Part shown: one piece after another, positions 1 to 64,000 of the stretch
Layout: the number at the start of each line of letters is the position of its first letter
How positions within the stretch are numbered: the first letter of the stretch is position 1
DNA from: Patescibacteria group bacterium
Lineage (GTDB): Bacteria > Patescibacteriota > Minisyncoccia > Phycocordibacterales > BOKC01
DNA length: 64,000 nt
Direction of reading: 5' to 3'
Assembly: GCA_038062955.1 (NCBI GenBank)
Contig: JBBTWE010000001.1
Coordinates: 182,304 to 246,303, forward strand
The notes under the pieces: model-generated
Told to the model about the DNA's origin: nothing
Databases searched by the model: none
The model's input: only the letters and a program-made list of their open reading frames with translations
Position numbers and translations under genes: made by a program

Positions 1-1795
1 CCCCAATTTTTTGGAGCTCTGTAGATAAGCTTTCGGTAGCTTTTTTTGCAGAAGCAATATCCGTTCCATCTTTTTCTTTTTTGAGGACGGTAATTTTTTC
101 TTCGATATTTTTCTTCAAATCTTCAGGGATTTTTCCTTCAGCGTCTTTAAGAGCTTTCTCGGCAGTGTATATAAGTTGTTCTGCGAGATTTCTGACCTCG
201 ATCATTTCTTTTTTCTTTTTATCTTCATCAGCGTGAAGCTCGGCCTCCTTTTTCATCTTCTCAATTTCTTCTGGAGAAAGTCCTGAACGAGCTTCAATTT
301 TTATCGATTGAACTTTGCCGGTTGTCTTTTCTTTGGCACTCACATTCAAAACCCCGTTTCGATCAATATCGAAAGTTACTTCCACTTGTGGCATTCCACG
401 TTGTGCTGGAGGAATTCCATCCAAAATAAATCTTCCCAAACTTTTATTATCAGAGGCCATCGGTCGTTCTCCTTGGACAATATGAATCTCTACTGATGTT
501 TGGTTATCAGCGGCAGTTGAGAACACTTGTGACTTCGAAGCCGGGATCGCCATATTTTTTTCAATAAGTTTTGTGGCAACACCACCCAAAGTTTCAATTC
601 CGAGCGAGAGCGGAATAACGTCGAGGAGCAGAACATCTTTGACGTCTCCAGAGAGCACTGCGCCTTGAATTGCCGCACCTAGTGCCACAACCTCATCAGG
701 ATTGATTGATTGATTTGGTACTTTACCAAAGAGCTCTTTCACTCTTTCAACAATTTTTGGCATTCTGGTTTGTCCTCCAACCAAAATCACTTCGTCAATC
801 TCTGACATTTTGAAAGGAGAAGCCTCAACAGCCCTTTTAGCAATCTCAATTGATTTGTCGATGAATTCTTTTGCCAAGTCTTCGAGAGAAGCTCGAGTCA
901 TTTTTATAAGAAGATGTCTTGGTCCGGAAGAATCCGAAGTGATGAAAGGAATGTTAACTTCCGTTTCAGTCGCGGTTGAAAGTTCGATTTTGGCTTTTTC
1001 TGCCGCCTCATCAAGTCTTTGAAGAGCAAGCTTGTCTTTTGTTATATCAATTCCCGATTCTTTCTTAAATTCACTTGCAAGCCACTTTATGATTTTCTGA
1101 TCGATGTCTTTTCCGCCCATGTGGCTATCTCCGTCAGTCGATTTAACTTCTATAGTTGATTCTGTCGCATCATCCCCTATCTCGAGTACTGAAATATCAA
1201 AAGTCCCACCTCCAAAATCGTAGACGGCGATTTTCTCGTTCTTTTTTTTGTCGAATCCGTAAGCGAGCGCAGCGGCTGTCGGTTCATTTATGATTCTCTT
1301 TACGTCGAGGCCTGCGATTTTTCCTGCCGCTTGAGTTGCTTTTCTTTGGTTATCATCAAAATATGCTGGAACAGTAATAACAGCTTCGGTAATTTTTTCT
1401 CCTAATTTTGCTTCAGCGTCAGCTTTGATTTTACTTAGAATCATGGCCGAAATTTCTTCAGCGCTATGATTTTTATTTCCCATCTTTACTTCTACTCCGC
1501 CGGTTTTGGATTCCACAATTTCATAAGGAACTGTTGCACGGTCTTTTTGCACCATTGGATCAGAAAAACTGTGACCAATAAATCTTTTTATGACAAAAAC
1601 AGTGTTAGTAGGATTCGTAACGGCCTGTCGTTTTGCAAGGAGTCCTACAAGTCTTTCTCCGGTTTTTGAGATTGCCACAATAGAAGGGGTGGTTCTCGCA
1701 CCTTCGCTGTTTTCCAGAATCTTTGGTGTGCCGGCTTCCATTATTGCCACCGCAGAGTTTGTTGTTCCTAGATCGATACCAATAATTTTAGACAT
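1..1795 (-). CDS. dnaK: molecular chaperone DnaK (Hsp70); N-terminal ~598 aa, C-terminus runs off the window start
   Basis: minus-strand ATG at 1793-1795 gives [22 protein letters not shown]..., with DLGGGTFD and Hsp70 ATPase and substrate-binding motifs; it follows grpE. Confidence 0.95.
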
Positions 1796-1835
1796 AGTGT
1801 TTATAAATTCCATATTTGGCGCATACCTTTGTTAC

Positions 1836-1925
1836 TTCGCTCCGAGCCTCCCTCACCGTATTAGTACATACGGCTCGGTACGGTTCTCGCTCGCGCCTCG
1901 GTCTGCATCCAAATCTGAAATTTCT
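1836..1925. other. GC-rich nested-hairpin element in the grpE-dnaK spacer
   Basis: ccgagcc-tccctca-ccgta-ttagtaca-tacgg-ctcgg nested stems; no CIRCE (TTAGCACTC-N9-GAGTGCTAA) present. Confidence 0.4.
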
Positions 1926-2004
1926 AAGTTTATTTTTTATAGTTATAAGGTTATTTTGTTATTTTATATTATTGCGTTCGGTTAAATCAAGTCCATTGTT
2001 TTAT

Positions 2005-2042
2005 TCTTGAATCCTGAATCCTGAATCTTGTTTCTTGAATCT
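2005..2042. repeat. short tandem heptamer repeat (GATTCAG/GATTCAA)n just downstream of grpE
   Basis: cttgaatcctgaatcctgaatcttgtttcttgaatct. Confidence 0.5.
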
Positions 2043-2043
2043 A

Positions 2044-2643
2044 TTAATCTTTGTACTCAAAGATCTTCACCTTTGCTGGTCGGATAGGTCGCTCATACAG
2101 AGTATATCCTTTTTGTGTTACGGAAATAATCTTGTGATCTTCCTCTTTTTTTGTTGTTGGAGTCGTTTCTAAGATTTCGTGCATTTCTGAATTAAACACT
2201 TGACCCTCGGGTGATAATTGTTTAACTCCAGCGCCCTCAAGTGTCCGGAGAAGCTGTGAATATATATGCTCTATGCCAAGACGCCAATTCTTTGAAACAC
2301 TCTCCCATGCTTCTTTGTTTGAAAAGGCCATATCGAAGCTATCTAAAACAGGAATGATATCGAGGATTAAATTTTGATTGGCGAATTTGATGATTTGTTT
2401 GGTGTCTTCTGAATTCTTTCTTGTTGTATTTACAAAATCTGCTTTTACTCGGTGTAAATCATCCAGATACTTATTTTTTACAGCCTCTGCTTCTTTTAAC
2501 TTTTCCCGAAGCTTAGCGATTGTTTTTTTGGGATCCGAAGCGAGAGAACCTTCTTCTGTTTCTTCAAACGAAACATCATCAACCTTTGTTTCTTCTTCGT
2601 TTAATTTATTTTCTTTGTTTTTTTCTTCCATAAGTAAAACCAT
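2044..2643 (-). CDS. grpE: nucleotide exchange factor GrpE
   Basis: 199 aa with acidic N-terminus, coiled coil and GrpE C-terminal motifs; sits immediately upstream of dnaK. Confidence 0.85.
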   Translation of the reverse strand: MVLLMEEKNKENKLNEEETKVDDVSFEETEEGSLASDPKKTIAKLREKLKEAEAVKNKYLDDLHRVKADFVNTTRKNSEDTKQIIKFANQNLILDIIPVLDSFDMAFSNKEAWESVSKNWRLGIEHIYSQLLRTLEGAGVKQLSPEGQVFNSEMHEILETTPTTKKEEDHKIISVTQKGYTLYERPIRPAKVKIFEYKD

Positions 2644-2790
2644 TATAGCACATAATTAAACTTAACAAAAGCAGAAATAGCAAATGCATAGTTTCTTTAT
2701 AAAATTAACGAAAATAAAAAAAGGCACCGTCGTGAGAACGGTGCCAGTTGTGACAACACTTGAGAGGTGGCTGTCTAACCTTCGAGCGAA

Positions 2791-3339
2791 CTATCGCTCG
2801 AGATCGAAGTACTTGGCGGGAGCAAGCGAGATGTACTCGAGACCGAAATCATCGGGATGCTTAACGCCCACCTCCATGTCGTAGCCGTGTCCGATGCTGA
2901 CCACAACGTGCGGCTCGCCTTCCCATTCCACGATGAGCGGGTAGCAGATTTCCTTACCTCGCAGTTGGTCCAAGATCTTCTCTGGTGGAGGAGGAGATCC
3001 GCAACTGGGATCGAATCTGATGACCGGAATCTTGAAGGTTGATTCCAGATCGAGAATGTTCCACCAGAACCGTGAATCGTATTCGGCAGCATCCTCATAC
3101 TCCTTTGCAGACTTCTCGCGAGCGAGCTTCTCGATGAGAGTCCTCGGCACACGCCACGGGCTATCCACAATCACCTGGGCGAGCTTCGTGACGATGTCCT
3201 TGCCCCGCTCGCTGGTGAGGAAGTGAAGCATCTCTTCGAAGCCTCCCAACCTCACGATCTCGTTCACGAGAGCCTGAATGAAGACCATCGCCATGCCGAG
3301 ACCCGACACGAGCGACGACGACGAATTCTTGCTTGCCAT
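2791..3339 (-). CDS. hypothetical protein (GC-rich island A ORFan)
   Basis: 182-aa ORF in a clearly GC-richer block; it has an upstream TTGACT-N16-TACACT promoter-like motif and a downstream hairpin plus T7 terminator at 2714-2746. Confidence 0.55.
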   Translation of the reverse strand: MASKNSSSSLVSGLGMAMVFIQALVNEIVRLGGFEEMLHFLTSERGKDIVTKLAQVIVDSPWRVPRTLIEKLAREKSAKEYEDAAEYDSRFWWNILDLESTFKIPVIRFDPSCGSPPPPEKILDQLRGKEICYPLIVEWEGEPHVVVSIGHGYDMEVGVKHPDDFGLEYISLAPAKYFDLER

Positions 3340-3475
3340 GACGGCTACTACTCCTCTTCAGATCCATGACTTATCCATCCTGTTCACAAAATGCGAACGC
3401 TCGGACTTGCCTAGAATCTTCTGGCTACTAGTGTAACATAAGACAGATAAAAGTCAAGACTAGTTAATCGGGATA

Positions 3476-3506
3476 CTAAAAAAGCCCTTGATAAGGGCTT
3501 TTTTGG
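3476..3506. terminator. bidirectional intrinsic terminator downstream of rpsI
   Basis: aaaaaagcccttgataagggctttttt. Confidence 0.7.
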
Positions 3507-3531
3507 GTTGAAATTTCCTTCCAAACACTCT

Positions 3532-3981
3532 TTATCGTTTAGACCATTGAGGGGCCTTGCGGGCCTTCTTGAGACCGAATTTTCTTCTTTCTTTTGCTCT
3601 AGGATCACGTTTGATAAATCCAGCTTGTTTAAGTTTCTTTCGTAGTTCAGAGTCAAATATCATTAATGCTCTTGAAATTCCGTGACGCATTGCGCCAGCT
3701 TGAGAACTGATACCACCTCCTTTTAAAAGTACTGTAACTTTAAATTTCTTAGTTACTTTTGATTTGACCATCGGTTCTTTGACGGTCATGCGCAAAGTTT
3801 CTGTTGGAAAATAAGCTTCGATATCTTTATCGTTTATTGTAAAAGAATTTTTTGGAGCTTCAAACATTCTGACTCTGGCGATAGAAGTCTTTCTTCGTCC
3901 GACAGCTTCAAAATAAGTCTCTTTGCTAGACTTTTTTTCTTCCGTTTTTTCTGTTTTTGCTTTAACTATCATATGTTTCAA
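3532..3981 (-). CDS. rpsI: 30S ribosomal protein S9
   Basis: C-terminus ...GGGISSQAGAMRHGISRAL...RKFGLKKARKAPQWSKR. Confidence 0.95.
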   Translation of the reverse strand: MKHMIVKAKTEKTEEKKSSKETYFEAVGRRKTSIARVRMFEAPKNSFTINDKDIEAYFPTETLRMTVKEPMVKSKVTKKFKVTVLLKGGGISSQAGAMRHGISRALMIFDSELRKKLKQAGFIKRDPRAKERRKFGLKKARKAPQWSKR

Positions 3982-3998
3982 TCTTATATTTTTTTATT

Positions 3999-4019
3999 CC
4001 CTGCCTGCCGGCAGGCAGG
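3999..4019. repeat. perfect GC palindrome cctgcctgccggcaggcagg (a family; other copies at 35143-35162, and degenerate at 7980-8000, 11003-11021, 44331-44351)
   Basis: identical 20-bp palindrome twice, each followed by ttgRatct; the copies at 35143 and 44331 sit 16-40 bp upstream of tRNA-Ala 5' ends. Confidence 0.7.
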
Positions 4020-4032
4020 TTGGATCTTGAAT

Positions 4033-4377
4033 CTACTCGCTCACTTCTAAATTTTTTATCATTTTTGCTCGAAGTTTATTTTTTGGAAGCATTCCGTAAA
4101 CAGCAGTTTTAAGAACATCTTTGTATCCTTTTCTGTTGACCACATTGTCCATTCCTTCAGTTCTGATACCGCCAGGGTAGCCAGTGTATCTCACATACTT
4201 TTTTGTGGTGAGCTTTTTCTCATCAATATCCATTTTTGAAGCATTGGTAACAGTAACTTCGGCATCGGCAATTCTTTCTCTCCTGAATTCTGGTGTATTT
4301 TTGCCCATCAAAATAACTGCGATTTCTGTCGCGAGTCTTCCGAGTTTTTTATTTTTTGCGTCAATTGTGTATTTCAT
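4033..4377 (-). CDS. rplM: 50S ribosomal protein L13
   Basis: MKYTIDAKNKKLGRLATEIAVILMGKNTPEF... L13 signature; sits upstream of rpsI as in the canonical operon. Confidence 0.9.
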   Translation of the reverse strand: MKYTIDAKNKKLGRLATEIAVILMGKNTPEFRRERIADAEVTVTNASKMDIDEKKLTTKKYVRYTGYPGGIRTEGMDNVVNRKGYKDVLKTAVYGMLPKNKLRAKMIKNLEVSE

Positions 4378-4450
4378 CTTCTTTGTTCGAGGTGTTATCT
4401 TACTTGTTCTTCCTCTTTACGTCAATTCTTTACCTAATTTCTAGCTCTAT

Positions 4451-4798
4451 CTACACCATTTCTATCACAGCTATCTTACTTCCATCACTTACTCTCCTTG
4501 GTACCTTGGTAATTCGGAGGTACCCGCCCTTCCTCTCTTTGTATTTTGGACCAATAACTTCCATAAGTTTCTTTGCTCCATCCATGCCGATCTTGCTAAT
4601 TAGAAGTTTTCTTGAAGAAAGTGTTCCAATCTTAGATTGAGTTATGAGTTTCTCTACATATGGTCGTAAGGACTTTGCTTTGGCTTCAGTGGTTTTTATT
4701 CTTTCTTTCAAAACCAAAGAACGAGCGAGTCCTGCAAGCAAGGCTCTTCGCTGGTTTCTTTCCCTATTAAATTTTCTAAGTTTATTTCCGTGTATCAT
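4451..4798 (-). CDS. rplQ: 50S ribosomal protein L17
   Basis: MIHGNKLRKFNRERNQRRALLAGLARSLV...GGYLRITK. Confidence 0.9.
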   Translation of the reverse strand: MIHGNKLRKFNRERNQRRALLAGLARSLVLKERIKTTEAKAKSLRPYVEKLITQSKIGTLSSRKLLISKIGMDGAKKLMEVIGPKYKERKGGYLRITKVPRRVSDGSKIAVIEMV

Positions 4799-4872
4799 AT
4801 TTTAGTTAATTAGGTGTTTAGAGGGATTAGAGGAATTAGGAAATCCTAATCACTCTAAATCTTCTAATTTCT

Positions 4873-5847
4873 CTATTCTACTAGGGTGATGCCGTACTTA
4901 CCCAATGCTTTTTTTATCTCTCCAATTCCCTTGTTTCCCAATCCGTTAATTTCTAGAAGATCGCTTTCTTTTTTAAGAGCTAATCCTCCCAAGGTTCTTA
5001 TGTTTTCTCCAGAAAGGGCATTCATTGTTCGGGTGGAAAGATTTAAAGATTCAATTCTGGTCTTCAAAGCATCATTATCAACTACAGTCTCCTTTTCTTC
5101 TTCCACTTTTTTGCTCTTTTTCTTGTCTTCCACAGCACTTTCTTCTTTTGCCTCCTTTTGGAAACCAACTATAGAATTAAGTTGGTTTATCATTATCTCG
5201 ATAGATTTCTCGAGAGATTCTTTAGGAGTTATTGTTCCATCAGTTTCGATAAAAATTCGAAGTCTGTTGAAGTCCGTTCTATCGCCGACTCGCATATTTT
5301 CAACCTCATAATTTACTCTTCGAATTGGAGCAAATATTGCGTCTAAGGCAATTGTGCCAATATCCACTTTATCTTTTTGAAGCACTTCTTTTGAAACGTA
5401 GCCCAATCCTCTTTCGATGCTCATTTCAATATCAAGGACGGTGTTTTTGCCGGTAACTGTAGCTATCGCTAGATCAGGATTTGTTATCTGTAATTGGCCT
5501 GGGAGCTTTATATCCGAAGCTTTTACTTCTTGAGGACCTTTTACTTTGAGTCTGATTGTTTGAGGTTCGTCAGTGAGTGCCTTTATTCTAATCTTTTTTA
5601 AGTTGAGAATAATTGTTATAACATCTTCTTTTACACCCTCCATTGTTGAAAACTCGTGGTTAACCCCCGCAATTTTGACTGAAGTTATAGCAACACCAGG
5701 CAAAGAAGACAAAATAATCCTTCTTAGTGAATTTCCCAAAGTGTGTCCATATCCAGGATATAGACCATCAATCTCGTAAGATGCTGAAAAACCATCTTCT
5801 GATATAACCTTTGGTTTTGTTGGTAAAACTATGTCGTGATAAATCAT
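4873..5847 (-). CDS. rpoA: DNA-directed RNA polymerase subunit alpha
   Basis: 324 aa with LYPGYGHTLGNSLRRILLSSLPG motif; the C-terminal domain has the helix-hairpin-helix. Confidence 0.95.
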   Translation of the reverse strand: MIYHDIVLPTKPKVISEDGFSASYEIDGLYPGYGHTLGNSLRRIILSSLPGVAITSVKIAGVNHEFSTMEGVKEDVITIILNLKKIRIKALTDEPQTIRLKVKGPQEVKASDIKLPGQLQITNPDLAIATVTGKNTVLDIEMSIERGLGYVSKEVLQKDKVDIGTIALDAIFAPIRRVNYEVENMRVGDRTDFNRLRIFIETDGTITPKESLEKSIEIMINQLNSIVGFQKEAKEESAVEDKKKSKKVEEEKETVVDNDALKTRIESLNLSTRTMNALSGENIRTLGGLALKKESDLLEINGLGNKGIGEIKKALGKYGITLVE

Positions 5848-5877
5848 ATCTATAAATTTATAAAATATTAAAATTTT

Positions 5878-6498
5878 TTATCTACTATAAAATTCTAGCA
5901 CCACGTCCAGATCATAAAGCACATTATTCATTTTTTCTAAAGTCGGCACACTCAAAAAAGCACCTTCTTTTTTCTCACTATTAAATTTTATCCAATGTGG
6001 CAGAGTTATGCCTTTAAGTCTTTCGTCTAGAGTTTTGAAAAGTCCTTTCTTTTGGCTTCCAATTCTTATACCAATCTTTTCTCCGATTTTCACACTATAT
6101 GAAGGGATGGTCATCTTTCGGCCATCTATTGTGATGTGTCCATGGGACACGAATTGTCTAGCGGCGGAACGAGTTCCCGCAAAACCAAGTCTAAAGATCG
6201 CGCTATCGAGACGGCTTTCAAGGAGGCTAAATAGAAAATCAGATTTGTTTTTGTTTTGAGATTCTAACGCTTTTTTTACATAATTTGAAAATTGCTTTTC
6301 GCTCAAAAGATAAGTGTATCTTGCTTTCTGCTTCTCTTTCATTTGAATACCATAGTCTGTGACTTGAGACATATGTTTCTTTGTCGAACGAGCGTTGGCT
6401 TTTCTGGCAAGGGATAGGGTATATTTTTGAGTTTGGGTTTTCTCAAAAACTGGAGCTCCTAATCTTCTTGCTATTTTGTATTTTGGACCTATCTTCAT
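5878..6498 (-). CDS. rpsD: 30S ribosomal protein S4
   Basis: MKIGPKYKIARRLGAPVFEKTQ... with S4 domain. Confidence 0.95.
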   Translation of the reverse strand: MKIGPKYKIARRLGAPVFEKTQTQKYTLSLARKANARSTKKHMSQVTDYGIQMKEKQKARYTYLLSEKQFSNYVKKALESQNKNKSDFLFSLLESRLDSAIFRLGFAGTRSAARQFVSHGHITIDGRKMTIPSYSVKIGEKIGIRIGSQKKGLFKTLDERLKGITLPHWIKFNSEKKEGAFLSVPTLEKMNNVLYDLDVVLEFYSR

Positions 6499-6598
6499 AG
6501 ATTTAAGATTTACGATTTAAGATGTATGATTTCAATTAATTTGATGATACAGGAAGTGATTTAAAATCTTAAATCTTACATCCTATATCTGAAATTGT

Positions 6599-7030
6599 TT
6601 AAACTCTTCTTGGTTTGGGAGCCTTTGGACCATTGTGCGGAATTGGTGTTTTATCTTTTATGAAACTCAAATTTATACCACGCGCAACAAATCCTCTTAT
6701 AGCAGACTCACGTCCTGAACCGACACCCTTTACGATTACTCCGACCTCTTTGATTCCCATTCCTTGAGCTTTTAAGGCCAAAGTTTCTCCAATTTTTGCT
6801 GCCGCAAACGGTGTACCTTTCTTGGCTCCTTTAAAACCTAATGCCCCGCTTGAAGATGCACAAAGAAGATTGCCTTTTCCGTCAGTTAAGGCCAATTTGG
6901 TGTTGTTGTATGTAGATTGAACATGAAGAATTCCGTAATCAACGTTTTTCTTTGAAACGCTAATTTCCTTGGTTGCTACACCGTTTTTTTCTTCAGTATC
7001 TGATTTTTTTACTATTCTTTTTTTACCCAT
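6599..7030 (-). CDS. rpsK: 30S ribosomal protein S11
   Basis: ...LALTDGKGNLLCASSSGALGFKGAKKGTPFAA... Confidence 0.95.
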   Translation of the reverse strand: MGKKRIVKKSDTEEKNGVATKEISVSKKNVDYGILHVQSTYNNTKLALTDGKGNLLCASSSGALGFKGAKKGTPFAAAKIGETLALKAQGMGIKEVGVIVKGVGSGRESAIRGFVARGINLSFIKDKTPIPHNGPKAPKPRRV

Positions 7031-7105
7031 AAAATAAATTTAAGATTTCTGATTTCAGATATGAGATTTAAAATCATAAATCATATATCTGAAATCTTAG
7101 ATTAC
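7031..7105. repeat. AT-rich imperfect palindrome of the TAAGATTTATGATTT / AAATCATATATCTGAAATCTTAGATTA family (other copies 6499-6598, 7487-7505, 7623-7692, 10955-10993, 53365-53420, 54440-54478)
   Basis: repeated motif in most intergenic spacers of the ribosomal-protein cluster and a few other spacers; forms long AU hairpins in the polycistronic transcript. Confidence 0.65.
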
Positions 7106-7486
7106 TTACTTCTTATCTACTGCTCTTTTTCCGCTACCCATGGTCTTTCTGACGTTTCCTCTTCTGGTTCTGGAATTGGTTTTTGTCCTCTGCCCTCTTA
7201 CTGGTAAACTTTTCATGTGTCGAAGTCCTCTGTAAGCCTTTATGTCTTTGAGTCTCTTTATGTTACCGGCCACCTCTCTTTTTAAGTCCCCTTCCAATTT
7301 GTAAATCTCAATAGATTTTCTTATTTTATTTTCTTCTTCTCCAGTCAGTTCTTTAGATTTTTTTCCGAAGTCCACTCCAGCTTCTTTTAAAACCTTTTGG
7401 GCGCGAGCGCGGCCAATACCATAAACAGCCGTCAAGCCGATTTCAAGTCTTTTTTCATCTGGGATGTTGATGCCTAGTATTCTCAT
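7106..7486 (-). CDS. rpsM: 30S ribosomal protein S13
   Basis: MRILGINIPDEKRLEIGLTAVYGIGRARAQKVL... Confidence 0.95.
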   Translation of the reverse strand: MRILGINIPDEKRLEIGLTAVYGIGRARAQKVLKEAGVDFGKKSKELTGEEENKIRKSIEIYKLEGDLKREVAGNIKRLKDIKAYRGLRHMKSLPVRGQRTKTNSRTRRGNVRKTMGSGKRAVDKK

Positions 7487-7505
7487 TGAATTTAAGATTT
7501 ATGAT

Positions 7506-7622
7506 TTATCCTTGTCTTTGTTTGTGTCTGGGATTACTTTTGCAAATCACATGAACACGCCCACGACGCCTTACCGTTTGGCATTTAGGACATATTTTTT
7601 TTACTGCGGCTCTGACCTTCAT
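7506..7622 (-). CDS. rpmJ: 50S ribosomal protein L36
   Basis: manual translation gives [38 protein letters not shown] (38 aa); it is below the 60-aa ORF-track cutoff; it lies between infA and rpsM as expected. Confidence 0.9.
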
Positions 7623-7692
7623 ATGATTTAAGATTTATGATTTACGATATAAGATTTAAATCTCAAATCATATATCTAAAATCTTAGATTAT

Positions 7693-7911
7693 TTAAACTC
7701 TTTTAATTATTCTTCCTTTACCACCATAAGGCTCAAGCTCAACGATAACCTTGTCTCCAACCAACACCTTTATTCGGTAAAGCCTCATTTTACCTGATAA
7801 ATAGGCCAGCAATTCTTCTTTCTGGTTATCAATTTTGAGTTTAAATAAAGTATTAGGCAAAGCCTCAACTACAATGCCGTTAACGCTTTCTTTTGCCTTT
7901 TGGGTGGTCAT
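7693..7911 (-). CDS. infA: translation initiation factor IF-1
   Basis: ...AKESVNGIVVEALPNTLFKLKIDNQKEELLAYLSGKMRLYRIKVLVGDKVIVELEPYGGKGRIIKRV; the start is probably the internal ATG at 7911, not the ORF-track start at 7947. Confidence 0.9.
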   Translation of the reverse strand: MTTQKAKESVNGIVVEALPNTLFKLKIDNQKEELLAYLSGKMRLYRIKVLVGDKVIVELEPYGGKGRIIKRV

Positions 7912-7968
7912 TAACTTTTTAAAAACAAGTGCTAGCCATACTAACAAAAAAAGCCCTAATTAGTCAAC

Positions 7969-8053
7969 CCCGTAGTACCTACCTACCGGCAAGGCAAGGA
8001 TTTTGGCATAGCAACTTCGTTGCGGGAGCAACAATGCCAAAATTCACTACGGG
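7969..8053. mobile_element. MITE-like element copy 1 (85 bp; CCCGTAGT / ACTACGGG terminal inverted repeats; 6-bp target-site duplication GTCAAC at 7963-7968 and 8054-8059)
   Basis: inverted termini plus exact flanking direct repeat; the target-site duplication overlaps the -35-like TTGAC of the infA promoter; internal ccTaccggcaaggcaagg palindrome. Confidence 0.7.
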
Positions 8054-8086
8054 GTCAACCCAAATCCTGCGGGATCAAATTATATT

Positions 8087-9373
8087 CTAATTTGCCCCTG
8101 AAGATTTTTCTATCTTTATATTTTCTGGTTTTTTTGGAAAATTTCTTTTCCAAAATGGTTTAATTGAAGAAACAGCTTCTTGTATTGCGCCAAAATTAGA
8201 AAGAATTAGGGTTAATTCAGATTTTGAATGACCAGCTATTGCCGTCTTTAATGCTTCCTCGTCCAGATTCCATATAAGTCTTGCTTTGCCTTTTAATTTA
8301 AAATCAAAAGATTTTAAATTTTGCATATCTTTTATTTCTTCAAACTCAAAAGTTAGAGTTTCAATATTGGAAACTGTTATATCTTCTTCTGGGGTTTCTG
8401 AAACTTTTCCGATGATTGCTTTTTCTATAGATTTTCGGCTTAGAATTATTCCTGAAGCTGTTATTTTTTCTCGAACCTCAACTAAGTTCCCTGTATTTTT
8501 TTGTGGTAAAGATTCAAAATTAGTTTTCAAACTTTGTGGAATTAAAATAAAGTTTTCTGGCACTTCAGTAATAACACTGTCTCTGATTGTTGAACTCAAA
8601 GAATTTTGAAGCTCGAGAGTGGCGCTTCCTAGTGCTTTTTCATCAACCACTTTAACTTTTCCGATCAGACCACCAGTCATTGGTGTAGATGATCTTGCAA
8701 AAATGGTACTAAATTGTGGTTTTCCTTTAAAGCCTGGAACTGTAAAATCAGTTAAGGCAACATTGTATTCTTCTCCAGGGAAATCGGCGTAAACCTTCAC
8801 TTTTAATTGTCCTGGGATCACCTCTCCTTCTTTTTTAGTAAAGCCCGGTACTGTGATTGATTCTCTAATTCTATAAATCAAGCCTAAAGGAGTTTCAAAT
8901 CGTGTATTTGTGATTAAAGTTTGTGGTTTTTCACTGTATTTATTGAATATAACAATCTCCCCGCTGGCTTTTCTTTCTACTTCTTCCTCTCCAGACGCAG
9001 TTAATTCTTTGCTCAATTCTTTTGAAACACTAATTATTTCAAAAGGAATACCAGTTTTGGTGCTAACCTTGCTTCCTGTAAAAGTTCCATCAAAATCATG
9101 CGTCGCTTCTTTTATTGTAACTTTGATAAGAGCGCTGTTTACAGTGAATGACCACAGGACAAAGAATAATAAAATAAATCCTATGATCCAAAGGACTGGC
9201 CGCATTTTTTTCTTTCGTGGCATTTCCGGCAAAATATCTTCTTCCGGAGTATCTTCTGTCACTTCTTCAATCTGTCGTATAGGAACTCGTTTTGAAGATA
9301 ACGGTATATTTCTTATGCTCCGATTTTCTGGCGGCAGAATATCTCTCACTACTTGTTTAGAGTTATTGTTCAT
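8087..9373 (-). CDS. hypothetical membrane-anchored protein (single N-terminal TM, large extracytoplasmic part)
   Basis: 428-aa ORF with the hydrophobic stretch VLWIIGFILLFFVLWSF; no recognisable catalytic motif. Confidence 0.6.
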   Translation of the reverse strand: MNNNSKQVVRDILPPENRSIRNIPLSSKRVPIRQIEEVTEDTPEEDILPEMPRKKKMRPVLWIIGFILLFFVLWSFTVNSALIKVTIKEATHDFDGTFTGSKVSTKTGIPFEIISVSKELSKELTASGEEEVERKASGEIVIFNKYSEKPQTLITNTRFETPLGLIYRIRESITVPGFTKKEGEVIPGQLKVKVYADFPGEEYNVALTDFTVPGFKGKPQFSTIFARSSTPMTGGLIGKVKVVDEKALGSATLELQNSLSSTIRDSVITEVPENFILIPQSLKTNFESLPQKNTGNLVEVREKITASGIILSRKSIEKAIIGKVSETPEEDITVSNIETLTFEFEEIKDMQNLKSFDFKLKGKARLIWNLDEEALKTAIAGHSKSELTLILSNFGAIQEAVSSIKPFWKRNFPKKPENIKIEKSSGAN

Positions 9374-9452
9374 TAGCCTTATTTTATAAGATTAAACACT
9401 TTTTGTGAAGCTCTTCTCCGGAGTGGATAACTATTTAAATAGTTAAATAGTT

Positions 9453-9671
9453 TTATAATTTTTCGATTTCTTTTAAATCTCCATCTGGTAGATATAAAAT
9501 AATTAACCCGATAAAGATTCCTCCAACAGCGGTCCAAATATGACTGCTGTTAAAAATCAATATATCGAACTCATCTAACACATACCAAATTCCGCGCCAA
9601 ATCAAAACCAAACCAATGACGATAGAGATATCTTTGGCGAGAGATCGAATAGTCACTTTATTTTCTGGCAT
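9453..9671 (-). CDS. small hypothetical membrane protein
   Basis: 72 aa with two predicted TM helices. Confidence 0.4.
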   Translation of the reverse strand: MPENKVTIRSLAKDISIVIGLVLIWRGIWYVLDEFDILIFNSSHIWTAVGGIFIGLIILYLPDGDLKEIEKL

Positions 9672-9731
9672 AATATTTGCGAATTAATTATTAATTATTT
9701 AATTGGCTTGTTGTGTGTTTCCTACACAATT

Positions 9732-10943
9732 TTAACGAATTATCTTATCAAGAAAAATTGTATCAATCGCAAGAAGCGTGTCTGGTTCATCAGTGCTAAA
9801 TTTACAAAACTGGCTAAGAGCCTTGGTATTTAAGGAAATAATCTCCGAGTTTTTTGATAAAGGCGATTCTATTAACTGACTTTTTAGGAATTCTGACCAA
9901 AATGGAACGAGAGGAGATTCCATTGCCAAAAAAATTCGGAGCGGCAACTTTTCTTTTAAGGTGTATAAAGTTTTTTTGAAATTATTCATCCACTCTGTTT
10001 CCGAGTGTTTTATAACCTCTTTTATTTTGTCGTTGAAGGTTTTTTCAGATCTTTGTTCATAAAATAATTTTATAAAAGACAACGCAATATCAGGATTGAC
10101 TGCGAACTCTTTAATCACATTTCTCAAGAAGAGATTTTTGCCAGATTCTAAATAGGACGAATCGGTAACCAAACCATCTTTTACAGAGGTCATCTCGGTT
10201 ATTTCTCCACCAACCTCTACTAGCAAATAGTCGTGCGCCTCTGGAAACATTTCTTCGATTATTGCAAAACCAGTGAGAGAAAAAGAATGGAAGATAATAT
10301 TGCTGGAAACTTGGGAATGAATTGTGCTTCCAATTTTATCCATCACTTTCTTTAAAATTTTCCCTTCAAACACAGAAAGCTCTATTTCTCGAGCCGTCTT
10401 GTTTATTGGATCTAGCACCACATAGCCATTCAGTTTGGTCTGTATTATCTTCTTCTCTATTGTTTTATATAGATCTTCTTTTTCTCCTATCTTGGTGAGA
10501 TTTTCGCCTTGTTTCCCAGTATTATTTGGGGTTTCAGAATCATACAGATTTATTTTTTTAGTGATGAGTTCTATTAGTTTTGGAGTGATTTCTGTCTGGT
10601 TTTTTTCTTTAATTCCGTAAGTTTTGATTTTTGATATGCACCACGGCGAAGAAACGATGCACAAGACATTTTTGATTTTCTTAGTTTCTAGTTTTCTTAA
10701 GCTTACATGGAGAGTTTTTGCTGATTCCTTAAGAACAATCTTTAAAAGTTTTTGGAGATTTTGGCAGATGTCGTCTATTGATTTTTCTTTGTTCCATTTT
10801 TCAGTTAAAGGCAGACTTAGTCGCCTATTTAAAATTATTTCAGGGATATGGTTTTCTTTGAGATAAACCAAAGCCACTCCAACACTGAAGTTTCCAATAT
10901 CAACAACGAGATGCACCCCTTCTTTTGTATCTTGCCCAAACAT
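9732..10943 (-). CDS. actin-like / Ppx-GppA-like ATPase-fold protein (FtsA/PilM- or exopolyphosphatase-like)
   Basis: N-terminal HLVVDIGNFSVGVALV (phosphate-1-like) and LLVEVGGEITEMTSV (phosphate-2-like, DIGGG-type) motifs. Confidence 0.35.
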   Translation of the reverse strand: MFGQDTKEGVHLVVDIGNFSVGVALVYLKENHIPEIILNRRLSLPLTEKWNKEKSIDDICQNLQKLLKIVLKESAKTLHVSLRKLETKKIKNVLCIVSSPWCISKIKTYGIKEKNQTEITPKLIELITKKINLYDSETPNNTGKQGENLTKIGEKEDLYKTIEKKIIQTKLNGYVVLDPINKTAREIELSVFEGKILKKVMDKIGSTIHSQVSSNIIFHSFSLTGFAIIEEMFPEAHDYLLVEVGGEITEMTSVKDGLVTDSSYLESGKNLFLRNVIKEFAVNPDIALSFIKLFYEQRSEKTFNDKIKEVIKHSETEWMNNFKKTLYTLKEKLPLRIFLAMESPLVPFWSEFLKSQLIESPLSKNSEIISLNTKALSQFCKFSTDEPDTLLAIDTIFLDKIIR

Positions 10944-11055
10944 TACCTAAATTATATCAGATTCTTTAAGATTTAAGATGTATCATTTAAGATTTATGAT
11001 TTCTGCCTTACGGCAGACAGGTAAAATTAATAAAAAAGCCCCACGACTAGTGAAA

Positions 11056-11253
11056 TTAGCGTGAAGCGGTGCCTCGGGCCTCTACATGTTTGCGGATGAC
11101 ATCAACAAGTTCTTTGGCTACTTGCTCAACTTGTGAGTTCATAACTTGCGATACTGGCTCATGCGGCAAACGAGATCTCATCAATTCAATCTGAAAATGC
11201 ATCAATATGTTGTGAATCTGATCCTCGCTGATAGTCTTGCTGGCAGTGTCCAT
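11056..11253 (-). CDS. hypothetical protein (GC-rich island B ORFan, 65 aa)
   Basis: GC-rich ORF with a perfect ribosome-binding site (AAAAGGAGGcgacaATG) and an upstream TTGGAC promoter-like box; compositionally foreign. Confidence 0.45.
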   Translation of the reverse strand: MDTASKTISEDQIHNILMHFQIELMRSRLPHEPVSQVMNSQVEQVAKELVDVIRKHVEARGTASR

Positions 11254-11354
11254 TGTCGCCTCCTTTTTTGTGGATGTTGAGAAAGAACTGCTCGAAAAAA
11301 CATACTCTTTTTAAGTAGTTTTGTCCAATTCCTTTTTATCCTGATGTCTAGTGC

Positions 11355-13133
11355 CTATTCCAACACTGCTTTGATCCTCCTTACTCCAGCAGAAACGGCT
11401 TCTTCTTTGAGGATTTTGAATTTTCCATTCAAATCACCGGTATTTTTAACATGAGGACCTCCACAGAATTCTTTGGAGTATGCAGTTTCCAGATTTTTGC
11501 CAGAGAAATAAACATCAACTTCATTGCCGTATTCTTCACCAAAAAAATGTAGAGCTCCAACTTTTTCCGCTTCAGCCTTTGGTAGAGTTATTTTATTCAT
11601 TGGCAGTTTTTCTTCAATTTTTTCATTCACAATCTCTTCAACTAGTTTTTTCTCTTCAGGCGTCATTTTCTTTGGATGTTCAAAGTCAAAACGCAGTCTT
11701 TCTGGGGTGATATTTGATCCTCTCTGTCTGACACTTGATCCTAAAACGTCTCGCAAAGCTTGGTGAAGAAGATGGGTGGCCGTATGGTACTTTACTGACA
11801 TCTCACTTGTATCTCCAAGTCCACCTTTAAATTTTTTCTCCGCTCCCGTACGAGAAAGTTCCTGATGCTTCTTAAAAAGTTCCTCAACTTCTTGCTTTTC
11901 TATTTTAATTCCCTTTTCAAGAGCTAACTCAATAGTTAGTTCGATTGGGAATCCGTATGATTGGTATAAATTAAAGATTTCTTCAGGTTTAAAATCAGTT
12001 ATTTTCTCAAATTCTTTCATGCCCTTAGAAAGAGTATTTCGAAATTTTTGCTCTTCTTTTTCAATTTCCTGTTTTATAGTCTCTTTTTTATTAAAGAGAT
12101 TTGGATATACATCTTTATATTTTTCTATAACTATTTCTGCGATTAAAAGAATCGATCCAGGTTTTATACCTAGTTTTTCAGCATGATTAATAGCTCGGCG
12201 CAAAAGTCTTCGCAAAATATATCCTCTGTCTGTGTTAGACGGTGTTACTCCCTCAGCAATCATGAATACAGAAGTTCGAATGTGGTCAGCAACTACGCGT
12301 TTGCTTTTTGTAAGCGGCTTATTACTTAATGAGTCAATTTTTTCAAAAATCCCGTCAAATAGATCAGTATCAAAGATATTAGTTTTTCCTTGAAGCACCG
12401 CGCATACCCGTTCAAATCCGGATCCGGTGTCAACGTTTTTATTTTCAAGCTTGCCGACAACTTTGTCGTCTTTTTTGATATATTCCATGAAGACGTTGTT
12501 CCAGATTTCAACCACTTTCTGCTCGTCATCAGCCTTGAGATATTCGTCTTTGGTCATTCCTTTGTCTAACTTTCCGGTGAGATCATAGAACATTTCAGTA
12601 TCAGGACCACATGGGCCATTCGGCCCCGGTTGCCACCAATTATTCTTTGCTGGCATGAAATAAATTCGTTCGCCCGTTACATTATTTTTTTTGAAAATTT
12701 CTCGCCAAATTTCTGCGGATTCTTCATCTCGGGGTGCATCATCATTTCCTTCAAAACAAGTTACATAAAGTCTTTGTGGATCGAGTCCAAATCCTTCAGA
12801 TTTTGAAGTTAAAAGCTCATAGCTCCAGGCAATTGATTCTTTTTTAAAATAATCTCCCAAAGACCAATTCCCCATCATTTCAAAAAAAGTGAGGTGAGTA
12901 TTGTCCCCAATCTCGTCTATATCGCCAGTTCTTACGCATTTCTGAATGTTTGCCAATCTTTTCCCAGCTGGGTGAGGAGTGCCTAAAAGATATGGAACAA
13001 GTGGTTGCATTCCGGCAGTATTAAAAAGCACCGACGGGTCATTTTCGGGTATCAAAGAAGCAGACGGAATAATCGCATGTCCGCGTTTTTCAAAAAATTT
13101 TAAGAATCTCTTTCTGATTTCTTGGCTATTCAT
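11355..13133 (-). CDS. alaS: alanine--tRNA ligase, short form (592 aa; catalytic, tRNA-binding and editing domains, no C-terminal extension)
   Basis: MNSQEIRKRFLKFFEKRGH...FNTAGMQP... plus editing-domain HTATHLLHQALRDVLG... Confidence 0.9.
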   Translation of the reverse strand: MNSQEIRKRFLKFFEKRGHAIIPSASLIPENDPSVLFNTAGMQPLVPYLLGTPHPAGKRLANIQKCVRTGDIDEIGDNTHLTFFEMMGNWSLGDYFKKESIAWSYELLTSKSEGFGLDPQRLYVTCFEGNDDAPRDEESAEIWREIFKKNNVTGERIYFMPAKNNWWQPGPNGPCGPDTEMFYDLTGKLDKGMTKDEYLKADDEQKVVEIWNNVFMEYIKKDDKVVGKLENKNVDTGSGFERVCAVLQGKTNIFDTDLFDGIFEKIDSLSNKPLTKSKRVVADHIRTSVFMIAEGVTPSNTDRGYILRRLLRRAINHAEKLGIKPGSILLIAEIVIEKYKDVYPNLFNKKETIKQEIEKEEQKFRNTLSKGMKEFEKITDFKPEEIFNLYQSYGFPIELTIELALEKGIKIEKQEVEELFKKHQELSRTGAEKKFKGGLGDTSEMSVKYHTATHLLHQALRDVLGSSVRQRGSNITPERLRFDFEHPKKMTPEEKKLVEEIVNEKIEEKLPMNKITLPKAEAEKVGALHFFGEEYGNEVDVYFSGKNLETAYSKEFCGGPHVKNTGDLNGKFKILKEEAVSAGVRRIKAVLE

Positions 13134-13155
13134 ACTGAATACTATATACCATATA

Positions 13156-13767
13156 CTAACTTTGCTTCAAAACTTTAAAATCTTCTTTCAAAGTGTCTTT
13201 GGTGTGAGAATTATAGATGGCAACGGCAGGGTGATAGAGAGGAATAATTTTCATTTTTCCGAAACTTGCGTCGGTTTCGAAAATTTTCCCGTGAATTTTG
13301 GAAATTGGTTCGATGTCAAAATCTAGGCCGAATTTTCGCATAATATAATCCATTGAAAAACGCCCGAGAGTCGCAATGATTTTTGGCTTAATTATTTCAA
13401 TCTGCCTGTCCAAAAAAGGGCCGTAAACTTCTATTTCTTCCGGAAGCGGATCTCGATTCCCCGTCGGCCGATCTTTTACAATATTTGTTATATAAATATC
13501 TTTTCGATCTAATTTCACACTCTCTAAAAGTTCATCCAAAACTCTACCGGACGCTCCACAAAAAGGCTTGCCGGTTAACGCTTCGTTTTTTCCTGGAGCT
13601 TCGCCGATGAATACAATTTCGGCAAAATGACTTCCCTCTCCAATCACCGGGAAAACTTTATTAGCGATTCTTTCTTTGTATAAAGGAGAATTTTTGAGAG
13701 CAACAACCTCGTCCTTGATCTGCCTCATGAGTTCCTTCCTTTTTTCTGTTTCTACTACATCTAACAT
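13156..13767 (-). CDS. udg: uracil-DNA glycosylase, family 4
   Basis: GEAPGKNEALTGKPFCGASGRVLDELL motif. Confidence 0.85.
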   Translation of the reverse strand: MLDVVETEKRKELMRQIKDEVVALKNSPLYKERIANKVFPVIGEGSHFAEIVFIGEAPGKNEALTGKPFCGASGRVLDELLESVKLDRKDIYITNIVKDRPTGNRDPLPEEIEVYGPFLDRQIEIIKPKIIATLGRFSMDYIMRKFGLDFDIEPISKIHGKIFETDASFGKMKIIPLYHPAVAIYNSHTKDTLKEDFKVLKQS

Positions 13768-13796
13768 TCAATAATAATAACCCCACAATCTATATA

Positions 13797-13845
13797 AAAA
13801 AAGCGCCTCGCGATTCGTTGTTCACGAATTTCGCAAGGCGCCGTT
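13797..13845 (-). terminator. intrinsic terminator of island C, homologous to 43016-43064
   Basis: ggcgccttgcgaaattcgtgaacaacgaatcgcgaggcgc plus T7 on the minus strand; about 80% identical to the terminator of island L gene 3. Confidence 0.65.
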
Positions 13846-13870
13846 GGGCGAGCTGTAGATTTGTTACTAC

Positions 13871-14380
13871 CTACTGCGGTTTGGTGGGAGGCGGAAGGGC
13901 GTGATAAACCGTGAACTGTCGAGGGATTGCTTTGACTTTTGCTTTTTGCCCCTCTATCTCACTCACGAGTTTCCAATTGGCATCGGTCATCTCTGCGTTG
14001 AATACGCTAGCAAGTACATCCTGTTCCTTTTTGATGGCTTCCATCTCATGGGACCAGGAGGAAAGCTGGTTGATCGCCCACTGTGTTTGTGGATTATCAC
14101 CGAAGGAATCCCGCATCGATTTCAGGAAACTCTCGTAGATGAGGATGTCTCTCTGCTTCTTGTAGATTTCTGCAGCGGTATCCTCGAACCACTGGCACCT
14201 CTCGATCATCGCGCGAGGACCAAGTTTCGATGATGTCTCAAACGTAAGTTGGCTAAAGACTATGCATGCAGCCGAGAGACCAAAGATTGCACCTGCCAAC
14301 ATGGCCACAGGTAGTCTCTGTGGCCATTTACCTCTACGATCATCAAGGATCTTTTCCCCATTCAGTTTCGTGGATTCCAT
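13871..14380 (-). CDS. hypothetical membrane-anchored protein (GC-rich island C ORFan)
   Basis: 169 aa with N-terminal TM (LPVAMLAGAIFGLSAACIVF); ribosome-binding site GGAGGAGAAATTGAG-ATG; a palindromic promoter upstream; its terminator is homologous to the one at 43016-43064. Confidence 0.5.
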   Translation of the reverse strand: MESTKLNGEKILDDRRGKWPQRLPVAMLAGAIFGLSAACIVFSQLTFETSSKLGPRAMIERCQWFEDTAAEIYKKQRDILIYESFLKSMRDSFGDNPQTQWAINQLSSWSHEMEAIKKEQDVLASVFNAEMTDANWKLVSEIEGQKAKVKAIPRQFTVYHALPPPTKPQ

Positions 14381-14444
14381 CTCAATTTCTCCTCCAAAAG
14401 AACTGGAACTCTGTAGCGGAGTGCCACAAAGTGTTTATCTGCTT

Positions 14445-14476
14445 TGAATATAAAATACTTGACTATACGAGTCAAG
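14445..14476 (-). promoter_or_regulatory. promoter of island C with a perfect 7-5-7 palindrome CTTGACTcgtatAGTCAAG overlapping the -35 (operator-like)
   Basis: minus strand TTGACT-N17-TATATT; the palindrome is seen directly. Confidence 0.5.
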
Positions 14477-14559
14477 AGTAGAAAAAATTAAATAAAAAAC
14501 ACCCCGATATTCATCCGTTTGTTGCAGATTTTATCAAGGTGGTTATTTGTGTTTTCAAA

Positions 14560-14718
14560 TCAGAGTAACACAACGACTACATACCATACTCCACAAAGAA
14601 AAGAACCAGAGATGACGGCACCCACCAGAAAGATTGCGATGGTGAGTAGTGTGTCTAACCCGGTACGAATGGGTTTCAATTGCGGAACCCATGAAGATGC
14701 GTCTTGTTTTGGAGTCAT
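14560..14718 (-). CDS. small hypothetical membrane protein (island D; start may instead be 14763)
   Basis: 52-67 aa GC-rich ORF with TM segment LLTIAIFLVGAVISGSFLCGVWYVVVVLL; lies upstream of island C on the same strand. Confidence 0.3.
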   Translation of the reverse strand: MTPKQDASSWVPQLKPIRTGLDTLLTIAIFLVGAVISGSFLCGVWYVVVVLL

Positions 14719-14778
14719 ACTTTCCCTTTTGTTGTGAGGAACTTGCCGTGTAAACCATAACAAAAAATCAACTTGCCG

Positions 14779-15027
14779 TCAATATAATTTTTCAGCTTCC
14801 AGAATTTCTTTCTTTTTCTCTGTCCCCCGATTATATCCACCAGTTTTTCCATCACTGCGAATTACCCTATGACACGGAATATCTGAATTAAAGTTTTTAT
14901 TTAAGATATTGCCGACAGCTCGAAACGCTTTAGGACTCTTGGCTTTCGTCGCCACTTCTTTATACGTCAAAACTTTTCCTTTCGGAATTTTGGAAACTAC
15001 ACTTAACACTTTTTCTTTAAACAACAT
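14779..15027 (-). CDS. methylated-DNA--protein-cysteine methyltransferase DNA-binding domain protein (MGMT/Ogt C-terminal domain only)
   Basis: active-site motif IPCHRVIRSDGKTGGY. Confidence 0.8.
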   Translation of the reverse strand: MLFKEKVLSVVSKIPKGKVLTYKEVATKAKSPKAFRAVGNILNKNFNSDIPCHRVIRSDGKTGGYNRGTEKKKEILEAEKLY

Positions 15028-15032
15028 AATTT

Positions 15033-15839
15033 CTAACCAAATAGAGTTGGAATCTCTTCTTCTGGACTATTATTTTTTATTTTAGCGATTTTTTTAGTTT
15101 TTGGTGCGGACGTTTTGGTTGAATTTTCTGGTAATTTATCTTTATAAAGTTCTTTGATTACTAAATTCGCGTTTTTTCTGTAAGAGCAATGTTCGCAGTC
15201 GTTGTTTGCATCCGGCAAAGTGTCTTGTTTTAGACATTCTGAAATCTCTAAAAGCACTCCAGGAATCCACGAACTGTCCCCTTCATAAGTAATAACATCA
15301 ACATCAAATTCTAATTTTCCATCAAAGGCTTTTTCGTCCTTTCGGCCATTCACATAAACAAAGTAGCCGGTATTTGAAACATTGTGGCCATTTTGTTTGA
15401 AAAGCCACTGATAAATTTCCATCTGCCTTTTGTAAGCCTGTTGCCAATGTCCGTCGAGATTTGGTTTTTCATTTTTGGAAGTGGCCTTGTAATCTACAAT
15501 GTGAAGTTCTCCATTATCATTCTTCCAAATATCGTCAATTGCGCCGTATACCAAAAAACCCGTTGCTTCATGTTTGTGTTGAATGCCGGTAAAGTTATGT
15601 CGCCATTTTTCTAATTCGGCATGGGCAAATGGAATTGCATTTATCCCATATTTCTTCATGAGAGGGTGAGCTTCTTTGTTCGCCCTATGAATATCAAATT
15701 CTTTTTTTAAGAGATGGTCGACGGCGCTGTTTAAGGTAAAAGCTGGCATCGAGGGACGCTTAACTTGCAATTTTTGATCCAAATAAAAACAGCGTTTACA
15801 TTGGATAAATAAGTCTATTTTAGATCTGCTAAGTTTCAT
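15033..15839 (-). CDS. PD-(D/E)xK nuclease with Cys cluster (Cas4/RecB-exonuclease-like)
   Basis: N-terminal CKRC; IVDYKATS (D...E/D-x-K core); C-terminal CEHC; start codon is part of the MITE target-site duplication. Confidence 0.55.
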   Translation of the reverse strand: MKLSRSKIDLFIQCKRCFYLDQKLQVKRPSMPAFTLNSAVDHLLKKEFDIHRANKEAHPLMKKYGINAIPFAHAELEKWRHNFTGIQHKHEATGFLVYGAIDDIWKNDNGELHIVDYKATSKNEKPNLDGHWQQAYKRQMEIYQWLFKQNGHNVSNTGYFVYVNGRKDEKAFDGKLEFDVDVITYEGDSSWIPGVLLEISECLKQDTLPDANNDCEHCSYRKNANLVIKELYKDKLPENSTKTSAPKTKKIAKIKNNSPEEEIPTLFG

Positions 15840-15970
15840 CCCGTAGTGAAATTTCAGGTAGTTTTGATACCAAAACTTACCGAGATTATATTTAAAATTG
15901 TAAATTAAGAAAAAACTAACCGGTAATATTATTTAGATCTAGTAGTATCAACCTGAAATTCTACTACGGG
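15840..15970. mobile_element. MITE-like element copy 2 (131 bp; target-site duplication tTTCAT/aTTCAT at 15834-15839 and 15971-15976)
   Basis: 21-bp terminal inverted repeat atcccgtagtgaaatttcagg / cctgaaattctactacgggat (19/21); the left target-site duplication is the ATG of the Cas4-like gene. Confidence 0.75.
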
Positions 15971-15975
15971 ATTCA

Positions 15976-16554
15976 TCAATTGTTCTCGGGAGTTTCTGAA
16001 ACAGATCTTGTTTCCGTTCTTCCAATCGATCTTTTGAGTTTGTCTTCGATGACCCAGACTATAGTGAAAGTAAAAAGTGTGAGAAATGAGGCAAATAAAG
16101 CTAAAGCAAATAATTTGAAACCGACAGCAATGCCAATCCCGCAAGCAACCCAAAGACCGGCGGCGGTTGTTAGCCCTTCAATTTTATTCTCTCTGAAGAT
16201 GATGAGACCAGAGCCAATAAAGCCAACCCCCATTACTATGCCGGCGGCTATTCTCATTGGATCGAAATTTGTTAGCCCAACAAACCCGCTATTCATGGTG
16301 GCGGAAGTGATAATAAGTAAGCATGACCCCATGGAAACTAGTCCATAAGTTCTCATTCCAGCGGTTTTTCCAGCAAATGTTCTTTCAGAGCCAAGCAAAG
16401 TACCTAAGATAATAGCGACTATTAGTTGGATGTAAGGCATATATTCCATGTTATTTTTATTGTAAAGAAATATTATCTCTCTCAAATTCATTATACCGCT
16501 AGCGTATACCAAATACCAATTAAATTGGACAAACCACGGAAACTTCTTTTCCAA
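15976..16554 (-). CDS. MgtC/SapB family membrane protein
   Basis: LGTLLGSERTFAGKTAGMRTYGLVSMGSCLLI; the true start is probably the internal MEYMPYIQL. Confidence 0.75.
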   Translation of the reverse strand: MEKKFPWFVQFNWYLVYASGIMNLREIIFLYNKNNMEYMPYIQLIVAIILGTLLGSERTFAGKTAGMRTYGLVSMGSCLLIITSATMNSGFVGLTNFDPMRIAAGIVMGVGFIGSGLIIFRENKIEGLTTAAGLWVACGIGIAVGFKLFALALFASFLTLFTFTIVWVIEDKLKRSIGRTETRSVSETPENN

Positions 16555-17347
16555 TTTCTTCCAATTTTTCTTTGTTAAGTCTTAAAGATTTTAGTACTTC
16601 CGAATCTGGCCTAAGACTTTTACACAAAACTGTGCCGGAACTTAAAATTGCCGTCTTTTGGGTGTTGCTCAAACTTTGTAAGCAAGTAATTGGGTGAAGT
16701 CCTGAGTCTTGGATTATATCCTGCAAATTTCCTTGATTTGGATAGTTCCAGCCAATCATGATCATTCCTGCGCACTTTCCGTAATTTATCGCGCTAGAGC
16801 TAAATTTTGTATTTGTAACTAGCCAATTCTCATCAAATTTTCTTTTTCCACCGTAATCAAATTCAATATTCGCCAAGTCCTCACTTCGTGCCTTTACATA
16901 GAGCGCGGTTTTTAAATCACTTTTTACTCCAAGTGAATTATGAAATTTGGCCTCTATCGCTATTAGTTTATTTTTATTATAGGCGATCACATCGATCTCA
17001 TGTTCGGCGCATTTTCCGCGAATTATTTGATCAGTTTTAACCGTGTAGCCCTTTTCTTTCAGTATCTCACCAAGATATTTTTCAAAAGGAAATCCTGATG
17101 GCCCCAGAGTGAGAATAGCCCTTCGCAGAGAATAGCTTAAGGCAACTGGTTTTGATTTCTTCTCCAACAGAAAAAAAGCGTGCTTATAAATTTGATCGGT
17201 GCCCATGCCTTCACGGAGTTCTTTTTCAACGTGAGCTATTATTTCTTCGGTTAATTCTTCCGATGCTTTTGATCGTAAAAGAGAATCTCTTAATTTATTA
17301 GGATCAAAATCCTCGAGTTCGCCGTTTTGTTTTGTTATTTTTATCAT
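16520..17347 (-). CDS. ATP-cone domain protein fused to a restriction-endonuclease-like (Mrr/PD-(D/E)xK) domain
   Basis: N-terminal MIKITKQNGELEDFDPNKLRDSL (ATP-cone); EIDVIAY...IEAKFH nuclease-like motifs. Confidence 0.55.
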   Translation of the reverse strand: MIKITKQNGELEDFDPNKLRDSLLRSKASEELTEEIIAHVEKELREGMGTDQIYKHAFFLLEKKSKPVALSYSLRRAILTLGPSGFPFEKYLGEILKEKGYTVKTDQIIRGKCAEHEIDVIAYNKNKLIAIEAKFHNSLGVKSDLKTALYVKARSEDLANIEFDYGGKRKFDENWLVTNTKFSSSAINYGKCAGMIMIGWNYPNQGNLQDIIQDSGLHPITCLQSLSNTQKTAILSSGTVLCKSLRPDSEVLKSLRLNKEKLEEIGKEVSVVCPI

Positions 17348-17350
17348 ATT

Positions 17351-18337
17351 TTAATAGAGATGTTCATTTTTATTTGCCACATGTTCTTCAAATGATTCGG
17401 CATAAAACATATTACCATTTTTGTCGGACAGAAAATATAAATAGTCATTTTCTTCTGGTTGAATTGTTGCCAGGATGGCGTTTAATCCTGGATTTGAAAT
17501 CGGGGTCGGTGTAAGTCCAGAATACAAATAAGTGTTATAAGGTGAATCGATTTTTAAATCTTTCTTGGAGAGTTGATACGTGTTCTTGCCGTTAATATAT
17601 TTAAACGTCACATCTACTTGAAGAGGCATCTTTATTTCCAATCTTTTCCAAAGAATTCCTGCAATCATTCTACGCGCTTCTGTTGTTGAAGCTTCTTTTT
17701 CCACAATTGATGCCATTGTTAATACTTTGTCGAGCGGTTTACCAAAGTTTTCCAATTCATCTTTAATTACTTTAATTTTTTCTTCAAAATTTCGTTCCAT
17801 TATCTCTATAAAATCTTTTGTTTTGGTGTTAGGCGCAAAAAAATAAGTGTCGGGGAATAAATAACCTTCTTTATCTTTTGCTAATTGTATAAACTCTTCT
17901 CGATCAAACTTAGTAAAGTTTTTTTGGAGGAGATCAGCAATTTCAAAAATATTTAATCCTTCTTGGATTGTAATACGAATAGATTGGAGTCCGAAATCCC
18001 CTCTCGTAATTCTTTTTGCCAAGTTAAAAGCGCCAATTGGTTTGTCGAAAAAATAATCACCGGCTGGAATATTATTTTCTTTTTTTAGGAAAATAACTGA
18101 ATTTTTTAGCCAAAATGTTGATTTTATTAAATTCTCTTTTTTTAAATTCTTCGCAATTTCTCCAAGAGTTTCACCTTTTTCAATAGTAAAAATGATTTTG
18201 TTTGGAAAGTTGGTTGGCGCCTGAAAACGCAAATTCAAAAAAAGGGTTATTGTCAAAAGAATTAAAATAAAAAAAATGCCCAAAATAAAATGATGGTTTT
18301 TATCTTCCAGATATTGTCTAAAATAAAATTTTTTCAC
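17351..18337 (-). CDS. mltG: endolytic murein transglycosylase MltG (YceG family)
   Basis: N-terminal TM; YceG-like domain with the FFAPNTKTKDF...SKKDLKIDSPYNTYLYSGLTPTPISNPG tail. Confidence 0.75.
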   Translation of the reverse strand: MKKFYFRQYLEDKNHHFILGIFFILILLTITLFLNLRFQAPTNFPNKIIFTIEKGETLGEIAKNLKKENLIKSTFWLKNSVIFLKKENNIPAGDYFFDKPIGAFNLAKRITRGDFGLQSIRITIQEGLNIFEIADLLQKNFTKFDREEFIQLAKDKEGYLFPDTYFFAPNTKTKDFIEIMERNFEEKIKVIKDELENFGKPLDKVLTMASIVEKEASTTEARRMIAGILWKRLEIKMPLQVDVTFKYINGKNTYQLSKKDLKIDSPYNTYLYSGLTPTPISNPGLNAILATIQPEENDYLYFLSDKNGNMFYAESFEEHVANKNEHLY

Positions 18338-18346
18338 TTGGATTTG

Positions 18347-19621
18347 TTAGATCGGTAAATTAGAAGGTGGTTTAGCTTTCTTAGCCTCGATTCTAGTTAA
18401 TGTTGGAGTTGTGGCAACTTGGCCAGGGAAATGATAAATCGTTGCAAGCTCTTCGGTGGTCAAAATAAAAGGTTCGGCATTATAGTCATGATAGGGCGGC
18501 CTGAAAAAAGATCTCATCTTATAAGCTTCAAGCATGTGTTTCTCGTAACTCGTTCGTAATTTTGCCATATAATTTTTGACTCCAGGAACCCAGCTAAAAA
18601 TATTTATCCAGTCTTTAGTATTATCACTATGATCGGTATACCATCCCAAACCGAATTTATTTAGGGAAAGTGAATTGTATTGCCTGATGCTTCCGATAAG
18701 AGCTGGAATGTTTGCGGCGTTAAAGGATTCATTTTTAGCTATGTAAAAACCTCGGATCATTGTGTCAAAAGGATATTTACCTAAACTTCTCTCAATTGCT
18801 GAAATTTTTTCCACTTGTCCTTTTGTTGGGTTTGGAAACCCCGGAAAATCGCTACCTTCAATTTCTGGTGTAGCTTCTTTTCGAATTTTTTCAATCTCTT
18901 CTTTGGCTTCGTTTTTCCAATTTTCTTCTTTGAAGAGTCGTCCTTCTCGCAAGCCTTCTTTTTTATGAACTTGAATTAAAATTTGAATCCAAACTTGCTC
19001 ACCAGCTTTTAAAGATCCTAAATATTCCGTTACCGCTGTAAAAGGATCAACTTTAAACTCCTCGTCTTCCCCTGCGCTTTTGTCGAGTCCATAATCAATG
19101 TAAGTTTTTATTGGATAAACATCTTTTTCGTCCAATTTCCAATATGTGCCCCATACTGTAAATTTACTTGGATCATATTGAACATCTTTTACATAATCTT
19201 CTGCTTCGTAAATTTCAACAGTTGGATACTGAGCATATATCTGAGTTTCTATTAAGCCTCTGAATTTCTCTTGTGCCCAGATGAAAAATCTGACATTGCC
19301 ACCAATAGATACAAGCTCTAAAGAAAACCACGGTCTGGTTTTTCCGATCCAGTAGGTGTCGGTATACGTCACTGCTCCGCTTTGCCAAATCGAAGTTAAA
19401 AATACTTCCATAGCAAGAGGGGTCTTTGTAATATCTTTGGAAATTTTTATTTCGAGCAGAATAAATTCTTGCTGATTGATATAGTCGGTTCGGATGTAGT
19501 GCTGCCAAATTTTGAAAAATATAATAGCCAGTATTATAGGAAGAGCGAAGGTCAACAGAAAAAGAAAAAGATTAAAGGCCGGTGCAAGGACAGAGTTAAA
19601 AAGATTTGATATAAAATCCAT
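18347..19621 (-). CDS. hypothetical membrane-anchored protein
   Basis: 424-aa ORF with N-terminal TM helices; no family recognised. Confidence 0.55.
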   Translation of the reverse strand: MDFISNLFNSVLAPAFNLFLFLLTFALPIILAIIFFKIWQHYIRTDYINQQEFILLEIKISKDITKTPLAMEVFLTSIWQSGAVTYTDTYWIGKTRPWFSLELVSIGGNVRFFIWAQEKFRGLIETQIYAQYPTVEIYEAEDYVKDVQYDPSKFTVWGTYWKLDEKDVYPIKTYIDYGLDKSAGEDEEFKVDPFTAVTEYLGSLKAGEQVWIQILIQVHKKEGLREGRLFKEENWKNEAKEEIEKIRKEATPEIEGSDFPGFPNPTKGQVEKISAIERSLGKYPFDTMIRGFYIAKNESFNAANIPALIGSIRQYNSLSLNKFGLGWYTDHSDNTKDWINIFSWVPGVKNYMAKLRTSYEKHMLEAYKMRSFFRPPYHDYNAEPFILTTEELATIYHFPGQVATTPTLTRIEAKKAKPPSNLPI

Positions 19622-19788
19622 GATTTCTATTTTAACGTAAAAATAAAATAGGCGCTAGGTATCCCTCCGGGATCATAAAAACATCAGTGAAATAATCTCT
19701 ATTACTTGACAAGACACTCCAATTCTGTAATTGTATATGAGGATAAACCTGCACTTCGTAGGAATCTGTTCTTTAACAAGGGTTCATT

Positions 19789-20256
19789 ATGCTACTCGCA
19801 ACCGATAGAAAGGCAAAGGTACGTCTGAGAAGGCTCGCAAGGCTCGACTTCACCCAAATCAAGGCCAAACTTTGTTCCGAGATGCCTGGGTGGAATGCGG
19901 AGAAGGCAGAACTCATCGAGAAGTGGTATCGCCGCTTCTTGCAGGTCATTCTCTTCCACCCGCAAGCAAAGATCGTTCCCAACACACTGGTGGATGACTT
20001 CTGGCACGCTCACATCCTCGACACCAAGAAGTACATGCTGGACTGCCAGAACGTCTTCGGGCACTTCGTCCACCACGAACCGTCCTACGGCGAAGAGAAG
20101 TTGGAGGGAGGCTACGATGAGACCAACGCCCTCTTCCGTGAGACGTTTGGTGAAGATCAGACAGTTCTCGAACCTAGTCGGGCTGGTAAAAAGTGCAGGA
20201 AGAAGTGCAGAAGGAAGTGTGGAAGCATAGACGGAAACTGTGCTAGCGGGTACTGA
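19789..20256 (+). CDS. hypothetical protein with DDFWHAHILDT...Y..DC...GHFVHHEP motif and a Cys/Lys-rich C-terminal tail (possibly GRDP/DUF1399-like)
   Basis: GC-rich 155-aa ORF (island E); a plus-strand hairpin plus T8 terminator lies at 20268-20302; the antisense ORF 19792-20274 was rejected. Confidence 0.55.
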   Translation: MLLATDRKAKVRLRRLARLDFTQIKAKLCSEMPGWNAEKAELIEKWYRRFLQVILFHPQAKIVPNTLVDDFWHAHILDTKKYMLDCQNVFGHFVHHEPSYGEEKLEGGYDETNALFRETFGEDQTVLEPSRAGKKCRKKCRRKCGSIDGNCASGY

Positions 20257-20313
20257 AGCGGGACAATTCCCCAAACCATAACAAGTTTGGGGGATTATTT
20301 TTTTTAAATTTTT

Positions 20314-20523
20314 ATGTTACTTCTAATTTGTTTTATCATTTTAATAATTCTGATTCTTTACCAGTATTTTCTATTTTACTTACTTCCGATGGCAGGATCA
20401 AAAGGTGCGCTTGGAGATGCACATGTACTCTTTACACTAGGAGGTTTGTTACTGATAGTTGTGGATATTCTTGTTCCAATTGTTTTCTACACATTTAAAT
20501 TCATAGAATTTTTAATTAATTAA
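20314..20523 (+). CDS. small hypothetical membrane protein (start may be the internal Met at about 20392)
   Basis: hydrophobic 44-69 aa ORF directly downstream of island E; it is followed by a bidirectional terminator. Confidence 0.3.
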   Translation: MLLLICFIILIILILYQYFLFYLLPMAGSKGALGDAHVLFTLGGLLLIVVDILVPIVFYTFKFIEFLIN

Positions 20524-20614
20524 ATAAATAGTCTGTAATGTAGAATAGAAAGGTTAAATGGTATTAAACCCTTTGATCGTCTACACGCTCGCTAACCGGA
20601 ATAAAGCAAAACCC

Positions 20615-20658
20615 CCGAACCGAAAGGAACGGGGGTTTTGCTTTTTATTTTGACTTTA
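20615..20658. terminator. bidirectional intrinsic terminator
   Basis: A-run, aaaacccccgaaccgaaaggaacgggggtttt, T-run. Confidence 0.75.
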
Positions 20659-20678
20659 TAACTTTTAACCTTATAACT

Positions 20679-21719
20679 TTAAACTAGTGTGTACTTTCCT
20701 TCTTTATTTTTCTTGAAGAATTTAGGATTCTGGAGATTCACCAAAACAGTATTTTCTTTAACGTATCTTTCTTTCAAAACCTTCTTAATGACTTCGTCTT
20801 TAGCAAGAGGACCTTCTTTTTTTAGGATGCTTGCAATAACGTCTTTTACCACTCCTTTTTCATATCCCCATTCAGATAAGGCGTATAGACCTCGGCCGAC
20901 AAGCACAAAACGAGCGTCTTTTATAAGTTCGTTATGGGTTGTTGCAAAATGAGCTCTTTTGTTGAAAGTTTTTTCGATTAAGTTGGCTACTTCTCTAAAG
21001 TGAATCGGAGAACCATGTTTTCGGATGATTAAATAAGCGTAATCTCGCACTCCCTTTACTTTCACATTTGTTGAATTAGCTTTACCCCATTCACCAAGCG
21101 GATTCTTTCCGATTTTTTTGGAAATATTCAACCATCTTTTTATAATTTCCTCGTTTTTGTATTCTTCAGAAATATCTTTCAAATGTTTGAGAAAAGCTTT
21201 GACCATTTCTGCTTCAGGGACAATTTCGTCGCTAGAAAGACTGTTGTAGAGATTCTTTAGAGCGTCGTGAATTTTTTCGGCTAGCTTCTCATCTATATGC
21301 CATCTATGATTGAAATCTTCATCCTCTTTTTCTCTATGAAAATCTTCGGAAACCGTCAACATAAAATTTATATGATTTTGTGCTGATTTATCATCTGAAA
21401 AATGTTCTAGAAGTTCACTTTCTTTTACTGTTCCACCAAGTTTCTTCAAGACAGCCTTTAGCTCATCATAAGCGGCTTTTTCTTTTCCATATACATCAGA
21501 CTTTTTGATAGTTTTAATAGAATAGTTCTCTATTTGTCTTATTCTTTCACGGGTAATACCATGCTTATCCCCGATAGATTCGAGGGTTTGTTTCTTGGTA
21601 TCTTCTCCAAGACCGTATCTTAAAGTTAAGATTTCTGCGGCTCTTTTAGGCAATACCTCAAGCAACTTTCGGTTAAGTTGTTTAGGGTTGAAACTCAATA
21701 TATTAGCTTTTTTATTCAT
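20679..21719 (-). CDS. sigma-70 region-4 (HTH) domain-containing protein with an uncharacterised C-terminal domain
   Basis: N-terminus LPKRAAEILTLRYGLG...TLESIGDKHGITRERIRQIE matches sigma region 4.2. Confidence 0.5.
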   Translation of the reverse strand: MNKKANILSFNPKQLNRKLLEVLPKRAAEILTLRYGLGEDTKKQTLESIGDKHGITRERIRQIENYSIKTIKKSDVYGKEKAAYDELKAVLKKLGGTVKESELLEHFSDDKSAQNHINFMLTVSEDFHREKEDEDFNHRWHIDEKLAEKIHDALKNLYNSLSSDEIVPEAEMVKAFLKHLKDISEEYKNEEIIKRWLNISKKIGKNPLGEWGKANSTNVKVKGVRDYAYLIIRKHGSPIHFREVANLIEKTFNKRAHFATTHNELIKDARFVLVGRGLYALSEWGYEKGVVKDVIASILKKEGPLAKDEVIKKVLKERYVKENTVLVNLQNPKFFKKNKEGKYTLV

Positions 21720-21965
21720 AAATATTCTTTAGAACTTCCACATTTGGCCAATTTTGTCGTAAAAACTTCCGCTCCTCACTTCATCGTATTATTAAATACG
21801 TCTCGTTTCGGTGCTCAATTTTTCCAACAAACTTGTCTCAAATCCGGAAGTTATAATTTGTTTGGTAAATTCTCTTTTTCTTGGTTTTTTGATTCTAACA
21901 CTGTTTATATAATAAAGTCAAACCCCATTGATATTAACACAAGTTTACTATCTAATATCCTTGAT

Positions 21966-24527
21966 CTATAACACAATATTCAAAATTTTGCCTTTAACGT
22001 AAATTATTCTTTTTACCTCCTTTCCTTCTATCCATTTTTTAACACTAGGAAGGTCAAGGATCTTCTCTTTTATATCTTTTTCTGACATCTCGCTTTCCAT
22101 CTCAAAAATATCTCTGGTTTTACCATTTATTTGAATAGCTAATTTAGAACTTTGTTTTATTTTTTGAGAATCAAACATTGGCCAAGGAGAAAGATAAATT
22201 GATTTCTTATTTCCTAAATTTGCCCACAATTCTTCTGTGATATGGGGCGCAAATGGCGAGATGAGTTGCAAAACTGTTTCGTATATTTCTTTTGAAATTT
22301 TTTCTTGATTTTCTAGAGCGCCCGCAAGAATCATGAGAGAAGAAATTGCGGTATTAAAATTAAAATTTTCTATATCTTCACCAACTTTTTTTATTGTCTG
22401 GTGAAGAAGGCTCTGTAAATCAGAATTTATGACCTCTAATTTTTTGTTTGTGACTTTTTCTTGGAGTCGCCAAATTTTTTCCAAGAATCTTCTGGAGCCA
22501 ATCATGTTTTGGGTATCCCAAGCAATCGCATTTTCAAATGGACCCATAAACATTTCATAAACGCGGAGCGTATCGGCTCCCCACGTCGCTACAATCTCAT
22601 CCGGATTTATAACATTTCCAAAACGCTTGCTCATTTTTCGGCCGTCAGGGGCCATGATGAGACCGACGTTCTTAAATCTCATAAACGGTTCTTTGGTTGC
22701 AAAAATCTTCATGTCGTACAAAAACTTATGCCAAAATCTAGCGTAAATTAAATGCCGTGTTGCATGTTCAGCTCCACCAATATACATATCAACTGGTAAC
22801 CACGATTCGAAAGCGCTTTTAAATTGCTCCAATCCTTTTTCTGTTTTTGCTTTTAGGCCGTTTACAGGTGTCGACAATAAACCTGTCGACCTAGTAGTTT
22901 TCGATTTCATTGCATACGCCGCGTAATACCAAGAAGACCCCGCCCATTGAGGCATGGTATTGGTTTCTCTTTGCGCTTTTCCACCGCATTTCGGACATTT
23001 TATGTTCACGAAGCTCGCAATATTCGCAAGCGGAGATTCTCCGGTTCCGGATGGTTCGTATGATTTTACTTTCGGCAATTTAACCGGTAAATCTTCGTCA
23101 GGAATCGCAATCCATCCTGGATTCAATAATTCTCCAGTATTAAAATTCTTGTGGTATTCAATCCTCCCCTCCTGCGTCTCGGCTCTTTTTTTACACTGTA
23201 CACAAAAAACAAGTGGGATTGGTTCCCCCCAATATCTTTGCCTTGAAAAAACCCAGTCTCGCAGTTTATAAGTGGTTTTGCGTTTTGCTAATTTATTTTT
23301 TTCTAAATATTTAATAATTTCATTCCGGATGTTACCAGCCACTTTCCCATCAAATTCTTTCGGGTTTTTAAGAACTCCACTCTTCATGTCGGTAAAACAA
23401 ATTTCCAGATTTCTGACTTTTTCTGCGAGCACAGAATCTGCTGGAAACAGAACAGGTTTAAGCGGAATTTTGTATTTCTTGGCAAATTTAAAATCTCTTT
23501 CATCATGAGCAGAGCACTTTACTATTCCGGTTCCATAATCAGCCAGGGCATAGCTTGCAACCCATATTGGTAGTTCCCCATTTTCCACTGGGTCGATTGT
23601 GTATCGTCCGGTAAATATTCCTTCCACTTCTTTTTGCTCTTTAAAACCTGCTTCACTTCTATTTTTTACAAGCCTGGCTGAAAAATCCAAAATTTCTTTT
23701 TTATTTGGAATTCCTTCTAAAAGTTTTGGCAAAAGTGGATGATCGGGCGCGATAACCACAAAAGTATCGGCCGCAAATGCTTCAAAGTGTGCTGAGAAAG
23801 TTTCAATTTTAATATCAGTTCCCTTAATCGGTGACGTAAAAATCATTCCCTCACTTTTTCCTATCCAGTTTCTTTGTGATTCTTTTATTGAATCTGACCA
23901 ATTTAAAAGATTTAAATCTTCGAGAAGTCTTTCAGCATAATCAGTAATTTTAAGCACCCACTGGCGCATGGGTTTTTTCTCGATAACGGATCCACATCGT
24001 TCACATTTTCCATCTTCTAAATCTTCGTTTGCAAGACCAGTTTTGCATGACGGACACCAATTGATTGGCTCAAATGATTCGTAAGCTAATCCCCTTTTAA
24101 ACATCTCAAGGAAGATGAGTTGTGTCCATTTGTAATATTCTGGATCAGTTGTATTTATTTCTCTGTTCCAATCATAATTAAAACCCAAAACCTCGAGCTG
24201 TTTTTTAAAAGTATTTACATTTTTCTTAACTGCAATTTCTGGGTGAATTTTATTTTTTATAGCAAAATTTTCGGCTGGAAGTCCAAAAGCATCCCAACCC
24301 ATGGGGTGAAGTATGGAAAATCCTTTAGCTTTTTTGTACCTGGAGTAAACGTCCGTTGCGATATAACCTTTTGGGTGTCCTACATGAAGCCCGTCGCCGG
24401 ATGGATAAGGGAACATATCAAGGACATAACATTTTTCTTTTGGAGAGGCGTCAGTTTTGAAAATCTTTTTCTTGTCCCAAACTTTCTTCCATTTCGATTC
24501 TATTTTTTTGTGGTTGTACTCTTTCAT
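21966..24527 (-). CDS. leuS: leucine--tRNA ligase
   Basis: MFPYPSGDGLHVGHPKGY (HIGH region) and KMSKRFGN (KMSKS); the start is the ATG at 24525-24527 (MKEYNHKKIESKWKK); the 14 extra codons in the ORF track come from the MITE. Confidence 0.95.
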   Translation of the reverse strand: MKEYNHKKIESKWKKVWDKKKIFKTDASPKEKCYVLDMFPYPSGDGLHVGHPKGYIATDVYSRYKKAKGFSILHPMGWDAFGLPAENFAIKNKIHPEIAVKKNVNTFKKQLEVLGFNYDWNREINTTDPEYYKWTQLIFLEMFKRGLAYESFEPINWCPSCKTGLANEDLEDGKCERCGSVIEKKPMRQWVLKITDYAERLLEDLNLLNWSDSIKESQRNWIGKSEGMIFTSPIKGTDIKIETFSAHFEAFAADTFVVIAPDHPLLPKLLEGIPNKKEILDFSARLVKNRSEAGFKEQKEVEGIFTGRYTIDPVENGELPIWVASYALADYGTGIVKCSAHDERDFKFAKKYKIPLKPVLFPADSVLAEKVRNLEICFTDMKSGVLKNPKEFDGKVAGNIRNEIIKYLEKNKLAKRKTTYKLRDWVFSRQRYWGEPIPLVFCVQCKKRAETQEGRIEYHKNFNTGELLNPGWIAIPDEDLPVKLPKVKSYEPSGTGESPLANIASFVNIKCPKCGGKAQRETNTMPQWAGSSWYYAAYAMKSKTTRSTGLLSTPVNGLKAKTEKGLEQFKSAFESWLPVDMYIGGAEHATRHLIYARFWHKFLYDMKIFATKEPFMRFKNVGLIMAPDGRKMSKRFGNVINPDEIVATWGADTLRVYEMFMGPFENAIAWDTQNMIGSRRFLEKIWRLQEKVTNKKLEVINSDLQSLLHQTIKKVGEDIENFNFNTAISSLMILAGALENQEKISKEIYETVLQLISPFAPHITEELWANLGNKKSIYLSPWPMFDSQKIKQSSKLAIQINGKTRDIFEMESEMSEKDIKEKILDLPSVKKWIEGKEVKRIIYVKGKILNIVL

Positions 24528-24653
24528 CCCGTAGTAGAAAATGGCATAGTTGCTTCGCAACTTGTTCATTTTTTTAAAATATATTTTATATAATTAATGA
24601 CCGTTTGTTATAATTTAAGTTCGTAATTTTACAATGCCATTTTTCACTACGGG
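24528..24653. mobile_element. MITE-like element copy 3 (126 bp; target-site duplication tTTCAT/aTTCAT at 24522-24527 and 24654-24659)
   Basis: terminal inverted repeat cccgtagtagaaaatggcat / atgccatttttcactacggg; the left target-site duplication is the ATG of leuS; internal TTGTAA-N16-TATAAC outward promoter-like motif facing leuS. Confidence 0.75.
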
Positions 24654-24786
24654 ATTCATACCCTCTCTCCATTCTCCCGTATTTTCTCCAATATTTCAAG
24701 AGATAATACAAAAATTGGCAAAAAGAAAGGGCGGCCATTGCTGGTCGCCCCTGGTGGAAGTTTGTTCTTGAGCCTTCCACTTTCGT

Positions 24787-25050
24787 TTACTCTTTTCGCT
24801 CGGCACCTTGTTCGACGAGCCAAGCCTCGATTCTCTTCGCATTTTCTGCTGAGAAGAATCCGCGGTAGTATCCAGGACCGCTACTCCCCGAAGTACCAGA
24901 GACTCTGAAGACGCCCTCCTTCAGTTGAAAACTGGTAAATCTGTTGACAAGTCCCCCATCTTCGTAGACGGGATAAGGAGGAGCTTCCTTTTGCTCTCCC
25001 CTTATGCTCACATAGACTCCGGGAATTGTTTCGAAAGTGACTTTTGGCAT
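24787..25050 (-). CDS. hypothetical protein (GC-rich island F ORFan, 87 aa from MPKVTF...)
   Basis: ribosome-binding site AAGGAGaacATG at the internal ATG; TTGACA-N17-TATACT promoter at about 25120-25150; gGGCGGCCATTGCTGGTCGCCC terminator. Confidence 0.5.
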   Translation of the reverse strand: MPKVTFETIPGVYVSIRGEQKEAPPYPVYEDGGLVNRFTSFQLKEGVFRVSGTSGSSGPGYYRGFFSAENAKRIEAWLVEQGAERKE

Positions 25051-25243
25051 GTTCTCCTTCTTTTCGGGTATGATTCGTGACAGCGATGTACTGGCCACGA
25101 TTCTCAAGAAAATAGTTTTTTCTATCGTCCTAAAAACCGCGGCCAGCTACAAAATCAGTGAGTTTTGAATGAACAATTTTCTGCGTCCAGTATACACCCA
25201 TTCGTGTATTTTGTCAAGGACAAATGCACGGCTAGAAATAAGC

Positions 25244-25768
25244 TTAGTTTGGCTTATTTGCGTGTTTTGTGTCGTCTACTTCTTTTACGTATTTTGCTAG
25301 GAGTTCGATTGTATAGTCCGGGTCAACTGTATTTTTTGGGACGAAACCGGAAGCGCCGGATTTTAAAAATTCTTCTTTTGTATGCAAGCTAGAAAAACCG
25401 AATATAAGTCCCTTAAAGCTTTTATTTTTTAATTCTTTACAGACAGCATCTCCCTTTAACACGGGCGATAAATTATAGTCGAGCAAGACTATTTCTGGAT
25501 TTTCTTTTAAGATTTTATCGACTAATTCTTCCAGAGTTTCCTTTTCAAAATAAACAAAAGAAACTTCCCCGCCCGTTGCCGCTATAAAATAAGGCGCAAA
25601 AAAGACCAGTAAACTTTTTACATCGTCCACCACCATTATTCTTTTTTCTTGTAGAACTCTAGTCTCTATTGCGAGTGCCGGAATTTCCTCTATTTTTTCT
25701 ATTTTTCGCGGACTTCCAAGCTTCATGAAACTTGCATTCATTATTTCAACCAGAGATTTTTTTGCCAT
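25244..25768 (-). CDS. response-regulator receiver (REC) domain protein, receiver-only
   Basis: KRIMVVDD...LLDYNL...K motifs of a CheY-like domain; the N-terminal extension is uncertain. Confidence 0.7.
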   Translation of the reverse strand: MAKKSLVEIMNASFMKLGSPRKIEKIEEIPALAIETRVLQEKRIMVVDDVKSLLVFFAPYFIAATGGEVSFVYFEKETLEELVDKILKENPEIVLLDYNLSPVLKGDAVCKELKNKSFKGLIFGFSSLHTKEEFLKSGASGFVPKNTVDPDYTIELLAKYVKEVDDTKHANKPN

Positions 25769-25838
25769 ACTTTTATTCTACCATTAAAATAGGCCACCAC
25801 TTTGGTAGCCTATTTTTATCTTAAACCTCCTAATAATT

Positions 25839-26789
25839 CTATCGTATTGGAACAGGAACAGCGTTTTTGAAAACAGGATAAAGATCAGAGTCTATTTTTC
25901 TCTCAAAACATTGATAACCGGACTCATGATTCCAAACATCACTTCCTGCTGGTTTGGATGGGTATGATGAGCTATAAACTGACACTTCTCCGCTAGTTAA
26001 ATTGTTGGTTTTGGTTAAATTAAATTCAGCGCAGAGTTTGAATGATTGTTCGCCAGATTTTTCATAGCCGTATGGTTTGTTGGTCTGAATGTCGAGAGGT
26101 ACGGTAAATCCGGAAATTGGATCTTGTAACTCGGTTAAAGTTTGTGGCACTACTCCTTTTTGTTGCCAATAATTTATTACTTGCCACTGAATGTTTTGCA
26201 AATCAGTAATTTTCTGATCGTCATATCGTGCTTTACGTTGACTTGCGGGAGAACCGACAACGCTAAATCCTAAAATAATTGAGCCCAAAACCAAAACGAC
26301 AGCAATAATTTTCCAGATATTTCTGCGACCACCTGCCAATCTTTCTTTGAGATCGTCCAACTGGTACATAAAGACACATCCAGCAATTACAAAGAATGCG
26401 ACAACTTTTAGGATGAAGCCTGTGGTCATTTCCCTGCCGTCTAAAAAGTAATAAATCAATGTAACCAAGTCCCCGGACAAAACAGCTCCAGCCACAAATA
26501 GAGTTATGTATATAAGCCATTTTCGAAGTGCATATTCTTTCTTTTCCGGTGTTGCGATATATCCTTTTTGAATGATATTGGATAAAACTAAAAATATCGG
26601 AAAGACAACGATAAGAGTGGCTACCTGGAGACTCATGGAAGATTGATCATATCCGTAGTAATACTGATTGATTTGTGGAAATGCGACGTTAATAATCCGA
26701 AATAAAAGATTGAGCAAAGCTACAACTCCGGTGTAAAGGAGAGCAACTTTGGCAATATGGAGAAAGAAATCTTTGGCAGACGTTTTCAT
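25839..26789 (-). CDS. hypothetical integral membrane protein
   Basis: multiple TM helices; the likely start is MKTSAKDF (the ORF track extends to 26930 through a GC-rich stretch). Confidence 0.5.
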   Translation of the reverse strand: MKTSAKDFFLHIAKVALLYTGVVALLNLLFRIINVAFPQINQYYYGYDQSSMSLQVATLIVVFPIFLVLSNIIQKGYIATPEKKEYALRKWLIYITLFVAGAVLSGDLVTLIYYFLDGREMTTGFILKVVAFFVIAGCVFMYQLDDLKERLAGGRRNIWKIIAVVLVLGSIILGFSVVGSPASQRKARYDDQKITDLQNIQWQVINYWQQKGVVPQTLTELQDPISGFTVPLDIQTNKPYGYEKSGEQSFKLCAEFNLTKTNNLTSGEVSVYSSSYPSKPAGSDVWNHESGYQCFERKIDSDLYPVFKNAVPVPIR

Positions 26790-26899
26790 ATTTTTAGAGC
26801 TTAAAATAATATTAATAGTGTAATTGTAACCCTTATATTTGTTTTGTCTATGAGAGTCTTGATTAAAAGATAACTTTTGATATATACTGTCGGCAGTGG

Positions 26900-27115
26900 T
26901 GTGGTGGAGTGCAAAGCGCAAACAGGCCATGAGTTAGCGCGTCCCCCAGAATTCCCTGCAGGGTTTCTGGCTTGGCGTGAATGTAGCGAGAAAACACATC
27001 AAGCAAAGTTCCCACGCTACGGGGAAACCCATGGATAAAATCCTTGGCGCGCGGTATCTTCATCACACCACCCTTCACACGTCCTCTTACGAGAGGCGTG
27101 TTTTTTTATACAATT
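26900..27115 (+). ncRNA. candidate small RNA or small-protein transcript (about 215 nt), GC-rich
   Basis: TTGATT-N16/17-TATATA promoter at about 26862-26895; structured GC-rich body (ccagaattccctgcagggtttctgg hairpin); hairpin plus T8 terminator at 27082-27115; only a 30-aa ORF that runs through the terminator. Confidence 0.35.
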
Positions 27116-27119
27116 TTTT

Positions 27120-28226
27120 TTAAATTTTAAACTCAATCACGTTGCCGTCTTTCACAATGTAGTCTTTCCCTTCCGTTCGGACCAATCCTTTTTCGCGGGC
27201 GTTTGCGTAACTGCCTGATTCTAGGAGTTTATCCCATTCAATAACTTCGGCTTTGATAAATTTTTCTTTGAAATCTGTGTGAATGGCCTGTCCTGCGACC
27301 GGGGCTGTTGAGTCGCGCAAAATTGTCCAAGCCCGAGTCTCATCTTCTCCGGTTGTAAAATATGTAATTAAATCTAAAAGTTTATATCCGCTTTTTATCA
27401 AATTATTCACTCCATCTTCTCCGGTCGCGCTCCCCGTTAGTTCTGTTCTAAATGTCTGTTTGTCAGCCGAATCAAGATCTTTTAATTCCTGCTCGATCCC
27501 CGCGTCTACAATTACGTAATTGGAGTTTGTGTCTTTCATGAAATTCATGAGTTTCTCCCATTTTTCGTCTTTAATTTCGTCCAAATTTTTTCCACCCGAT
27601 TTTTTATTCAAAACATACAGAAAAGGCTTCATGGTGAGAAGATGCAAGCTTTTTACTATATCTCTTTCTTCTTTTAAAATACTTGCGCTCGAAGCCAATT
27701 TTCCTTCTTTTAAGAACTTTTCAATTTTGAGGAGTAGAGCTTCCTCTAAAATTGCGTTTTTGTCCCCCCTTTTCACATCCCGAATAATATTATTCTTTCT
27801 TTTGGCAACTGTTTCAGAATCAGCAAGAATAAGTTCGAAATTGATAATCTCGATGTCTTTTATTGGATCAACTTTTCCATCAACATGAATGACTTTATCA
27901 TCCTCAAAAATACGAACGACTTCAGCGATCGCATCCACCTCCCTAATATTACTTAAAAATTTATTTCCCAATCCTTCCCCAGTCGAAGCACCCTTTACGA
28001 TTCCAGCAATATCCACAAATTCTACTGCCGCAGGAACAGTTTTTTTTGATTTGCTAAATTCTGACAATTTCCAAAGTCTCTCGTCTGGTACGGCCACAAC
28101 TCCCACCGATGGATCGATTGTGCAGAATGGGTAATTCTCGGCCGGAACCGATTTTTGGGTTAATGCATTAAAAAGCGTCGATTTACCAACATTCGGTAGT
28201 CCAACTATCCCAATACTTAAAGACAT
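27120..28226 (-). CDS. ychF: ribosome-binding ATPase YchF (Obg-like GTPase family)
   Basis: MSLSIGIVGLPNVGKSTLFNALT...; TGS domain at the C-terminus. Confidence 0.9.
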   Translation of the reverse strand: MSLSIGIVGLPNVGKSTLFNALTQKSVPAENYPFCTIDPSVGVVAVPDERLWKLSEFSKSKKTVPAAVEFVDIAGIVKGASTGEGLGNKFLSNIREVDAIAEVVRIFEDDKVIHVDGKVDPIKDIEIINFELILADSETVAKRKNNIIRDVKRGDKNAILEEALLLKIEKFLKEGKLASSASILKEERDIVKSLHLLTMKPFLYVLNKKSGGKNLDEIKDEKWEKLMNFMKDTNSNYVIVDAGIEQELKDLDSADKQTFRTELTGSATGEDGVNNLIKSGYKLLDLITYFTTGEDETRAWTILRDSTAPVAGQAIHTDFKEKFIKAEVIEWDKLLESGSYANAREKGLVRTEGKDYIVKDGNVIEFKI

Positions 28227-28412
28227 AGTAAATGCGATGATACTTAATAATAAATAACTACTCCTCGCTCCGTAGCAAGCTCTGCTTTGCTTCTGGGGCC
28301 GACGTTTGGCAATCCTACAATCCCAATAGATAAGCTCATATTTTAAATATAACGTGAAAGTTATGAAAAATAAATTACCGACGAAGACGAATCCTCGTCG
28401 GTAATCGAGAAA

Positions 28413-28688
28413 CTACTCCTGAAGTTTGTCCCTGATTGCATAGTGCCTCTCCCTCAAGAATACGTGGTGTTCGTTTTCGGTTTTGCCAGCCAAAAACGCA
28501 AGCTTTCGAAGTTCTGCCAGAGCAGCCTGTCGTCGTTCTTGCTGGCTTCTCGACCAGCTCGACACTCCTTGGTAGTTGCCCTCATTCACCCTCTTGCTTT
28601 CAGTCTCAATCTCGACAACTTGTCTGGCAAAATCATCAACAGCTGCGTTGTACCGGTCAAGCGGGCTTATGCTTTCTTCACTACACAT
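28413..28688 (-). CDS. hypothetical protein (GC-rich island G ORFan, 91 aa)
   Basis: GC-rich ORF; ribosome-binding site AAGGAccgctATG; downstream hairpin attaccgacgaag...cctcgtcggtaat plus T-rich tail. Confidence 0.45.
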   Translation of the reverse strand: MCSEESISPLDRYNAAVDDFARQVVEIETESKRVNEGNYQGVSSWSRSQQERRQAALAELRKLAFLAGKTENEHHVFLRERHYAIRDKLQE

Positions 28689-28777
28689 AGCGGTCCTTTT
28701 TGTTAGGGTGTCTAGAATGAACTAATCTAATCTCAAGATACACTTTTTTTGACTATTTCGCAATAATTGCCCACTAA

Positions 28778-29005
28778 TTATTTTCCTAACAGTTTCCCTA
28801 TCGTGTCCTTATTTTCCTGCGCAATTTCCATAATAGCTGTCATCTGATCTTTACCTGTCGCCATTTTTTGTTTGACACTTTCCGCCATTTTTGCGAAAAA
28901 TTCAGGATCTTTTTCCAAGATACCCATGACCTTTACTCGATCTGCTTCTGGTAAACTTTTGAGTTTAGATTTAATCAGCTGTTTCATTAAGAAATTTTTT
29001 ATCAT
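28778..29005 (-). CDS. hypothetical protein (75 aa, Lys/Glu-rich)
   Basis: ORF only, host-like composition. Confidence 0.35.
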   Translation of the reverse strand: MIKNFLMKQLIKSKLKSLPEADRVKVMGILEKDPEFFAKMAESVKQKMATGKDQMTAIMEIAQENKDTIGKLLGK

Positions 29006-29027
29006 GTTTGTTTTTTTTGATTTAATT

Positions 29028-29813
29028 TTAAAACTGATTACCAGTCTTTTGCTTTAAGTATGTGAGCGCTCCATAAATTCCATTCTCATCCCCCAATTCA
29101 GACATTTTGAGTTGAGGTAATGATGGCAGAATCGTATTTATCTCTCTTAAACGTTTTTCAATTTCCGATATTGGTATTGCGGGGCTCCCGGTTATCATTG
29201 ACCCTCCCAAGACCACAATGTCTGGCATCCAGTGAAGAATGGAATTATAAACTCCAACAGCTAAAATTGCGCCTAATTCTTTCCAAAGCTCTGGGTCATG
29301 AATTTCCTTCGGCGGTTTGTTATATTTTTTCTGCAGAGCCTCTCCAGAAGCTAGATTTTGTAAAGTTTCATTTTCTTTATAGGAAATAATTTGATGCCCT
29401 GGTTCAAATCCTTGCGTTTCTTCATCAATCTTGCTGTCTGCGATTCTTGCCCCTCCGATTCCAGTGCTTACTGTGATATACCCTACAATTTTTTCATTCT
29501 TCCCTGCACCATAGATCGCTTCGCCTAAAGCCCCCAAACTAGAGTCGTTTTGAATAAAAACTGGTCGATCAATTTTCTCTCTTATAATCAAAGAAGTCTC
29601 TTTTCCGCGGCTTTTGTCTAATGCGGCGGTGATTCCTCCAACAAATCCATCAATCTTGCTGCCAGAAATTTTTAATGCCGTTTCTACCAACAAATCTAGA
29701 GCAGATTTAAGGTTGTTTGGACTTTTTAAAATTTCCACCGGCGTAATATTTTTTTTATCCTCCGTTCCAGCCACTCGGAGCTTGGTTTTTCCTAGATCAA
29801 ATAAGATGTACAT
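29028..29813 (-). CDS. ROK-family sugar kinase (glucokinase-like)
   Basis: MYILFDLGKTKLRVA...ITVSTGIGGARI... ROK / actin-fold motifs. Confidence 0.75.
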   Translation of the reverse strand: MYILFDLGKTKLRVAGTEDKKNITPVEILKSPNNLKSALDLLVETALKISGSKIDGFVGGITAALDKSRGKETSLIIREKIDRPVFIQNDSSLGALGEAIYGAGKNEKIVGYITVSTGIGGARIADSKIDEETQGFEPGHQIISYKENETLQNLASGEALQKKYNKPPKEIHDPELWKELGAILAVGVYNSILHWMPDIVVLGGSMITGSPAIPISEIEKRLREINTILPSLPQLKMSELGDENGIYGALTYLKQKTGNQF

Positions 29814-29918
29814 TGTAGTAAATTCAAAATTTAAAAATCAAAAATCAAAATGACAATGCAAAGTTAAAAATTTCAACGCTCTTGTATTTAAAATTTTACA
29901 TTTTCATCTAAAAATACC

Positions 29919-30878
29919 CTATACTAATTTACGTTTGAATTCCTCAACTAATGGAACATCATTCGGCTCATGCCCGTAGGCCTTGGCAGTATAAAATGCG
30001 GTCCAATCGGCGAAGATGAGTGAATTGAAGATTTTTAACACTCGGGTTTCTCCCTCTAAATTTATTTTTTTCACAGCAACTCCCTTTTGACTTAAAACAT
30101 CCAATGTTACATTCATTCTTTTCTGAATTCTTTTATTATCTTCAGTGTCTAGAAACGCTATAACTAAAAATTTTTGGGACAAAGAGGCGCTTTTTTCATT
30201 ATGATCAAAACCTTCTAGTTCATTATGGTTAAGTTCTGGAAAGGTATTAAAAAAGGCTGGAATTTTCCCTGTCTCATTGAATTTAATTTTCCAATTATAA
30301 GCGATAATCTCATTTCTTTTGGAAGAATAAATAACAGGTATTTTGCCACTCAATTCTTTTTGAAGTTCTTTTCCCTTTTCTTCCAAAAGAACACTATTTA
30401 ACTTACCAGACAGAGACTGAAACTCTTGAGTTAACTTTTTTTGATTGAGTAGTCTAGATAAAGCTAAAATTGAATATCCCAAAGCGATTCTAGGTTGGAT
30501 TTTGACATCGGGCAATAAAACAAACGGCAATTTATTATCCTGGGCTAGTTTTAAAAGATTTCCTCCTTTGGTTACGACACCAAGCGGCCATTTTTTCTCT
30601 AAAACACACTTTGCAAAGTCTAAAGTTTCCTCTGTATTTCCAGAAAATGAACTTGCGATAAAAAGAGTGTCAGACGGATCAACCTCGTGTGGAAATCCAT
30701 AATCTTGGTGAACTATTATTGAGGTATTGGGCAGTAAATTTTTCAAAATATCCGCGGACAAGTGGGAACCACCCATTCCAGAAACCACATATCTTTTGTG
30801 ATTTCCAAGTTTTTCCAGATTCTCGATTTCTGGATTGAAATTAAACTGCGAAGCAATGTTTCTAATCGATTCTTCCAT
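29919..30878 (-). CDS. bifunctional phosphoglucose/phosphomannose isomerase (SIS-domain, archaeal-type PGI/PMI)
   Basis: RYVVSGMGGSHLSADIL motif. Confidence 0.75.
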   Translation of the reverse strand: MEESIRNIASQFNFNPEIENLEKLGNHKRYVVSGMGGSHLSADILKNLLPNTSIIVHQDYGFPHEVDPSDTLFIASSFSGNTEETLDFAKCVLEKKWPLGVVTKGGNLLKLAQDNKLPFVLLPDVKIQPRIALGYSILALSRLLNQKKLTQEFQSLSGKLNSVLLEEKGKELQKELSGKIPVIYSSKRNEIIAYNWKIKFNETGKIPAFFNTFPELNHNELEGFDHNEKSASLSQKFLVIAFLDTEDNKRIQKRMNVTLDVLSQKGVAVKKINLEGETRVLKIFNSLIFADWTAFYTAKAYGHEPNDVPLVEEFKRKLV

Positions 30879-31083
30879 ATATCAATAATAACATATTAGT
30901 GGATTCACGATGTAATATCTATGATTCAAGAAAAAGAAGCGTCACAAATTTTTCATGACTACGCCATGAAAAATCTTGCGACGTAATTTTTGTAGTGCAA
31001 AAATTAAAAGCGGGAACCCACGAATGTGGATTCCCGCTGGTTCTGACAGACGGATCTCTACTACTTCTCTCGAGGGCCTACGA

Positions 31084-31356
31084 TCAGGCCTGCTGGAGGA
31101 GTTCCAGCCGATCGAGTGGACGTTGGTTGAGCAACCCTTGGGCAACCTTCCTGATCGGTTGTCTCCTCTTCAGAGCATCCTTGATCCGACTCAACACTCT
31201 CGCGTCGAGGTGGTTCGCTCCACCGCTCTCGAGAATCATCTTCACGAGGCCCAACTCGGGATTGATTTCGCGAAGCTTCGGGGGCGGCTGTTCCTGCATC
31301 AGAGGGCGCATTGACCCTCTGCTTTCTCTGGGACGTGGACGATGACCGTGATTCAT
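31084..31356 (-). CDS. hypothetical protein (GC-rich island H, 90 aa)
   Basis: ribosome-binding site AGGAGAaacgcagg-ATG; strong intrinsic terminator gcgggaatccacattcgtgggttcccgc plus T-run on the minus strand (about 31005-31040). Confidence 0.55.
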   Translation of the reverse strand: MNHGHRPRPRESRGSMRPLMQEQPPPKLREINPELGLVKMILESGGANHLDARVLSRIKDALKRRQPIRKVAQGLLNQRPLDRLELLQQA

Positions 31357-31570
31357 CCTGCGTTTCTCCTACGAGGTTGAGAACTTTCTCTTGGCGTTGT
31401 TGCCTCGAGATCTGCGGTCAATCTTCTCATGGGGAGTTTTGTCTGTCAAAAAAGTTACGCACTTCTCCTTGACATAAAAATCCTAATATATTACACTGGT
31501 AGTCAGAAGAGTTGGCAAGGAGGCCAATTCTCGGTCATTTGTTTCCATGCGTTAGTTTGGAGAAACGGTC

Positions 31571-31795
31571 ATGAGAAAGCAACCGACAACAGAGGTGGAA
31601 ACCAGTCAGCGACCATTCGGGCGCGTACTGGGGGTTCGGATGGCGATGGATCGACTTCCTGAAGAGCCAGCTAGGCTGACTACCAGTTCCCCTGGTGGTC
31701 AGATCGCTCTGGTTCGCTCCACGAAGGTCAGGCGATGCGAAGAACAGGAGATCTCGCTCGCTCTTTGGCACGGAGGCATCACCTCTCGGTCGTGA
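31571..31795 (+). CDS. hypothetical protein (GC-rich island H, 74 aa)
   Basis: ribosome-binding site GGAGAaacggtc-ATG; TTGACA...TACACT promoter; terminator ccccagcatctacggatgctgggg plus T-run at about 31805-31845. Confidence 0.55.
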   Translation: MRKQPTTEVETSQRPFGRVLGVRMAMDRLPEEPARLTTSSPGGQIALVRSTKVRRCEEQEISLALWHGGITSRS

Positions 31796-31843
31796 CGTCT
31801 CGAACCCCAGCATCTACGGATGCTGGGGTTCTTATTTTATATA

Positions 31844-33196
31844 TTAATTTGGGAATTTACCTTTTTCGTATTTGATAAGTGGCAGTTTTGTCCAAATTTC
31901 GTGGATTTGATCAACAATGACCCATGAAGCCTCTACTTCTTCTTCCGAGACAAAAAGATCTTCATTTCCCTTAAAAACTTCCAGGAAAAGTTTTTCGTAC
32001 GATTCACTCGAGTGTCCTTGATACGTTTTTCCCTTGAGATTTATTACTTCCTTTTTATCGGTCTTATCAGTAAAAATTGCTTCTGGTTCCGGCTGGATTC
32101 TAAAGAGAATTTCTTTGATATCTGTTAAATGTTTTGATTCTAATTTGAAAGTTTCTGGTTTTTTAAAAATGACTTTCACTCCAACTTCATTTTTTGACAA
32201 TCCCTTCCCTCCAGCAACAGTGATTTTTACCCCTTCCCATTTTTTGTCTCCAAGTGCTACTGGAAATTTAAAAAAAGTTTCAGTTTCCGAATCGTTCTCT
32301 ACTCCTTTTTCTTTAAGATAACCGATATATTGGCCACGAACTATATCTTTAATGGCAACAGCCTCTAATTTGAGTGCGTTTTTTAAAATATCCGCTCGTC
32401 TTTTTTGAACATTTTTTTCCGCTCCGTTTTCTTGAAGCATATGAGAAAGGACAATCAGTGCGTGATTTTGTCCGACATCTCGTAGAGCGCCAAGTGAATC
32501 ATAAAATTCACCTCGACCCTCAATATCTTTCGTCTCAAAAAGAGTTATATCAATTGATTCAATATGTTCATTATTCCAAATTTTTCTTAAGTTTTCTTTT
32601 TCTGAAAGTGTTTTTGCCGCATGTAAAGTTTCTTTGGTGAGATAGTGGTCAATTTCGTAAATTTGATCCCTTGTTGCAATTTTATTTATCAAAGAATGAA
32701 TTTCTTTAGCTGTTTTGAGATCATGACCAATTGGTTTTTCGATAATAATTTTAGTTTTTCCCGTGCCGTCTGTGCATGAGAGGGTGAGTCCTGTTTTGTG
32801 CATATTTTGGAGAACTAATTCGTAAAATGCTGGCGAGACCGCAAGATGAAACAATTTATCAGAACAATTTCCAAATTTTTCGTCGATTTTTTGAAGCAAA
32901 TTTATTAGAGATTCGTAAGAGGTTGGATCATCAAACTTCCCTTCTGAATACTCAACTAAATTCAAAAAGTCTGTAATTTTTTCATCCCTGTCTTTAAAAT
33001 TTGGAACATTTTCAATGAGAAACTGTCTAAAATCAGAACTTTTAAAATTTCTTCGCGAAAAGCCCACTACTTTCATATTTTTAGGCAGTTTATCTTTTTT
33101 ATACAAACCAAAAAGTGCTGGGAAAAGTTTTTTTCGTGCAAGGTCTCCTGTCGCGCCTAAAATTATGATAGTAGTCGCCTTTTTTGAGTTATCCAT
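31844..33196 (-). CDS. zwf: glucose-6-phosphate 1-dehydrogenase
   Basis: IIILGATGDLARKKLFPALFGLY NAD(P)-binding motif; G6PD C-terminal domain. Confidence 0.9.
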   Translation of the reverse strand: MDNSKKATTIIILGATGDLARKKLFPALFGLYKKDKLPKNMKVVGFSRRNFKSSDFRQFLIENVPNFKDRDEKITDFLNLVEYSEGKFDDPTSYESLINLLQKIDEKFGNCSDKLFHLAVSPAFYELVLQNMHKTGLTLSCTDGTGKTKIIIEKPIGHDLKTAKEIHSLINKIATRDQIYEIDHYLTKETLHAAKTLSEKENLRKIWNNEHIESIDITLFETKDIEGRGEFYDSLGALRDVGQNHALIVLSHMLQENGAEKNVQKRRADILKNALKLEAVAIKDIVRGQYIGYLKEKGVENDSETETFFKFPVALGDKKWEGVKITVAGGKGLSKNEVGVKVIFKKPETFKLESKHLTDIKEILFRIQPEPEAIFTDKTDKKEVINLKGKTYQGHSSESYEKLFLEVFKGNEDLFVSEEEVEASWVIVDQIHEIWTKLPLIKYEKGKFPN

Positions 33197-33311
33197 GATG
33201 CTTCGATTTTACTACGCCCTCCTTAACTTTGCACGAAACATCCATCATTGCAAAAAATTATTTTTTGATTGATACTAATTCCAGAACTGCACAAACCAAA
33301 TAGGAGGAAAC

Positions 33312-33986
33312 TTGAAAAAGGCACGGCTTCTCGTGTTTGAGTCAGGTGGGGTAGCCCCAGAGATCGGCGGGTCAGAATTCGAAAACCTGGTTCATGCTTC
33401 ACGGAAAGGAGAATTGAACGCCGAGATCGTTGGAGTGGTATCGAACCATGCAAACGGCGGTGTGCGTGCGCGCGCTGGGAGATTGGAAGTTCCGTTCTTC
33501 CATTTTGCAAGTCCTTGGAATGCCACAAGATACCAAGAAGTTGCCATGCGAAGCGACGCGAATTTCTTCGCTCTTTCTGGATGGGACAAGTATGTGGTAG
33601 GTCTTGACCTCGACACTTGCTTCAGTTCGAAGACAGTGTTCAATATTCATCATGGCCCTCTACCGGATTCCGGTGGACAAGGAATGTATGGACATCGTGT
33701 TCACAGAAGAGTCATAGCAACATTTCGGCGAGGTGAGATAAGAGACACCGCTGTCACCATGCAATTCGTCACTGCCAATGGATACAATTGCGGTCCGGTT
33801 TTCTTTCGACACAGGATTCCGATCCTGGAGCGTGAGATGCCAGAAGCTTTGGCAAAACGTGTTGGTGAATGGGGGCATCGTCTCCAACCACAAGTTACCG
33901 ACTGGGTAGTGAACGGTCTCGTCAGATGGGACGGAGTGAATTGGGATTCTCTTCGGATTCCCGAAACCATTCGTTCTGGGTGCTGA
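33312..33986 (+). CDS. formyltransferase-domain protein (PurN/GAR-transformylase-like, divergent)
   Basis: AEIVGVVSNHAN..., FNIHHGPLP (matches NIHPSLLP with Asn/His), FVTANGYNCGPV region; GC-rich; plus-strand terminator gcgactcttaaacgggtcgc plus T7. Confidence 0.5.
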   Translation: MKKARLLVFESGGVAPEIGGSEFENLVHASRKGELNAEIVGVVSNHANGGVRARAGRLEVPFFHFASPWNATRYQEVAMRSDANFFALSGWDKYVVGLDLDTCFSSKTVFNIHHGPLPDSGGQGMYGHRVHRRVIATFRRGEIRDTAVTMQFVTANGYNCGPVFFRHRIPILEREMPEALAKRVGEWGHRLQPQVTDWVVNGLVRWDGVNWDSLRIPETIRSGC

Positions 33987-34040
33987 TCGGTCACAATTCG
34001 TACGAGCGACTCTTAAACGGGTCGCTTTTTTTATGTATAA

Positions 34041-34090
34041 AAAAATCGCGGGAAAATCTTGAAGATTCTCTACCGCGATTTGAACGAACT
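34041..34090. terminator. back-to-back terminators between the formyltransferase (+) and GNAT (-) genes; the minus-strand one is homologous to 34538-34590
   Basis: shared aaaaaa(t/c)cgcggga-N14-ctctaccgcgatttg framework with a variable loop. Confidence 0.55.
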
Positions 34091-34091
34091 C

Positions 34092-34439
34092 CTATGCTGA
34101 TTGTTTGAGGTTCATTCGGAACTCTTTACCGTATTCTTTGAAACCCAAATCGATATAGAGTCTGTGCACACTAACACGAATGCGTCGGCTTGTGGCGATC
34201 AGTTTGTAGCACCCCAAAGACCTCGCTTTTTCGATGAGTTTGACGACGAGAGAACTCCCAATGCTCTTTCCTCGCAAGTGCGGATCAACATACACATCTT
34301 CCATAAGTCCGAATGGTTCTTCGTGCAGATCGTTGCCCAAAACATAGAGAAATGCTCGAGCAACCTCTTTACCACCCCTTCTGACGCTAAACCTGAAACC
34401 TTGGCATCTGCGTTCGAGTGTGACTGCTACTTCGTCCAT
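34092..34439 (-). CDS. GNAT-family N-acetyltransferase
   Basis: VYVDPHLRGKSIGSSLVVKLIEKARSLGCYKLIA (acetyl-CoA binding motif A); convergent with the formyltransferase gene. Confidence 0.65.
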   Translation of the reverse strand: MDEVAVTLERRCQGFRFSVRRGGKEVARAFLYVLGNDLHEEPFGLMEDVYVDPHLRGKSIGSSLVVKLIEKARSLGCYKLIATSRRIRVSVHRLYIDLGFKEYGKEFRMNLKQSA

Positions 34440-34591
34440 TTTTGTTCTCCTTGTTAGTCCGGAACGAGTATATGCGGAAGAAAGTTAAAAATCAAACCCG
34501 CCAAAGTTTTTTCGAAGAAAAAATTTAGGCGGGTAAATAAAAAAACCGCGGGAGTGTCGTATGACCCTCTACCGCGATTTGCCATCCAACT

Positions 34592-34819
34592 TTAGCGCCA
34601 AGAGCTGATTACGATTGCCAATTGTGTAACTGCAAGAGCAGCCTCAAAGTTGTCTCGGTAATCTGCAAACCCTTCCAACATATCTCTAAGGAAATCCTGC
34701 TGTCCTTCGTAAAGAGACATATTGCCAGGAATACCAACCAGAAGGGCTTTGACAAGCCCAGCGGTTCTTGGTGTCGCTATTCTTTCTAGGTAGTCTCTCG
34801 CGTTTACTATATCTGCCAT
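34592..34819 (-). CDS. hypothetical protein (GC-rich island J, 75 aa)
   Basis: ribosome-binding site AAGGAcgacagATG; TTGACA promoter abutting a tRNA-derived repeat; terminator homologous to the one at 34041-34090. Confidence 0.45.
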   Translation of the reverse strand: MADIVNARDYLERIATPRTAGLVKALLVGIPGNMSLYEGQQDFLRDMLEGFADYRDNFEAALAVTQLAIVISSWR

Positions 34820-34920
34820 CTGTCGTCCTTGCGATGGTATGTCATCGTCATTGTTGCGTTTTCTAAGAAGATCAATCTACTTTTACGTTATCGTGGATTC
34901 TTTAGCTTGTCAAAATTTGG

Positions 34921-34937
34921 TGGACCATAGCGGGATC
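34921..34937. repeat. 17-bp exact direct repeat of the tRNA-Ala(GGC) 3' end (tggaccatagcgggatc; second copy inside the tRNA at 35055-35071); att-like
   Basis: exact 17/17 match 117 bp from the tRNA 3' end; a further inverted partial T-arm copy ttcgatcccgctacgg lies at 35002-35017. Confidence 0.7.
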
Positions 34938-35054
34938 TCCACCTACCGTGGCGGGTGGTTTTCGATTTCGTAAACTCAATAACGAAAACCCTTTCGATCC
35001 CGCTACGGAGTGAAGCAGTTCACTCCTCCGGTTCCTAACTCACTGCGTTCGTTG

Positions 35055-35127
35055 TGGACCATAGCGGGATCGAACCGCTCACCTCGCACATGCCATGCGC
35101 GCGCTCTACCAAATGAGCTAATGGCCC
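35055..35127 (-). tRNA. tRNA-Ala (anticodon GGC)
   Basis: revcomp is GGGCCATTAGCTCATTTGGTAGAGCGCGCGCATGGCATGTGCGAGGTGAGCGGTTCGATCCCGCTATGGTCCA: cloverleaf with G3:U70, anticodon loop AUGGCAU, T-loop GGTTCGATCC; CCA is not encoded. Confidence 0.9.
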
Positions 35128-35142
35128 TTTAAATTTATGATT

Positions 35143-35162
35143 CCTGCCTGCCGGCAGGCAGG
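35143..35162. repeat. perfect GC palindrome cctgcctgccggcaggcagg, second copy
   Basis: identical to 3999-4019. Confidence 0.7.
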
Positions 35163-35179
35163 TTGAATCTAATTCCTAA

Positions 35180-35629
35180 CTAAAGACCAATTTTTTCCAT
35201 CCTTCTCTCTTTCTTTTTTTGATCCTCTTTTAGCTTTTTGATACCGTCACGAATGTTGAGTCCAGTATTTATTCCTCGCAACAATCTTACTAGGCGAGTA
35301 AATCGTAGAATACGGAGCACTCGGAAAAAACCGTCGGAGAATGGAAGTGATCCGAGAAAATCGAGTAAATTTTCCGGAATGTATTTTAGTCCTCGACCAG
35401 AAAAAAACATACTCACTAAAAAATCAGTTAAGAAGATATAAGCGATAGCTAAATCCAGATTATATAATAAATCAATGGTGAGCGGGCTTAAATCTTTCCC
35501 AAAATAATCATAAAGAAACATAAATCCCGAGGCAAAAGCCAGGATCGCTATTACGATGATATACCAAAGCCTGTTTTGGATGGAAGTGCATATATCCCCC
35601 ATCCTGTCTTTAAAACTTTTAGATTTCAT
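35180..35629 (-). CDS. ion-transport-domain fragment protein (voltage-sensor S3/S4-like helices)
   Basis: FRVLRILRFTRLVRLLRGINTGLN (Arg at every third position, S4-like) preceded by TM helices; 149 aa. Confidence 0.45.
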   Translation of the reverse strand: MKSKSFKDRMGDICTSIQNRLWYIIVIAILAFASGFMFLYDYFGKDLSPLTIDLLYNLDLAIAYIFLTDFLVSMFFSGRGLKYIPENLLDFLGSLPFSDGFFRVLRILRFTRLVRLLRGINTGLNIRDGIKKLKEDQKKKERRMEKIGL

Positions 35630-35795
35630 TCATATATTCTAACTTAAAACCTAAGAAAATCTCAAATTTATAGTAGAATAGAAGAATACCTGTCCCGTTA
35701 GAAGCCGTGGTTACTGATCAAAAAGTAAAGACAAAGAATAAAATGAGTCGAACTATTTATAAATATTATTCTAGCAAGAGCGCCTTAACCGCGAC

Positions 35796-38456
35796 ATGCT
35801 TTCTAATGGGATGAATTCTAAAAATTGGCATTCTGGTTCGCTTAAAGATTTGACCAAAGAGTTAGGGGCAGATATTACCAGTGGTTTGTCGACAAAAGAG
35901 GTTTCAGACAGAAAACTTAATGTGGGACCAAACGTTTTGCCTCGTGGGAAAGTTGTGCATTGGTGGGAGATGCTTTTTGAGCAGTTTAAAAATCCGCTCA
36001 TCATAATTCTTTTAATCGCCGCTCTGATTACTTTTCTGCTTGATGAAAAATTAGACACTCTTGTCATCATGCTTGCGGTTACAGTAAACATCGCGATTAG
36101 TTTTTGGCAGGAATTTCGTTCTAATAATATTTTTGAAAAGCTCCAGAAACTCATAACAATAACTACGAGAGTTAAGAGAAATGGAAAGCTTTACGAAGTT
36201 AATTCGGAAGATTTGGTCCCGGGAGATATTATTCTGCTTTATTCTGGTGTCAAAATCCCAGCTGATGCCAGGCTTATTAGTGCGGATGATTTGGAGGTTA
36301 ACGAAGCGCTTCTCACAGGTGAATCGGTGCCAGTAAAAAAGAAAGTAGAAGATGGAATTTCCGCAAACACAGCTTTGGCTGATCGGGTCAATATGGTTTA
36401 CACCGGTACAACAGTAGAAAAAGGGACGGCAGAAGCCGTTGTGGTTGCCATAGGTTCTCACACAGAACTTGGACAAATTGCTTTGCTCACAACTAATGTG
36501 ACAGACCAAAAAACGCCGCTTCAGGAGCGTTTGGCTAATTTAGGTAAAAAAATCACAATTTTTGTTGTTATCCTGGCAATAATAATTTTCGCTGTCGGAA
36601 TTTTTGAACAAGGAAAACTCACGGGGGCAAAATTTGTAGAAATGTTTACTTTGGCTGTTGCCGTTGCCGTTGCCGCCATACCTGAAGGTTTGCCAGCCGC
36701 GCTTTCCATCGTGCTTGCAGTTGCTTCCCAAAAAATATTAAAGAAAAAAGGGTTGGTTAAAACCTTAATCGGAGCTGAAACTCTTGGTTCTACCACTGTT
36801 ATTTGCACAGACAAAACAGGAACACTCACAAAGGGTGTGATGACAGTAGAAAGTGTGCATCATGTAAAAGATGAGAAAAAGGCCGCGCTCATCATGGCTT
36901 TCTCAAATGAAGCAGAGATTATTGAGGGAGGAAAAGTGAGCGGAGAGACAACAGACAAAGCAAAACTTGAATATTATTTGGAACACGGTGGTAATTTGAA
37001 GGAAGATTTGGCGGCTACACCTAGACTTGCGATCTTGCCTTTTAATTCTGAAGACAAATTCATTGCCGCTTTTCATAAATTAGAAAACGGATATGCGGGA
37101 ATGTACGTGTCCGGCGCTCCGGAAAAGTTACTTCAAGTTTCAACTTGCGATGAGGCAGAGAAAAAAGAAATTTCAGAAGAAATATTGGAATTGGCAGGAA
37201 AAGGGTTTCGTCTCATTGGTTTATTCGAGCGAAAATTATCGCCACTTCTTGGTTTGAATTTTAAAAAACAGGAATCTCTGCGAAGCGCGGTTACCCAACT
37301 TGAATTTGTTGGCATTGCGGCTATCAGGGATCCAATTCGCGCGGACGTGAATGAGTCTATGGCTTTGGTTCGTGGCGCGGGAATAAGAGTAATTATGATT
37401 ACTGGAGATCATAAACTCACAGCTCGAGCTATTGGAGATGAATTGAAATTCCGAACAGGAGATAAAAATATTGTTGATGGAATTGAATTGGATAATTTAT
37501 CTAAAGAAGAACTCCGAAAAAGAATTGTTGATATTGATATTATTTCGCGTGCAAATCCAAGTCATAAGATGCTCATTATTGAAGCTCTGCGGGCCAATGG
37601 CGAAGTTGTGGCGATGACCGGGGACGGGGTAAACGACGCTCCAGCGCTTCGCAGTTCTGACATCGGGATTGCTTTGGGATCCGGAACAGATGTGACCAAG
37701 GAAGCATCTGACCTTGTTTTGGTTGATGACAGTTTTTCCACGATTGTTGCGGCAATTCGCCAAGGCAGAATCGCTTTTGATAATATTCGCAAGGTTACAA
37801 TTTTTGCTTTGACCGACAGCTTTACAGAGGTAATCATTATCCTCACGTCGCTCATCATGGGTTTGCCATATCTCGCAATAACCGCAGTCCAGATTCTTTG
37901 GGCCAATCTGATCGAGGATGGACTCCCCGCTTTGTCGCTTGCCTTTGATCCTGGAGAGAAAGACATTATGAGGCGGATGCCATTTAAACGTGTTGAACCA
38001 ATTATAAATAGGTTGGGACTTTATATAATCGGTCTTGTTGGGATTGTTAGTGATTTTGTTTTGGTTGGTTTGTTTATCTGGCTCGCAAAATTTTCAGGGT
38101 ACGATGTTCTCCATATTCAAACTATTATGTTTGCGGCTCTCGGAATGGATACACTCATCTTTATATTTTCTATTAAAACACTTCACAAATCGGCCTTTAG
38201 CAGAGAAGCCCTAAATAATAAATATCTTCTTATTGCAGTTGGGGTCGGTTTTGTCTTGATGTTTAGCGCTATCTACGTGCCATTTCTAAATACACTCCTT
38301 GGCACAATGCCACTTGGAATTTTTGCTCTCTCGCTTGCTTTGGGAACAGGGGTCTTTAGATTAATCTTTATTGAGGTTGTGAAAGCCTATATGCGAAAAA
38401 AAGAGTACTTTAAAATGCATCACACTACAGTTGTAAAATGGGATCACAGGGTCTAG
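35796..38456 (+). CDS. cation-transporting P-type ATPase (P2-type, Ca2+/Mg2+-like)
   Basis: ICTDKTGTLT (DKTGT phosphorylation site), MTGDGVNDAPAL, TGES, 10 TM. Confidence 0.9.
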   Translation: MLSNGMNSKNWHSGSLKDLTKELGADITSGLSTKEVSDRKLNVGPNVLPRGKVVHWWEMLFEQFKNPLIIILLIAALITFLLDEKLDTLVIMLAVTVNIAISFWQEFRSNNIFEKLQKLITITTRVKRNGKLYEVNSEDLVPGDIILLYSGVKIPADARLISADDLEVNEALLTGESVPVKKKVEDGISANTALADRVNMVYTGTTVEKGTAEAVVVAIGSHTELGQIALLTTNVTDQKTPLQERLANLGKKITIFVVILAIIIFAVGIFEQGKLTGAKFVEMFTLAVAVAVAAIPEGLPAALSIVLAVASQKILKKKGLVKTLIGAETLGSTTVICTDKTGTLTKGVMTVESVHHVKDEKKAALIMAFSNEAEIIEGGKVSGETTDKAKLEYYLEHGGNLKEDLAATPRLAILPFNSEDKFIAAFHKLENGYAGMYVSGAPEKLLQVSTCDEAEKKEISEEILELAGKGFRLIGLFERKLSPLLGLNFKKQESLRSAVTQLEFVGIAAIRDPIRADVNESMALVRGAGIRVIMITGDHKLTARAIGDELKFRTGDKNIVDGIELDNLSKEELRKRIVDIDIISRANPSHKMLIIEALRANGEVVAMTGDGVNDAPALRSSDIGIALGSGTDVTKEASDLVLVDDSFSTIVAAIRQGRIAFDNIRKVTIFALTDSFTEVIIILTSLIMGLPYLAITAVQILWANLIEDGLPALSLAFDPGEKDIMRRMPFKRVEPIINRLGLYIIGLVGIVSDFVLVGLFIWLAKFSGYDVLHIQTIMFAALGMDTLIFIFSIKTLHKSAFSREALNNKYLLIAVGVGFVLMFSAIYVPFLNTLLGTMPLGIFALSLALGTGVFRLIFIEVVKAYMRKKEYFKMHHTTVVKWDHRV

Positions 38457-38499
38457 TTGATAAAAAGATTCCACAAAGGAAATACTCGTTCTTTCAGGT

Positions 38500-39069
38500 C
38501 TACAATACTTTGAATCTCTGGATAAAGTAGTAGTAAATCTTATAAGTTATAAAACCAATAAGTGCTCCAAGAAGTATTCCTCCAAGAATGTCTGATGGAT
38601 AATGAACGCCTCCAGCAATACGACCTAAGCCCACGAGAAGCCCTGAAACAAAAATAAAATAAGCTAATTTTTTGTTGAAAAAATACGTAGCGGTGCCGAG
38701 AGCGAATAAAAATATTGTGTGGCCAGATGGGAATGAATAAGAGTCATTTATAAGTAAATGCTCGAGTGATAATGCCAGAAAGGGTCTTGGACGATGATAA
38801 AAATAGCGAAATAGGACGATTACTCCAAAGCGGGCGATAATTGCCGCGATAATTGCGGTAACGTAAGGATAAACATTTTTAATGACACTTTTTCCATTTT
38901 TGTATAAAAAATAACCAAAAACAATAACTACCAAATAGACCAGATATTCTCCAAAAAATACGATGATAAAATCACCGGCCTTCGAATTTCCAGCTAGATT
39001 ATGGAAAAAGCGAAAGATAGATTGATCAATGCCCCTCACGTAATTTGTAAAATTTATTAACATACTCAT
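38500..39069 (-). CDS. PAP2-family phosphatase (undecaprenyl-diphosphatase/phosphatidic acid phosphatase-like)
   Basis: YHRPRP..., FPSGHT, GRIAGGVHYPSDIL motifs. Confidence 0.75.
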   Translation of the reverse strand: MSMLINFTNYVRGIDQSIFRFFHNLAGNSKAGDFIIVFFGEYLVYLVVIVFGYFLYKNGKSVIKNVYPYVTAIIAAIIARFGVIVLFRYFYHRPRPFLALSLEHLLINDSYSFPSGHTIFLFALGTATYFFNKKLAYFIFVSGLLVGLGRIAGGVHYPSDILGGILLGALIGFITYKIYYYFIQRFKVL

Positions 39070-39272
39070 TATTCTTCTGTTCCAGTATCTCGTTTTATTT
39101 GTTCAAATTCATTTTCAATTTCAGACAATCGTTTCTTGCACAATTTTACCAGTTCTGCCCCATCTTTAATACGCAAGAGGCCTGCTTCCACATCCACTTC
39201 ATCCTGTTTTTCAAACCAATTCACAATATCATCTAATTTTTTGAGCGATTCTTTTAAATTTATTTTTGTCAT
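39069..39272 (-). CDS. xseB: exodeoxyribonuclease VII small subunit
   Basis: MTKINLKESLKKLDDIVNWFEKQD...; 67 aa; directly downstream of xseA. Confidence 0.8.
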   Translation of the reverse strand: MTKINLKESLKKLDDIVNWFEKQDEVDVEAGLLRIKDGAELVKLCKKRLSEIENEFEQIKRDTGTEE

Positions 39273-39275
39273 ATT

Positions 39276-40775
39276 TTAATCTATGTTTGTTACTTTAGAA
39301 TCAAAACTGCCATCTAACACTTTTATATTCACTAAATCATCTTTTTTTATTTGCGATACATTGCGCACAATTCTATTTCCTGCCTTCACAATACTATACC
39401 CTAAATTTAATTGCCTATCAGGATCGTGCGTTTGAAGCAATTTTTGTGAAGTTTCAAGCCTTAAAATGATTTTTTTAGTGCTTTCTTCAAAGAGTCGAAC
39501 CCCAGTGCTTAGAAATGAAGATAAGTTTTTGTTTATTTCCGTAAATCGAAGACGCATTGAAACAAAAGCTTGTTTTAAGGCACTTTGTGCCCGATCAAAC
39601 CTTTGGAAAATCGCATTAAAACTTTCTTTCATAATTTCCAGTGCTCGTGTTACGGCATCTTTATTGCTTAACAGACCGCTTTCAAAAATAGAGAAAATCT
39701 TTTTTTGCAACATTTCAATCTTAAAGACTATCTTTTCCCACGATTCGTTCAAGGCTTTGGCGGCCGCGGTTGGTGTTGAAACCATTCTATCAGAAACTAA
39801 TGCGAAAAGTGGTACATCTTTCTCATGACCAATACCCGCGAGAACCGGCACAGGAAAATCCACAATTTCTCGAATAAGAGTTTCGTTATTAAAAGGTAAA
39901 AGTGATTCCATAGATCCGCCTCCACGCATAATTACAAGCACGTCAATATCCTTTTTTTTGCGAAAAGTGCGGAGAGATCCTAGAAGCTGTTTGATTGCTA
40001 GTTGCCCCTCGACCCTCGAATCAATAAGAGAAATTTTGAAACCGAACTTTCCAATATTGGCTAGAAAATCACCTATGGCCGCTCCTTCTTTGGAAGTAAT
40101 TATGCCGATCCTTTGTGGAAAATTTGGTAAAGCTCTTTTTCGTTCAATTTTGAATAAACCCTCACTTTCCAATTTCTTTTTAAGCTCGTCGTACGCTTTT
40201 TTAAGTGCGCCTTCTCCCACAAGTTCAACAGTTTCAGTCCTAAAAGTAAATTTACCTGTTGGTTTATGCACTTCAGGGAATCCAGATACAACTATTTCCA
40301 TTCCCTCGAGTAAATTAACCCCAGACATTTGATAGGAATTCTGCCACATGAAACAGCTTAAAATACTCTTGTCGATTTTGTCTTTCAAGGAAAAAAATAA
40401 ATAAGTTCCTCGAATATCTAAACTACTAATTTCTCCCTGAATTCTGGCGTTTTGTTTTTCCAGACTTTTATTGATTAAAGTTAAATATGTGCCAACCGAA
40501 TACAGAATACTTTGATCGGTTTCATTTTTTATATTGGCTTCTTTCTCATCAAAATCTAAATTTCCATTTACCAAAGATAATATTGAGGCTCCATACTTTT
40601 CAAACTTTTTTTCTTTAATTCCTTTTATACCGATAAGTTCTTCTTTTGATTTTGGCCCAACTTCTAAAATCATCCTCATCGTTTCATTAGAAAAGACCCG
40701 ATAGGCTTCAACACCCTCTTTTTTGGCTGTTTGATTCCGCCAAGCCAGTAATTTTCGAAATAAAGTGTGATCCAT
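39276..40775 (-). CDS. xseA: exodeoxyribonuclease VII large subunit with an N-terminal HRDC-like domain
   Basis: LFRKLLAWRNQTAKKEGVEAYRVFSNETMRMILEVGPKSKEELIGIKGIKEKKFEKYG (HRDC-like), then OB-fold and XseA catalytic region (IGIITSKEGAAIGDF...MRGGGS...); the start is ATGGAT at 40773-40775, which is the MITE target-site duplication. Confidence 0.8.
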   Translation of the reverse strand: MDHTLFRKLLAWRNQTAKKEGVEAYRVFSNETMRMILEVGPKSKEELIGIKGIKEKKFEKYGASILSLVNGNLDFDEKEANIKNETDQSILYSVGTYLTLINKSLEKQNARIQGEISSLDIRGTYLFFSLKDKIDKSILSCFMWQNSYQMSGVNLLEGMEIVVSGFPEVHKPTGKFTFRTETVELVGEGALKKAYDELKKKLESEGLFKIERKRALPNFPQRIGIITSKEGAAIGDFLANIGKFGFKISLIDSRVEGQLAIKQLLGSLRTFRKKKDIDVLVIMRGGGSMESLLPFNNETLIREIVDFPVPVLAGIGHEKDVPLFALVSDRMVSTPTAAAKALNESWEKIVFKIEMLQKKIFSIFESGLLSNKDAVTRALEIMKESFNAIFQRFDRAQSALKQAFVSMRLRFTEINKNLSSFLSTGVRLFEESTKKIILRLETSQKLLQTHDPDRQLNLGYSIVKAGNRIVRNVSQIKKDDLVNIKVLDGSFDSKVTNID

Positions 40776-40917
40776 CCCGTTAGTGAAAAATGGCATTATT
40801 TGCTCGCCGTTTTTATTTTAATGAGTAATATCATCTATGATACAAAATTTAACACACCCCCAAAATTATTTCTCGCAAATAAGAGCTATGCCATTTTCTA
40901 CTACGGGATCCATGAAG
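40776..40917. mobile_element. MITE-like element copy 4 (142 bp; exact 6-bp target-site duplication ATCCAT at 40770-40775 and 40918-40923)
   Basis: terminal inverted repeat cccgttagtgaaaaatggcat / atgccattttctactacggg; the left target-site duplication is the ATG of xseA. Confidence 0.75.
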
Positions 40918-40956
40918 CTTTTGACTTTAGGGTCAAAAAGACAATCTTACAATTAT

Positions 40957-41012
40957 ATCATAAAGATAAAAACCCTTGTTTTTAGGCCTAGTTATGGAAT
41001 TAGGAGGATTTT
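40957..41012. repeat. about 55-bp direct repeat (second copy 41538-41596, about 85% identical), each followed by a TTGACA promoter
   Basis: acaattatatcataaagataaaaa(c/g)c(c/t)ttgtttttag... aligned by eye. Confidence 0.65.
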
Positions 41013-41026
41013 ATAGAAAATTCGCT

Positions 41027-41055
41027 TGACAATAAACTAGATGTGTGTATAATAT
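41027..41055 (+). promoter_or_regulatory. near-consensus sigma70-type promoter TTGACA-N16-TATAAT with TGn
   Basis: cgcTTGACAataaactagatgtgTGtgTATAATatac. Confidence 0.6.
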
Positions 41056-41064
41056 ACAAGGATA

Positions 41065-41478
41065 CGTTCGGCGCCAAATCCTTAAATGGCGAACACATGT
41101 CACTACGGGGTACAGCGATATGTGAGGCCAGCGTAGTATGTTTTCTCTCCCCATCCGACATACCACAAACGGTAACGGAAGAAGAAAGAGAAATAAGTTC
41201 CAGGCCGTGTCTCCATCCTGGAACGAAGCAAAAAAGAGACAACAAAAAAGACAAATTCTGCTATGATCCCGGGAAAGTTCCCGTGCGATCGAAGGTTCTA
41301 GACGGTGAGAATCTGTTCGCGATCCCGGGTTAAATCCTGGGCGAACATAAGGCCAAGATGCCACAACCGAGCACCCTGAGGATTGGTCTCCTCGCGTCCC
41401 ATAGGCCGCGTACTGGGTGATGATACTTTGACCACGGGCCGGAGCAACGATTCAGTCGTTTGCTTCGGCCCTTTTTTA
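41065..41478 (+). ncRNA. promoter/terminator-bounded GC-rich transcription unit (about 410 nt): structured ncRNA candidate, or a 79-aa Cys-containing small protein without a ribosome-binding site
   Basis: near-consensus TTGACA-N16(TGtG)-TATAAT at 41027-41055; multiple perfect hairpins (gttccagg...cctggaac, gttcgc...gcgaac); terminator gggccgg...cggccc plus T6 at 41436-41478; no RNase P / tmRNA / SRP signatures. Confidence 0.4.
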
Positions 41479-41665
41479 TTGCAAATTTTTAGGTATTTGT
41501 AGATGTGTGATGCGAATAAAAAGCAAAAAAGCGAATATAACAATTATATCATAAAGATAAAAAGCTTTGTTTTTAGACGTTTTTGTGGAATTATGCTAAT
41601 TTTACTTGACATTTTCCTGTATTATGATATTATCTAAATAGAACATCCAACCCACAGGAGGACTT

Positions 41666-41941
41666 ATGGAACCATACATGATGAAAAGGGCAGATGTAGA
41701 GGTCATGCTCATCTACATCAGAAGTGGCCTAATCCATCAGCATCAAGAAACAAACCGTAGTGACTTGATTGCAATTTTCGAAGCTGCACTTGCCGTTGCC
41801 GATCCGAAGCACTCGGGTAAGTACGTTTTTGTCAATTTCGGAGAGGGAGACCGTTACCATGACTTGTGGCATCAATACGGTGACCTGATCCGGGAGATCT
41901 GCTTCAGATACGAAACCATGCGGCAAGGTGGAAGACCCTAG
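41666..41941 (+). CDS. hypothetical protein (GC-rich island K2, 91 aa)
   Basis: TTGACA promoter (duplicated module) plus perfect ribosome-binding site AGGAGGacttATG. Confidence 0.5.
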   Translation: MEPYMMKRADVEVMLIYIRSGLIHQHQETNRSDLIAIFEAALAVADPKHSGKYVFVNFGEGDRYHDLWHQYGDLIREICFRYETMRQGGRP

Positions 41942-42026
41942 GCTGCTCTGTCACAACCGTCACCAACAAAGAGAACTGTCTCTGCGTTCGGGGCGGTTTT
42001 CTTTTATACAAAATTCTTCTAATTCC

Positions 42027-42590
42027 TTAGAAAAGATCTCGGAGAAGGTATCCGACACTAAAAGAAATTACTGCGGCGAGGCCACCAATAAGAAAGCTTT
42101 CGATAGCGGAATGAATCTTCCCCTTTTTTGTTATCACTGCTTTTATAAATCCAATCACTAAAAATGCAACACCTGTCAAAATGGCCGAGATAACAAATTT
42201 ATTTTGATCAATATAAAAATTAAGCGGAGCAATTACAAAAGAAAATAACGGAATGAATCCAACTATTACAAAAGAGAAGAATGTGGCGATAGCCGTTTTT
42301 ATCGGTCTTTTATGATTTATATTTCTACCCCCGTCTAAGTCTCTCTGTGATTTGGTTGAAAGATAGTTTGAGGAAGCCATCGAAAAACCGTCAGCCAATA
42401 AGTTAGCAAAACCTAAGATTAAAATTACTTTGGCGCTCAAAACAGCTCCGACTGCTCCAGCAATAATAGCGAATGTCGTTACTGCTCCGTCGGTTGCTCC
42501 ATAGACAAATTCAGCCAAATATTTCTTTGACGTTGGTTCCGAGCAATCTTTAGGGTTGTAGGATGTCTTCTGTTCGTCCATTGATTCCAA
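42027..42590 (-). CDS. VIT1/CCC1-family (DUF125) membrane protein
   Basis: FVYGATDGAVTTFAIIAG... motif, 5 TM. Confidence 0.7.
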   Translation of the reverse strand: MESMDEQKTSYNPKDCSEPTSKKYLAEFVYGATDGAVTTFAIIAGAVGAVLSAKVILILGFANLLADGFSMASSNYLSTKSQRDLDGGRNINHKRPIKTAIATFFSFVIVGFIPLFSFVIAPLNFYIDQNKFVISAILTGVAFLVIGFIKAVITKKGKIHSAIESFLIGGLAAVISFSVGYLLRDLF

Positions 42591-42990
42591 TTATTACTTC
42601 GCTAATACTATCAAATTGTTTTAAAGTCTTTTCGATTTGTTCTCGTATTACCAAAACCTGCATCGAACCCGCAATCCCCCTTTCAAGCTCCTCGCTAAAA
42701 TCAACTTCGGCCGTCTTGTTTTCTATTTTGAAACTTTGAATTTTTACGCCTTTTGGTATAACACTAAAATATTTTTCAGGTTCTGCCGGACCTTTTAAAA
42801 GCTCTACAAGAGTGTTTTTTTCGGCATTTTCCTTGTCTACTTGTATTTGAACAGCAACAACTTCTTCACTTCCCGCTTTTACAAAAAACAAAGAAACTTC
42901 TTCCGAATTATCTTTTAAAATAAAGTAAATCCCAAAAACTATTACTGCAATCAGAATTAAAATTACTAGTTTTTTCATATCTTGACCCAA
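42550..42990 (-). CDS. GerMN-domain lipoprotein-like protein
   Basis: N-terminal signal/TM, ELLKGP...VDFSEE GerMN-type motifs. Confidence 0.55.
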   Translation of the reverse strand: MGQDMKKLVILILIAVIVFGIYFILKDNSEEVSLFFVKAGSEEVVAVQIQVDKENAEKNTLVELLKGPAEPEKYFSVIPKGVKIQSFKIENKTAEVDFSEELERGIAGSMQVLVIREQIEKTLKQFDSISEVIIGINGRTEDILQP

Positions 42991-43015
42991 GTATTATATC
43001 AAAATTTTGTATAAA

Positions 43016-43064
43016 AAAAGCGCCTCGCGTTTAAATCGTTTTCACGAATTTCCGCAAGGCACTT
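43016..43064 (-). terminator. intrinsic terminator of island L, homologous to 13797-13845
   Basis: gtgccttgcggaaattcgtgaaaacgatttaaacgcgaggcgc plus T7 on the minus strand. Confidence 0.65.
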
Positions 43065-43083
43065 TGACGTACGACTACCGCAC

Positions 43084-43518
43084 TCAATCTGGGAGAATGG
43101 ATGCCGGAATCGGGATGGCCACGCAACGGATTTGGCGGTCTGGAATGGTTACCAGTTGCCAGTTCTCGCGCAGGCCGATCTGTTCTGTGTTGACAATCTC
43201 AGGGAATGTATGCCGCACACTGTGCCAGAAACAAGAGTGGGCAAGGTCGAATCGATTTCTGATCACCCCAAGTGCTCTTGTGGCATCGTTTGTCTGCCTC
43301 TCATCCAGATCGAGAAGACTCCCCAACTTCGAGATCCGGTGCTTGAGCTCACCGCGTTCGTTTTCCGCGATTCTCATGACCGTGTAGAGACGCTTGAGAT
43401 CGTCCGGCAACGTGCCGATGACTTTCTCGCCCTCCTCCACCTTCCCCGTCGGACATTGAATATCCGCGAGAGGAACGCCCTCTGCCCGACTCAAGATTTC
43501 CTTCAGTAGCACTGTCAT
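43084..43518 (-). CDS. hypothetical protein (GC-rich island L gene 3, 144 aa)
   Basis: own TTGACA-N17-TAATAT promoter and ribosome-binding site AAGGAGGGcaaaATG; its terminator is homologous to the island C terminator. Confidence 0.5.
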   Translation of the reverse strand: MTVLLKEILSRAEGVPLADIQCPTGKVEEGEKVIGTLPDDLKRLYTVMRIAENERGELKHRISKLGSLLDLDERQTNDATRALGVIRNRFDLAHSCFWHSVRHTFPEIVNTEQIGLRENWQLVTIPDRQIRCVAIPIPASILPD

Positions 43519-43615
43519 TTTGCCCTCCTTGTGGGCTTGGAACTATTTCCGAGGAAGATATTAGTATACCTTTAGAATAATGTCAAATAGTGAGAATTTT
43601 AATAAAAAAACGGCC

Positions 43616-43912
43616 TCAACGCGTTTGCGCCAAGACCGTGAAAACTGCCACAAGAACAAGCAAGAAGAGCAAATCGAGAATAGCACGAGTTCTGTGCCGA
43701 ATCATCATCGGTTTTTGCGGAAGACGTTCTAGGACATCAGCGGGAACCTTCATGATGCAACCTAGTTCATCTCTGTGCAAGATCGGCACACATCCAAAGG
43801 GAACTGCGTCGGCTGGAAATGCGACCACCCTTGCTAGGCGATCTCGATATCTTACGATATCTCCACACTTGAATCTTCCTGCCCACACGGTGTTGTATGT
43901 TCTGTGAGCCAT
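43616..43912 (-). CDS. hypothetical protein with C-terminal TM (island L gene 2, 98 aa)
   Basis: GC-rich ORF, translationally adjacent to gene 1 (3-nt spacer). Confidence 0.45.
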   Translation of the reverse strand: MAHRTYNTVWAGRFKCGDIVRYRDRLARVVAFPADAVPFGCVPILHRDELGCIMKVPADVLERLPQKPMMIRHRTRAILDLLFLLVLVAVFTVLAQTR

Positions 43913-43914
43913 TC

Positions 43915-44112
43915 TTACCCCTCCTGTTGTTCGTGATCTGATGCTGGTCTATTCCTTCTCAACCTGCCTTCAGCAAGCCTTCGTTCGTGTTCTTCTGTTG
44001 TAACACAGAGGCATTCGCCATCCTCGCATTGTTCACGATGCGTATCTTGAATGCATCTGGTTAGACCATCAAGCTGTGCCTTTGAGAGAAGGCCGTTATT
44101 GTTCATGACCAC
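43915..44112 (-). CDS. hypothetical Cys-rich small protein (island L gene 1, 65 aa)
   Basis: C-x(9)-C-x(5)-C-x-C; perfect ribosome-binding site AAGGAGGTGgtcATG. Confidence 0.45.
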   Translation of the reverse strand: MVMNNNGLLSKAQLDGLTRCIQDTHREQCEDGECLCVTTEEHERRLAEGRLRRNRPASDHEQQEG

Positions 44113-44216
44113 CTCCTTTTGTGACGTGTATGTTCTAGGACGATAACATTATGCCATCGTCTCATCCGTTTTGATAGTAGTATATGTAATATAAAAAGTC
44201 TAGAGAAAATTATTTT

Positions 44217-44290
44217 TGGTGGACCTAGCGAGAATCGAACTCGCGCCTCTACAATGCGAATGTAGCATTTTACCACTGAACTATAGGCCC
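44217..44290 (-). tRNA. tRNA-Ala (anticodon CGC), CCA encoded
   Basis: revcomp is GGGCCTATAGTTCAGTGGTAAAATGCTACATTCGCATTGTAGAGGCGCGAGTTCGATTCTCGCTAGGTCCACCA; G3:U70; anticodon loop UUCGCAU. Confidence 0.85.
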
Positions 44291-44369
44291 AAACTAAATT
44301 CAAAAGGCAAAAATCAAAACTCAAAATTTACCCGCCTACCGGCAAGGCAGGAATTCAAAATTTTTATAT

Positions 44370-44936
44370 CTAATTAGTTAATTGTTTATACCGAAAACAT
44401 TCTATAACATGATCATTAGCCATTCCAACCGCCTGCATGTGAGCGTAGACGACAGTTCCGCCCAAGAATTTAAATCCCCTGTTCTTCAAATCTTTTGCGA
44501 ATATTTCGGCTTCTTTGGTTACTGCCGGAATATCTTTCATTATTTTTCTTTTACCTAAAATTGTTTTATTTTTAACAAAGCCCCACATATAATCCGAAAA
44601 ACTCCCAAATTCCTTTTGGATTTTGATAAACTGCTTTGCATTATTTATTACCGCTTTGATTTTAAGAAGATTGCGAATGATGCCGGCATCCTGCATCAGT
44701 TTTTCAACATGAGAATCTCCGAACTTGGCAATTTTTTTGTAATCAAAATTTACAAACGCTTTCTTAAAATTCTCTCTCTTGTGAAGTATTGTTTTCCAGG
44801 AAAGTCCGGCTTGCATGCTCTCCAAAACTAGAAATTCAAAAATCACTCTGTCATCAAAAACTGGCACACCCCATTCTTTATCATGGTATTTCTGCATCAA
44901 CTTATCCTCTCCCGGCCATTCGCAAGTCTTTTTCAT
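44370..44936 (-). CDS. tag: DNA-3-methyladenine glycosylase I
   Basis: MKKTCEWPGEDKLMQKYHDKEWGVPVFDD... (Tag family, zinc-binding C..W motif). Confidence 0.85.
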   Translation of the reverse strand: MKKTCEWPGEDKLMQKYHDKEWGVPVFDDRVIFEFLVLESMQAGLSWKTILHKRENFKKAFVNFDYKKIAKFGDSHVEKLMQDAGIIRNLLKIKAVINNAKQFIKIQKEFGSFSDYMWGFVKNKTILGKRKIMKDIPAVTKEAEIFAKDLKNRGFKFLGGTVVYAHMQAVGMANDHVIECFRYKQLTN

Positions 44937-44978
44937 ACGTATTTTTTTATCAAATCTACTACTAAAAGCATAAATTTT

Positions 44979-45983
44979 TTACAAGACAATATTTTGAGGA
45001 TTGCCTTTTTCGAATTTTATTATATTTTCTATAGAAGTGTTTATTATTCTTTGGTTCGCTTCTTTGGTGTTAAAGGCTGTGTGCGGAGTGATAATTACTT
45101 TTGGACGATCAATCAAATAGTGGTTCATGAGGAGAGTTTTCAGATCGTCTTGGTTTGGATGAGGATTAGATAAGAGTTGCGTTTCGTCATTAATATATTT
45201 TTCTTCAGACAGAACATCTAATCCTGCGGCGGAGATTATTTTTTCTTCTAACCCAAAAACTAAGGCCGCGGTATCAATCAGAGAGCCACGAGCTGTATTT
45301 ATTATTACCACCCCTTTTTTCATTTTGAGGATTTTTTCTTTATTTATGATGTGGTGAGTGTCTTTATTTTCTGGCAAATGTAAAGAAATAATATCCGAAG
45401 TTTGGATTAGTTCATCAATTGTCACGTATTTGAAATTTTGCTCTTTGGCAAAGTTTGTATCCGGAAAGGCGTCGAAGGCAATTACATTCATACCGAAACC
45501 TTTAGCAATTTTTATAACATTTTTTCCAATTTTACCGGTTCCTAAAACCCCGATTGTTTTTTCAAATAAATCAAAACCAGTCAAACCATTAGGGCTAAAA
45601 GATCCTTCTTTTACGACTCTGCTGTTAGCAGCTAATATATTGCGAGAAAGATTGAGCAGTAAAGCGAAAGTAAATTCCGCAACCGTGTGTTCTCCGTATG
45701 TTGGCACATTTGAAACTATTACTCCCTTTTTTTTGGCTATTTTAAGATCTATATGGTCGAAACCTGTTGATCTGGTCGCTATAAATTTTAAATCGGGCAT
45801 TTTTTCAAATTCTTCTTTGCCTAATATTGAATCCACGAAAACAGATACAATCTCAATCCCCTTACCATCCCATTTTTCTCCTTTCTGGAGCGAACCGTCG
45901 TGAAAGACCATCTCAAAAGATGAAAGAGCTTTTGCTACATGATTTTTTTCTTCTTCTGTTCTGTGTGAGTAAAGAATTTTCAT
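44979..45983 (-). CDS. D-isomer-specific 2-hydroxyacid dehydrogenase (LdhA/PGDH-like)
   Basis: GVLGTGKIGKNVIKIAKGFGMNVIAFD NAD-binding motif; catalytic His/Glu region. Confidence 0.8.
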   Translation of the reverse strand: MKILYSHRTEEEKNHVAKALSSFEMVFHDGSLQKGEKWDGKGIEIVSVFVDSILGKEEFEKMPDLKFIATRSTGFDHIDLKIAKKKGVIVSNVPTYGEHTVAEFTFALLLNLSRNILAANSRVVKEGSFSPNGLTGFDLFEKTIGVLGTGKIGKNVIKIAKGFGMNVIAFDAFPDTNFAKEQNFKYVTIDELIQTSDIISLHLPENKDTHHIINKEKILKMKKGVVIINTARGSLIDTAALVFGLEEKIISAAGLDVLSEEKYINDETQLLSNPHPNQDDLKTLLMNHYLIDRPKVIITPHTAFNTKEANQRIINTSIENIIKFEKGNPQNIVL

Positions 45984-46008
45984 TTTTTTAATAGGCCTTA
46001 CGCACTAT

Positions 46009-47361
46009 TTAATTTATTTTTTGATCAATTTTCATTTCTTTTTCTATTTCTATTAATCTTTCGTATTTTGCTTTACGTTCCGGTGGATTGGGTGATCCTG
46101 CTTTGATACCGTATGTGCCGAGTCCGACTGCCAAATCAGCGATAAATGAGTCTGGAGTGTCTCCGGATCTGTGAGAGACGATTGTTTTCCATCCCGCTTT
46201 GTGTGCTAGACGGACCGCTTCAAAAACTTCTGAAACGGTGCCGATTTGGTTCGGTTTGATTATAACAGCGTTCGCGGCGTGTTCTTTTGACAGTTTGGAT
46301 ATTCTTTCTGGATTGGTTACTGTCAGATCATCTCCAACAATAATAGTGTCTTTTCCAATTTCACCCACTATTTTTTTAAAGTAAGTTTCGGAACTTTCTT
46401 CAAAAGGATCTTCAATGCTTTTGAGACGGAATTTTGAAGTAAGATATTTATATAAATTTAAAAGTTCATCGGGAGAATATGATTTCCCTAATATGTTATA
46501 GCTTCCGTTTTTGAAAAACTCCGAAGCGGCCGAATCAATGGCAAAGAAAACATTTTGTCTGCCTGACGCTTCTTCAAGAAGGCTGAATGGTTCTTCGATT
46601 TTTTCACAAATTGGAGAATATCCACCTTCATCGCCGAAAGGCACATTTCCAAACCGCGTTTTAATTATCTCTCCAAGATTTTTAAAAATTTCTTGTCCTA
46701 CTTGAAAAGACTGCTTGGCGCTTTTCTCTCTTATAACAATCATGTATTCCTGAAAAGGTAGTCGAAAGTTGGCGTGCACTCCTCCGTTTATGATATTCAT
46801 AAATAGACTGGGCATTTTCGGAGAAGTTTTATTTTCCTCGGCGATGTTTTTCCATAGAGGCAATCCATTTTCCTCGGCTCTAAGCATGGCTACAGCCATC
46901 GAAATTCCTATTGTCGTATTTCCTCCAAGAACGGACTTATTTTTTGTTCCGTCCAAAGAAATTAAGAGATCATCTATTTGCTTTTGATCTGGTTTTTTAC
47001 CTACAAGCGCCGGCGATATTTTGGTTGCTATGATCTCGATAGCTTTTTTCATTCCACCATCTTCATCGCGAAGTTCTGCGGCTTCCAATGATCCTGTTGA
47101 TTGACCGCGTGGCACAAAAGATGTAACGGTAAAATTATTTGATTCCAAAACAACCTTCAAAGTCGGTTTGCCCGTTGAATCTTTTATTTCATATCCCGAT
47201 ATTTTTTTTATTCCGGCTAGCGAGCGGCATCGCGAGAATTTATTCTCATGATGCGCGAGCGAAGACGGATCAAATGGTTTAATATCCCGCGGCTCTGCCG
47301 CGGACTTTGTGTCCAGGGCTTTGCCCTGGGGTTTAATACCATTTATTGAGCCGTCTTTCAT
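46009..47361 (-). CDS. eno: enolase (phosphopyruvate hydratase) with an unusual 55-60 aa GC-rich N-terminal extension
   Basis: YEIKDSTGKPTLKVVLE..., SHRSGDTPDSFIADLAVG motifs; no in-frame ATG close to the conserved N-terminus, so the ORF only starts at 47361. Confidence 0.9.
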   Translation of the reverse strand: MKDGSINGIKPQGKALDTKSAAEPRDIKPFDPSSLAHHENKFSRCRSLAGIKKISGYEIKDSTGKPTLKVVLESNNFTVTSFVPRGQSTGSLEAAELRDEDGGMKKAIEIIATKISPALVGKKPDQKQIDDLLISLDGTKNKSVLGGNTTIGISMAVAMLRAEENGLPLWKNIAEENKTSPKMPSLFMNIINGGVHANFRLPFQEYMIVIREKSAKQSFQVGQEIFKNLGEIIKTRFGNVPFGDEGGYSPICEKIEEPFSLLEEASGRQNVFFAIDSAASEFFKNGSYNILGKSYSPDELLNLYKYLTSKFRLKSIEDPFEESSETYFKKIVGEIGKDTIIVGDDLTVTNPERISKLSKEHAANAVIIKPNQIGTVSEVFEAVRLAHKAGWKTIVSHRSGDTPDSFIADLAVGLGTYGIKAGSPNPPERKAKYERLIEIEKEMKIDQKIN

Positions 47362-47372
47362 ATTTTGAAATG

Positions 47373-49799
47373 TTAGAGATTACCCAAAATCGTTCGCTCT
47401 TTTTCCGCAATGGAGCTCAAGGTTTTGATAACAGTGTCTGGATTCAGAGAAATGCTCACTATTCCCTCTTCCACAAGAAAATCGGCAAAATCCGGAAAAT
47501 CAGATGGAGCCTGCCCGCAGATGCCGATGTATTTATTTTTTGCTTTGGCGATTTTTATCACGTCTTTTATCATTTTTTTGACTGCTGGGTCGTTTTCGTT
47601 GGATATCTCGTCAACGATGGACGAATCTCTGTCCAAACCCAAGACTAATTGTGTCAGGTCGTTTGAGCCTATTGAGAATCCATCAAAGAGGTCAAGAAAT
47701 TCATTTGCCAGAATTACGTTCGAAGGGATTTCGCACATCAGATACACTTTCAATGTCTTATCGGCGTTTTTATCCAATCCGTAAGACGCCATGCTTTCTA
47801 AAACTTTTTTCCCTTCCTCAACTGTTCTGCAGAAAGGAATCAAAGCCACAACATTTTTAAGTCCTATCTCTTCGCGGACTTTTTTGAACGCAAGGCACTC
47901 CAATCCAAAAGCTTCTTTGAAGTCTGGATGATAGTATCTTGAAGCGCCACGCCAACCAATCATAGGGTTTTCTTCGCTTGGTTCGTACAATTCTCCGCCT
48001 AAAAGTTTGCGGTATTCATTTGTTTTAAAATCAGAGAATCTGATAATCACTTCATTCGGCCAAAAAGCGGCGGCTATTTTTGCTATACCTTCTGCCACTT
48101 CGTCTATATAAAACTTTTTTTTGTCTTCATAACCTGCCGTCAGAGAATCGATTTTTTTTGCCAGCAATCTCAAATCGGCATTCTCGCTGTTTTTATATTT
48201 TTCGTAATTTATGAGAGCGTTTGGATGCATTCGAATATGCGAAGCTATGATAAATTCGAGTCTCCCGAGACCCACACCACTAACTGGCAGAATATGATTC
48301 TTAAAAGCTTCATCTGGGGAGCCAATATTCACCATGATTTTTGTCTTTGTTTTTGGAATTTTGTCCAAATGATGTTCCAATACCTCAAAGGGCAGAGATC
48401 CTTCATAAATCAGGCCGCTCCCGCCAGATGAACAGTCGACAGTGATTATATCGCCGTCTTTAAAAGTCTTTGTTGCAATCTCTGTTCCAACTATGGCTGG
48501 GATTTCTAATTCGCGGGAAACTATGGCGGCGTGGCTTGTTCTACCTCCTTTGTCGGTAACGATGGCCGAAGCGATTTTCATTATCGGTTCCCAGTCTGGA
48601 TCTGTAATTTCAGTCACCAAAACTTCACCCTTTTTAAATTCCTCGATATTCTTTACATCTTTGATCATCCTGACTTTTCCGGTTGCTATTTTGGAACCGA
48701 CGGCGATTCCAGACAGAAGTATCTTTCCGGTTTTCTTTAATCGGTATTCTTTATAGATATTCTTATCTCGGGTTGAAATGACTGTCTCTGGTCTTGCCTG
48801 AATTATGAAAAGTTCTCCCGTCTTACCGTCTTTTGCCCATTCAATGTCCATTGGCTGGAGATGTCCATGCACTTTGGAGAAATGTTCTTCTATTTGCAAT
48901 ATCCATCCGGCGAGTTTCAAGATTTCATTGTCGGTCAAGCTGTATTTTCTTATACCAGCTTCAGGGACTTTCATGCTCTTTATACCCTTTCCGGAATATA
49001 CGAGTTTTTCGTTCTTTTTTCCCAAATTTTTGGAGATGATGGGGTTTGCGCTTTTGCCCAAAAGTGGCTTGAAGACAATAAATTCGTCAGGGATGACTTT
49101 GCCTTGCACGATAAGTTCACCCAAACCGTATATGCTGTTAATTATGATAGCGTTCTCAAAACCTGTTTCTGTGTCAATCGAAAAAGCGACCCCACTCGAA
49201 GCCAAATCGCTTCTTGCCATTTTTTGAATTCCGACCGAGAGTGAGATATCGAAGTGAGAAAATCCCTTGTCTTGCCTGTATGATATTGCTCTGTCTGTAA
49301 AAAGTGAAGCGAAGCATTTCCTGACTGCAAGGAGAATTTCATCAACGCCAAACACATTCAGATAAGTTTCTTGTTGTCCGGCAAAAGAAGCTCCTGGTAG
49401 ATCTTCGGCTGTGGCTGATGATCTTACGGCAGTATCAACATTTTTACCGTACAGTTTTTCTAAGTTTGTGTAGGCTTTCGATATTTCTTCCGCCAGATCG
49501 GGAGGAATCTTGCCTTTCAATATTAGTTTTCTTATCGCTTGGCCTTTCTTGGACAGATTTCTCATATTACTGGTATCCAGACCTTCTAAAACTTTAGCGA
49601 TTTTTTCTTTCAAACCTGATTTTTCCAGAAAATGGTTGTAGGCAAAAGAAGTGACGGCAAAACCATCCGGAACGTTTATTCCGAGCGGAACAAGATTTGC
49701 AATCATTTCTCCCAACGCTGCATTTTTACCACCAACAAGTGGCACGTCCTTGATGCCAATATCTTTAAACCAGAGAATGAAAGATTTTTCTTTATTCAT
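47373..49799 (-). CDS. ppsA: phosphoenolpyruvate synthase (pyruvate, water dikinase)
   Basis: GGRTSHAAIVSRELEIPAIVGT phospho-His domain; PEP-utilising C-terminal domain. Confidence 0.9.
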   Translation of the reverse strand: MNKEKSFILWFKDIGIKDVPLVGGKNAALGEMIANLVPLGINVPDGFAVTSFAYNHFLEKSGLKEKIAKVLEGLDTSNMRNLSKKGQAIRKLILKGKIPPDLAEEISKAYTNLEKLYGKNVDTAVRSSATAEDLPGASFAGQQETYLNVFGVDEILLAVRKCFASLFTDRAISYRQDKGFSHFDISLSVGIQKMARSDLASSGVAFSIDTETGFENAIIINSIYGLGELIVQGKVIPDEFIVFKPLLGKSANPIISKNLGKKNEKLVYSGKGIKSMKVPEAGIRKYSLTDNEILKLAGWILQIEEHFSKVHGHLQPMDIEWAKDGKTGELFIIQARPETVISTRDKNIYKEYRLKKTGKILLSGIAVGSKIATGKVRMIKDVKNIEEFKKGEVLVTEITDPDWEPIMKIASAIVTDKGGRTSHAAIVSRELEIPAIVGTEIATKTFKDGDIITVDCSSGGSGLIYEGSLPFEVLEHHLDKIPKTKTKIMVNIGSPDEAFKNHILPVSGVGLGRLEFIIASHIRMHPNALINYEKYKNSENADLRLLAKKIDSLTAGYEDKKKFYIDEVAEGIAKIAAAFWPNEVIIRFSDFKTNEYRKLLGGELYEPSEENPMIGWRGASRYYHPDFKEAFGLECLAFKKVREEIGLKNVVALIPFCRTVEEGKKVLESMASYGLDKNADKTLKVYLMCEIPSNVILANEFLDLFDGFSIGSNDLTQLVLGLDRDSSIVDEISNENDPAVKKMIKDVIKIAKAKNKYIGICGQAPSDFPDFADFLVEEGIVSISLNPDTVIKTLSSIAEKERTILGNL

Positions 49800-51132
49800 T
49801 TTTTTTGATGGCTAATATTAAATCTGCGACATTGGAACCGGTTAAACCAGTCCTAAAATAATCGCCAACTTTCTCGAAAAAATTGTAAGACGTGTTGCCC
49901 GCCAGAAATTCAGACGTATCCATATTAAGCTCGCGGATTCTTTTTATTGTTAGATTATCGCACAAAGCGCCGGCAAAGTCGGTGTTGTCCCAACCATCGC
50001 TATTTATGGCGGCCACCAAACAGTCATCATTTATGAAACGTGAAGCAGACAAAACCAACTCCTGATTTCTTCCACCTCTTCCAAGTTTTCTTGCAGTTAC
50101 AGTCGTCTCGCCGCCACAAATCAACACTTTGTTTATTTTAGCTTTATTTATTTCTTTAGCGATTTGCTCGCCAATTTCTCTCGCTTCTCCTTTTAGGTCA
50201 TTAGTTTTTATTTCTGAATCAAAACCAAGCTCGCTCGCTTTTTCTGCCATTTTGTTCAAAGCAGTAGTGTTAGAAAGGAAAAGAATATTTTTTACATTTT
50301 CAAAATATTTATCATCTTTGGGTGTTTCAATAAGATTATTTATGTCAAAACCGCAGGCCGTATTGGCGCTGTATTTTTCGATGACCAGTTTGGCATCCTC
50401 TATCGTGGAAGAATCTTTGATTGTTGGGCCGGAAGCCACGAACTCCATATCGCTACCGACATCGGAAAAAATCAAAGATATTGATTTAGCTGGAAAAGCA
50501 TACTTGGCCAAATACCCGCCCCTTGCCAAAGATAGATGTTTTCTGACAGTGTTTATTTCAATAATATTGGCTCCCGCGCCCATAAGACAGCTCACCATGT
50601 CTGATTCTTGAAAACAGGTAAAGTTATCTGGTTGGCAAAGCAGAGTTGAACCCCCGCCAGAAATTATAAAAATTATCAGATCGCTTTCTTCAGAATTTTC
50701 GAGTAGATCGATTATTTTTTTAGTTGAATCAACATTGTTTTCTGTTGGGAAGGGATGATCGCCTTGGCAAAATTTGATTTTCTTTGGCGTTTCATTGCAG
50801 ACTAAATCAATAACAATTCCGTCCGTCAGTTTGTCACCGAGAATATCTTCAAGAGCGAGTGCCGCTTCCAGAGAACATTTTCCCACTCCAACAACAAAAA
50901 TACGCTTGATTTTATCTAGCGCATAGGATGTTTCTTTGATAAAAAGATGGTTATTTTCGAGCTTTATTCCCTCCTTAATTGCATGCTTTGTATCTATAGC
51001 CTGGAGGCCGGCTTCCATTATTTCCACCGCCGCCTTGCGGAGTGGATTTTTAATGAGAGTATCGGAATTTTTAATCTTGGAGTCCTTATTTTTCACGCAT
51101 TGATTATAATCCCTCGTAGCTACGATTTCCAA
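49792..51132 (-). CDS. glycerate kinase (MOFRL/GckA family)
   Basis: VVGVGKCS...GGETTVTARKLGRGGRNQELVLSAS motifs. Confidence 0.75.
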   Translation of the reverse strand: MEIVATRDYNQCVKNKDSKIKNSDTLIKNPLRKAAVEIMEAGLQAIDTKHAIKEGIKLENNHLFIKETSYALDKIKRIFVVGVGKCSLEAALALEDILGDKLTDGIVIDLVCNETPKKIKFCQGDHPFPTENNVDSTKKIIDLLENSEESDLIIFIISGGGSTLLCQPDNFTCFQESDMVSCLMGAGANIIEINTVRKHLSLARGGYLAKYAFPAKSISLIFSDVGSDMEFVASGPTIKDSSTIEDAKLVIEKYSANTACGFDINNLIETPKDDKYFENVKNILFLSNTTALNKMAEKASELGFDSEIKTNDLKGEAREIGEQIAKEINKAKINKVLICGGETTVTARKLGRGGRNQELVLSASRFINDDCLVAAINSDGWDNTDFAGALCDNLTIKRIRELNMDTSEFLAGNTSYNFFEKVGDYFRTGLTGSNVADLILAIKKNE

Positions 51133-51154
51133 TCAAAGATACGCACAGGTAAAT

Positions 51155-51252
51155 CAAAATTTACAAACGCTTTCTTAAAAAACCAACATATCCCATTCTT
51201 CGTCGTGGTATGTCTGCATTAATTTATCTTCCCCTGACCATTCACAAGTCGT
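51155..51252 (-). pseudogene. fragment of a second tag (3-methyladenine glycosylase I) copy with an internal deletion
   Basis: minus strand encodes MQTTCEWSGEDKLMQTYHDEEWDML... (compare Tag MKKTCEWPGEDKLMQKYHDKEWGV) joined directly to ...KKAFVNFD...; strong nucleotide similarity to 44742-44770 and 44868-44940. Confidence 0.7.
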
Positions 51253-51370
51253 TTGCATATCCAACAAATATATAATTATTTTTGATAAAAGAAAACACCG
51301 CTTGCTGACCTAGACTAGCTAGATTTAAGCGAAGCGGTGTTGGAGGTGAGGGGTTGCCAACTTGGTTTTT

Positions 51371-51814
51371 TCAGTCCATCTTCTTTTGTTGCCAATCGAC
51401 AACTAAGAAAACACTGACTAACGTATGGTCGGAAACCAGAATCGGAACTTCCACGATGCGAATTGAATCTCCTACTTTCCACGGAATGAATGCCGGAGAG
51501 ATGCTGGCAGGCATAGCTACAAAATTGACAAAGGCCGTAAGAGTCCCACCGGTGTGAGTTTCAAACTCCACCTGCATGAGTCCAACAAAGTCTTGCCCTT
51601 TAGGGCCATCGAGGTCGATCACCTTCACCGGCATGTGAGCAACTTTCACCCACCTTCCCGGGCCAGTAAGTCCATCCGGATGCGTAGCAATAATTGACGG
51701 CCCGATCTCAGAACTTGCGATGGCTACAGGTATCACTCCGAATAGTATGTAATAAACACCAAAACAGATGATAATGGCCATCAATGCAGCCAGAGCTTTC
51801 ACTAGAGCTTTCAT
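51371..51814 (-). CDS. hypothetical exported/membrane-anchored protein (GC-rich island M, 147 aa)
   Basis: N-terminal signal-like hydrophobic region; ribosome-binding site AAGGGAGacaaacgATG; TTGACT...TATGTTAC promoter similar to island A. Confidence 0.5.
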   Translation of the reverse strand: MKALVKALAALMAIIICFGVYYILFGVIPVAIASSEIGPSIIATHPDGLTGPGRWVKVAHMPVKVIDLDGPKGQDFVGLMQVEFETHTGGTLTAFVNFVAMPASISPAFIPWKVGDSIRIVEVPILVSDHTLVSVFLVVDWQQKKMD

Positions 51815-51972
51815 CGTTTGTCTCCCTTCGATTTGAGTTTGCTTTAAACAAAGAACACTCGCTCTTTAAAACGTAACATACTTAATAGTTGAAAGTCAAG
51901 AGCAAGATAAATTATTTTATTTCTATACTTTTAACTATCTGATCTATAAGGTTATCAATACTAGTTGAATGT

Positions 51973-52236
51973 CTATCTTAACGATTTGTACAGGGTGCCT
52001 GTAAAAAATAGAGCTAAAATTCCGATTAGAATAAGGGAAGTTGGGTGTTCTCTAAAAAGACTTATTTGATCAGTAAAAATTTCGAATCCGTGCAAAATAG
52101 CAGCAACGCTAAAAACGGTAAGAAATAAAAACAAAAGAGGATAACGTCTCAAGACCGGTTTGGAATATTTACTAATATTGTCGTGAAGATTTTTCGTATT
52201 CTTCTCAATATTTTGAATCGGATCTTTTTCAAACAT
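51973..52236 (-). CDS. small hypothetical membrane protein
   Basis: 87 aa, two TM helices. Confidence 0.35.
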   Translation of the reverse strand: MFEKDPIQNIEKNTKNLHDNISKYSKPVLRRYPLLFLFLTVFSVAAILHGFEIFTDQISLFREHPTSLILIGILALFFTGTLYKSLR

Positions 52237-52285
52237 TGTTATTCTGAAATTATATCATTGTTAATGTCCTTTATTTATTTATTTT

Positions 52286-53224
52286 TTAAATTGTATTAGG
52301 TTTAATAAAATCATCTGGTCCCAATACATCGTAACCATCTGTGGAAATTTTTTTAGGTTCTCGTTTTATTTTTTTCTGGGTCAGGATTATTTCTTCGAGA
52401 GTTTTATAAGAATCAAGATTTCTTATTACTTCGTTGCCAGTTTCTGGATCAGTTGGTCTTAGTATTTTTTTATACATTATATGAAGTAACGGTGAAGGGA
52501 TGGCATATGTTAGAGAGGTACTATTAGTGTAGGTAATAAGTTTTCCATTTTCACCTTTTCCTAATATTTTAGTTTCAGGAAAACCAGCAAAAAGAATAGC
52601 CACAATTTTTCCGTTTGTTGGATTAAATATGGGTGAGCCACTAGATCCTCCGTGAGTTACCGCCTCTACAATTATTCCATGTGGGCTCTCACACACAAAA
52701 GGAAGTATTGCACTAACAATTCCTCTCTGTAGAATGGGAGAAAATTGATGAAGCCAACCAGCGGATTTTAATGTACTAGTTCCCATTGGAAATCCTGAAA
52801 TAAATACTTCATCTCCTTCCTCTACACTCAATGCTTTATCGATTTCTACAAATGGTAGGCCCTTCGCTTTTACATAAATTGCTCCAATATCAGGTATGTC
52901 CTCACCGTAGTGGACTCCATCAATTTCTTTTTCTCTAATTGTGTTACTAACTGCCTCAACATCAACATGAATCGTTAGCATTCCTAAGTCAGGCACATTA
53001 TGAAATAAAATTACTTGTATAGGTATTGATGTGGGGTCATTTTTTCGTCTTGGGAGCAAATTAATTGCATTAATAACATGATTATTTGTCAGGATAATTC
53101 CACTTTCATCAACTATGAACCCAGTACCAATGATGTCTGGAAAATCAGGACTTTTTGAATATTTAGAGACTATAGCTACAACTGCGGGTTTTATTTTCTT
53201 GTAGATCTCTGATGGAATAGACAT
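52286..53224 (-). CDS. trypsin-like serine peptidase (S1 family)
   Basis: catalytic triad context TNNHV (His), D, THGGSSGSP (Ser). Confidence 0.75.
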   Translation of the reverse strand: MSIPSEIYKKIKPAVVAIVSKYSKSPDFPDIIGTGFIVDESGIILTNNHVINAINLLPRRKNDPTSIPIQVILFHNVPDLGMLTIHVDVEAVSNTIREKEIDGVHYGEDIPDIGAIYVKAKGLPFVEIDKALSVEEGDEVFISGFPMGTSTLKSAGWLHQFSPILQRGIVSAILPFVCESPHGIIVEAVTHGGSSGSPIFNPTNGKIVAILFAGFPETKILGKGENGKLITYTNSTSLTYAIPSPLLHIMYKKILRPTDPETGNEVIRNLDSYKTLEEIILTQKKIKREPKKISTDGYDVLGPDDFIKPNTI

Positions 53225-53286
53225 TCTGTATGTTATTTATATACCAAAATATAACGAGAATTAATGACTACTTGTAAGTAAGTTTG

Positions 53287-53359
53287 TGGACCCTACCGGG
53301 ATCGAACCGGTCGCCTCCACATTGCAAATGTGGCGCTCTACCAGATGAGCTAAGGGCCC
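53287..53359 (-). tRNA. tRNA-Ala (anticodon UGC)
   Basis: revcomp is GGGCCCTTAGCTCATCTGGTAGAGCGCCACATTTGCAATGTGGAGGCGACCGGTTCGATCCCGGTAGGGTCCA; G3:U70; anticodon loop UUUGCAA. Confidence 0.9.
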
Positions 53360-53427
53360 GAAAATATAATGGAATTTAAGTCTGATATCTTAAATCTCAA
53401 ATCTATACTACCTTACAACAAACGGAA

Positions 53428-54432
53428 CTATTTGTTAAGCGCTAATATTATAACGTGATCAAGGAACTCTCCCAAACTTGTTCCAGCGGCTTTCAAAGAT
53501 TTTGGCAGAAGAGATTCAGTAGTAAGTCCGGGTAAAGTATTTACTTCAAGAATATATATCTCTCCGTTATCCGAGAGGATCATGTCTGTTCTAGAATAAT
53601 GTCGGAGGCCGAGTGCTTTGTGAGCCTGAAGAGCAATATCCTGTACGTTCTTCGTGATATTTGGAGGAAGCTGTGCGGGACAAATTTCCTGCGTCTTTCC
53701 ACCGTATTTTGCCTCGTAATCAAAAAATTCCGAACCGACAGGCTTTATTTCAACCGGAGGCAAAGGGAAAACAGAACCGTCATCCAAACTATCGACAACA
53801 CCGCAGGTTACTTCCCTACCCTTCACAAATTCCTCCACCAATACTTGCGAAGAATATTTAAAAGCGTATTCAATCGCTCCTTTGAATTCTTCAAAAGTGT
53901 TGGAAATCCGTACACCTAGAGACGATCCGGAAGTCGCAGGCTTTGTTACCAAAGGCTTGTTTAGGGTGTTAAATATTTCAAATATCTCCAGATAATTCGT
54001 TTTGTTTTTATTGAGTGTTGCGCCTCTTGCGGTTTTTATTCCCTCTCTTATAAAGACTTTCTTTGATAAATCCTTATTCATTGCAACCGATGAGGAAAAA
54101 GAATCGGAACCTGTGTATGGAACATTATGAGCTTCAAGAATTTTCTGCAGTTTTCCGTCTTCGCCATATTCGCCATGAAGGCCATTAAACACAACGTCTA
54201 AGTGTTTGAGAATATTTTCCGGCTCCTGAATCATTCCATCAAAGTGCCATTTTCCGTTCTCGTCAATATAAATATCGACTGGATGATATTTATTTCCCAA
54301 ATGTTCTAAAACAGTCGCACCAGTTTTTAGAGAGACATCGTGTTCTCCGGATGGCCCTCCACGCAAAACCCCCACTCTAATTTTAGAGGTTTTATTTTTT
54401 CTGTGTGCCAAATGATCTTTCATAACAAACAT
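53428..54432 (-). CDS. ddl: D-alanine--D-alanine ligase
   Basis: ATP-grasp; VGVLRGGPSGEHDVSLKTG N-terminal motif. Confidence 0.85.
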   Translation of the reverse strand: MFVMKDHLAHRKNKTSKIRVGVLRGGPSGEHDVSLKTGATVLEHLGNKYHPVDIYIDENGKWHFDGMIQEPENILKHLDVVFNGLHGEYGEDGKLQKILEAHNVPYTGSDSFSSSVAMNKDLSKKVFIREGIKTARGATLNKNKTNYLEIFEIFNTLNKPLVTKPATSGSSLGVRISNTFEEFKGAIEYAFKYSSQVLVEEFVKGREVTCGVVDSLDDGSVFPLPPVEIKPVGSEFFDYEAKYGGKTQEICPAQLPPNITKNVQDIALQAHKALGLRHYSRTDMILSDNGEIYILEVNTLPGLTTESLLPKSLKAAGTSLGEFLDHVIILALNK

Positions 54433-54512
54433 TATACCAAAGATAAATCATAAATCTTATATCTAAAATCTGAAATTATTGACGTGGTTGACTACACCAA
54501 AGTAATATATTA

Positions 54513-55460
54513 ATGTCTATATCAGATTCGGACACATCGTCCGAAAGTAATCCGCGAAATTCCGCGGGCAGTTCTTTCAAAAAAGAGGGTCTCGTGAATA
54601 CGGAAACAAGAAAGATTGGTCTTGCCTGCTTCATCGGTGGTTTCCTCGGTTGTATCGTGGCGCTCATCTGTACACCGGCCTTCTGGTGGCTCGGTCTCAT
54701 TGCTGGGTTTGCGGGTGGCTACGTGAGCTACGAGTTCCGTTCGGTGCTTCAGGCGATTCCCAAGGCGTTTTTGCAGGTGCAGAAGGAATTCAGTCTCGAT
54801 TTCGTGAGAGCTTGTTTTCAGGGAACAAAAAAATGGTTTGCCAAGCCTCATCCGATTGTTTACTTCGGGCTGTGTTCAGGACTCTTGTGGACCATCATTG
54901 AGGTACTGTTTGATGTTAGTCCTCCAAAGAGATTGGATGGCCAATTACCCCAAATAGACGATTTCGTTGCTCTCTATCTCATCACTTTCCTTGGGTCTGG
55001 ATTCTGTTCCGGGCTTATTGGTGTTACTGTCGTGTTGATAGGAGCTCGTGATGAGATTGGTTTCGTGCCAGACGATTTTTTTGGTGGGTATAGAGAAGCT
55101 CTCAACCACGCCACTGTCGGAGTCGGTCGAGTTCTGAAGTTCGTCTTCTGGACAGCCAGCGTGAAGATCGTTCTGTGGACCATACCGAAGTGGGTATTTC
55201 TAGTGATCTTTGTCTTGGGAGCATGGTGCTGGGAACTCTTCAAGATCATCCACTCGGACAAGCGTCTGCTCTGTGGAGTAGACAGCGCAATTGGTGTGGC
55301 AACAGGCTACATCTTGGCCTTGGGGCAATCCGCTTCATTGGTTGAGTCCTTGTTCTTCTCCACTTATGCCGGACTCATTGGAGCGGTACTCGGGATTCTC
55401 AACTGGGAGCTCGTTTCCAAGCGATGGCTCAAGGTACCCGTGAAGGTAAGAGCGGATTAG
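54513..55460 (+). CDS. hypothetical polytopic membrane protein (GC-rich island N, 315 aa)
   Basis: 8 or more predicted TM segments; TTGAC promoter-like boxes at 54465-54500; hairpin plus T6 terminator at 55468-55515. Confidence 0.5.
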   Translation: MSISDSDTSSESNPRNSAGSSFKKEGLVNTETRKIGLACFIGGFLGCIVALICTPAFWWLGLIAGFAGGYVSYEFRSVLQAIPKAFLQVQKEFSLDFVRACFQGTKKWFAKPHPIVYFGLCSGLLWTIIEVLFDVSPPKRLDGQLPQIDDFVALYLITFLGSGFCSGLIGVTVVLIGARDEIGFVPDDFFGGYREALNHATVGVGRVLKFVFWTASVKIVLWTIPKWVFLVIFVLGAWCWELFKIIHSDKRLLCGVDSAIGVATGYILALGQSASLVESLFFSTYAGLIGAVLGILNWELVSKRWLKVPVKVRAD

Positions 55461-55549
55461 TATCGTCACATCGGCGGTCTTGTAGACAGAAATGTCTCGA
55501 CCGCCGATTTTTTATTATACAGATATAGGAATAGGAGTTTTTAAACAAT

Positions 55550-55852
55550 TTATCTATATTCCAGTTTTTTGCAAAATACTAGAATATCTTGAGCAAGAGG
55601 AGTAAGTTTGTGTCGAACATTAACACCGTCACTTCTTTTTAAAATGAGATCCGCAATAAATAATTTTCGAATGTGGTCAGAAGTATTTGTATAACCGCAT
55701 TTAATTCTCTCTGAAATTTCGTCTACTGAAAGTTCTGGTTCTTCCTTAAGTAATTCTAGTATTTGAATCCTTCTTTTATTAGCAAATCCTTTTATGATTA
55801 TCTCTAATCTTTTGTATGATCTCGCATGAGTTTCTTTTTGTGCGACTTTCAT
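55550..55852 (-). CDS. ArsR/SmtB-family transcriptional regulator
   Basis: ANKRRIQILELL...LSVDEISERI...HIRKL winged-HTH motifs. Confidence 0.75.
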   Translation of the reverse strand: MKVAQKETHARSYKRLEIIIKGFANKRRIQILELLKEEPELSVDEISERIKCGYTNTSDHIRKLFIADLILKRSDGVNVRHKLTPLAQDILVFCKKLEYR

Positions 55853-55865
55853 AGAATATTAATTA

Positions 55866-55905
55866 TACTCTATTCCGATATTTTGCAAAATTACGGAATA
55901 GAGTA
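55866..55905. promoter_or_regulatory. 12-16-12 perfect inverted repeat TACTCTATTCCG-N16-CGGAATAGAGTA immediately upstream of the ArsR-family gene (putative autoregulatory operator)
   Basis: perfect 12-bp arms; the spacer itself is the near-palindrome atattttgcaaaatta; a related ttttgcaaaat motif lies at 55570-55585. Confidence 0.55.
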
Positions 55906-55947
55906 AATAAGATAGAAATTTATACTAGAACTCGATTCATACCGGTA

Positions 55948-57237
55948 TTACTCAATTTTGTCGCGGAGGTTGCGGTGGTAATTGATAGCAAACCTATGCG
56001 CTTCGAGGTTAGACAACAAGATTTCTTGTTCGTACTTTTCTATAAGAGCAGGGTCTCCTAGAATCATTTTTTGTTTGTGTCTTTCGTCCTTGGTAACTGC
56101 AACTACAGGAATAGTCAGCTTTTCTTCTTCGAGTACCGCTTCTATCGCATTTTTTTGGGCCACAGCTCCATCCACAACGATTAAATTCGGTAACAACCAT
56201 TCTTTATGTCCAAGCCTCCTTTTTAGGATTTCTTTTAATGCAGCCACATCATTAATCCCTGGATTTATTTTGATTTTGAATTTGCGGTAGTCAGATTTTT
56301 TGAGTCTTTTGCCTTCTACAACAACCATCGCTCCGACAACGTGGGTACCCATAATATGTGCAATGTCATAACTTTCGATTCGAAATTCTTTTTCCATGGT
56401 GCCGAGAGTTTCTATACTACTTGTCGTAAAATCTCTATTTATTAAAGAAACATCCTGAATATGCTTTAGGGCAAAAATCTTGTTCCTAATAATTTGTGCT
56501 TCTTCAAATTTCTCTTCTTTGGCAAGTTGCGACATCTGTTTCTCAAGATTCTTCAAAAGCTTCTTTTTCTGCCCAGAAAGAAATAATTTGATGTTTTTTA
56601 CCGTTTCTCCGTAGAATTTTTTATCGATTTCGCCACTACAAACCCCAGGACAAAGACCGAGTTGTCGCATAAAACATGGTTTAGAACTTTTTTTGCTTGC
56701 AGGAGTACATTTATCTCTAAAAGGAAAAATTTTTCTGATAATTTTTAAGGCTACTTTCAATAATTGACCTTGAGGAAAAGGACCGAAAATAGAGCTAATG
56801 AATAATGCTTCAGAATTAAGATTTAAGATATTTTTTGAAAAATTAATATCTTTTTGACGAACAATTAAAACTCGCGGAAATTCTTCTTTGGTAATGACAA
56901 CACAGTTAAAGCTTTTTCCATCTTTTTCAGCCGTATTGTATTTTGGCTGATGTCGTTTTATGAGAGCCGCTTCAAGAATCAAAGCTTCAAGACTTGAATC
57001 TGTAATTCTGTGGTTTATTTTTCTAATTTTTTGAACCATATCCAAAATCAAAGGATTCCTGGAATCTTCTAAATTTTTAGCAAAATAACTTCTGACTCGA
57101 TTCTTAAGGGAAGCCGCCTTTCCAATATAAAGAATCTCGTTGTTTTTTCCCAAGAAAAAATAGACACCGGGAGAAGCCGGGAGTTTACTTTTGGTTAGCA
57201 AGTTTGAAAAATTTATTTTTTCCATACCGTATATCAA
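55948..57237 (-). CDS. uvrC: excinuclease ABC subunit C (short form, 429 aa)
   Basis: GIY-YIG N-terminus (PASPGVYFFLGKNNEILYIGKAASLKNRV...), UvrBC and RNase H-like endonuclease region; the C-terminal HhH appears absent. Confidence 0.85.
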   Translation of the reverse strand: MIYGMEKINFSNLLTKSKLPASPGVYFFLGKNNEILYIGKAASLKNRVRSYFAKNLEDSRNPLILDMVQKIRKINHRITDSSLEALILEAALIKRHQPKYNTAEKDGKSFNCVVITKEEFPRVLIVRQKDINFSKNILNLNSEALFISSIFGPFPQGQLLKVALKIIRKIFPFRDKCTPASKKSSKPCFMRQLGLCPGVCSGEIDKKFYGETVKNIKLFLSGQKKKLLKNLEKQMSQLAKEEKFEEAQIIRNKIFALKHIQDVSLINRDFTTSSIETLGTMEKEFRIESYDIAHIMGTHVVGAMVVVEGKRLKKSDYRKFKIKINPGINDVAALKEILKRRLGHKEWLLPNLIVVDGAVAQKNAIEAVLEEEKLTIPVVAVTKDERHKQKMILGDPALIEKYEQEILLSNLEAHRFAINYHRNLRDKIE

Positions 57238-57248
57238 ATACTGTGTAT

Positions 57249-59843
57249 CTACTTTGATTTCTTAAGTACTTTCTTCAAATATTGTCCGGTATAAGAATTT
57301 GTATTTCCAGCAACTTCTTCAGGGGTGCCTCGAGCGATAATTTTTCCTCCTTTTTCTCCTCCTTCTGGGCCAATATCAATTAAGTAATCACAGCTTTTGA
57401 TAAAATCCATGTTGTGTTCAATGACAATTACAGTATTTCCTTTGTCTACCAATTTTTGCAGAATTTCTATGAGTTTCTTAACGTCTTCATAATGAAGCCC
57501 AATTGTCGGCTCATCTAAAAGGTAAATAGTCTTCTGTAAGTGTGGCTTATAAAGCTCAGAAGAGATTTTAATTCTTTGAGCTTCCCCACCAGAGAGAGTT
57601 GTAGCTGATTGGCCGAGCTCTAAATAATCCAAGCCCACTTCCTGCATGGTTTTTAATCTGTCGGAAATCGCTGGGATATCCTGAAAGAAATTTAAAGCCT
57701 CTTCAACGGTCATTTGGAGCACATCGTATATATTTTTCTTTTTATACTTTACTTCGAGAGTCTCTTTCATGAATCTTTTACCGTTGCAGACATCACAAGT
57801 AACATAAACTGTTGGTAAAAAGTGCATTTCAACTTCAATCATGCCATTTCCTCCACAAGCCTCACATCTACCACCTTTGACGTTGAAAGAAAATCGGCTA
57901 GCAGTCCATCCACGAGATCTTGCATCAACTGTTTCTGCAAAAATTTCTCGAATGAAAGTGAAAGCCCCCGTGTAAGTTGCAGGGTTTGATCTTGGAGTGC
58001 GTCCGATTGGCGACTGTTCAATCAATATTGCGCGGGTTAAGTATTCCGAACCAGAAAAAGACTCGCAGTTGAATGTTTCAGCGCTTCTATATCGTCTATC
58101 AAATCTAGCCTGTAAATTTTTATAAAGGATTTCATAAAGAAAAGATGATTTCCCAGAACCAGAAACTCCCGTGACACTGATAAGTTTCCCGAGAGGAATT
58201 TCAACATTCAAACCCTTTATATTAAAAATCTTTCCTCCTTTAATTGTGATTTTACCTTTCTGCGAATCTCTTCTTTCTGGTATGGCAATCATCTTGTCCC
58301 CTCTAAGATAGTCCAAAGTGACAGATCCGCTTTTATTTTTAGCGGCAGTAATAAGATCATCTAAATATCCAGCAACTACAATTTCTCCGCCGTGAACACC
58401 TGCTCCTGGACCAATGTCCACCAAAAAATCAGAAGAAAAAATAGTATCTTCATCGTGCTCCACGACAATTATAGTGTTACCTAAATCACGGAGGGTTTTA
58501 AGAGTAGCAATCAAACGATCGTTATCTCTCTGGTGTAAGCCAATTGTTGGCTCGTCCAGAACGTAGAGCGCTCCTACAAGGCCCGAGCCAAGTTGGGATG
58601 CAAGTCTAATTCTTTGCGCTTCTCCACCTGAAAGAGTGCCTGCTTTTCTGCTCAAAGTTAGATATTCGATGCCGACGTTTAGCATGAATTCAAGTCTTGC
58701 AGAGATTTCTTTTATGAGTGGCTCGGAAATACTTTTTTCTTTAGCGGTTAAATCAAGATTCTTAAAGAAATTAAAGCTGTCCGTGATGTTTAAATCCGTA
58801 ACGTCAATAATGTTTTTGTCATTGATTTTTACATTGAGCGCCTCTTCTCGAAGGCGGCGTCCGCGACACTTTGGACATTTTTCTTCACCCCAAAAATGTT
58901 TGGTTCCTAAACCATTACAATCTGGACACGCTCCATAAGGAGAGTTGAAAGAAAAGATTCTCGGTTCAATCTCTGGATAAGAATAGCCGTCGTTTGGACA
59001 AGAAAATTTTGAAGACCAAATATATTCTTGATTTTTCTCGTCGCTTTCGTTTACAAAAATAATTTTTACAAGCCCATTTGATTCTTCCAGCGCTTTTTCC
59101 AAGTCTTCCGCGAGACGCATCTCGGTATCCTTCACTTTTCCTTTGAAATCTTGAATATCGATCCGATCAACTAATACATCGATGTTGTGCTTAGTATTTT
59201 TCGACAAGAGTATTTGTTCCCGTAATTTTTTTCTCTCTCCATCAACTAAAACTTCGGAGTAACCCTTATTTAAAAAATCATATAGAAGCTGATAATATTC
59301 TCCCTTTCTACCTCTTACAACAGGAGAGAACATTTCGACGCTTTTGATATTTTCTTTATTTCGACTACTTGTTCTAACTTGTTTTAAAATCAATCCTTTG
59401 ATTTCTTCGTTCGAAACTTTTCTGATTATTTGTCCACAAGTAAGACAAAGTGGATGTCCAATTCTTGCGTAAAGAATCCTTAAATAATCATATATTTCTG
59501 TGATGGTTGCGACGGTTGAGCGTGGATTGCTTGAATGTGATTTTTGGTCAATCGAAATTGCGGGAGAAAGACCTGTTATCTCATCAACGTCTGGTTTCTG
59601 CATCTGTCTTAGAAATTGTCTTGCATAAGAAGACAAGGATTCAATGTAACGTCTTTGTCCTTCGGCAAAAATAGTATCAAACGCCAAAGAAGACTTTCCT
59701 GATCCAGAAAGTCCCGTGAAAGCGATAATTTTATTTCGAGGTAGCTCCAAACTGATATTTTTCAGATTGTGAGTTCTAGCCCCTTTTATAACGATTTTTT
59801 GAGCCCCATTTATATTTTCGTGTGGATTTGGCATAAAATACAA
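57249..59843 (-). CDS. uvrA: excinuclease ABC subunit A
   Basis: two ABC ATPase modules (GLSGSGKSSLAFDTI..., GVSGSGKSS...), zinc-finger Cys motifs. Confidence 0.95.
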   Translation of the reverse strand: MYFMPNPHENINGAQKIVIKGARTHNLKNISLELPRNKIIAFTGLSGSGKSSLAFDTIFAEGQRRYIESLSSYARQFLRQMQKPDVDEITGLSPAISIDQKSHSSNPRSTVATITEIYDYLRILYARIGHPLCLTCGQIIRKVSNEEIKGLILKQVRTSSRNKENIKSVEMFSPVVRGRKGEYYQLLYDFLNKGYSEVLVDGERKKLREQILLSKNTKHNIDVLVDRIDIQDFKGKVKDTEMRLAEDLEKALEESNGLVKIIFVNESDEKNQEYIWSSKFSCPNDGYSYPEIEPRIFSFNSPYGACPDCNGLGTKHFWGEEKCPKCRGRRLREEALNVKINDKNIIDVTDLNITDSFNFFKNLDLTAKEKSISEPLIKEISARLEFMLNVGIEYLTLSRKAGTLSGGEAQRIRLASQLGSGLVGALYVLDEPTIGLHQRDNDRLIATLKTLRDLGNTIIVVEHDEDTIFSSDFLVDIGPGAGVHGGEIVVAGYLDDLITAAKNKSGSVTLDYLRGDKMIAIPERRDSQKGKITIKGGKIFNIKGLNVEIPLGKLISVTGVSGSGKSSFLYEILYKNLQARFDRRYRSAETFNCESFSGSEYLTRAILIEQSPIGRTPRSNPATYTGAFTFIREIFAETVDARSRGWTASRFSFNVKGGRCEACGGNGMIEVEMHFLPTVYVTCDVCNGKRFMKETLEVKYKKKNIYDVLQMTVEEALNFFQDIPAISDRLKTMQEVGLDYLELGQSATTLSGGEAQRIKISSELYKPHLQKTIYLLDEPTIGLHYEDVKKLIEILQKLVDKGNTVIVIEHNMDFIKSCDYLIDIGPEGGEKGGKIIARGTPEEVAGNTNSYTGQYLKKVLKKSK

Positions 59844-59939
59844 AATAACCCCTTGGTTCGAGGTATATAGATGATATAGAGTATCACAGGATAAACTTAG
59901 GGCAAAGACTCAATTCCAAACATTGAATCGCACGTTCAT

Positions 59940-60350
59940 TTACATTTTCCTTCTTAGAATATTTTCAATTTCCGTAATAATATCCTGAAAACTTATTGCG
60001 GTTTTTATAAAATACTTTTCAACTCCAAGGGCAAAAGCTTTATCAATATTTTCTTGTCCGCCGACATTTGAAAGAATCATGACAGGTGTACTTTTTAGTC
60101 TCTCATCTTCTCTTATTTTCTCTAAAACTTTAAAACCACCCATTCCAGGAAGTAAGATATCTAAGATAATCAAATCAGGATTTTCCTCACCAACTACTTT
60201 CACAGCTTCTTCGCCTGTTGAAATAAATACTAAAGTGCAACCAGTTTCGCTCAAACGCTTGGTCATGAGGGCGCTAAAAAACTCGTCGTCCTCAATCCAC
60301 ATTATTTTCTTATGTAGAAAAAATTTATTTTGTTTTTTGGTATTTTCCAT
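59940..60350 (-). CDS. single-domain response regulator (receiver only)
   Basis: KKIMWIEDDEF...LIILDILLPGMGGF...K CheY-like motifs. Confidence 0.8.
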   Translation of the reverse strand: MENTKKQNKFFLHKKIMWIEDDEFFSALMTKRLSETGCTLVFISTGEEAVKVVGEENPDLIILDILLPGMGGFKVLEKIREDERLKSTPVMILSNVGGQENIDKAFALGVEKYFIKTAISFQDIITEIENILRRKM

Positions 60351-60380
60351 ATGGCTTACATTCTGAATTGTCTGGTTGTT

Positions 60381-61175
60381 CTAGGCTCTGGAAGCGGCTT
60401 GTTTATTAAGTAAAATCATCTGAATTTCTCGAACGATATCATCAAGTACAACGGTTGCTTTGGTTAAGAACCGATCGGCTCCCAAGATTTTAGTTTTTTC
60501 CATCTCATTATTTTGAGTGAAATTTGATAGAACAATGACAGGAATATCCTTTAACCCTGGATCTTTTTTGATATATTCCAAGACCTCAAAACCGCTTATC
60601 CCAGGCAAAAGCAAGTCTAAAAGTATCAAATCAGGTTTTTCTTTTTTCAAAAGTTCAAGGGCTTCTTCGCCTGTCCTACTAAAAAGCAATTTGCATTTTT
60701 GTTGAGTTAATTTTCGAGCAATTAAGTCACTTAAGAACTTATCGTCTTCCACCCACATTATTTTTTTGTCGACAAGCAGATTATTTTCTCTTGTTTTCCT
60801 TTCGGATATTGAAAGGACGCTCTTTATTTTAGTTATAACTTCTTCAGCATTGAATTGTGATTTTACTATGTAATCACGAACGCCCAAATCTAATACGTTT
60901 CTGATTTCTTCGGCGTCACCAGATGGAGAAATAATTATAATTGGGATTCCGGAAATTTCAGGATTCTCTTTCTTTTCTCGGAGAACTTTTAATGCGTTTA
61001 CTGACAAAAGCTCCATATCCAAAATGACCACTTCCGGTTTAAAAAGTTTCATCTGATCAATGGCCACTGCTCCATTATTGATATAAAGAGTTTCGTATCC
61101 TTCTTTTTTTACCTTTTCATTTATTATGTTCCCCAAAAAAAGGTCTTCTTCTATTACAATTAATATTTTAGACAT
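60381..61175 (-). CDS. tandem-receiver response regulator (REC-REC, no output domain)
   Basis: two CheY-like modules (VVILDMELL... and LILLDLLLPGISGF...). Confidence 0.8.
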   Translation of the reverse strand: MSKILIVIEEDLFLGNIINEKVKKEGYETLYINNGAVAIDQMKLFKPEVVILDMELLSVNALKVLREKKENPEISGIPIIIISPSGDAEEIRNVLDLGVRDYIVKSQFNAEEVITKIKSVLSISERKTRENNLLVDKKIMWVEDDKFLSDLIARKLTQQKCKLLFSRTGEEALELLKKEKPDLILLDLLLPGISGFEVLEYIKKDPGLKDIPVIVLSNFTQNNEMEKTKILGADRFLTKATVVLDDIVREIQMILLNKQAASRA

Positions 61176-61246
61176 AAAATTAGGTTCTAGTAAATTAGGT
61201 GTCAGGTTTTTTGAGTTTCTATTTTCTCTTTATTTTATCGTGAAAA

Positions 61247-62680
61247 TCATGCGTTAGCAATTGGTAGTGTGAACATGAATTTTGTACCATGATTTTCTTG
61301 ACTTTCAAAGCTTATGTTTCCACCATGCTTTTCAATGATACTTTTTATTATAAACAATCCTAGACCGGTACCATTCGTCTCCAATTTGATCGCATTTTGA
61401 GCTCGAAAGAACTTTTTGAAAAGATTAGGCTGTTCACTTGTTGGAATGCCTATTCCATTATCTTCCACTGATACTTTTAATTTGTTGCCTTCTCGTAAAA
61501 TGATTATTTTAATCCAGCCATTCCTTTTTGAATATTTAACTGCGTTTTCTATCAAATTTTGAAAGACCGCTCTCATTTTTTGCGGATCGACGAAAGCTCT
61601 TGGTATATCTTTTTCTGATTGAACTTCAATCTTTATATTTTTTTTCTCAACAGGTGATCTGAAATCAGGAAGAATATTGGAAATCAAATCTAGCAAATTA
61701 ATTTCAACTGGAGAAAAATCTGCTGTCTTAAACTCCGCTTTGTCGGCGCCCAACATATCTTGGATTAAATTGATTATTCTTTCATTACTTTCGTATGTCT
61801 TTAAAAGAAGCATCCTTTGGTCAGTGTTTAGCTTGCCGCTTGATTCTTCAAGTAAAATGTTAAGTGTCCACTTTATGGCTGAAAGAGGTGTTCGGAGTTG
61901 GTGAGCAACAGTGGAGACGAAATCCCTTCTGTCCATATCCAGTTTGCTTATCTCGGCATTTTCTTTTTTGAGCTCTAAATCTTTTCTGACCAACCTTCTG
62001 GCAAATGAGTTATATTCTTCATTTAATAATTTCAATTTCTCGGATTGCAGCTGGGTCTGTCTCTTACTTTCTGAAAGCTGCATCTCTCTTTTTTTGAGTG
62101 CAGATGAAAGATATCCGGACAATGATCCGACAATGAAATAAACGGCCGTAATGACGACGGTTGTGGAGAGTTTAGATAAAAATTCTGCGTATTCCAACTT
62201 ACCTTGTCCGGAATAGCCAAAAATGTTCTGGACCATGCCATAATTTTCGAGTAGAAGGTAGCCGTTTATAAGTGATCCAGATACCAGGGCTATAAATAAA
62301 GACCCAAGCGGACTAAAAAGAATAATCGAGGAAACTATTGGAATAAAGAAGAAAATTGGAGCCACATTTTCGACACCGCCTGAAAAATGCAAAACTATCA
62401 TAAAGAAAGCTAGTTCCGCGAGTATCTGACAAGTTCCGAACAAATTGACCCACTTAACATTGTTTGCAAATTCTAATTTTTTTATAATAACCAGAAATAT
62501 GACGTTGATTAAAATAAATATTGAGAAGAGTAAAAGCATCATCGGTAAAGGGAAAACATTTTCTCCCAAAGGATCAAGTTTTGAAAGAAGGCCCATAGCA
62601 AAAATGGCCGGAGCATAAAACCACCGTGCCACAATGAGCCATTTATTGGCTTCGAACTTATTACTGTGAACCAATTTCAT
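61247..62680 (-). CDS. membrane sensor histidine kinase
   Basis: multiple N-terminal TM, H-box VSTVAHQLRTPLSAI, N/G1/G2 boxes (GTGLGLFI...). Confidence 0.85.
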   Translation of the reverse strand: MKLVHSNKFEANKWLIVARWFYAPAIFAMGLLSKLDPLGENVFPLPMMLLLFSIFILINVIFLVIIKKLEFANNVKWVNLFGTCQILAELAFFMIVLHFSGGVENVAPIFFFIPIVSSIILFSPLGSLFIALVSGSLINGYLLLENYGMVQNIFGYSGQGKLEYAEFLSKLSTTVVITAVYFIVGSLSGYLSSALKKREMQLSESKRQTQLQSEKLKLLNEEYNSFARRLVRKDLELKKENAEISKLDMDRRDFVSTVAHQLRTPLSAIKWTLNILLEESSGKLNTDQRMLLLKTYESNERIINLIQDMLGADKAEFKTADFSPVEINLLDLISNILPDFRSPVEKKNIKIEVQSEKDIPRAFVDPQKMRAVFQNLIENAVKYSKRNGWIKIIILREGNKLKVSVEDNGIGIPTSEQPNLFKKFFRAQNAIKLETNGTGLGLFIIKSIIEKHGGNISFESQENHGTKFMFTLPIANA

Positions 62681-62730
62681 ATTACGATTATATCAGAAGA
62701 CGATAAACTTTTATTTTATTGTTGTGGATA

Positions 62731-64000
62731 CTAATTTGTGGTTTTTTTCTTTTTCTTTAGTAAAAACTTTATCTCATCTCTAAGTATTGCGGCTGTTTCA
62801 AAATCTAGAGATTTAACAGCCTCGTTCATTTGTTTTTCTTTCTCTCTGATTAGTTTTTTGCTATTACCTTTATAGATGCCTCCGTCCATATTAGCCAATG
62901 ATTCAACAGCCTTTTGACGTTCCCTTTCGGCTTGTCCGATAGATTCTCCAACTTTTTTTATAATAGTTTGCGGAGTTATATTGTTTTTTAAATTGTGAGC
63001 AGTTTGAATTTGTCGCCTTCTTTCTGTTTCGTGGATGGCGTGTTTTAGTGAGTCTGTAATTTTATCAGCGTACAAAATAACTTTTCCATCAATGTTCCTA
63101 GCCGCTCTTCCGATAGTTTGAATAAGCGAGGTTTCACTTCGCAGGAATCCTTCCTTGTCCGCGTCTAAAATTCCGATTAAAGTTACTTCCGGCAAATCCA
63201 AACCCTCTCTTAAAAGATTCACCCCAACCAAACAGTCAAACTTCCCTCTTCTAAAATCATTCAGAATTTCTATTCGTTCCATTGTTTTAATATCGCTATG
63301 CAAAAATTCTGCTTTTACTCCTCGTTCCTTGAGAAATTCGCTTAATTCCTCGGCCATTTTTTTTGTAAGAGTTGTTGTGAGCACTCTCCCGCCTTTTTTT
63401 ATCGCTTTTAGAGCTTCCTCGATAAAATCAAAAACCTGACCGCCTCTTTTTGCATTTTTCTTGCCAGGAACTTCTATTTTTTCGGATATTGGTCGCACTT
63501 CCAAGAGTGGATCAATCAGTCCTGTTGGTCGAATAATCTGCTCAACTATTTTCTGGCTTTTTTCCCTTTCAAAATTTCCCGGGGTTGCTGAAGTAAAAAT
63601 AGCCTGACCAATCCTTTCTTCAAATTCCTTAAAATTAAGAGGTCTATTGTCACGAGCCGACGGTAAACGGAAACCATGATCTATAAGATTTTTCTTACGA
63701 GAAGCATCTCCTGCGTACATCCCGCCTATTTGGGGTATTGTTACGTGAGATTCATCTATAACAGTTAGAAAGCCTGGTTTTCCGTCTTTATCACGAGGAA
63801 AATAAGACAAGAGAGTATCCGGCGCATCCCCTGCGTTGCGCAAAGAAAGATGTCTTGAATAATTTTCAATGCCGTTACAGTAACCGACTTCTTTGAGTAA
63901 TGCCAAATCATAACCAGTTCTTCTCTTCAATCTGTCCGCCTCAAGCAATTTTCCCTCTTTGGTAAAATACTTCAGCTGTTCTTTAAGCTCGGCTTTTATG
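62731..64000 (-). CDS. uvrB: excinuclease ABC subunit B, C-terminal about two-thirds (N-terminus beyond window end)
   Basis: helicase motifs, ...GRAARN..., C-terminal UVR domain ([13 protein letters not shown]). Confidence 0.9.

Follow-up and report, generated by a model that had tools for sequence, protein, structure and literature searches.

A two-gene accessory cassette in a groundwater Patescibacteria genome encodes a PF27765-family protein with a Cys-rich tail and may be an undescribed peptide-maturation system

The stretch of DNA that we analysed, referred to here as the window, comprises 64,000 nucleotides (64 kb) of a Patescibacteria genome from groundwater. An insert of ~955 bases with two open reading frames separates a sigma-like gene from a DUF8128 gene (Table 1), in a neighborhood that encodes YceG, DUF8128, a sigma-70 region 4/HARE-HTH protein and LeuRS. 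In two close relatives, L105 and L107, which are 96.8% identical to the window in the sigma-like gene and 86-87% identical in the DUF8128 gene, the alignment runs from the sigma-like gene through its terminator hairpin and ~60 nt into DUF8128, and the cassette is absent. The gap between the two genes is 153 nt in these relatives vs 1057 nt in the window; it is 68 nt in L108, a more distant relative. Because another close relative, L106, keeps a diverged copy of the small ORF adjoining a start-less remnant of the 155-aa gene, we regard both ORFs as parts of one variable cassette. The locus is a two-gene accessory cassette. The only terminal repeats found were AT-rich, imperfect inverted repeats of 11-19 nt that may have arisen by chance.

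Table 1. Features of the cassette locus, with positions counted from the first nucleotide of the window
Feature	Position	Strand	Remarks
Variable cassette (indel), holds both ORFs	19645..20600	.	Boundaries approximate; ~60 nt instead in close relatives
Candidate promoter	19707..19735	+	TTGACA, 17-nt spacer ending in TG, AATTGT; read from sequence
CDS of the 155-aa PF27765 protein, stop codon included	19789..20256	+	Homologues; profile E = 7e-62; GC3 0.68
Conserved all-alpha domain, aa 1-128	19789..20172	+	Invariant W72, H73, H75, I76, L77, D78, T79, Y82, D85, G91, P98
C-terminal tail PSRAGKKCRKKCRRKCGSIDGNCASGY	20173..20253	+	27 aa, 4 Cys, net charge +8; pLDDT ~50
Intrinsic terminator of the 155-aa gene	20265..20306	+	12-bp stem (20265-20296), 5 G-C pairs, 8-nt loop, then ATTTTTTTTA
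Small membrane protein gene, 69 aa	20314..20523	+	Two hydrophobic segments, conserved PMAGS loop, C-terminal DILVP..Y..K.IEF motif; L106 homologue
Terminator hairpin of the sigma-like gene, probably bidirectional; Rfam 'ohsC_RNA' match	20603..20669	-	Backbone, outside the cassette

A first-pass annotation of this DNA had described a 155-aa protein with a His/Cys motif and a Cys-rich tail, and the plus-strand ORF gives exactly the quoted sequence, including DDFWHAHILDTKKYMLDC, GHFVHHEP and the tail KKCRKKCRRKCGSIDGNCASGY. The product of this strand has thousands of homologues; an antisense ORF of 160 aa (19792..20274, minus strand) was rejected because it has none. An identical protein is present at NCBI as 'MAG: hypothetical protein AAB534_01065 [Patescibacteria group bacterium]', and nine contigs of Hainich groundwater origin encode it, in identical context wherever flanks were available. 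The gene stands out as a sharp GC island (53% GC vs 38% for the window), and its GC3 (Table 1) compares with 0.26-0.33 in neighboring genes. A simple island from a GC-rich donor fails to explain this composition because the small ORF of the same segment is host-like in GC, as are partner hydrolase genes in other Patescibacteria.

The gene had been credited with its own promoter and a strong terminator. The terminator is confirmed, its stem being followed by a T-run, and L106 has a hairpin of other sequence with a T-run at the equivalent place. For the promoter, the -35 element is perfect and the spacer carries a TG, but the -10 element matches TATAAT at just 3/6 positions, for which reason our consensus scan did not list it. 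By eye, the N-terminus MLLATDRKAKVRLRRLARLDF is charged and not hydrophobic; neither a signal peptide nor a double-glycine type site was seen there, and inspection of the junction between domain and tail revealed no cleavage motif.

The hydrophobic ORF of 44-69 aa noted downstream is also present, with the shorter product starting at an internal ATG at position 20389. When the intergenic region was shuffled 2000 times, an ORF of such length arose 67 times. The L106 homologue (68 aa) is identical at 30 of 68 residues with no internal gaps, and the differences between the two genes number 28, 14 and 37 by codon position, which is a coding pattern. The small ORF encodes a conserved membrane protein with two hydrophobic segments. 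It is not called as a gene in any public assembly and has no homologue in the protein database; the L106 homologue came from the DNA locus alone. The pairing with a tiny membrane protein that had been pointed out holds in this lineage, where one segment absent from close relatives contains both genes and L106 has a copy, but not elsewhere in the family, as no such ORF was found beside loci from outside the lineage among those fetched. A strong terminator separates the two genes, and the small ORF may act independently because L106 retains it beside a remnant of gene 1 that lacks a start.

We assigned the 155-aa protein to a family from precomputed hits, which place this exact protein in Pfam PF27765 ('UCP032817-like', PIRSF032817), a sister of plant GRDP/DUF1399 in the same superfamily. 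The PF27765 model is not in our local Pfam copy, and searches of local Pfam and NCBIfam returned no family for the window protein. A profile that we built from six members matched the window protein strongly (Table 1) and retrieved 12,719 representatives (clusters at 50% identity) at E ≤ 1e-3. These proteins are labeled 'glycine-rich domain-containing protein' or 'hypothetical protein' at NCBI. The window protein has all 14 columns of the signature W-H-x-H-I-L-D-T..Y..D-C....HH-x-P in an alignment of 125 sequences; 11 residues from W72 to P98 never vary, and at least 90% of the aligned homologues keep C86, H95 and H96. Conservation across this alignment establishes that the His/Cys motif is real and not a chance resemblance.

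The motif had also been likened, with low confidence, to the GRDP/DUF1399 family. This likeness was right at the level of the superfamily only, because relatives pass the threshold of PF07173 (GRDP-like/DUF1399) and the window protein does not: hmmscan gave no match at E ≤ 1. The relatives in question are P0003, P0004, P0005 and proteins from Halomonas and Stanieria plasmids, which match over the last 40-60 positions with WHxHxLDT inside (for P0003-P0005, 27.6-32.7 bits at model positions 82-143, with a gathering threshold of 22.7 bits). Within PF27765 itself the window protein is divergent. It has at most 54% identity in the domain to any other representative, and carries HHEPSYGEEK vs the family consensus HHFPYFGxRG.

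A sequence search of the PDB gave no matches, and we found neither a structural relative of the domain fold in the PDB nor a match to a known metal-binding fold. No structural relative of the fold is characterised, and conservation is therefore the sole basis for calling it an 'enzyme' or a 'metal site'. By this criterion, a metal-binding motif built on the invariant His and Asp residues is plausible, and the motif looks more like an enzyme or metal site than a leader peptide. Neither PHROGs nor PADLOC gave a match when queried with the window protein, with four relatives or with the small ORF. Among mobile elements, 72,556 plasmid records yielded 29 matches to the family, and an uncultured phage of 595 kb yielded one. 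Literature searches for the bacterial family (UCP032817, PF27765, PF07173, DUF1399, GRDP-like) or the core GGHCQGGG found nothing, and likewise no biochemical activity of any family member.

The short polybasic tail of the window protein has four Cys and is probably disordered; its pLDDT is low (Table 1), and a confident structure is therefore absent. It contains a 12-nt tandem duplication (AAAAAGTGCAGG / AAGAAGTGCAGA) that encodes KKCR twice. The tail has no exact counterpart. Among the tails of 341 unique family members, it resembles the commonest class, RCKAPKCRTQCKPMKCK, which accounts for 76/341 tails and has a median of 24 aa, 4 Cys and a charge of +7. Across the family, tails range from 4 to 276 aa, 318/341 (93%) have at least two Cys and 18/341 have none. 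Cys makes up 7.7% of tails vs 1.4% of domains, a 5.5-fold enrichment. Many tail classes are acidic or neutral. Cys-rich tails of any charge suit simple metal binding equally well, which counts against maturation.

Tail classes are discrete and follow the domain phylogeny, with the nearest neighbor belonging to the same class in 73/76, 55/58, 17/20 and 7/7 cases. One class, ARCxDHxCHxPxxCxCRxPGxCK, spans Bacteroidota, Gammaproteobacteria and Longimicrobium. Tandem-repeat tails with the core A-[YWF]-[CS] numbered 58 by regular expression, the longest arrays reaching ~25 copies, and Cys and Ser versions of the repeat both occur in related Oxalobacteraceae (AYCGAAV vs AYSGRVA). An RPx[LFVIM] motif, usually 5-12 residues from the C-terminus, was found in 122/341 tails and in 4/341 domains. 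Tails of the family behave as separable Cys-rich peptide modules.

The domain protein lacks its tail on five plasmids, and on four of these the next genes downstream encode a membrane protein, a methyltransferase or both. On three (Pseudomonas, Halomonas and Stanieria) a separate tiny peptide gene adjoins it. An ORF of 42-44 aa ending in GGGHCQGGG[GS]W stands ahead of the tail-less domain gene on the Pseudomonas savastanoi, P. s. pv. phaseolicola 1448A and Halomonas plasmids, and homologous, weakly MatE-like membrane proteins (~440 aa) are encoded after it. In P. savastanoi (NZ_CP078141.1, positions 20872-22860) the three genes are a 44-aa ORF, the domain gene and a gene for a 438-aa membrane protein. 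On the Stanieria plasmid a 43-aa ORF (MNSQAAFCFLMPEAGFCFLDKKGNLQRPSIKL...), with aromatic-Cys repeats and an RPS motif as in fused tails, comes after the tail-less domain gene, and a methyltransferase gene comes next. We did not find a convincing peptide ORF on the Maritalea plasmid, another of the five. The split arrangement is based on five plasmid loci, with the tiny ORFs known from annotation alone; the genome set contained one tail-less case, with nothing convincing in the way of a Cys-rich small ORF adjoining.

The domain accordingly occurs with the peptide fused in cis, in most members, and encoded separately in trans on plasmids, a distribution that supports functional coupling of domain and peptide without specifying its chemistry. 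The first-pass annotation had proposed a peptide or toxin-like module. Comparison across the family, where tails are separable and three plasmids carry separate peptide genes, lends real support to its peptide part; at this locus such a module is a candidate.

Partner genes appear to be specific to tail classes or lineages. The operon that carries the GCSPQRCP class also encodes two SAM methyltransferases, dioxygenases of the TauD and PhyH types and a UvrA-like ATPase; it occurs in four phyla and on a plasmid of Azospirillum. In seven Patescibacteria genomes the family gene is paired with an S9-type hydrolase. Neighbor clustering in 80 genomes, with crude ORF calls in high-GC loci, identified no family-wide conserved partner, and in most genomes the family gene stands alone. 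A modifying enzyme, protease or transporter beside the precursor, the RiPP-cluster criterion, was found in some relatives and not in the window. No exporter, peptidase, methyltransferase or S9 hydrolase adjoins the gene in the 64-kb window, and no S9 hydrolase homologue occurs anywhere within it. This lack of neighbors counts against maturation, as does the departure of HHEPSYGEEK from the consensus.

Taken together, the explanation that we consider best, and to which we give a little short of an even chance, is that domain and tail are coupled and that the domain is a metal-binding peptide-maturation or carrier domain with the tail as its peptide. We read the tail as a module that the domain acts on or carries because the tail-less plasmid loci have separate peptide and partner genes. 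Domain and tail would be two functionally coupled modules on this comparative evidence, the first probably binding metal and maturing or carrying peptides and the second being acted on or presented; the peptide would be fused in cis in most members and, in a few, come from a small gene of its own that shares an operon with the domain gene. For the window protein, this would make the KKCR-KKCR-RKCG...C tail the substrate or payload. In the weakest step of the scheme, the small membrane protein may serve in export or self-protection because it occupies the same position as the polytopic exporter-like proteins in three tail-less operons. The cassette may thus be an undescribed peptide-maturation system. 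A more specific version, in which the PF27765/GRDP-like domain would be a previously unrecognised peptide-modifying metalloenzyme acting on Cys or Ser next to an aromatic residue or Gly, in its own tail or in a separate peptide, is possible but on the unlikely side.

The same residues could instead belong to an intracellular metalloprotein or redox protein, in which the His/Asp domain and the Cys tail would bind or buffer Zn, Cu or Fe-S, or sense thiol oxidation, with nothing cleaved or exported. The near-constant presence of at least two Cys per tail (93%) and the invariant His and Asp of the domain fit this reading. So do the regular Cys spacing (C-x3-C-x3-C in the window and C-x4-C-x3-C-x4-C in the commonest class), the metallothionein-like CxxC or GGC runs of other tails, a signal peptide not being apparent by inspection, and a gene that is alone in most genomes. 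Against it, the Oxalobacteraceae repeats have Ser for Cys in related proteins and some tails lack Cys altogether; near-identical arrays of up to ~25 copies and a conserved RPxL end would not be expected of a metal site. The split operons, with their separate peptide genes and exporter-like proteins, and the methyltransferase/dioxygenase operon point to peptide processing. We regard a metalloprotein as rather unlikely.

We also considered a bacteriocin-like pair, in which the domain would serve as a pro-domain only, the cationic four-Cys tail would be a released antimicrobial and the small membrane protein would confer immunity. A cathelin domain is the pro-domain of cathelicidins, and beta-hairpin antimicrobial peptides such as tachyplesin and gomesin resemble class RCKAPKCRTQCKPMKCK in size and symmetric Cys spacing. 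The charge of +8 and four Cys of the window tail agree with this reading, and the small hydrophobic gene downstream outlives the decay of gene 1 in L106, as orphan immunity genes do. A pro-domain needs no invariant His or Asp, however, and an acidic or neutral charge in many tail classes is unexpected under this reading. Inspection revealed no signal peptide or double-glycine leader, no transporter or protease adjoins the gene in the window, and the small ORF was not found beside members outside this lineage among the loci fetched; we consider such a pair improbable. It is quite improbable, too, that the domain has an unrelated, housekeeping-like enzymatic or binding role, with the tail as a low-complexity appendage that is tolerated but does nothing specific. 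Predicted disorder, the broad range of tail lengths and the lack of any family-wide partner would agree with an appendage, but tail classes conserved across phyla (ARCxDHxCHxPxxCxCRxPGxCK, and GCSPQRCP in four phyla), Cys enrichment in tails, and separate peptide genes on the three plasmids where the tail is missing would not.

A match to the Rfam model ohsC_RNA (RF02495) lies on the opposite strand, 80 nt downstream of the small hydrophobic ORF, with 55 bits vs a gathering score of 50 (E = 1e-5 for the window). The alignment depends on a perfect 15-bp stem that begins 10 nt past the sigma-like gene's stop codon. The idea of a type I toxin-antitoxin system, with the small ORF as a ShoB-like toxin and the match as its antisense RNA, is hardly credible: we rejected the ohsC reading because the match is the backbone terminator of the sigma-like gene, which does not overlap the ORF, is kept as a homologous hairpin in L105 and L107 where the ORF and the cassette are absent, and is also hit, below thresholds, by other terminator-containing Rfam models.

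The 155-aa gene is one more member of a catalogued family, and the comparison provides the first testable functional frame that we found for it. In this frame, a His/Asp domain would be coupled to a Cys-rich peptide that is fused in nearly all sampled members and separate on three plasmids, with discrete tail classes conserved across phyla, tandem multi-core arrays, and class-specific partners (methyltransferases, dioxygenases, a UvrA-like ATPase, S9-type hydrolases and exporter-like membrane proteins). If the domain acts as a maturase, a large untouched space of peptide natural products would open up, extending to reduced-genome symbionts, which are considered poor in secondary metabolism, and plant GRDP proteins would gain a biochemical lead. 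If it is a metalloenzyme as outlined above, the family would represent a new and very widespread class of modified peptides of ribosomal origin that reaches from Patescibacteria to plants and numbers over 12,000 sequence clusters, and the window cassette would be its minimal form, a fused precursor-enzyme with a small membrane partner. If the tails bind metal instead, the family would be a widespread small metalloprotein. Under either reading, the three-gene operon on Pseudomonas plasmids offers an easy experimental entry.

Several known systems resemble the cassette in part. ShoB/OhsC likewise has a small hydrophobic ORF near an above-threshold match to an RNA model, but in the window the match is a neighbor's terminator, which also occurs in relatives without the ORF. 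NHLP and Nif11 proteins are long-leader RiPP precursors that are cleaved at a double-glycine site and have maturases and transporters encoded alongside. They share with PF27765 a conserved N-terminal domain of ~100 aa followed by a hypervariable, Cys-rich C-terminal region; unlike them, the PF27765 domain keeps enzyme-like invariant His and Asp residues, and in the window no cleavage motif was seen and no maturase adjoins. Compared with the rest of PF27765, the window protein has the same domain length, invariant residues and domain-plus-tail layout, but differs in the divergence of its domain, its HHEPSYGEEK segment and its unmatched tail. PF07173 GRDP-like proteins have the WHxHxLDT...DC motif region in common with the family, at the model positions (~82-143) where the five relatives pass. 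In plant GRDP2, too, the domain is joined to a tail rich in Gly and Cys, which lies at the C-terminus and has the consensus [CG]GGGCGG[GC] (PMC4299439). Plant GRDP1 and GRDP2 differ in being ~800 aa long, in their RNP-1 motif, and in being known from growth and stress phenotypes alone.

Enzyme-substrate fusions occur in ribosomal peptide biosynthesis, in the form of plant BURP-domain autocatalytic cyclases and the fungal borosin OphMA. Although these have no sequence or fold relationship to PF27765 and the likeness is architectural only, they combine a catalytic domain with variable, often tandemly repeated core peptides in one polypeptide, and their genes likewise stand alone without separate tailoring enzymes.

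The 155-aa protein quoted in the first-pass annotation is encoded exactly by gene 1, and NCBI lists the identical sequence under a Patescibacteria MAG as a hypothetical protein. Nine contigs from samples of Hainich groundwater carry it, and its context is unchanged in all of those with flanking sequence; the family has one copy in the window. Local copies of Pfam and NCBIfam gave no match for this protein, and the precomputed assignment of the exact sequence is PF27765 ('UCP032817-like'). Because five relatives pass the PF07173 (GRDP-like, DUF1399) threshold, over the last 40-60 model positions where the WHxHxLDT motif lies, the earlier suggestion of GRDP/DUF1399 was right at the superfamily level, but the window protein itself is PF27765.

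An exhaustive profile search retrieved 12,719 representatives (50% identity) at E<=1e-3 and 708 at E<=1e-30. A scan of species-representative genomes gave at least 600 matches; 598 of those listed were confirmed, and the listed matches came from Patescibacteria, Oxalobacteraceae, Bacteroidota, Nitrospinota, Acidobacteriota, Cyanobacteria and other groups. Where sources name these proteins at all, they are called 'hypothetical protein' or 'glycine-rich domain-containing protein', and a literature search on the bacterial family turned up no paper. Although catalogued, the family is uncharacterised, and the window gene is one of its divergent members. Multi-domain relatives exist (P0016, P0007, P0008, P0018 and one at locus L114), some with the domain in two or three copies; P0016, a low-complexity protein of 948 aa with three copies, is possibly eukaryotic.

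AlphaFold2 (125 sequences) predicted a confident all-helical domain, with pLDDT of 94-98 at residues 11-100. Residues P64, D69, W72, H73, H75, I76, L77, D78, T79, Y82, D85, G91, P98 and G101 are invariant, and at least 90% of sequences retain C86, H95 and H96; in the alignment, this set looks like an active site or metal site. The window protein has HHEPSYGEEK where the family consensus is HHFPYFGxRG. From residue 131 the tail has pLDDT of about 50 and no confident structure.

Among 341 unique family members, Cys makes up 7.7% of tail residues compared with 1.4% of domain residues, and 318 of the tails have two or more Cys. The motif RPx[LFVIM], usually 5-12 residues from the C-terminus, lies in the last 30 residues of 122 tails, as against 4 occurrences in domains. 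Tails fall into discrete classes that follow domain phylogeny: a polybasic class, (K/R)RCKAPKCRTQCKP(M/V)KC(K/R), with 76 members (median 24 aa, 4 Cys, charge +7); tandem arrays of an A-[YWF]-[CS] core, with 58 members and up to about 25 copies in the longest; C..H.CH.P..C.CR.PG.CK (20 members); CDAxQC (11); GCSPQRCP (7); and 169 other tails. Both Cys and Ser versions of the arrays occur in related Oxalobacteraceae. The window tail, PSRAGKKCRKKCRRKCGSIDGNCASGY (27 aa, 4 Cys, charge +8), is similar to the polybasic class, and the window domain is equidistant (48-54% identity) from all classes; a 12-nt tandem duplication in this tail encodes KKCR twice. Membrane-anchored relatives end in long (GGGC)n or GC-rich runs, and one Planktothrix protein joins domain, membrane region and (GGGC)n tail in a single polypeptide.

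On five plasmids the domain protein is tail-less. Those of Pseudomonas savastanoi PVFi1, P. s. pv. phaseolicola 1448A and Halomonas sp. have an annotated 42-44-aa ORF upstream, with differing N-terminal parts and a common C-terminal core, GGGHCQGGG[GS]W, on which a literature search found nothing. Downstream, after a 3-nt gap or with an overlap, these plasmids encode homologous polytopic membrane proteins of about 440 aa, of which the Halomonas copy is weakly similar to MatE. The Halomonas operon adjoins luxI and luxR genes. On a Stanieria plasmid a 43-aa ORF, MNSQAAFCFLMPEAGFCFLDKKGNLQRPSIKL..., comes next after the tail-less gene; it has the aromatic-Cys repeats and RPS motif of the fused tails, and a methyltransferase gene comes after it. 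The Maritalea tail-less gene precedes an 11-helix membrane protein, and no convincing peptide ORF was found adjoining it. Since the tail is fused in most members and a separate gene in a few, a pattern that is a classical sign of a functional link, we infer that the tail is a peptide serving as substrate or cargo of the domain.

No partner common to the whole family was found. The GCSPQRCP class has a tightly packed operon for the domain protein, a SAM methyltransferase, a TauD/TfdA dioxygenase, a UvrA-like ATPase (~1400 aa), a second SAM methyltransferase and a PhyH dioxygenase. The full order comes from an Azospirillum ramasamyi plasmid, where the tail is ..ARGC(K/S)(S/P)Q(N/R)CP; seven genomes of four phyla (loci L022, L023, L034, L046, L051, L063 and L072) hold subsets, always including the ATPase. 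The set has the look of a biosynthetic or resistance cluster, as yet uncharacterised. In seven Patescibacteria genomes with differing contexts, a cytoplasmic S9/BD-FAE-type hydrolase lies directly downstream of the family gene, and in one genome the pair is inserted in the S10 ribosomal operon. On a 305-kb Hainich Patescibacteria contig the S10 operon insert has three genes: that of the family, one for a Peptidase_S9-type hydrolase convergent with it, and one for an uncharacterised 317-aa protein. An ABC ATPase and a methyltransferase are encoded upstream in one Paceibacterota locus.

The window gene lies in a cassette with a small membrane protein. Close relatives were found via the DUF8128 gene. 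L105 and L107 match the window at 96.8% identity in the sigma-like gene and 86-87% in DUF8128, and their order is sigma-like gene, terminator hairpin, about 60 nt and DUF8128, without the cassette. Because the gap is 153 nt there and 68 nt in the more distant L108, compared with 1057 nt in the window, the cassette is an indel holding both ORFs. The sigma-like/DUF8128 adjacency is kept in L108 despite 37-59% identity. A further relative, L106 (DUF8128 85.6% identical), has three cassette elements inverted relative to DUF8128: what is left of a diverged gene 1, namely its last ~45 codons without a start, with tail AGAGVCSGTSCNNTGTETKCTRRCKKK; a terminator hairpin unlike the window's in sequence; and a complete small ORF of 68 aa that is homologous to the window's (30/68 residues identical, no internal gaps). 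The gene 1 remnant begins near the contig start, so an assembly effect at that end is conceivable. Differences between the two small ORFs number 28, 14 and 37 by codon position. This pattern and the intact homologue argue that the small ORF is a real, conserved gene. It is called in no public assembly and has no homologue in the protein database. It is part of the same variable cassette and may work independently of gene 1. The hydrophobic ORF and strong terminator described earlier are both present, and the promoter is plausible but non-canonical (perfect -35 and TG-extended spacer, but a weak -10).

Coordinates of features in the window and in the loci compared
Feature	Location	Strand	Remarks
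DUF8128 gene	18347-19621	-	424-aa membrane protein
Cassette	~19645-20600		~955 bp
Gene 1	19789..20256	+	155 aa
Intrinsic terminator	20265-20306		Downstream of gene 1
Small ORF	20314..20523	+	69 aa
ohsC_RNA match	20603-20669	-	RF02495
Sigma-like gene	20679-21719	-	346 aa; Sigma70_r4, sub-threshold HARE-HTH and DUF3320
GC-rich islands	2791-3339, 13871-14380, 24787-25107, 28413-28688, 30995-31813, 43084-43518, 51371-51814, 54513-55460		
GC-rich island with family match	33312-33986		Formyl_trans_N
Inverted cassette elements	L106 1-600		
Peptide, tail-less domain, ~440-aa membrane protein operons	L100 3700-5688, L111 4527-6619, L110 4707-6688		Pseudomonas savastanoi, Halomonas plasmids
Six-gene operon	NZ_CP029836.1 8928-16709 (L103 129-7910)		Azospirillum ramasamyi plasmid
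S10 operon insert	L093 6001-8707		Between rpsS and rplB
Multi-domain relative	L114 3890-5419		
Jumbo phage family member	LR756511.1 158841-159212		

The most likely mechanism, which we put forward tentatively, is that a conserved, probably metal-dependent domain, coupled to a Cys-rich peptide, serves in its maturation or as its carrier; in the window, domain and peptide are fused and lie in a mobile two-gene cassette with the small membrane protein. The observation in the first-pass annotation is confirmed, and its reading as a peptide or toxin-like module is supported in part. A serious rival, on balance unlikely, is that the tail binds metal; the Ser-for-Cys repeat arrays, the conserved C-terminal RPxL motif and the split operons speak against it as a general explanation. 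For the polybasic class an antimicrobial peptide with immunity is possible, but the window locus is without export or processing signals. A type I toxin-antitoxin system was rejected: the Rfam ohsC_RNA match (55 vs 50 bits) is the terminator of the sigma-like gene; the alignment depends on a perfect stem of 15 bp, and cassette-less relatives have a homologous hairpin. This terminator is probably bidirectional, and the score above the gathering threshold is a false positive of RF02495 outside enterobacteria. For a phage or defence role, no phage or defence family was matched. The family occurs in 29 of 72,556 plasmid records and one jumbo phage. That member, on an uncultured 595-kb phage, is 38% identical to the window protein.

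Gene 1 forms a sharp GC island (53% vs 38% for the window), with GC3 of 0.68 compared with 0.26-0.33 for YceG, DUF8128, the sigma-like gene and LeuRS. The high GC, mainly at third codon positions, is confined to the family gene: GC3 is 0.23 in the small ORF of this indel, and in other Patescibacteria the adjoining hydrolase genes are flank-like or lower. Among 12 Patescibacteria relatives, the family gene exceeds the host mean GC3 by 0.08-0.30 in 10. The loci compared with the window were L008, L013, L018, L024, L025, L040 and L087. One transfer out of a GC-rich donor would not account for these values. Between housekeeping genes of the window lie about ten more small, GC-rich ORFan islands (46-58% vs 38%), without a Pfam match except at 33312-33986; these may also be accessory genes that are foreign or evolve fast.

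The plant GRDP papers report phenotypes only. Plant GRDP2, like the bacterial proteins, has a C-terminal Gly/Cys-rich region (PMC4299439).

Follow-up and report, generated by a model that had tools for sequence, protein, structure and literature searches.

We asked what lies in the 330-bp gap (26790-27119) between ychF and a DUF5671 membrane-protein gene in the 64,000-nt stretch of Patescibacteria DNA analysed here (the window, to which coordinates refer unless a contig is named). A sequence-only reading of this DNA had proposed a stand-alone, GC-rich small RNA on the plus strand of this gap, with its neighbours on the other strand, and the ORF list and the gene caller agree that both bordering genes, ychF (stop at 27120) and the DUF5671 gene, are on the minus strand. 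It had also raised the possibility that the region is the translated 5' end of an ORF at 25839-26930, which turned out not to be the case. This mechanical ORF is overlong relative to the DUF5671 gene, which starts at ATG 26789 and is given by the gene caller as 316 aa; because of this start, a Pfam DUF5671 domain that begins at residue 7 of the 316-aa form, and homologues of 301-316 aa, the RNA region falls outside the DUF5671 coding part. The gap very probably holds a genuine, independently transcribed, non-coding structured RNA gene with a predicted transcript of about 190-215 nt: across four diverged homologues, promoter, terminator, length and fold are retained, compensatory changes occur in the fold, and no ORF is conserved. 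On this comparative evidence we would class it as an RNA family not described before, and one of an ordinary kind: a structured, stand-alone sRNA of bacteria.

The promoter that had been pointed out for this RNA, TTGATT followed by TATATA, is present on the plus strand at corrected coordinates 26859-26886 and has the form of a sigma-70 promoter with an extended -10. The -35 hexamer TTGATT, read from the sequence and by consensus scan, occupies 26859-26864, and the extended -10, TGaTATATA, occupies 26878-26886 (TG at 26878-26879, TATATA at 26881-26886), with a 16-nt spacer between the two hexamers; the consensus scan chose another register (TTGATT-18-TATACT, 26859-26888, 9/12 matches). In the relatives described below, the -35 reads TTGTTT (L095 and L102) or TTGATT (L101), always with a 16-nt spacer, and the extended -10 reads TGATATATT in L095 and TGTTATATT in L102 at an unchanged distance from the -35. 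The geometry common to the versions is thus a -35, a 16-nt spacer, TGn, TATAT(A/T) and 7-9 nt to the terminal helix of the RNA, P1, and transcription would start around 26892-26894, 2-5 nt ahead of this helix. Back to back with this promoter lies a divergent one for the DUF5671 gene (TAGACA-16-TACAAT, 26823-26850, minus strand; 10/12 matches in the consensus scan).

At the other end, the plus-strand intrinsic terminator spans 27076-27107, with a stem at 27076-27100 (inner stem CCTCT/AGAGG at 27083-27096) followed by T7 at 27101-27107. The hairpin of the terminator is therefore as had been described, but the T8 assigned to it is not: its tract is T7, and a T8 run lies apart from it, at 27114-27121, and overlaps the stop codon of ychF. 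The terminator is kept in L095 and L097 (longer stem, U8) and in L102 (U6), and both promoter and terminator stand at fixed distances from the helix in the homologues (window, L095 and L102; L097 is cut at a contig end). No plus-strand gene lies downstream, and the terminator runs into the convergent ychF stop codon, an arrangement that does not fit a riboswitch or other cis-regulatory leader. Between these signals the segment is GC-rich, as claimed, at 47-54% GC (54% for the 187-nt core) against a window average of 38.5%.

The window's YchF is identical to YchF on contigs from ENA ERZ1292632 and sister samples (Hainich groundwater well H43), and the nearest YchF matches in the one-genome-per-species GTDB set are only 71% identical. 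Among the first 100 related loci there was no homologue of the RNA, and 80 ychF loci from GTDB genomes gave none with nhmmer, blastn or a single-sequence covariance model (R1); GC bumps downstream of ychF in two of these loci (L006 and L008) proved to be small protein genes. At about 80% YchF identity, syntenic loci (L086-L094) share the same gene order (PGI, ROK, a small gene, [CAP], YchF, gap, DUF5671, LeuS, sigma factor) with gaps of 47-672 bp and unrelated content, and the resemblance of a short hairpin in L091 to P1 was unsupported by blastn or nhmmer. Homologues were found closer by. Members of the 90%-identity YchF cluster led to L095/L096 (identical to each other) and L097, and a DUF5671 homologue of 67% identity led to L102, which with the window makes four distinct versions, from different metagenomes and 205-217 nt long with the terminator included. 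A further locus, L101 (78% DUF5671 identity), ends at a contig edge inside the promoter.

The DUF5671 proteins at these loci form a small clade of five lineages with 65-78% mutual identity, next to which stands a large sister clade. The RNA is present in four of the five lineages (only its beginning is visible in L101). In every case its promoter and that of the DUF5671 gene point away from each other, back to back, while its other neighbour is not constant: the window has ychF there, L095 a 62-aa membrane ORF and L102 a 112-aa ORF. The fifth lineage (L098, L108 and L109, from three samples) has a YchF at least 90% identical and a 138-bp gap in which homology reaches up to the -35 region and no RNA follows; the DUF5671 promoter region is alignable in all relatives, this lineage included. 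In the large sister clade, a RelB/YafQ toxin-antitoxin pair sits at the position of the RNA. Because one lineage is without the RNA and the sister clade has other cargo in its place, we read the RNA as an accessory, dispensable gene of a small Paceibacteria clade, one sister lineage of which is without it, and the ychF-DUF5671 gap, judged from its contents, appears to behave as an insertion hotspot. Across L086-L109, the cargo of the gap is the RNA, RelB/YafQ (L103-L107), small ORFs (L091, L093 and L095), short promoter-plus-terminator units (L088 and L093) or nearly nothing (47 bp in L086).

Wider searches added no members. Exact 20-mers from the window sequence had no match in viral and metagenome contigs, a result that we ascribe to the chosen stretch, since it includes the variable base of the stem. 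A two-block pattern made from conserved blocks retrieved only the L097 contig and a chance match in a high-GC contig (L099), and the two-block pattern of P1 had no match in viral contigs; BLAST against phages and plasmids gave no match, and a covariance model built from the four sequences (R2) found no further members in 70 loci.

The 187-nt structured core (26893-27079, plus strand) rests on the minimum free energy fold, its z-score and the covariance-model matches to L095, L097 and L102. The plus strand folds at -85 kcal/mol with z = -4.65, and none of 200 shuffles was as good; the minus strand gives z = -3.10, and other versions of the RNA reach -6.03 and -5.04. In the window fold, the 5' end (26896-26912) pairs with 27058-27076, and this terminal helix encloses four hairpins, which agrees with the internal hairpins noticed by the sequence-only reading. 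Within it lies P1, an invariant 14-bp helix that joins the 5' end to the stretch just upstream of the terminator. Its 5' strand, GUGGUGUGGUGGAG (26896-26909), is identical at 14/14 positions in all four versions, at a time when the DNA of the flanking genes in the same lineages is 81-87% (ychF) and 70-76% (DUF5671) identical. On its 3' strand, CUUCAUCACACCAC (27058-27071), the only changes are C to U or the reverse; because they exchange G-C for G-U pairs, the pairing is preserved on the plus strand only. Over helix 1 as a whole, 11 pairs are invariant, four vary on one side and two on both, with 98.5% of cells paired. P1 is lengthened to roughly 22-25 bp by P2, whose 5' strand GCGC (26916-26919) pairs with 27049-27052 and lies within AAGCGCAAACA, a conserved block that is fixed at the top of the rod and reads AAGAGCAGACA in L102. 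The linker that leads to the terminator, UUCACACG, is likewise fixed.

The interior is of another kind. In hairpin A (26938-26979), the stem is wholly rewritten across lineages, with 12 of the 15 pairs of helices 4 and 5 changed on both sides and 97-100% of cells still paired, and the apical CUGCAG (26956-26961) is invariant; separate folds of each homologue agree on this hairpin. Hairpin B (26983-27020) has the stem GUAGCG/CGCUAC, which becomes GUAGCC/GGCUAC in L095 and L097 (helix 6), and a G-poor, pyrimidine-rich loop of 16-26 nt that is unalignable between versions. The least certain pairing of the model is that of 27021-27043, where GGGGAAACCC could be a GNRA hairpin C or a single-stranded G-run and is followed by a variable hairpin D. 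The last of these differs between L095 and L097, which are otherwise identical. Their RNAs (L095 3916-3975, L097 4764-4824), on contigs that share an identical YchF, depart from each other in a ~40-nt patch that covers hairpin D and the 3' strand of P2, with roughly half of its positions changed and one 1-nt indel, a difference that points to either a recombined patch or local hypervariability.

To judge the fold across versions, we used a structure-guided alignment of the four sequences, in which 96% of 198 pair cells are paired. Changes on both sides occur in 17 of the 57 pairs, and 500 column shuffles never reached that number of pairs, again over four sequences; when partner columns were slid by 1-3 positions, only 36-53% of cells were paired. 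A covariance model made from the window alone finds L095, L097 and L102 with 59, 47 and 40 bits (E = 4e-15 to 1.5e-9). These figures come from four sequences representing about three independent lineages, in an alignment that was fitted by the covariance model and leans toward it; a sequence-only MAFFT alignment misplaces hairpin A, cannot place the interior and is unusable for covariation. Single-sequence folds independently recover the same elements as the alignment. The comparison thus gives good but thin support for a conserved fold maintained by compensatory changes. The constraint on the molecule is unusual, in that a helix and a palindromic loop are invariant and everything between them is rewritten.

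No known family accounts for this RNA. Rfam 15 had no match at the region, either at the gathering score over the whole window or at E <= 10 over the region, and at E <= 10 nothing relevant was found on the homologous loci L097 and L102; E was multiplied by 4227 families in these scans, which could hide a very weak similarity. Among the papers listed by full-text literature searches, none dealt with sRNAs or 6S RNA in Patescibacteria. Very little is known about non-coding RNAs in these bacteria (the candidate phyla radiation), and the RNA described here provides a clean example with comparative support. Its reach is limited by its distribution: present in four lineages and missing from one sister lineage, it does not serve a core function.

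What the RNA might do is suggested by which parts are held constant. We tentatively favour, at somewhat less than even confidence, a trans-acting protein-binding or scaffold RNA that possibly dimerises through its palindromic loop. In the fold, a junction on the P1/P2 rod carries three to four hairpins whose sequences drift while their pairing is kept. Under the favoured scheme, the RNA would work in trans by binding proteins or as a scaffold, not by antisense pairing. Its invariant terminal helix would provide the recognition platform and would shield both ends from exonucleases, and the invariant palindromic CUGCAG loop would be a second contact, either for the partner or for loop-loop homodimerisation. 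Several points count against this proposal: no partner protein is encoded beside the RNA, whose second neighbour differs between genomes; the sequence invariance of the helix would also fit an alternative pairing role for one of its strands; and the scaffold and dimer mechanism is drawn from conservation patterns alone.

Precedents exist for such a pattern. Y RNAs and the bacterial YrlA, the partners of Ro60 and Rsr, have an invariant terminal stem formed from both ends and a variable hairpin interior, and the present RNA shares this pattern of conservation. It differs from them in being larger than typical Y RNAs, in having no Rfam match and in having no tRNA-like module that we could see, and an Rsr/TROVE gene was absent among its annotated neighbours. 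The RNA is also akin to the orphan GC-rich ncRNAs of AT-rich genomes (raiA, OLE and ROOL) as a GC-rich, structured intergenic island with conserved loops. Self-association has been reported for several of these orphan RNAs, and a palindromic loop could mediate the same here. In contrast to raiA, OLE and ROOL, with which it has no sequence or Rfam relation, the RNA is found in four lineages only, and it is far smaller than OLE or ROOL.

The rival that survives best, which we nonetheless consider unlikely, is a base-pairing sRNA of the Gram-positive C-rich-loop type (RsaE, RoxS, RNAIII), in which the loop of hairpin B would pair with the ribosome-binding regions of mRNAs and block initiation. 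The RNA has its own promoter and terminator, and in every version the large loop of hairpin B contains a motif like UCCC or CCUCC: the window has UUCCC, L095 has CUCCC/UUCCUC and L102 has AAAUCCUCCUUUA. Yet no part of the RNA is less conserved than this loop, and the seeds of sRNAs are normally their most conserved part. Moreover, most genes of the lineage are AU-rich upstream and without a Shine-Dalgarno sequence, the fold of L095 pairs the C-rich motif with GGAG inside the hairpin, and duplex energies with the starts of the DUF5671, response-regulator, ychF and leuS genes were no better than those of shuffled RNA (z of at least -1). Unpaired UCCC motifs that bind Shine-Dalgarno sequences are a known signature of Rsa sRNAs and RNAIII (PMC2790875). 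With these C-rich-loop sRNAs of Firmicutes (RsaE/RoxS, RNAIII; PMC2790875) the RNA has in common an Hfq-independent style, a promoter, a terminator and the loop motif; it departs from them in the placement of the motif in the least conserved part, in a host largely without Shine-Dalgarno sequences, and in being larger and closed by a long terminal helix.

We regard as rather improbable that the RNA is a divergent 6S-like RNA, a model in which the closing helix and the open junction would mimic an open promoter and sequester sigma-70 holoenzyme, and AAGCGCAAACA at the top of the helix would template pRNA. The general build invites the comparison: with 6S RNA (RF00013), the RNA shares a length of ~185 nt (~187 nt for the core), ends that pair in a long closing helix (roughly 22-25 bp), an open interior, a high GC content, a strong promoter of its own and a stand-alone position, as well as a conserved sequence block at the boundary of helix and junction, and no 6S RNA was detected in the window at the Rfam gathering score. 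The detailed architecture fits less well. Even at E <= 10 there was no Rfam match to 6S RNA in the window region, L097 or L102, and the consensus is a multi-branch junction, whereas 6S RNA is a rod in which two long helices flank one central bubble. The short apical stem varies in length, and hairpin A has only ~10 bp in L095; in the geometry of 6S RNA, an apical hairpin of ~10 bp is too short to mimic the upstream duplex. The RNA is also confined to one small clade with one loss, being missing at the locus in a lineage whose YchF is at least 90% identical and in all of the more distant relatives examined.

A related and more ambitious version of the scaffold and dimer reading is that the RNA represents a new class of RNA-only or RNA-protein assemblies of Patescibacteria, in which CUGCAG would drive homodimers and the terminal helix would dock on a conserved machine such as RNA polymerase. 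We think this a long shot; if it were true, the RNA would fill the place of 6S RNA, which Rfam did not detect in the window.

The gap could instead hold a DNA-level element, either a MITE-like insertion in the hotspot or what is left there of an accessory cassette, with P1 as its terminal inverted repeat. An inverted repeat of 11-14 bp at the termini, a GC content above that of the host genome, the presence/absence polymorphism among close relatives, and the RelB/YafQ module or small ORFs that occupy the gap in other lineages would all suit such an element. However, the 64-kb window contains only one copy, no further copy turned up across 559 kb of related loci, and no target-site duplication is visible. 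Substitutions keep the pairing of the RNA, where the G-U pairs would be A-C mismatches on the other strand, and promoter and terminator are held at conserved, fixed distances from the helix. We therefore consider a DNA element very unlikely, and that the gap codes for a small protein (the 30/48-aa or 53-aa plus-strand ORFs, the 71-aa minus-strand ORF or the 5' part of DUF5671) is almost certainly wrong: there are open frames on both strands and a G-run 6 nt before ATG 27031, but the versions have no frame in common, a 1-nt indel between L095 and L097 shifts the reading inside every candidate, L102 has no start codon for the frame matching the 30-aa ORF, Pfam matches none of the small ORFs, the gene caller left the gap empty, and the DUF5671 protein starts at 26789. 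The RNA thus has no conserved reading frame. As had been remarked, the 30-aa ORF (ATG 27031 to stop 27123) reads through the terminator. The 71-aa ORF had a single match among 1.84 billion representative proteins (E = 3.4e-4), a repeat-summed chance match to PD40.

The sequence-only reading had further singled out an octamer, GCTACGGGG/ACTACGGGG, as a possible recombination or target motif shared with other elements of the window. The CTACGGGG octamer does occur four times in the window, against 0.39 expected. Two of the four copies form a single inverted repeat, one in each arm (7968/8047), and the four copies are three independent sites, picked after the fact. Its structural role differs at each site. 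Within the family, stem B has GCUAC as its 3' strand, paired with GUAGC and followed by the G-run (L102 reads GCUACAGGGGG); hairpin B thus contains CUAC, the first four bases of the CTACGGGG octamer, and the G-run of the octamer is in hairpin C. In a second putative RNA at 41.1 kb, the octamer letters begin the 5' strand of a different stem (ACUACG...CGUAGU). Among the fetched loci of the same and the closest lineages, the sole copy of the octamer is inside the RNA itself, with no enrichment outside it. The idea of a shared motif is not supported, and in the RNA the GCTACGGGG octamer is simply the 3' strand of one stem plus the G-run.

Several other features of the window were observed in passing. 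The inverted repeat just mentioned, ACCCCGTAGT ... ACTACGGGGT at 7963-8060, surrounds ~70 bp with an inner hairpin and is single-copy in the window; it is the element that had earlier been called MITE-like. Rfam reported a match to ohsC_RNA, an enterobacterial type I antitoxin sRNA, at 20603-20669 (minus strand; 55 bits against a gathering score of 50), a surprising match for a Patescibacterium and perhaps a false positive. Three tRNA-Ala genes (minus strand; 35054-35127, 44217-44290 and 53286-53359), with anticodons GGC, CGC and UGC, lie ~9 kb apart, and the Rfam gathering scan detected only two of the three. At 41027-41478 (plus strand), a strong TTGACA-N17-TATAAT promoter precedes ~420 nt of GC-rich sequence that contains a T-arm-like GGGUUAAAUCCUGGG, no convincing ORF and a clean terminator (41437-41478), with no Rfam match at the gathering score or at E <= 10. 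This region looks like a second, larger RNA of no Rfam family.

Finally, at the gene starts of L081 and L095 (the 24.5-33 kb region in window terms), most genes had AU-rich upstream regions without a recognisable Shine-Dalgarno sequence, a scarcity that bears on models of translational control in this lineage. A 106-aa ORF at 24787-25107 (minus strand) has an internal ATG (MPKVTF...) preceded by an AGGAG Shine-Dalgarno sequence. The 675-bp stretch around it, between the response-regulator gene and leuS, is left empty by the public gene caller, and the ORF is probably an uncalled small protein gene.

Follow-up and report, generated by a model that had tools for sequence, protein, structure and literature searches.

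A GC-rich purine-gene block and a 134-bp repeat unit at the 3′ end of tRNA-Ala(GGC) in a Patescibacteria genome: one island or two neighbours?

Does a repeated tRNA end beside GC-rich genes mark an integrated island? The question is raised by a locus in a 64-kb stretch of a Patescibacteria contig (here called the window), for which a sequence-only reading had proposed that a PurN-like formyltransferase gene, a GNAT acetyltransferase gene and a 75-aa gene (o75) had arrived with a now decayed island at tRNA-Ala(GGC), with the repeated tRNA 3′ end as the att footprint. To our knowledge, very little is known of integrative elements and small RNAs in Patescibacteria. Our comparative analyses suggest, with moderate confidence, that two unrelated things lie side by side here, a decaying pur/cassette block and a separate 134-bp tRNA-end insertion. 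All Hainich contigs of this strain were identical across 33200-35200.

The tRNA-Ala(GGC) gene (35054/35055-35127, minus strand) was recovered by ARAGORN and by the Rfam tRNA model with 53.5 bits. It is complete and canonical, does not encode CCA, and is 100% identical in sequence across the window and the related loci L008 and L026. Its 3′ end is indeed repeated exactly, as proposed, with a repeat length of 18 nt and not 17: the proximal copy (GTGGACCATAGCGGGATC) lies at 35054-35071 and the distal copy (GTGGACCATAGCGGGATC) at 34920-34937, one base beyond the 34921 given before, both on the minus strand and 134 bp apart. The proximal copy consists of the T-loop GATC, the 3′ strands of the T-stem and the acceptor stem, the discriminator and one extra base. 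By chance, 0.01 matches of this kind would be expected per window. A third copy was not found in the window, L008 or L026. The copies enclose a 116-bp insert (34938-35053, minus strand) that has no ORF and holds an inverted copy of the tRNA T-arm/acceptor 3′ segment (TTCGATCCCGCTACGG). Such an inverted copy had been placed at 35002-35017; it does exist between the repeats, and sits 9 nt away at 34993-35008 (minus strand).

As three tRNA-Ala genes occur within 18 kb, and ARAGORN gives a “tRNA-???” at the unit (at the 70% threshold only), we considered a relic of a tandem tRNA or pseudogene array, or a duplication of the tRNA 3′ end by slippage. However, the 116 bp show no tRNA homology outside the inverted copy, the Rfam tRNA model matches the true tRNA only, and slippage would repeat flanking sequence, not bring in new sequence. 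No second tRNA or tmRNA was found at the unit at normal ARAGORN thresholds and none that was credible in relaxed runs. Partial copies of the tRNA end were also not seen around the other two tRNA-Ala genes of the window. Such an origin is scarcely credible.

Judged from the sequence, the geometry of the 18-nt repeat supports site-specific integration into the tRNA gene: the intact, regenerated tRNA is followed by a direct repeat that represents its displaced 3′ fragment, and the distal copy can be read as the original tRNA 3′ end. T-loop att sites of tRNA-Ala are a known integrase target, for example of mycobacteriophage Ms6 (PMC1762012). The locus resembles the islands and prophages that tyrosine integrases insert in tRNA genes (PMC4383910; Ms6, PMC1762012) in its exact repeat from T-loop to 3′ end, in the regenerated tRNA and displaced fragment, and in having an empty site in a relative. 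In such islands the cargo is enclosed by the regenerated tRNA on one side and the displaced fragment on the other (Islander, PMC4383910). Here, in contrast, the copies are separated by 116 bp without cargo that are 98% conserved between species, and purN, GNAT and o75 lie beyond the distal copy, which directly adjoins the −35 box of o75 (TTGACA, 34913-34908). No integrase was found within approximately 10 kb, where the neighbours are Ion_trans, P-type ATPase and G6PD genes, nor among 10 further mid-sized ORFs of the window that were checked.

We compared the locus with those of related species. L008 represents the empty site for the 134-bp unit, as it carries the identical tRNA without duplication. 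In L008 the flanking sequence AAAAATAA comes after the tRNA; in L026 it comes after the distal repeat. The gene order in L008 is ROK-PGI-G6PD-purM-purN-132aa-o75-tRNA-Ion_trans-ATPase, in L026 tRNA-134bp-208aa-DUF5701-o75-G6PD, and in both L035 and L039 o75-GNAT-truncated purL-purN-G6PD; gene content between the tRNA and G6PD thus varies among related species. DNA homology between the window and L008 breaks exactly at purM, the GNAT cassette and the 134-bp unit. A search for relatives with the tRNA-Ala locus but without the three genes gave a divided answer. L008 is empty for the unit, yet it still has purN and o75 at the same site, without the repeat, and L026 lacks the formyltransferase and GNAT genes but has the repeat unit. 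For the three genes no empty site was seen, because L008 and L035/L039 carry them. With G6PD as an anchor, no relatives were found in GTDB genomes; in JGI metagenomes a close G6PD occurs only in the L008 contig, the rest sharing ≤39% identity and lacking synteny.

The three genes are GC-rich, as had been noted, with a GC of 0.51 (formyltransferase), 0.47 (GNAT) and 0.46 (o75) vs. 0.34–0.36 in the flanking G6PD, PGI and Ion_trans genes. Their GC3 is 0.47, 0.48 and 0.40, respectively, vs. 0.26–0.36 in the same flanking genes. The earlier view of a stretch of foreign composition thus holds as far as its atypical, variable content goes, but the same high GC3 is present in L008 and is therefore not evidence of recent arrival. 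Between the window and L008, dS amounts to 1.06 (purN) and 1.05 (o75), vs. 1.19–1.49 for core genes, so the three neighbouring genes appear to be old residents. The proposal of an integration footprint accordingly keeps its integration geometry and its empty site in L008 and loses its link to the genes, which are old and outside the repeat pair. The same observations, core-like dS and a position outside the 116-bp interval with no third repeat copy, speak against the genes as minimal island cargo. Although the repeat is real and att-like, the genes are GC-rich and the locus varies among relatives, we regard a single decayed island as very improbable. For annotation this means that a repeated tRNA end and GC-rich genes are insufficient for an island call; the genes must lie between the copies.

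How, then, did the block arise? The GC-rich stretch from tRNA-Ala(GGC) to G6PD has probably long been resident in this Patescibacteria clade; it would once have borne o75, mini-GNAT and purL-purN-purM, and has since been eroded and reshuffled in each lineage. Its high GC3 is shared by all lineages, including L008. The block might also be an ancient island, acquired beside the tRNA from a GC-richer Patescibacterium before the species split, with the 134-bp unit as a later, independent event at this hotspot. The higher GC3 than in core genes, seen in the window as well as in L008, is in agreement with this, as are the position of the block on the 3′ side of the tRNA, a second GC-rich cassette group directly 3′ of tRNA-Ala(CGC), and the pur genes of L014, a Patescibacterium with 49% GC, that are 56–75% identical in protein. 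Against this origin, its own att repeat and integrase would have to be eroded, with none left; other GC-rich cassettes of the window (in the PGI-G6PD spacer and the 41.0–41.9 kb region) are away from tRNAs; and with dS >1 one would expect the GC3 to have come much closer to that of the host. We hold an ancient island to be possible, though less likely than not. The small ORFs of the GC-rich cassettes have no Pfam families.

The formyltransferase gene (33312-33986, plus strand) is an intact ORF with a TTG start, a Formyl_trans_N match (PF00551, 1.2e-9) and an intrinsic terminator at 34004-34027 (plus strand). This match, like that of the GNAT protein below, bears out the identity first given to the gene. 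PurN is its best NCBIfam and PDB match (PDB 4ds3, 3av3, 1c2t). However, the protein scores 50.9 bits against TIGR00639 and its relatives 89–94.5, vs. an equivalog cut-off of 150.1; the whole Patescibacteria family thus lies below this cut-off, which sets it apart from PurN proper. By sequence, the protein is a member of a CPR-wide PurN-like family that is found beside purM/purL in relatives: with purM in L008, with a truncated purL in L039/L035, and between purM and purL in L014, in which purL scores above the TIGR01735 cut-off. The window copy is without purM/purL neighbours, and no pur genes were found elsewhere in the 64 kb. The junction at 33239-33246 marks where purM and the purM terminator are missing relative to L008 (L008 5068-6342).

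The catalytic residues of PurN are Asn106, His108 and Asp144 (E. coli numbering). Examination of this triad, which had been suggested as a check, showed that the N-x-H motif is kept (N111 and H113, at 111–113 as in PurN), while the Asp of the D-x-GP motif is replaced by N159; an Asp is present in 119/119 other family members. The window protein is altered at 10 of 74 near-invariant columns (≥95% conserved), including D159N, P114H, H151Q, G22E and E188G, vs. a median of 1 in the other 119 members, none of which has more than 5 such changes. At the same time, the overall dN/dS of purN is 0.18, which indicates that the gene is not evolving freely. As the catalytic Asp is lost, the protein is probably inactive or repurposed, although D159N may alter rather than abolish activity. 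The window lineage would have lost purL and purM and kept the PurN-like gene as an intact ORF without the catalytic Asp. Across four related genomes, with purL truncated then lost, purM lost and purN without its catalytic Asp, the locus appears to show a stepwise loss of de novo purine synthesis in this groundwater Patescibacteria clade, which fits the reduced, host-dependent lifestyle of Patescibacteria.

The GNAT gene (34092-34439, minus strand) encodes a 115-aa mini-GNAT acetyltransferase (PF00583, 3e-11) that scores 44 bits, above the Pfam gathering score of 20.7. It belongs to a subfamily of approximately 110 aa with more than 600 homologues of 109–118 aa, 55–71% identical, in bacteria and archaea; none of its characterised members is close, and the C-terminal half resembles GNA1-type enzymes (PDB 3fb3). 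Its NCBIfam scores are far under every cut-off for AAC or toxin-type GNATs. The terminator hairpin of the gene (34047-34077, minus strand) stands back to back with that of purN. The cassette DNA (34042-34534) has no counterpart in L008, where a 132-aa gene takes its place, or in L026, and L035 has a 71%-identical GNAT copy after o75. The GNAT gene, with a promoter and a terminator to itself, is an independent cassette; two relatives lack it.

The o75 gene (34592-34819, minus strand) also has its own promoter and a terminator hairpin (34547-34576, minus strand; CGCGG..CCGCG followed by a T-run) of the same family as the GNAT terminator, with orthologous copies in relatives. These ribosome-binding sites and paired terminators, already pointed out, are readable in the sequence, and GNAT and o75 would be separate transcription units. 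The o75 protein is no ORFan in the sense of a singleton, as first described: orthologues are present in three related species. It is clade-restricted, being found in all four related species, and gave 4 matches only among 1.84 billion representatives. It has no Pfam or NCBIfam family. Its model is confident (pLDDT 87.5) and shows a small protein of four helices with no significant fold match in PDB.

Can the formyltransferase and GNAT form an N-acyl tailoring or resistance pair, as suggested from the sequence? The genes are adjacent and convergent, and GNAT is weakly similar to AAC(6′) models (34 bits vs. cut-offs of 140–325). Yet each gene has its own promoter and terminator, L026 has neither of them, L008 has the 132-aa gene instead of GNAT, and the formyltransferase has lost its catalytic Asp and comes from a family tied to purM and purL. 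Given this purM-purN-purL context, we see next to no likelihood in such a pairing. A toxin-antitoxin system of o75 and GNAT was rejected, as the two genes are separated by a terminator and a second promoter, and o75 occurs without GNAT in L008 and L026. The cassettes share with integron cassettes that they are small single-gene units whose number and order vary among relatives, next to a conserved site and with similar flanking hairpins; unlike in integron arrays, one gene is on the opposite strand. An integron cassette array was also rejected: each unit has its own promoter, RBS and terminator, and no integron integrase, attI or attC was found.

As for the 134-bp unit, it is predicted to fold into a structured RNA with three hairpins: H1 (35007-35026; GGAGUGAA-CUGC-UUCACUCC), H2 (34957-34990) and H3 (34939-34954), all on the minus strand. 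The inverted copy forms the 5′ strand of a long stem S, in which its partner is the distal repeat and which encloses H2 and H3 (region 34939-34990, minus strand); the alternative predicted partner of the inverted copy is the tRNA’s own 3′ end. Fold z-scores are −4.05 (window) and −4.9 (L026), and three G-U pairs favour the tRNA strand (−52.3 vs. −49.1 kcal/mol). Between the window and L026, 132 of 135 aligned positions match (98%, loops included), vs. 75.7% in the adjacent gene, and the identity stops exactly at the distal repeat. The structure is spared by the three differences, two of which are at unpaired positions and one of which changes G-U to G-C. At 20% divergence, three or fewer changes would have a probability of approximately 7e-10. 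Fold and conservation rest on two independent copies (window and L026), and on these sequences the unit is too conserved for a neutral scar.

Results of further searches for the unit returned few sequences. Rfam covariance models applied to the 134 nt gave nothing but the true tRNA at E≤1, and a covariance model of the unit found only the two known copies across 281 kb of retrieved loci. No match was obtained in viral contigs with exact patterns of the repeat, junction, stem, H1, H2 and H3, or by BLAST against phage and plasmid records. In GTDB genomes the stem pattern gave one chance match, within the gene for a polyphosphate kinase in a MAG of the Acidimicrobiaceae.

The near-identity of the unit, loops included, could equally reflect recent independent acquisition and not selection. 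A small mobile or mobilisable 134-bp element, or its defined footprint, would then have entered two lineages independently by way of an integrase that acts in trans and recognises the T-loop of tRNA-Ala(GGC), and its near-identity would be a sign of youth, not function. In keeping with this are the 98% identity between species with saturated silent sites, the exact end of identity at the distal repeat, and the presence of the unit in two of three about equidistant species. As the window, L008 and L026 are roughly equidistant, one gain, two gains, and a gain with precise loss in L008 all fit. On the other hand, there is one copy of the unit per genome fragment, the viral, phage, plasmid and GTDB searches yielded none, and no integrase was seen. 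A length of 134 bp is also very small for recombinase-mediated circularisation. We rate recent independent entry as rather unlikely, and youth as the explanation of the near-identity as equally so.

We favour a retained att-flanked remnant that is kept as a tRNA-trailer RNA. On this reading, integrase-type recombination within the T-loop of the tRNA gene would have inserted the 134 bp as an event of its own, restoring the tRNA and leaving the 3′ end it first had 134 bp further downstream. The 116 bp can be read as the inverted tRNA 3′-end copy split by a hairpin and followed by two further hairpins, and the unit as a minimal, CIME-like remnant without genes that would have been maintained since. 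The unit shares with CIMEs its flanking att copies, its lack of genes and its place at the 3′ end of a target gene, with two repeats kept, no ORF and no recombination genes; L026, with new genes directly beyond the attR-like copy, resembles CIME accretion. Unlike in CIMEs, the genes beside the unit in the window are not delimited by a third att copy, and the searches of viral contigs, phage and plasmid records and GTDB genomes gave no cognate integrative element. Described CIMEs are much larger.

The most likely maintained form of the remnant would be a structured 3′ trailer RNA transcribed together with the tRNA, in which the displaced tRNA end would be the pairing partner of the inverted copy in the long stem. 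Geometry, conservation and predicted fold come from the sequences; that the unit is transcribed, under selection or functional is our inference. A known functional trailer is the 3′ external transcribed spacer of the glyW-cysT-leuZ operon in E. coli, an sRNA sponge (named in PMC8166272 and PMC6191717). The unit agrees with functional tRNA 3′ trailers in its position directly 3′ of the tRNA with no terminator between, its structure and its conservation. It differs from the E. coli trailer in that it derives from a tRNA-end duplication and contains an inverted copy.

It is conceivable, though we would not expect it, that the locus holds an undescribed tRNA-linked element, either a functional trailer RNA or a gene-less T-loop mini-element that docks gene cassettes. 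Should the 134-bp unit prove functional or mobile, it would count as a new trailer RNA of a tRNA or as the smallest of the att-flanked elements so far described. A stable trailer of this kind might act as a decoy, provide a signal for processing or regulate tRNA-Ala, and a docking element might serve the promoter-plus-terminator cassettes that move around these genomes. In the fold of such an element, the inverted and direct copies of the tRNA 3′ end would form an acceptor/T-stem-like coaxial helix of 16 bp with three extra hairpins.

The tRNA-Ala(GGC) gene on the minus strand (35055-35127) is real, and its last 18 nt (GTGGACCATAGCGGGATC, plus-strand reading) recur as an exact match at 34920-34937, where 0.01 copies would be expected by chance. 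The sequence-only reading had recognized this repeat and an inverted T-arm copy between its copies, but as 17 nt and at 35002-35017; the repeat spans 18 nt, from the GATC of the T-loop to one base beyond the discriminator, and the inverted copy lies between the repeat copies at 34993-35008. It had further proposed a decayed island, integrated at the tRNA and carrying a PurN-like formyltransferase (33312-33986, plus), a GNAT acetyltransferase (34092-34439, minus) and a 75-aa protein, o75 (34592-34819, minus). In a tRNA-integrated island the cargo sits between the regenerated tRNA and the displaced fragment (PMC4383910). Here the two copies are separated by 116 bp and all three genes lie past the distal one, with no third copy in the window or in the related contigs L008 and L026, even with up to three mismatches allowed. 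The att-like repeat is therefore evidence of site-specific integration for a 134-bp unit (the insert plus one repeat copy), and not for the genes.

The window belongs to a Patescibacteria (CPR) genome from Hainich groundwater, several samples of which hold identical contigs, and three further species sharing the locus were obtained via exact-protein look-ups of homologues. The gene order in the window is tRNA, 134-bp unit, o75, GNAT, purN and G6PD. L008 (JGI metagenome 3300020195) has ROK, PGI, G6PD, purM, purN, a 132-aa gene, o75, tRNA-Ala(GGC), Ion_trans and ATPase; L026-L033 (aquifer metagenomes) have the tRNA, the 134-bp unit, a 208-aa gene, DUF5701, o75 and G6PD, without purN and GNAT. 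The fourth relative, on the short contigs L035 and L039, carries an o75-like gene, GNAT (71% identical), a purL ending after ~300 codons, purN (65%) and G6PD. At the DNA level, the window and L008 cease to be homologous at exactly three places: the window has no purM, it carries the GNAT cassette where L008 has the 132-aa cassette, and it alone has the 134-bp unit. An islet-free tRNA locus thus exists as regards the unit, the identical tRNA-Ala(GGC) of L008 showing no duplication, but L008 does have purN and o75. The flank AAAAATAA directly follows the tRNA in L008 and the distal repeat copy in L026, as expected if the distal copy is the original tRNA end, now displaced.

Protein identities of purN (70.5%) and o75 (51-69%) vs. 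core proteins (75-90%), and dS values of 1.06 and 1.05 vs. 1.2-1.5 for core genes, place purN and o75 before the split of these species. The three genes are GC-rich as described (GC 0.46-0.51, GC3 0.40-0.48, vs. GC 0.34-0.36 and GC3 0.26-0.36 in flanking core genes), and their ribosome-binding sites and terminators are where they had been placed; since the composition is shared by L008, it is not a sign of recent arrival. With the three genes outside the repeat pair, no third copy, and dS of purN and o75 near that of core genes, the reading of the genes as island cargo is not supported. The gene part of the locus is ordinary and reflects reductive evolution and cassette turnover.

The formyltransferase is indeed a Formyl_trans_N protein, with PurN as its best NCBIfam and PDB match. 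Its family comprises at least 255 proteins; the source-named members are all from Patescibacteria, and the members listed are 52-71% identical. In L014, a 49%-GC Patescibacterium contig, the family gene has purM on one side and, on the other, a purL scoring above the FGAM-synthase cut-off. The N-I-H and D-x-GP motifs, which in PurN contain the catalytic residues Asn, His and Asp, are kept in the family (alignment to PDB 4ds3 and 3av3). The window protein retains N111 and H113 of this triad, but its Asp is replaced by N159. It deviates at 10 of the 74 columns with ≥95% conservation; the other 119 members have a median of 1 such deviation and at most 5 (1 in the L008 and 2 in the L039 orthologue). 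Neither purM nor purL is present in the 64-kb window. Judging by these sequences, we read the window purN as the probable last stage of purine-cluster erosion; its intact ORF and overall dN/dS of 0.18 leave room for a changed function instead. In L039 (1-513), between G6PD and purN where purM would be expected, ~400 bp of non-coding DNA holds direct and inverted copies of the CACCCCRTTAGAT motif.

GNAT, also correctly identified, is a typical member of a very widespread ~110-aa subfamily (Patescibacteria, Woesearchaeota, Pseudomonadota and others) with a promoter-like site and a terminator of its own. It is flanked by two copies of a terminator-hairpin family 500 bp apart, the sole two instances in 64 kb; in L008, hairpins related to these come after purM and o75, and in L026 and L035 after the cassettes. 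Nothing ties GNAT functionally to the formyltransferase, and the suggested acting pair was not borne out. The 75-aa protein matches no family, but it is not an orphan of this genome: it occurs in the related species and is clade-restricted (4 matches among 1.84 billion representatives). Structure prediction gives a four-helix model of good confidence, for which no known fold is a significant match.

The 134-bp unit itself matches at 132 of 135 aligned positions between the window and L026. For comparison, identity in the adjacent Ion_trans gene is 75.7%, and silent sites are saturated. The chance of such conservation at 20% divergence is ~7e-10. This rules out a neutral scar, except if both lineages received the unit recently, as the main rival of the reading favoured below, a recently spreading mini-element, would have it. 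The unit is single-copy, and searches of viral, phage, plasmid and GTDB sequences gave no further instance. Its elements are, in order, an inverted tRNA 3′-end copy interrupted by hairpin H1, the hairpins H2 and H3, and the direct copy. On the tRNA strand, the better folder owing to three G-U pairs, the predicted RNA forms P1 (5 bp), H1 (8 bp), S (11 bp), H2 and H3, at -52.3 kcal/mol (z -4.05) in the window and -54.2 kcal/mol (z -4.9) in L026. Two of the three differences fall at unpaired positions and one changes G-U to G-C in S. When unit and tRNA are folded together in silico, the inverted copy can alternatively pair with the 3′ end of the tRNA itself. No Rfam family matches the unit, and a tRNA or tmRNA was ruled out.

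The geometry of the unit matches integration into a T-loop att site and, together with the empty site, makes an integration-type origin well supported. From just two known copies and a predicted RNA we infer, and favour, a retained remnant resembling a CIME (defined in PMC5704250) that may now be functional, the simplest form being a structured trailer RNA following tRNA-Ala(GGC). The unit is modestly interesting, an att-like object much smaller than the proposed island.

All three tRNA-Ala isoacceptor genes lie on one strand within 18 kb, at 35054-35127 (GGC), 44217-44290 (CGC) and 53286-53359 (UGC), the CGC gene alone encoding its CCA end. A perfect 20-bp palindrome, CCTGCCTGCCGGCAGGCAGG, has two exact copies in the window (0 expected), at 4000-4019 and at 35143-35162, the latter 16 bp upstream of tRNA-Ala(GGC), where L008 and L026 lack it; an imperfect relative lies near 44333-44352, upstream of tRNA-Ala(CGC). 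Directly 3′ of tRNA-Ala(CGC), with no tRNA-end repeat there, is a second GC-rich small-gene group (43084-44112, minus; 144, 98 and 65 aa; GC3 0.38-0.63). Of its ORFs, the 98-aa one is homologous to the N-terminal half and the 65-aa one to the C-terminal half of the L008 132-aa gene, the occupant of the GNAT position.

Rfam's ohsC_RNA, which in enterobacteria serves as the antitoxin sRNA of a type I toxin-antitoxin system, matches at 20603-20669 (minus; 55 bits, gathering score 50); such a match is unexpected in a Patescibacterium and may be a false positive. The GC-rich PGI-G6PD spacer (30950-31840; 55-58%), without Pfam or Rfam matches, holds ORFs of 90 aa (minus) and 74 aa (plus), each with a 13-bp-stem terminator; its DNA is patchily similar to L008 and L026, and the 90-aa protein is 53% and 39% identical to theirs, respectively. 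At 41026-41478 (plus), a perfect consensus promoter (TTGACA-16-TATAAT, 12/12) precedes a GC-rich ~420-nt stretch (fold z-score -3.4) without an ORF that ends with a strong hairpin and T-run. Flanked by 79-nt direct repeats, 81% identical (40935-41013 and 41526-41604), and without an Rfam match, it may be an ncRNA gene of a new type or a non-coding cassette. A GC-rich 91-aa gene cassette at 41666-41941 (plus) is 79% identical to L026 4477-4749, where it occupies a different locus in opposite orientation, between a P-type ATPase and PMSR, indicating that whole promoter-gene-terminator cassettes move within these genomes.
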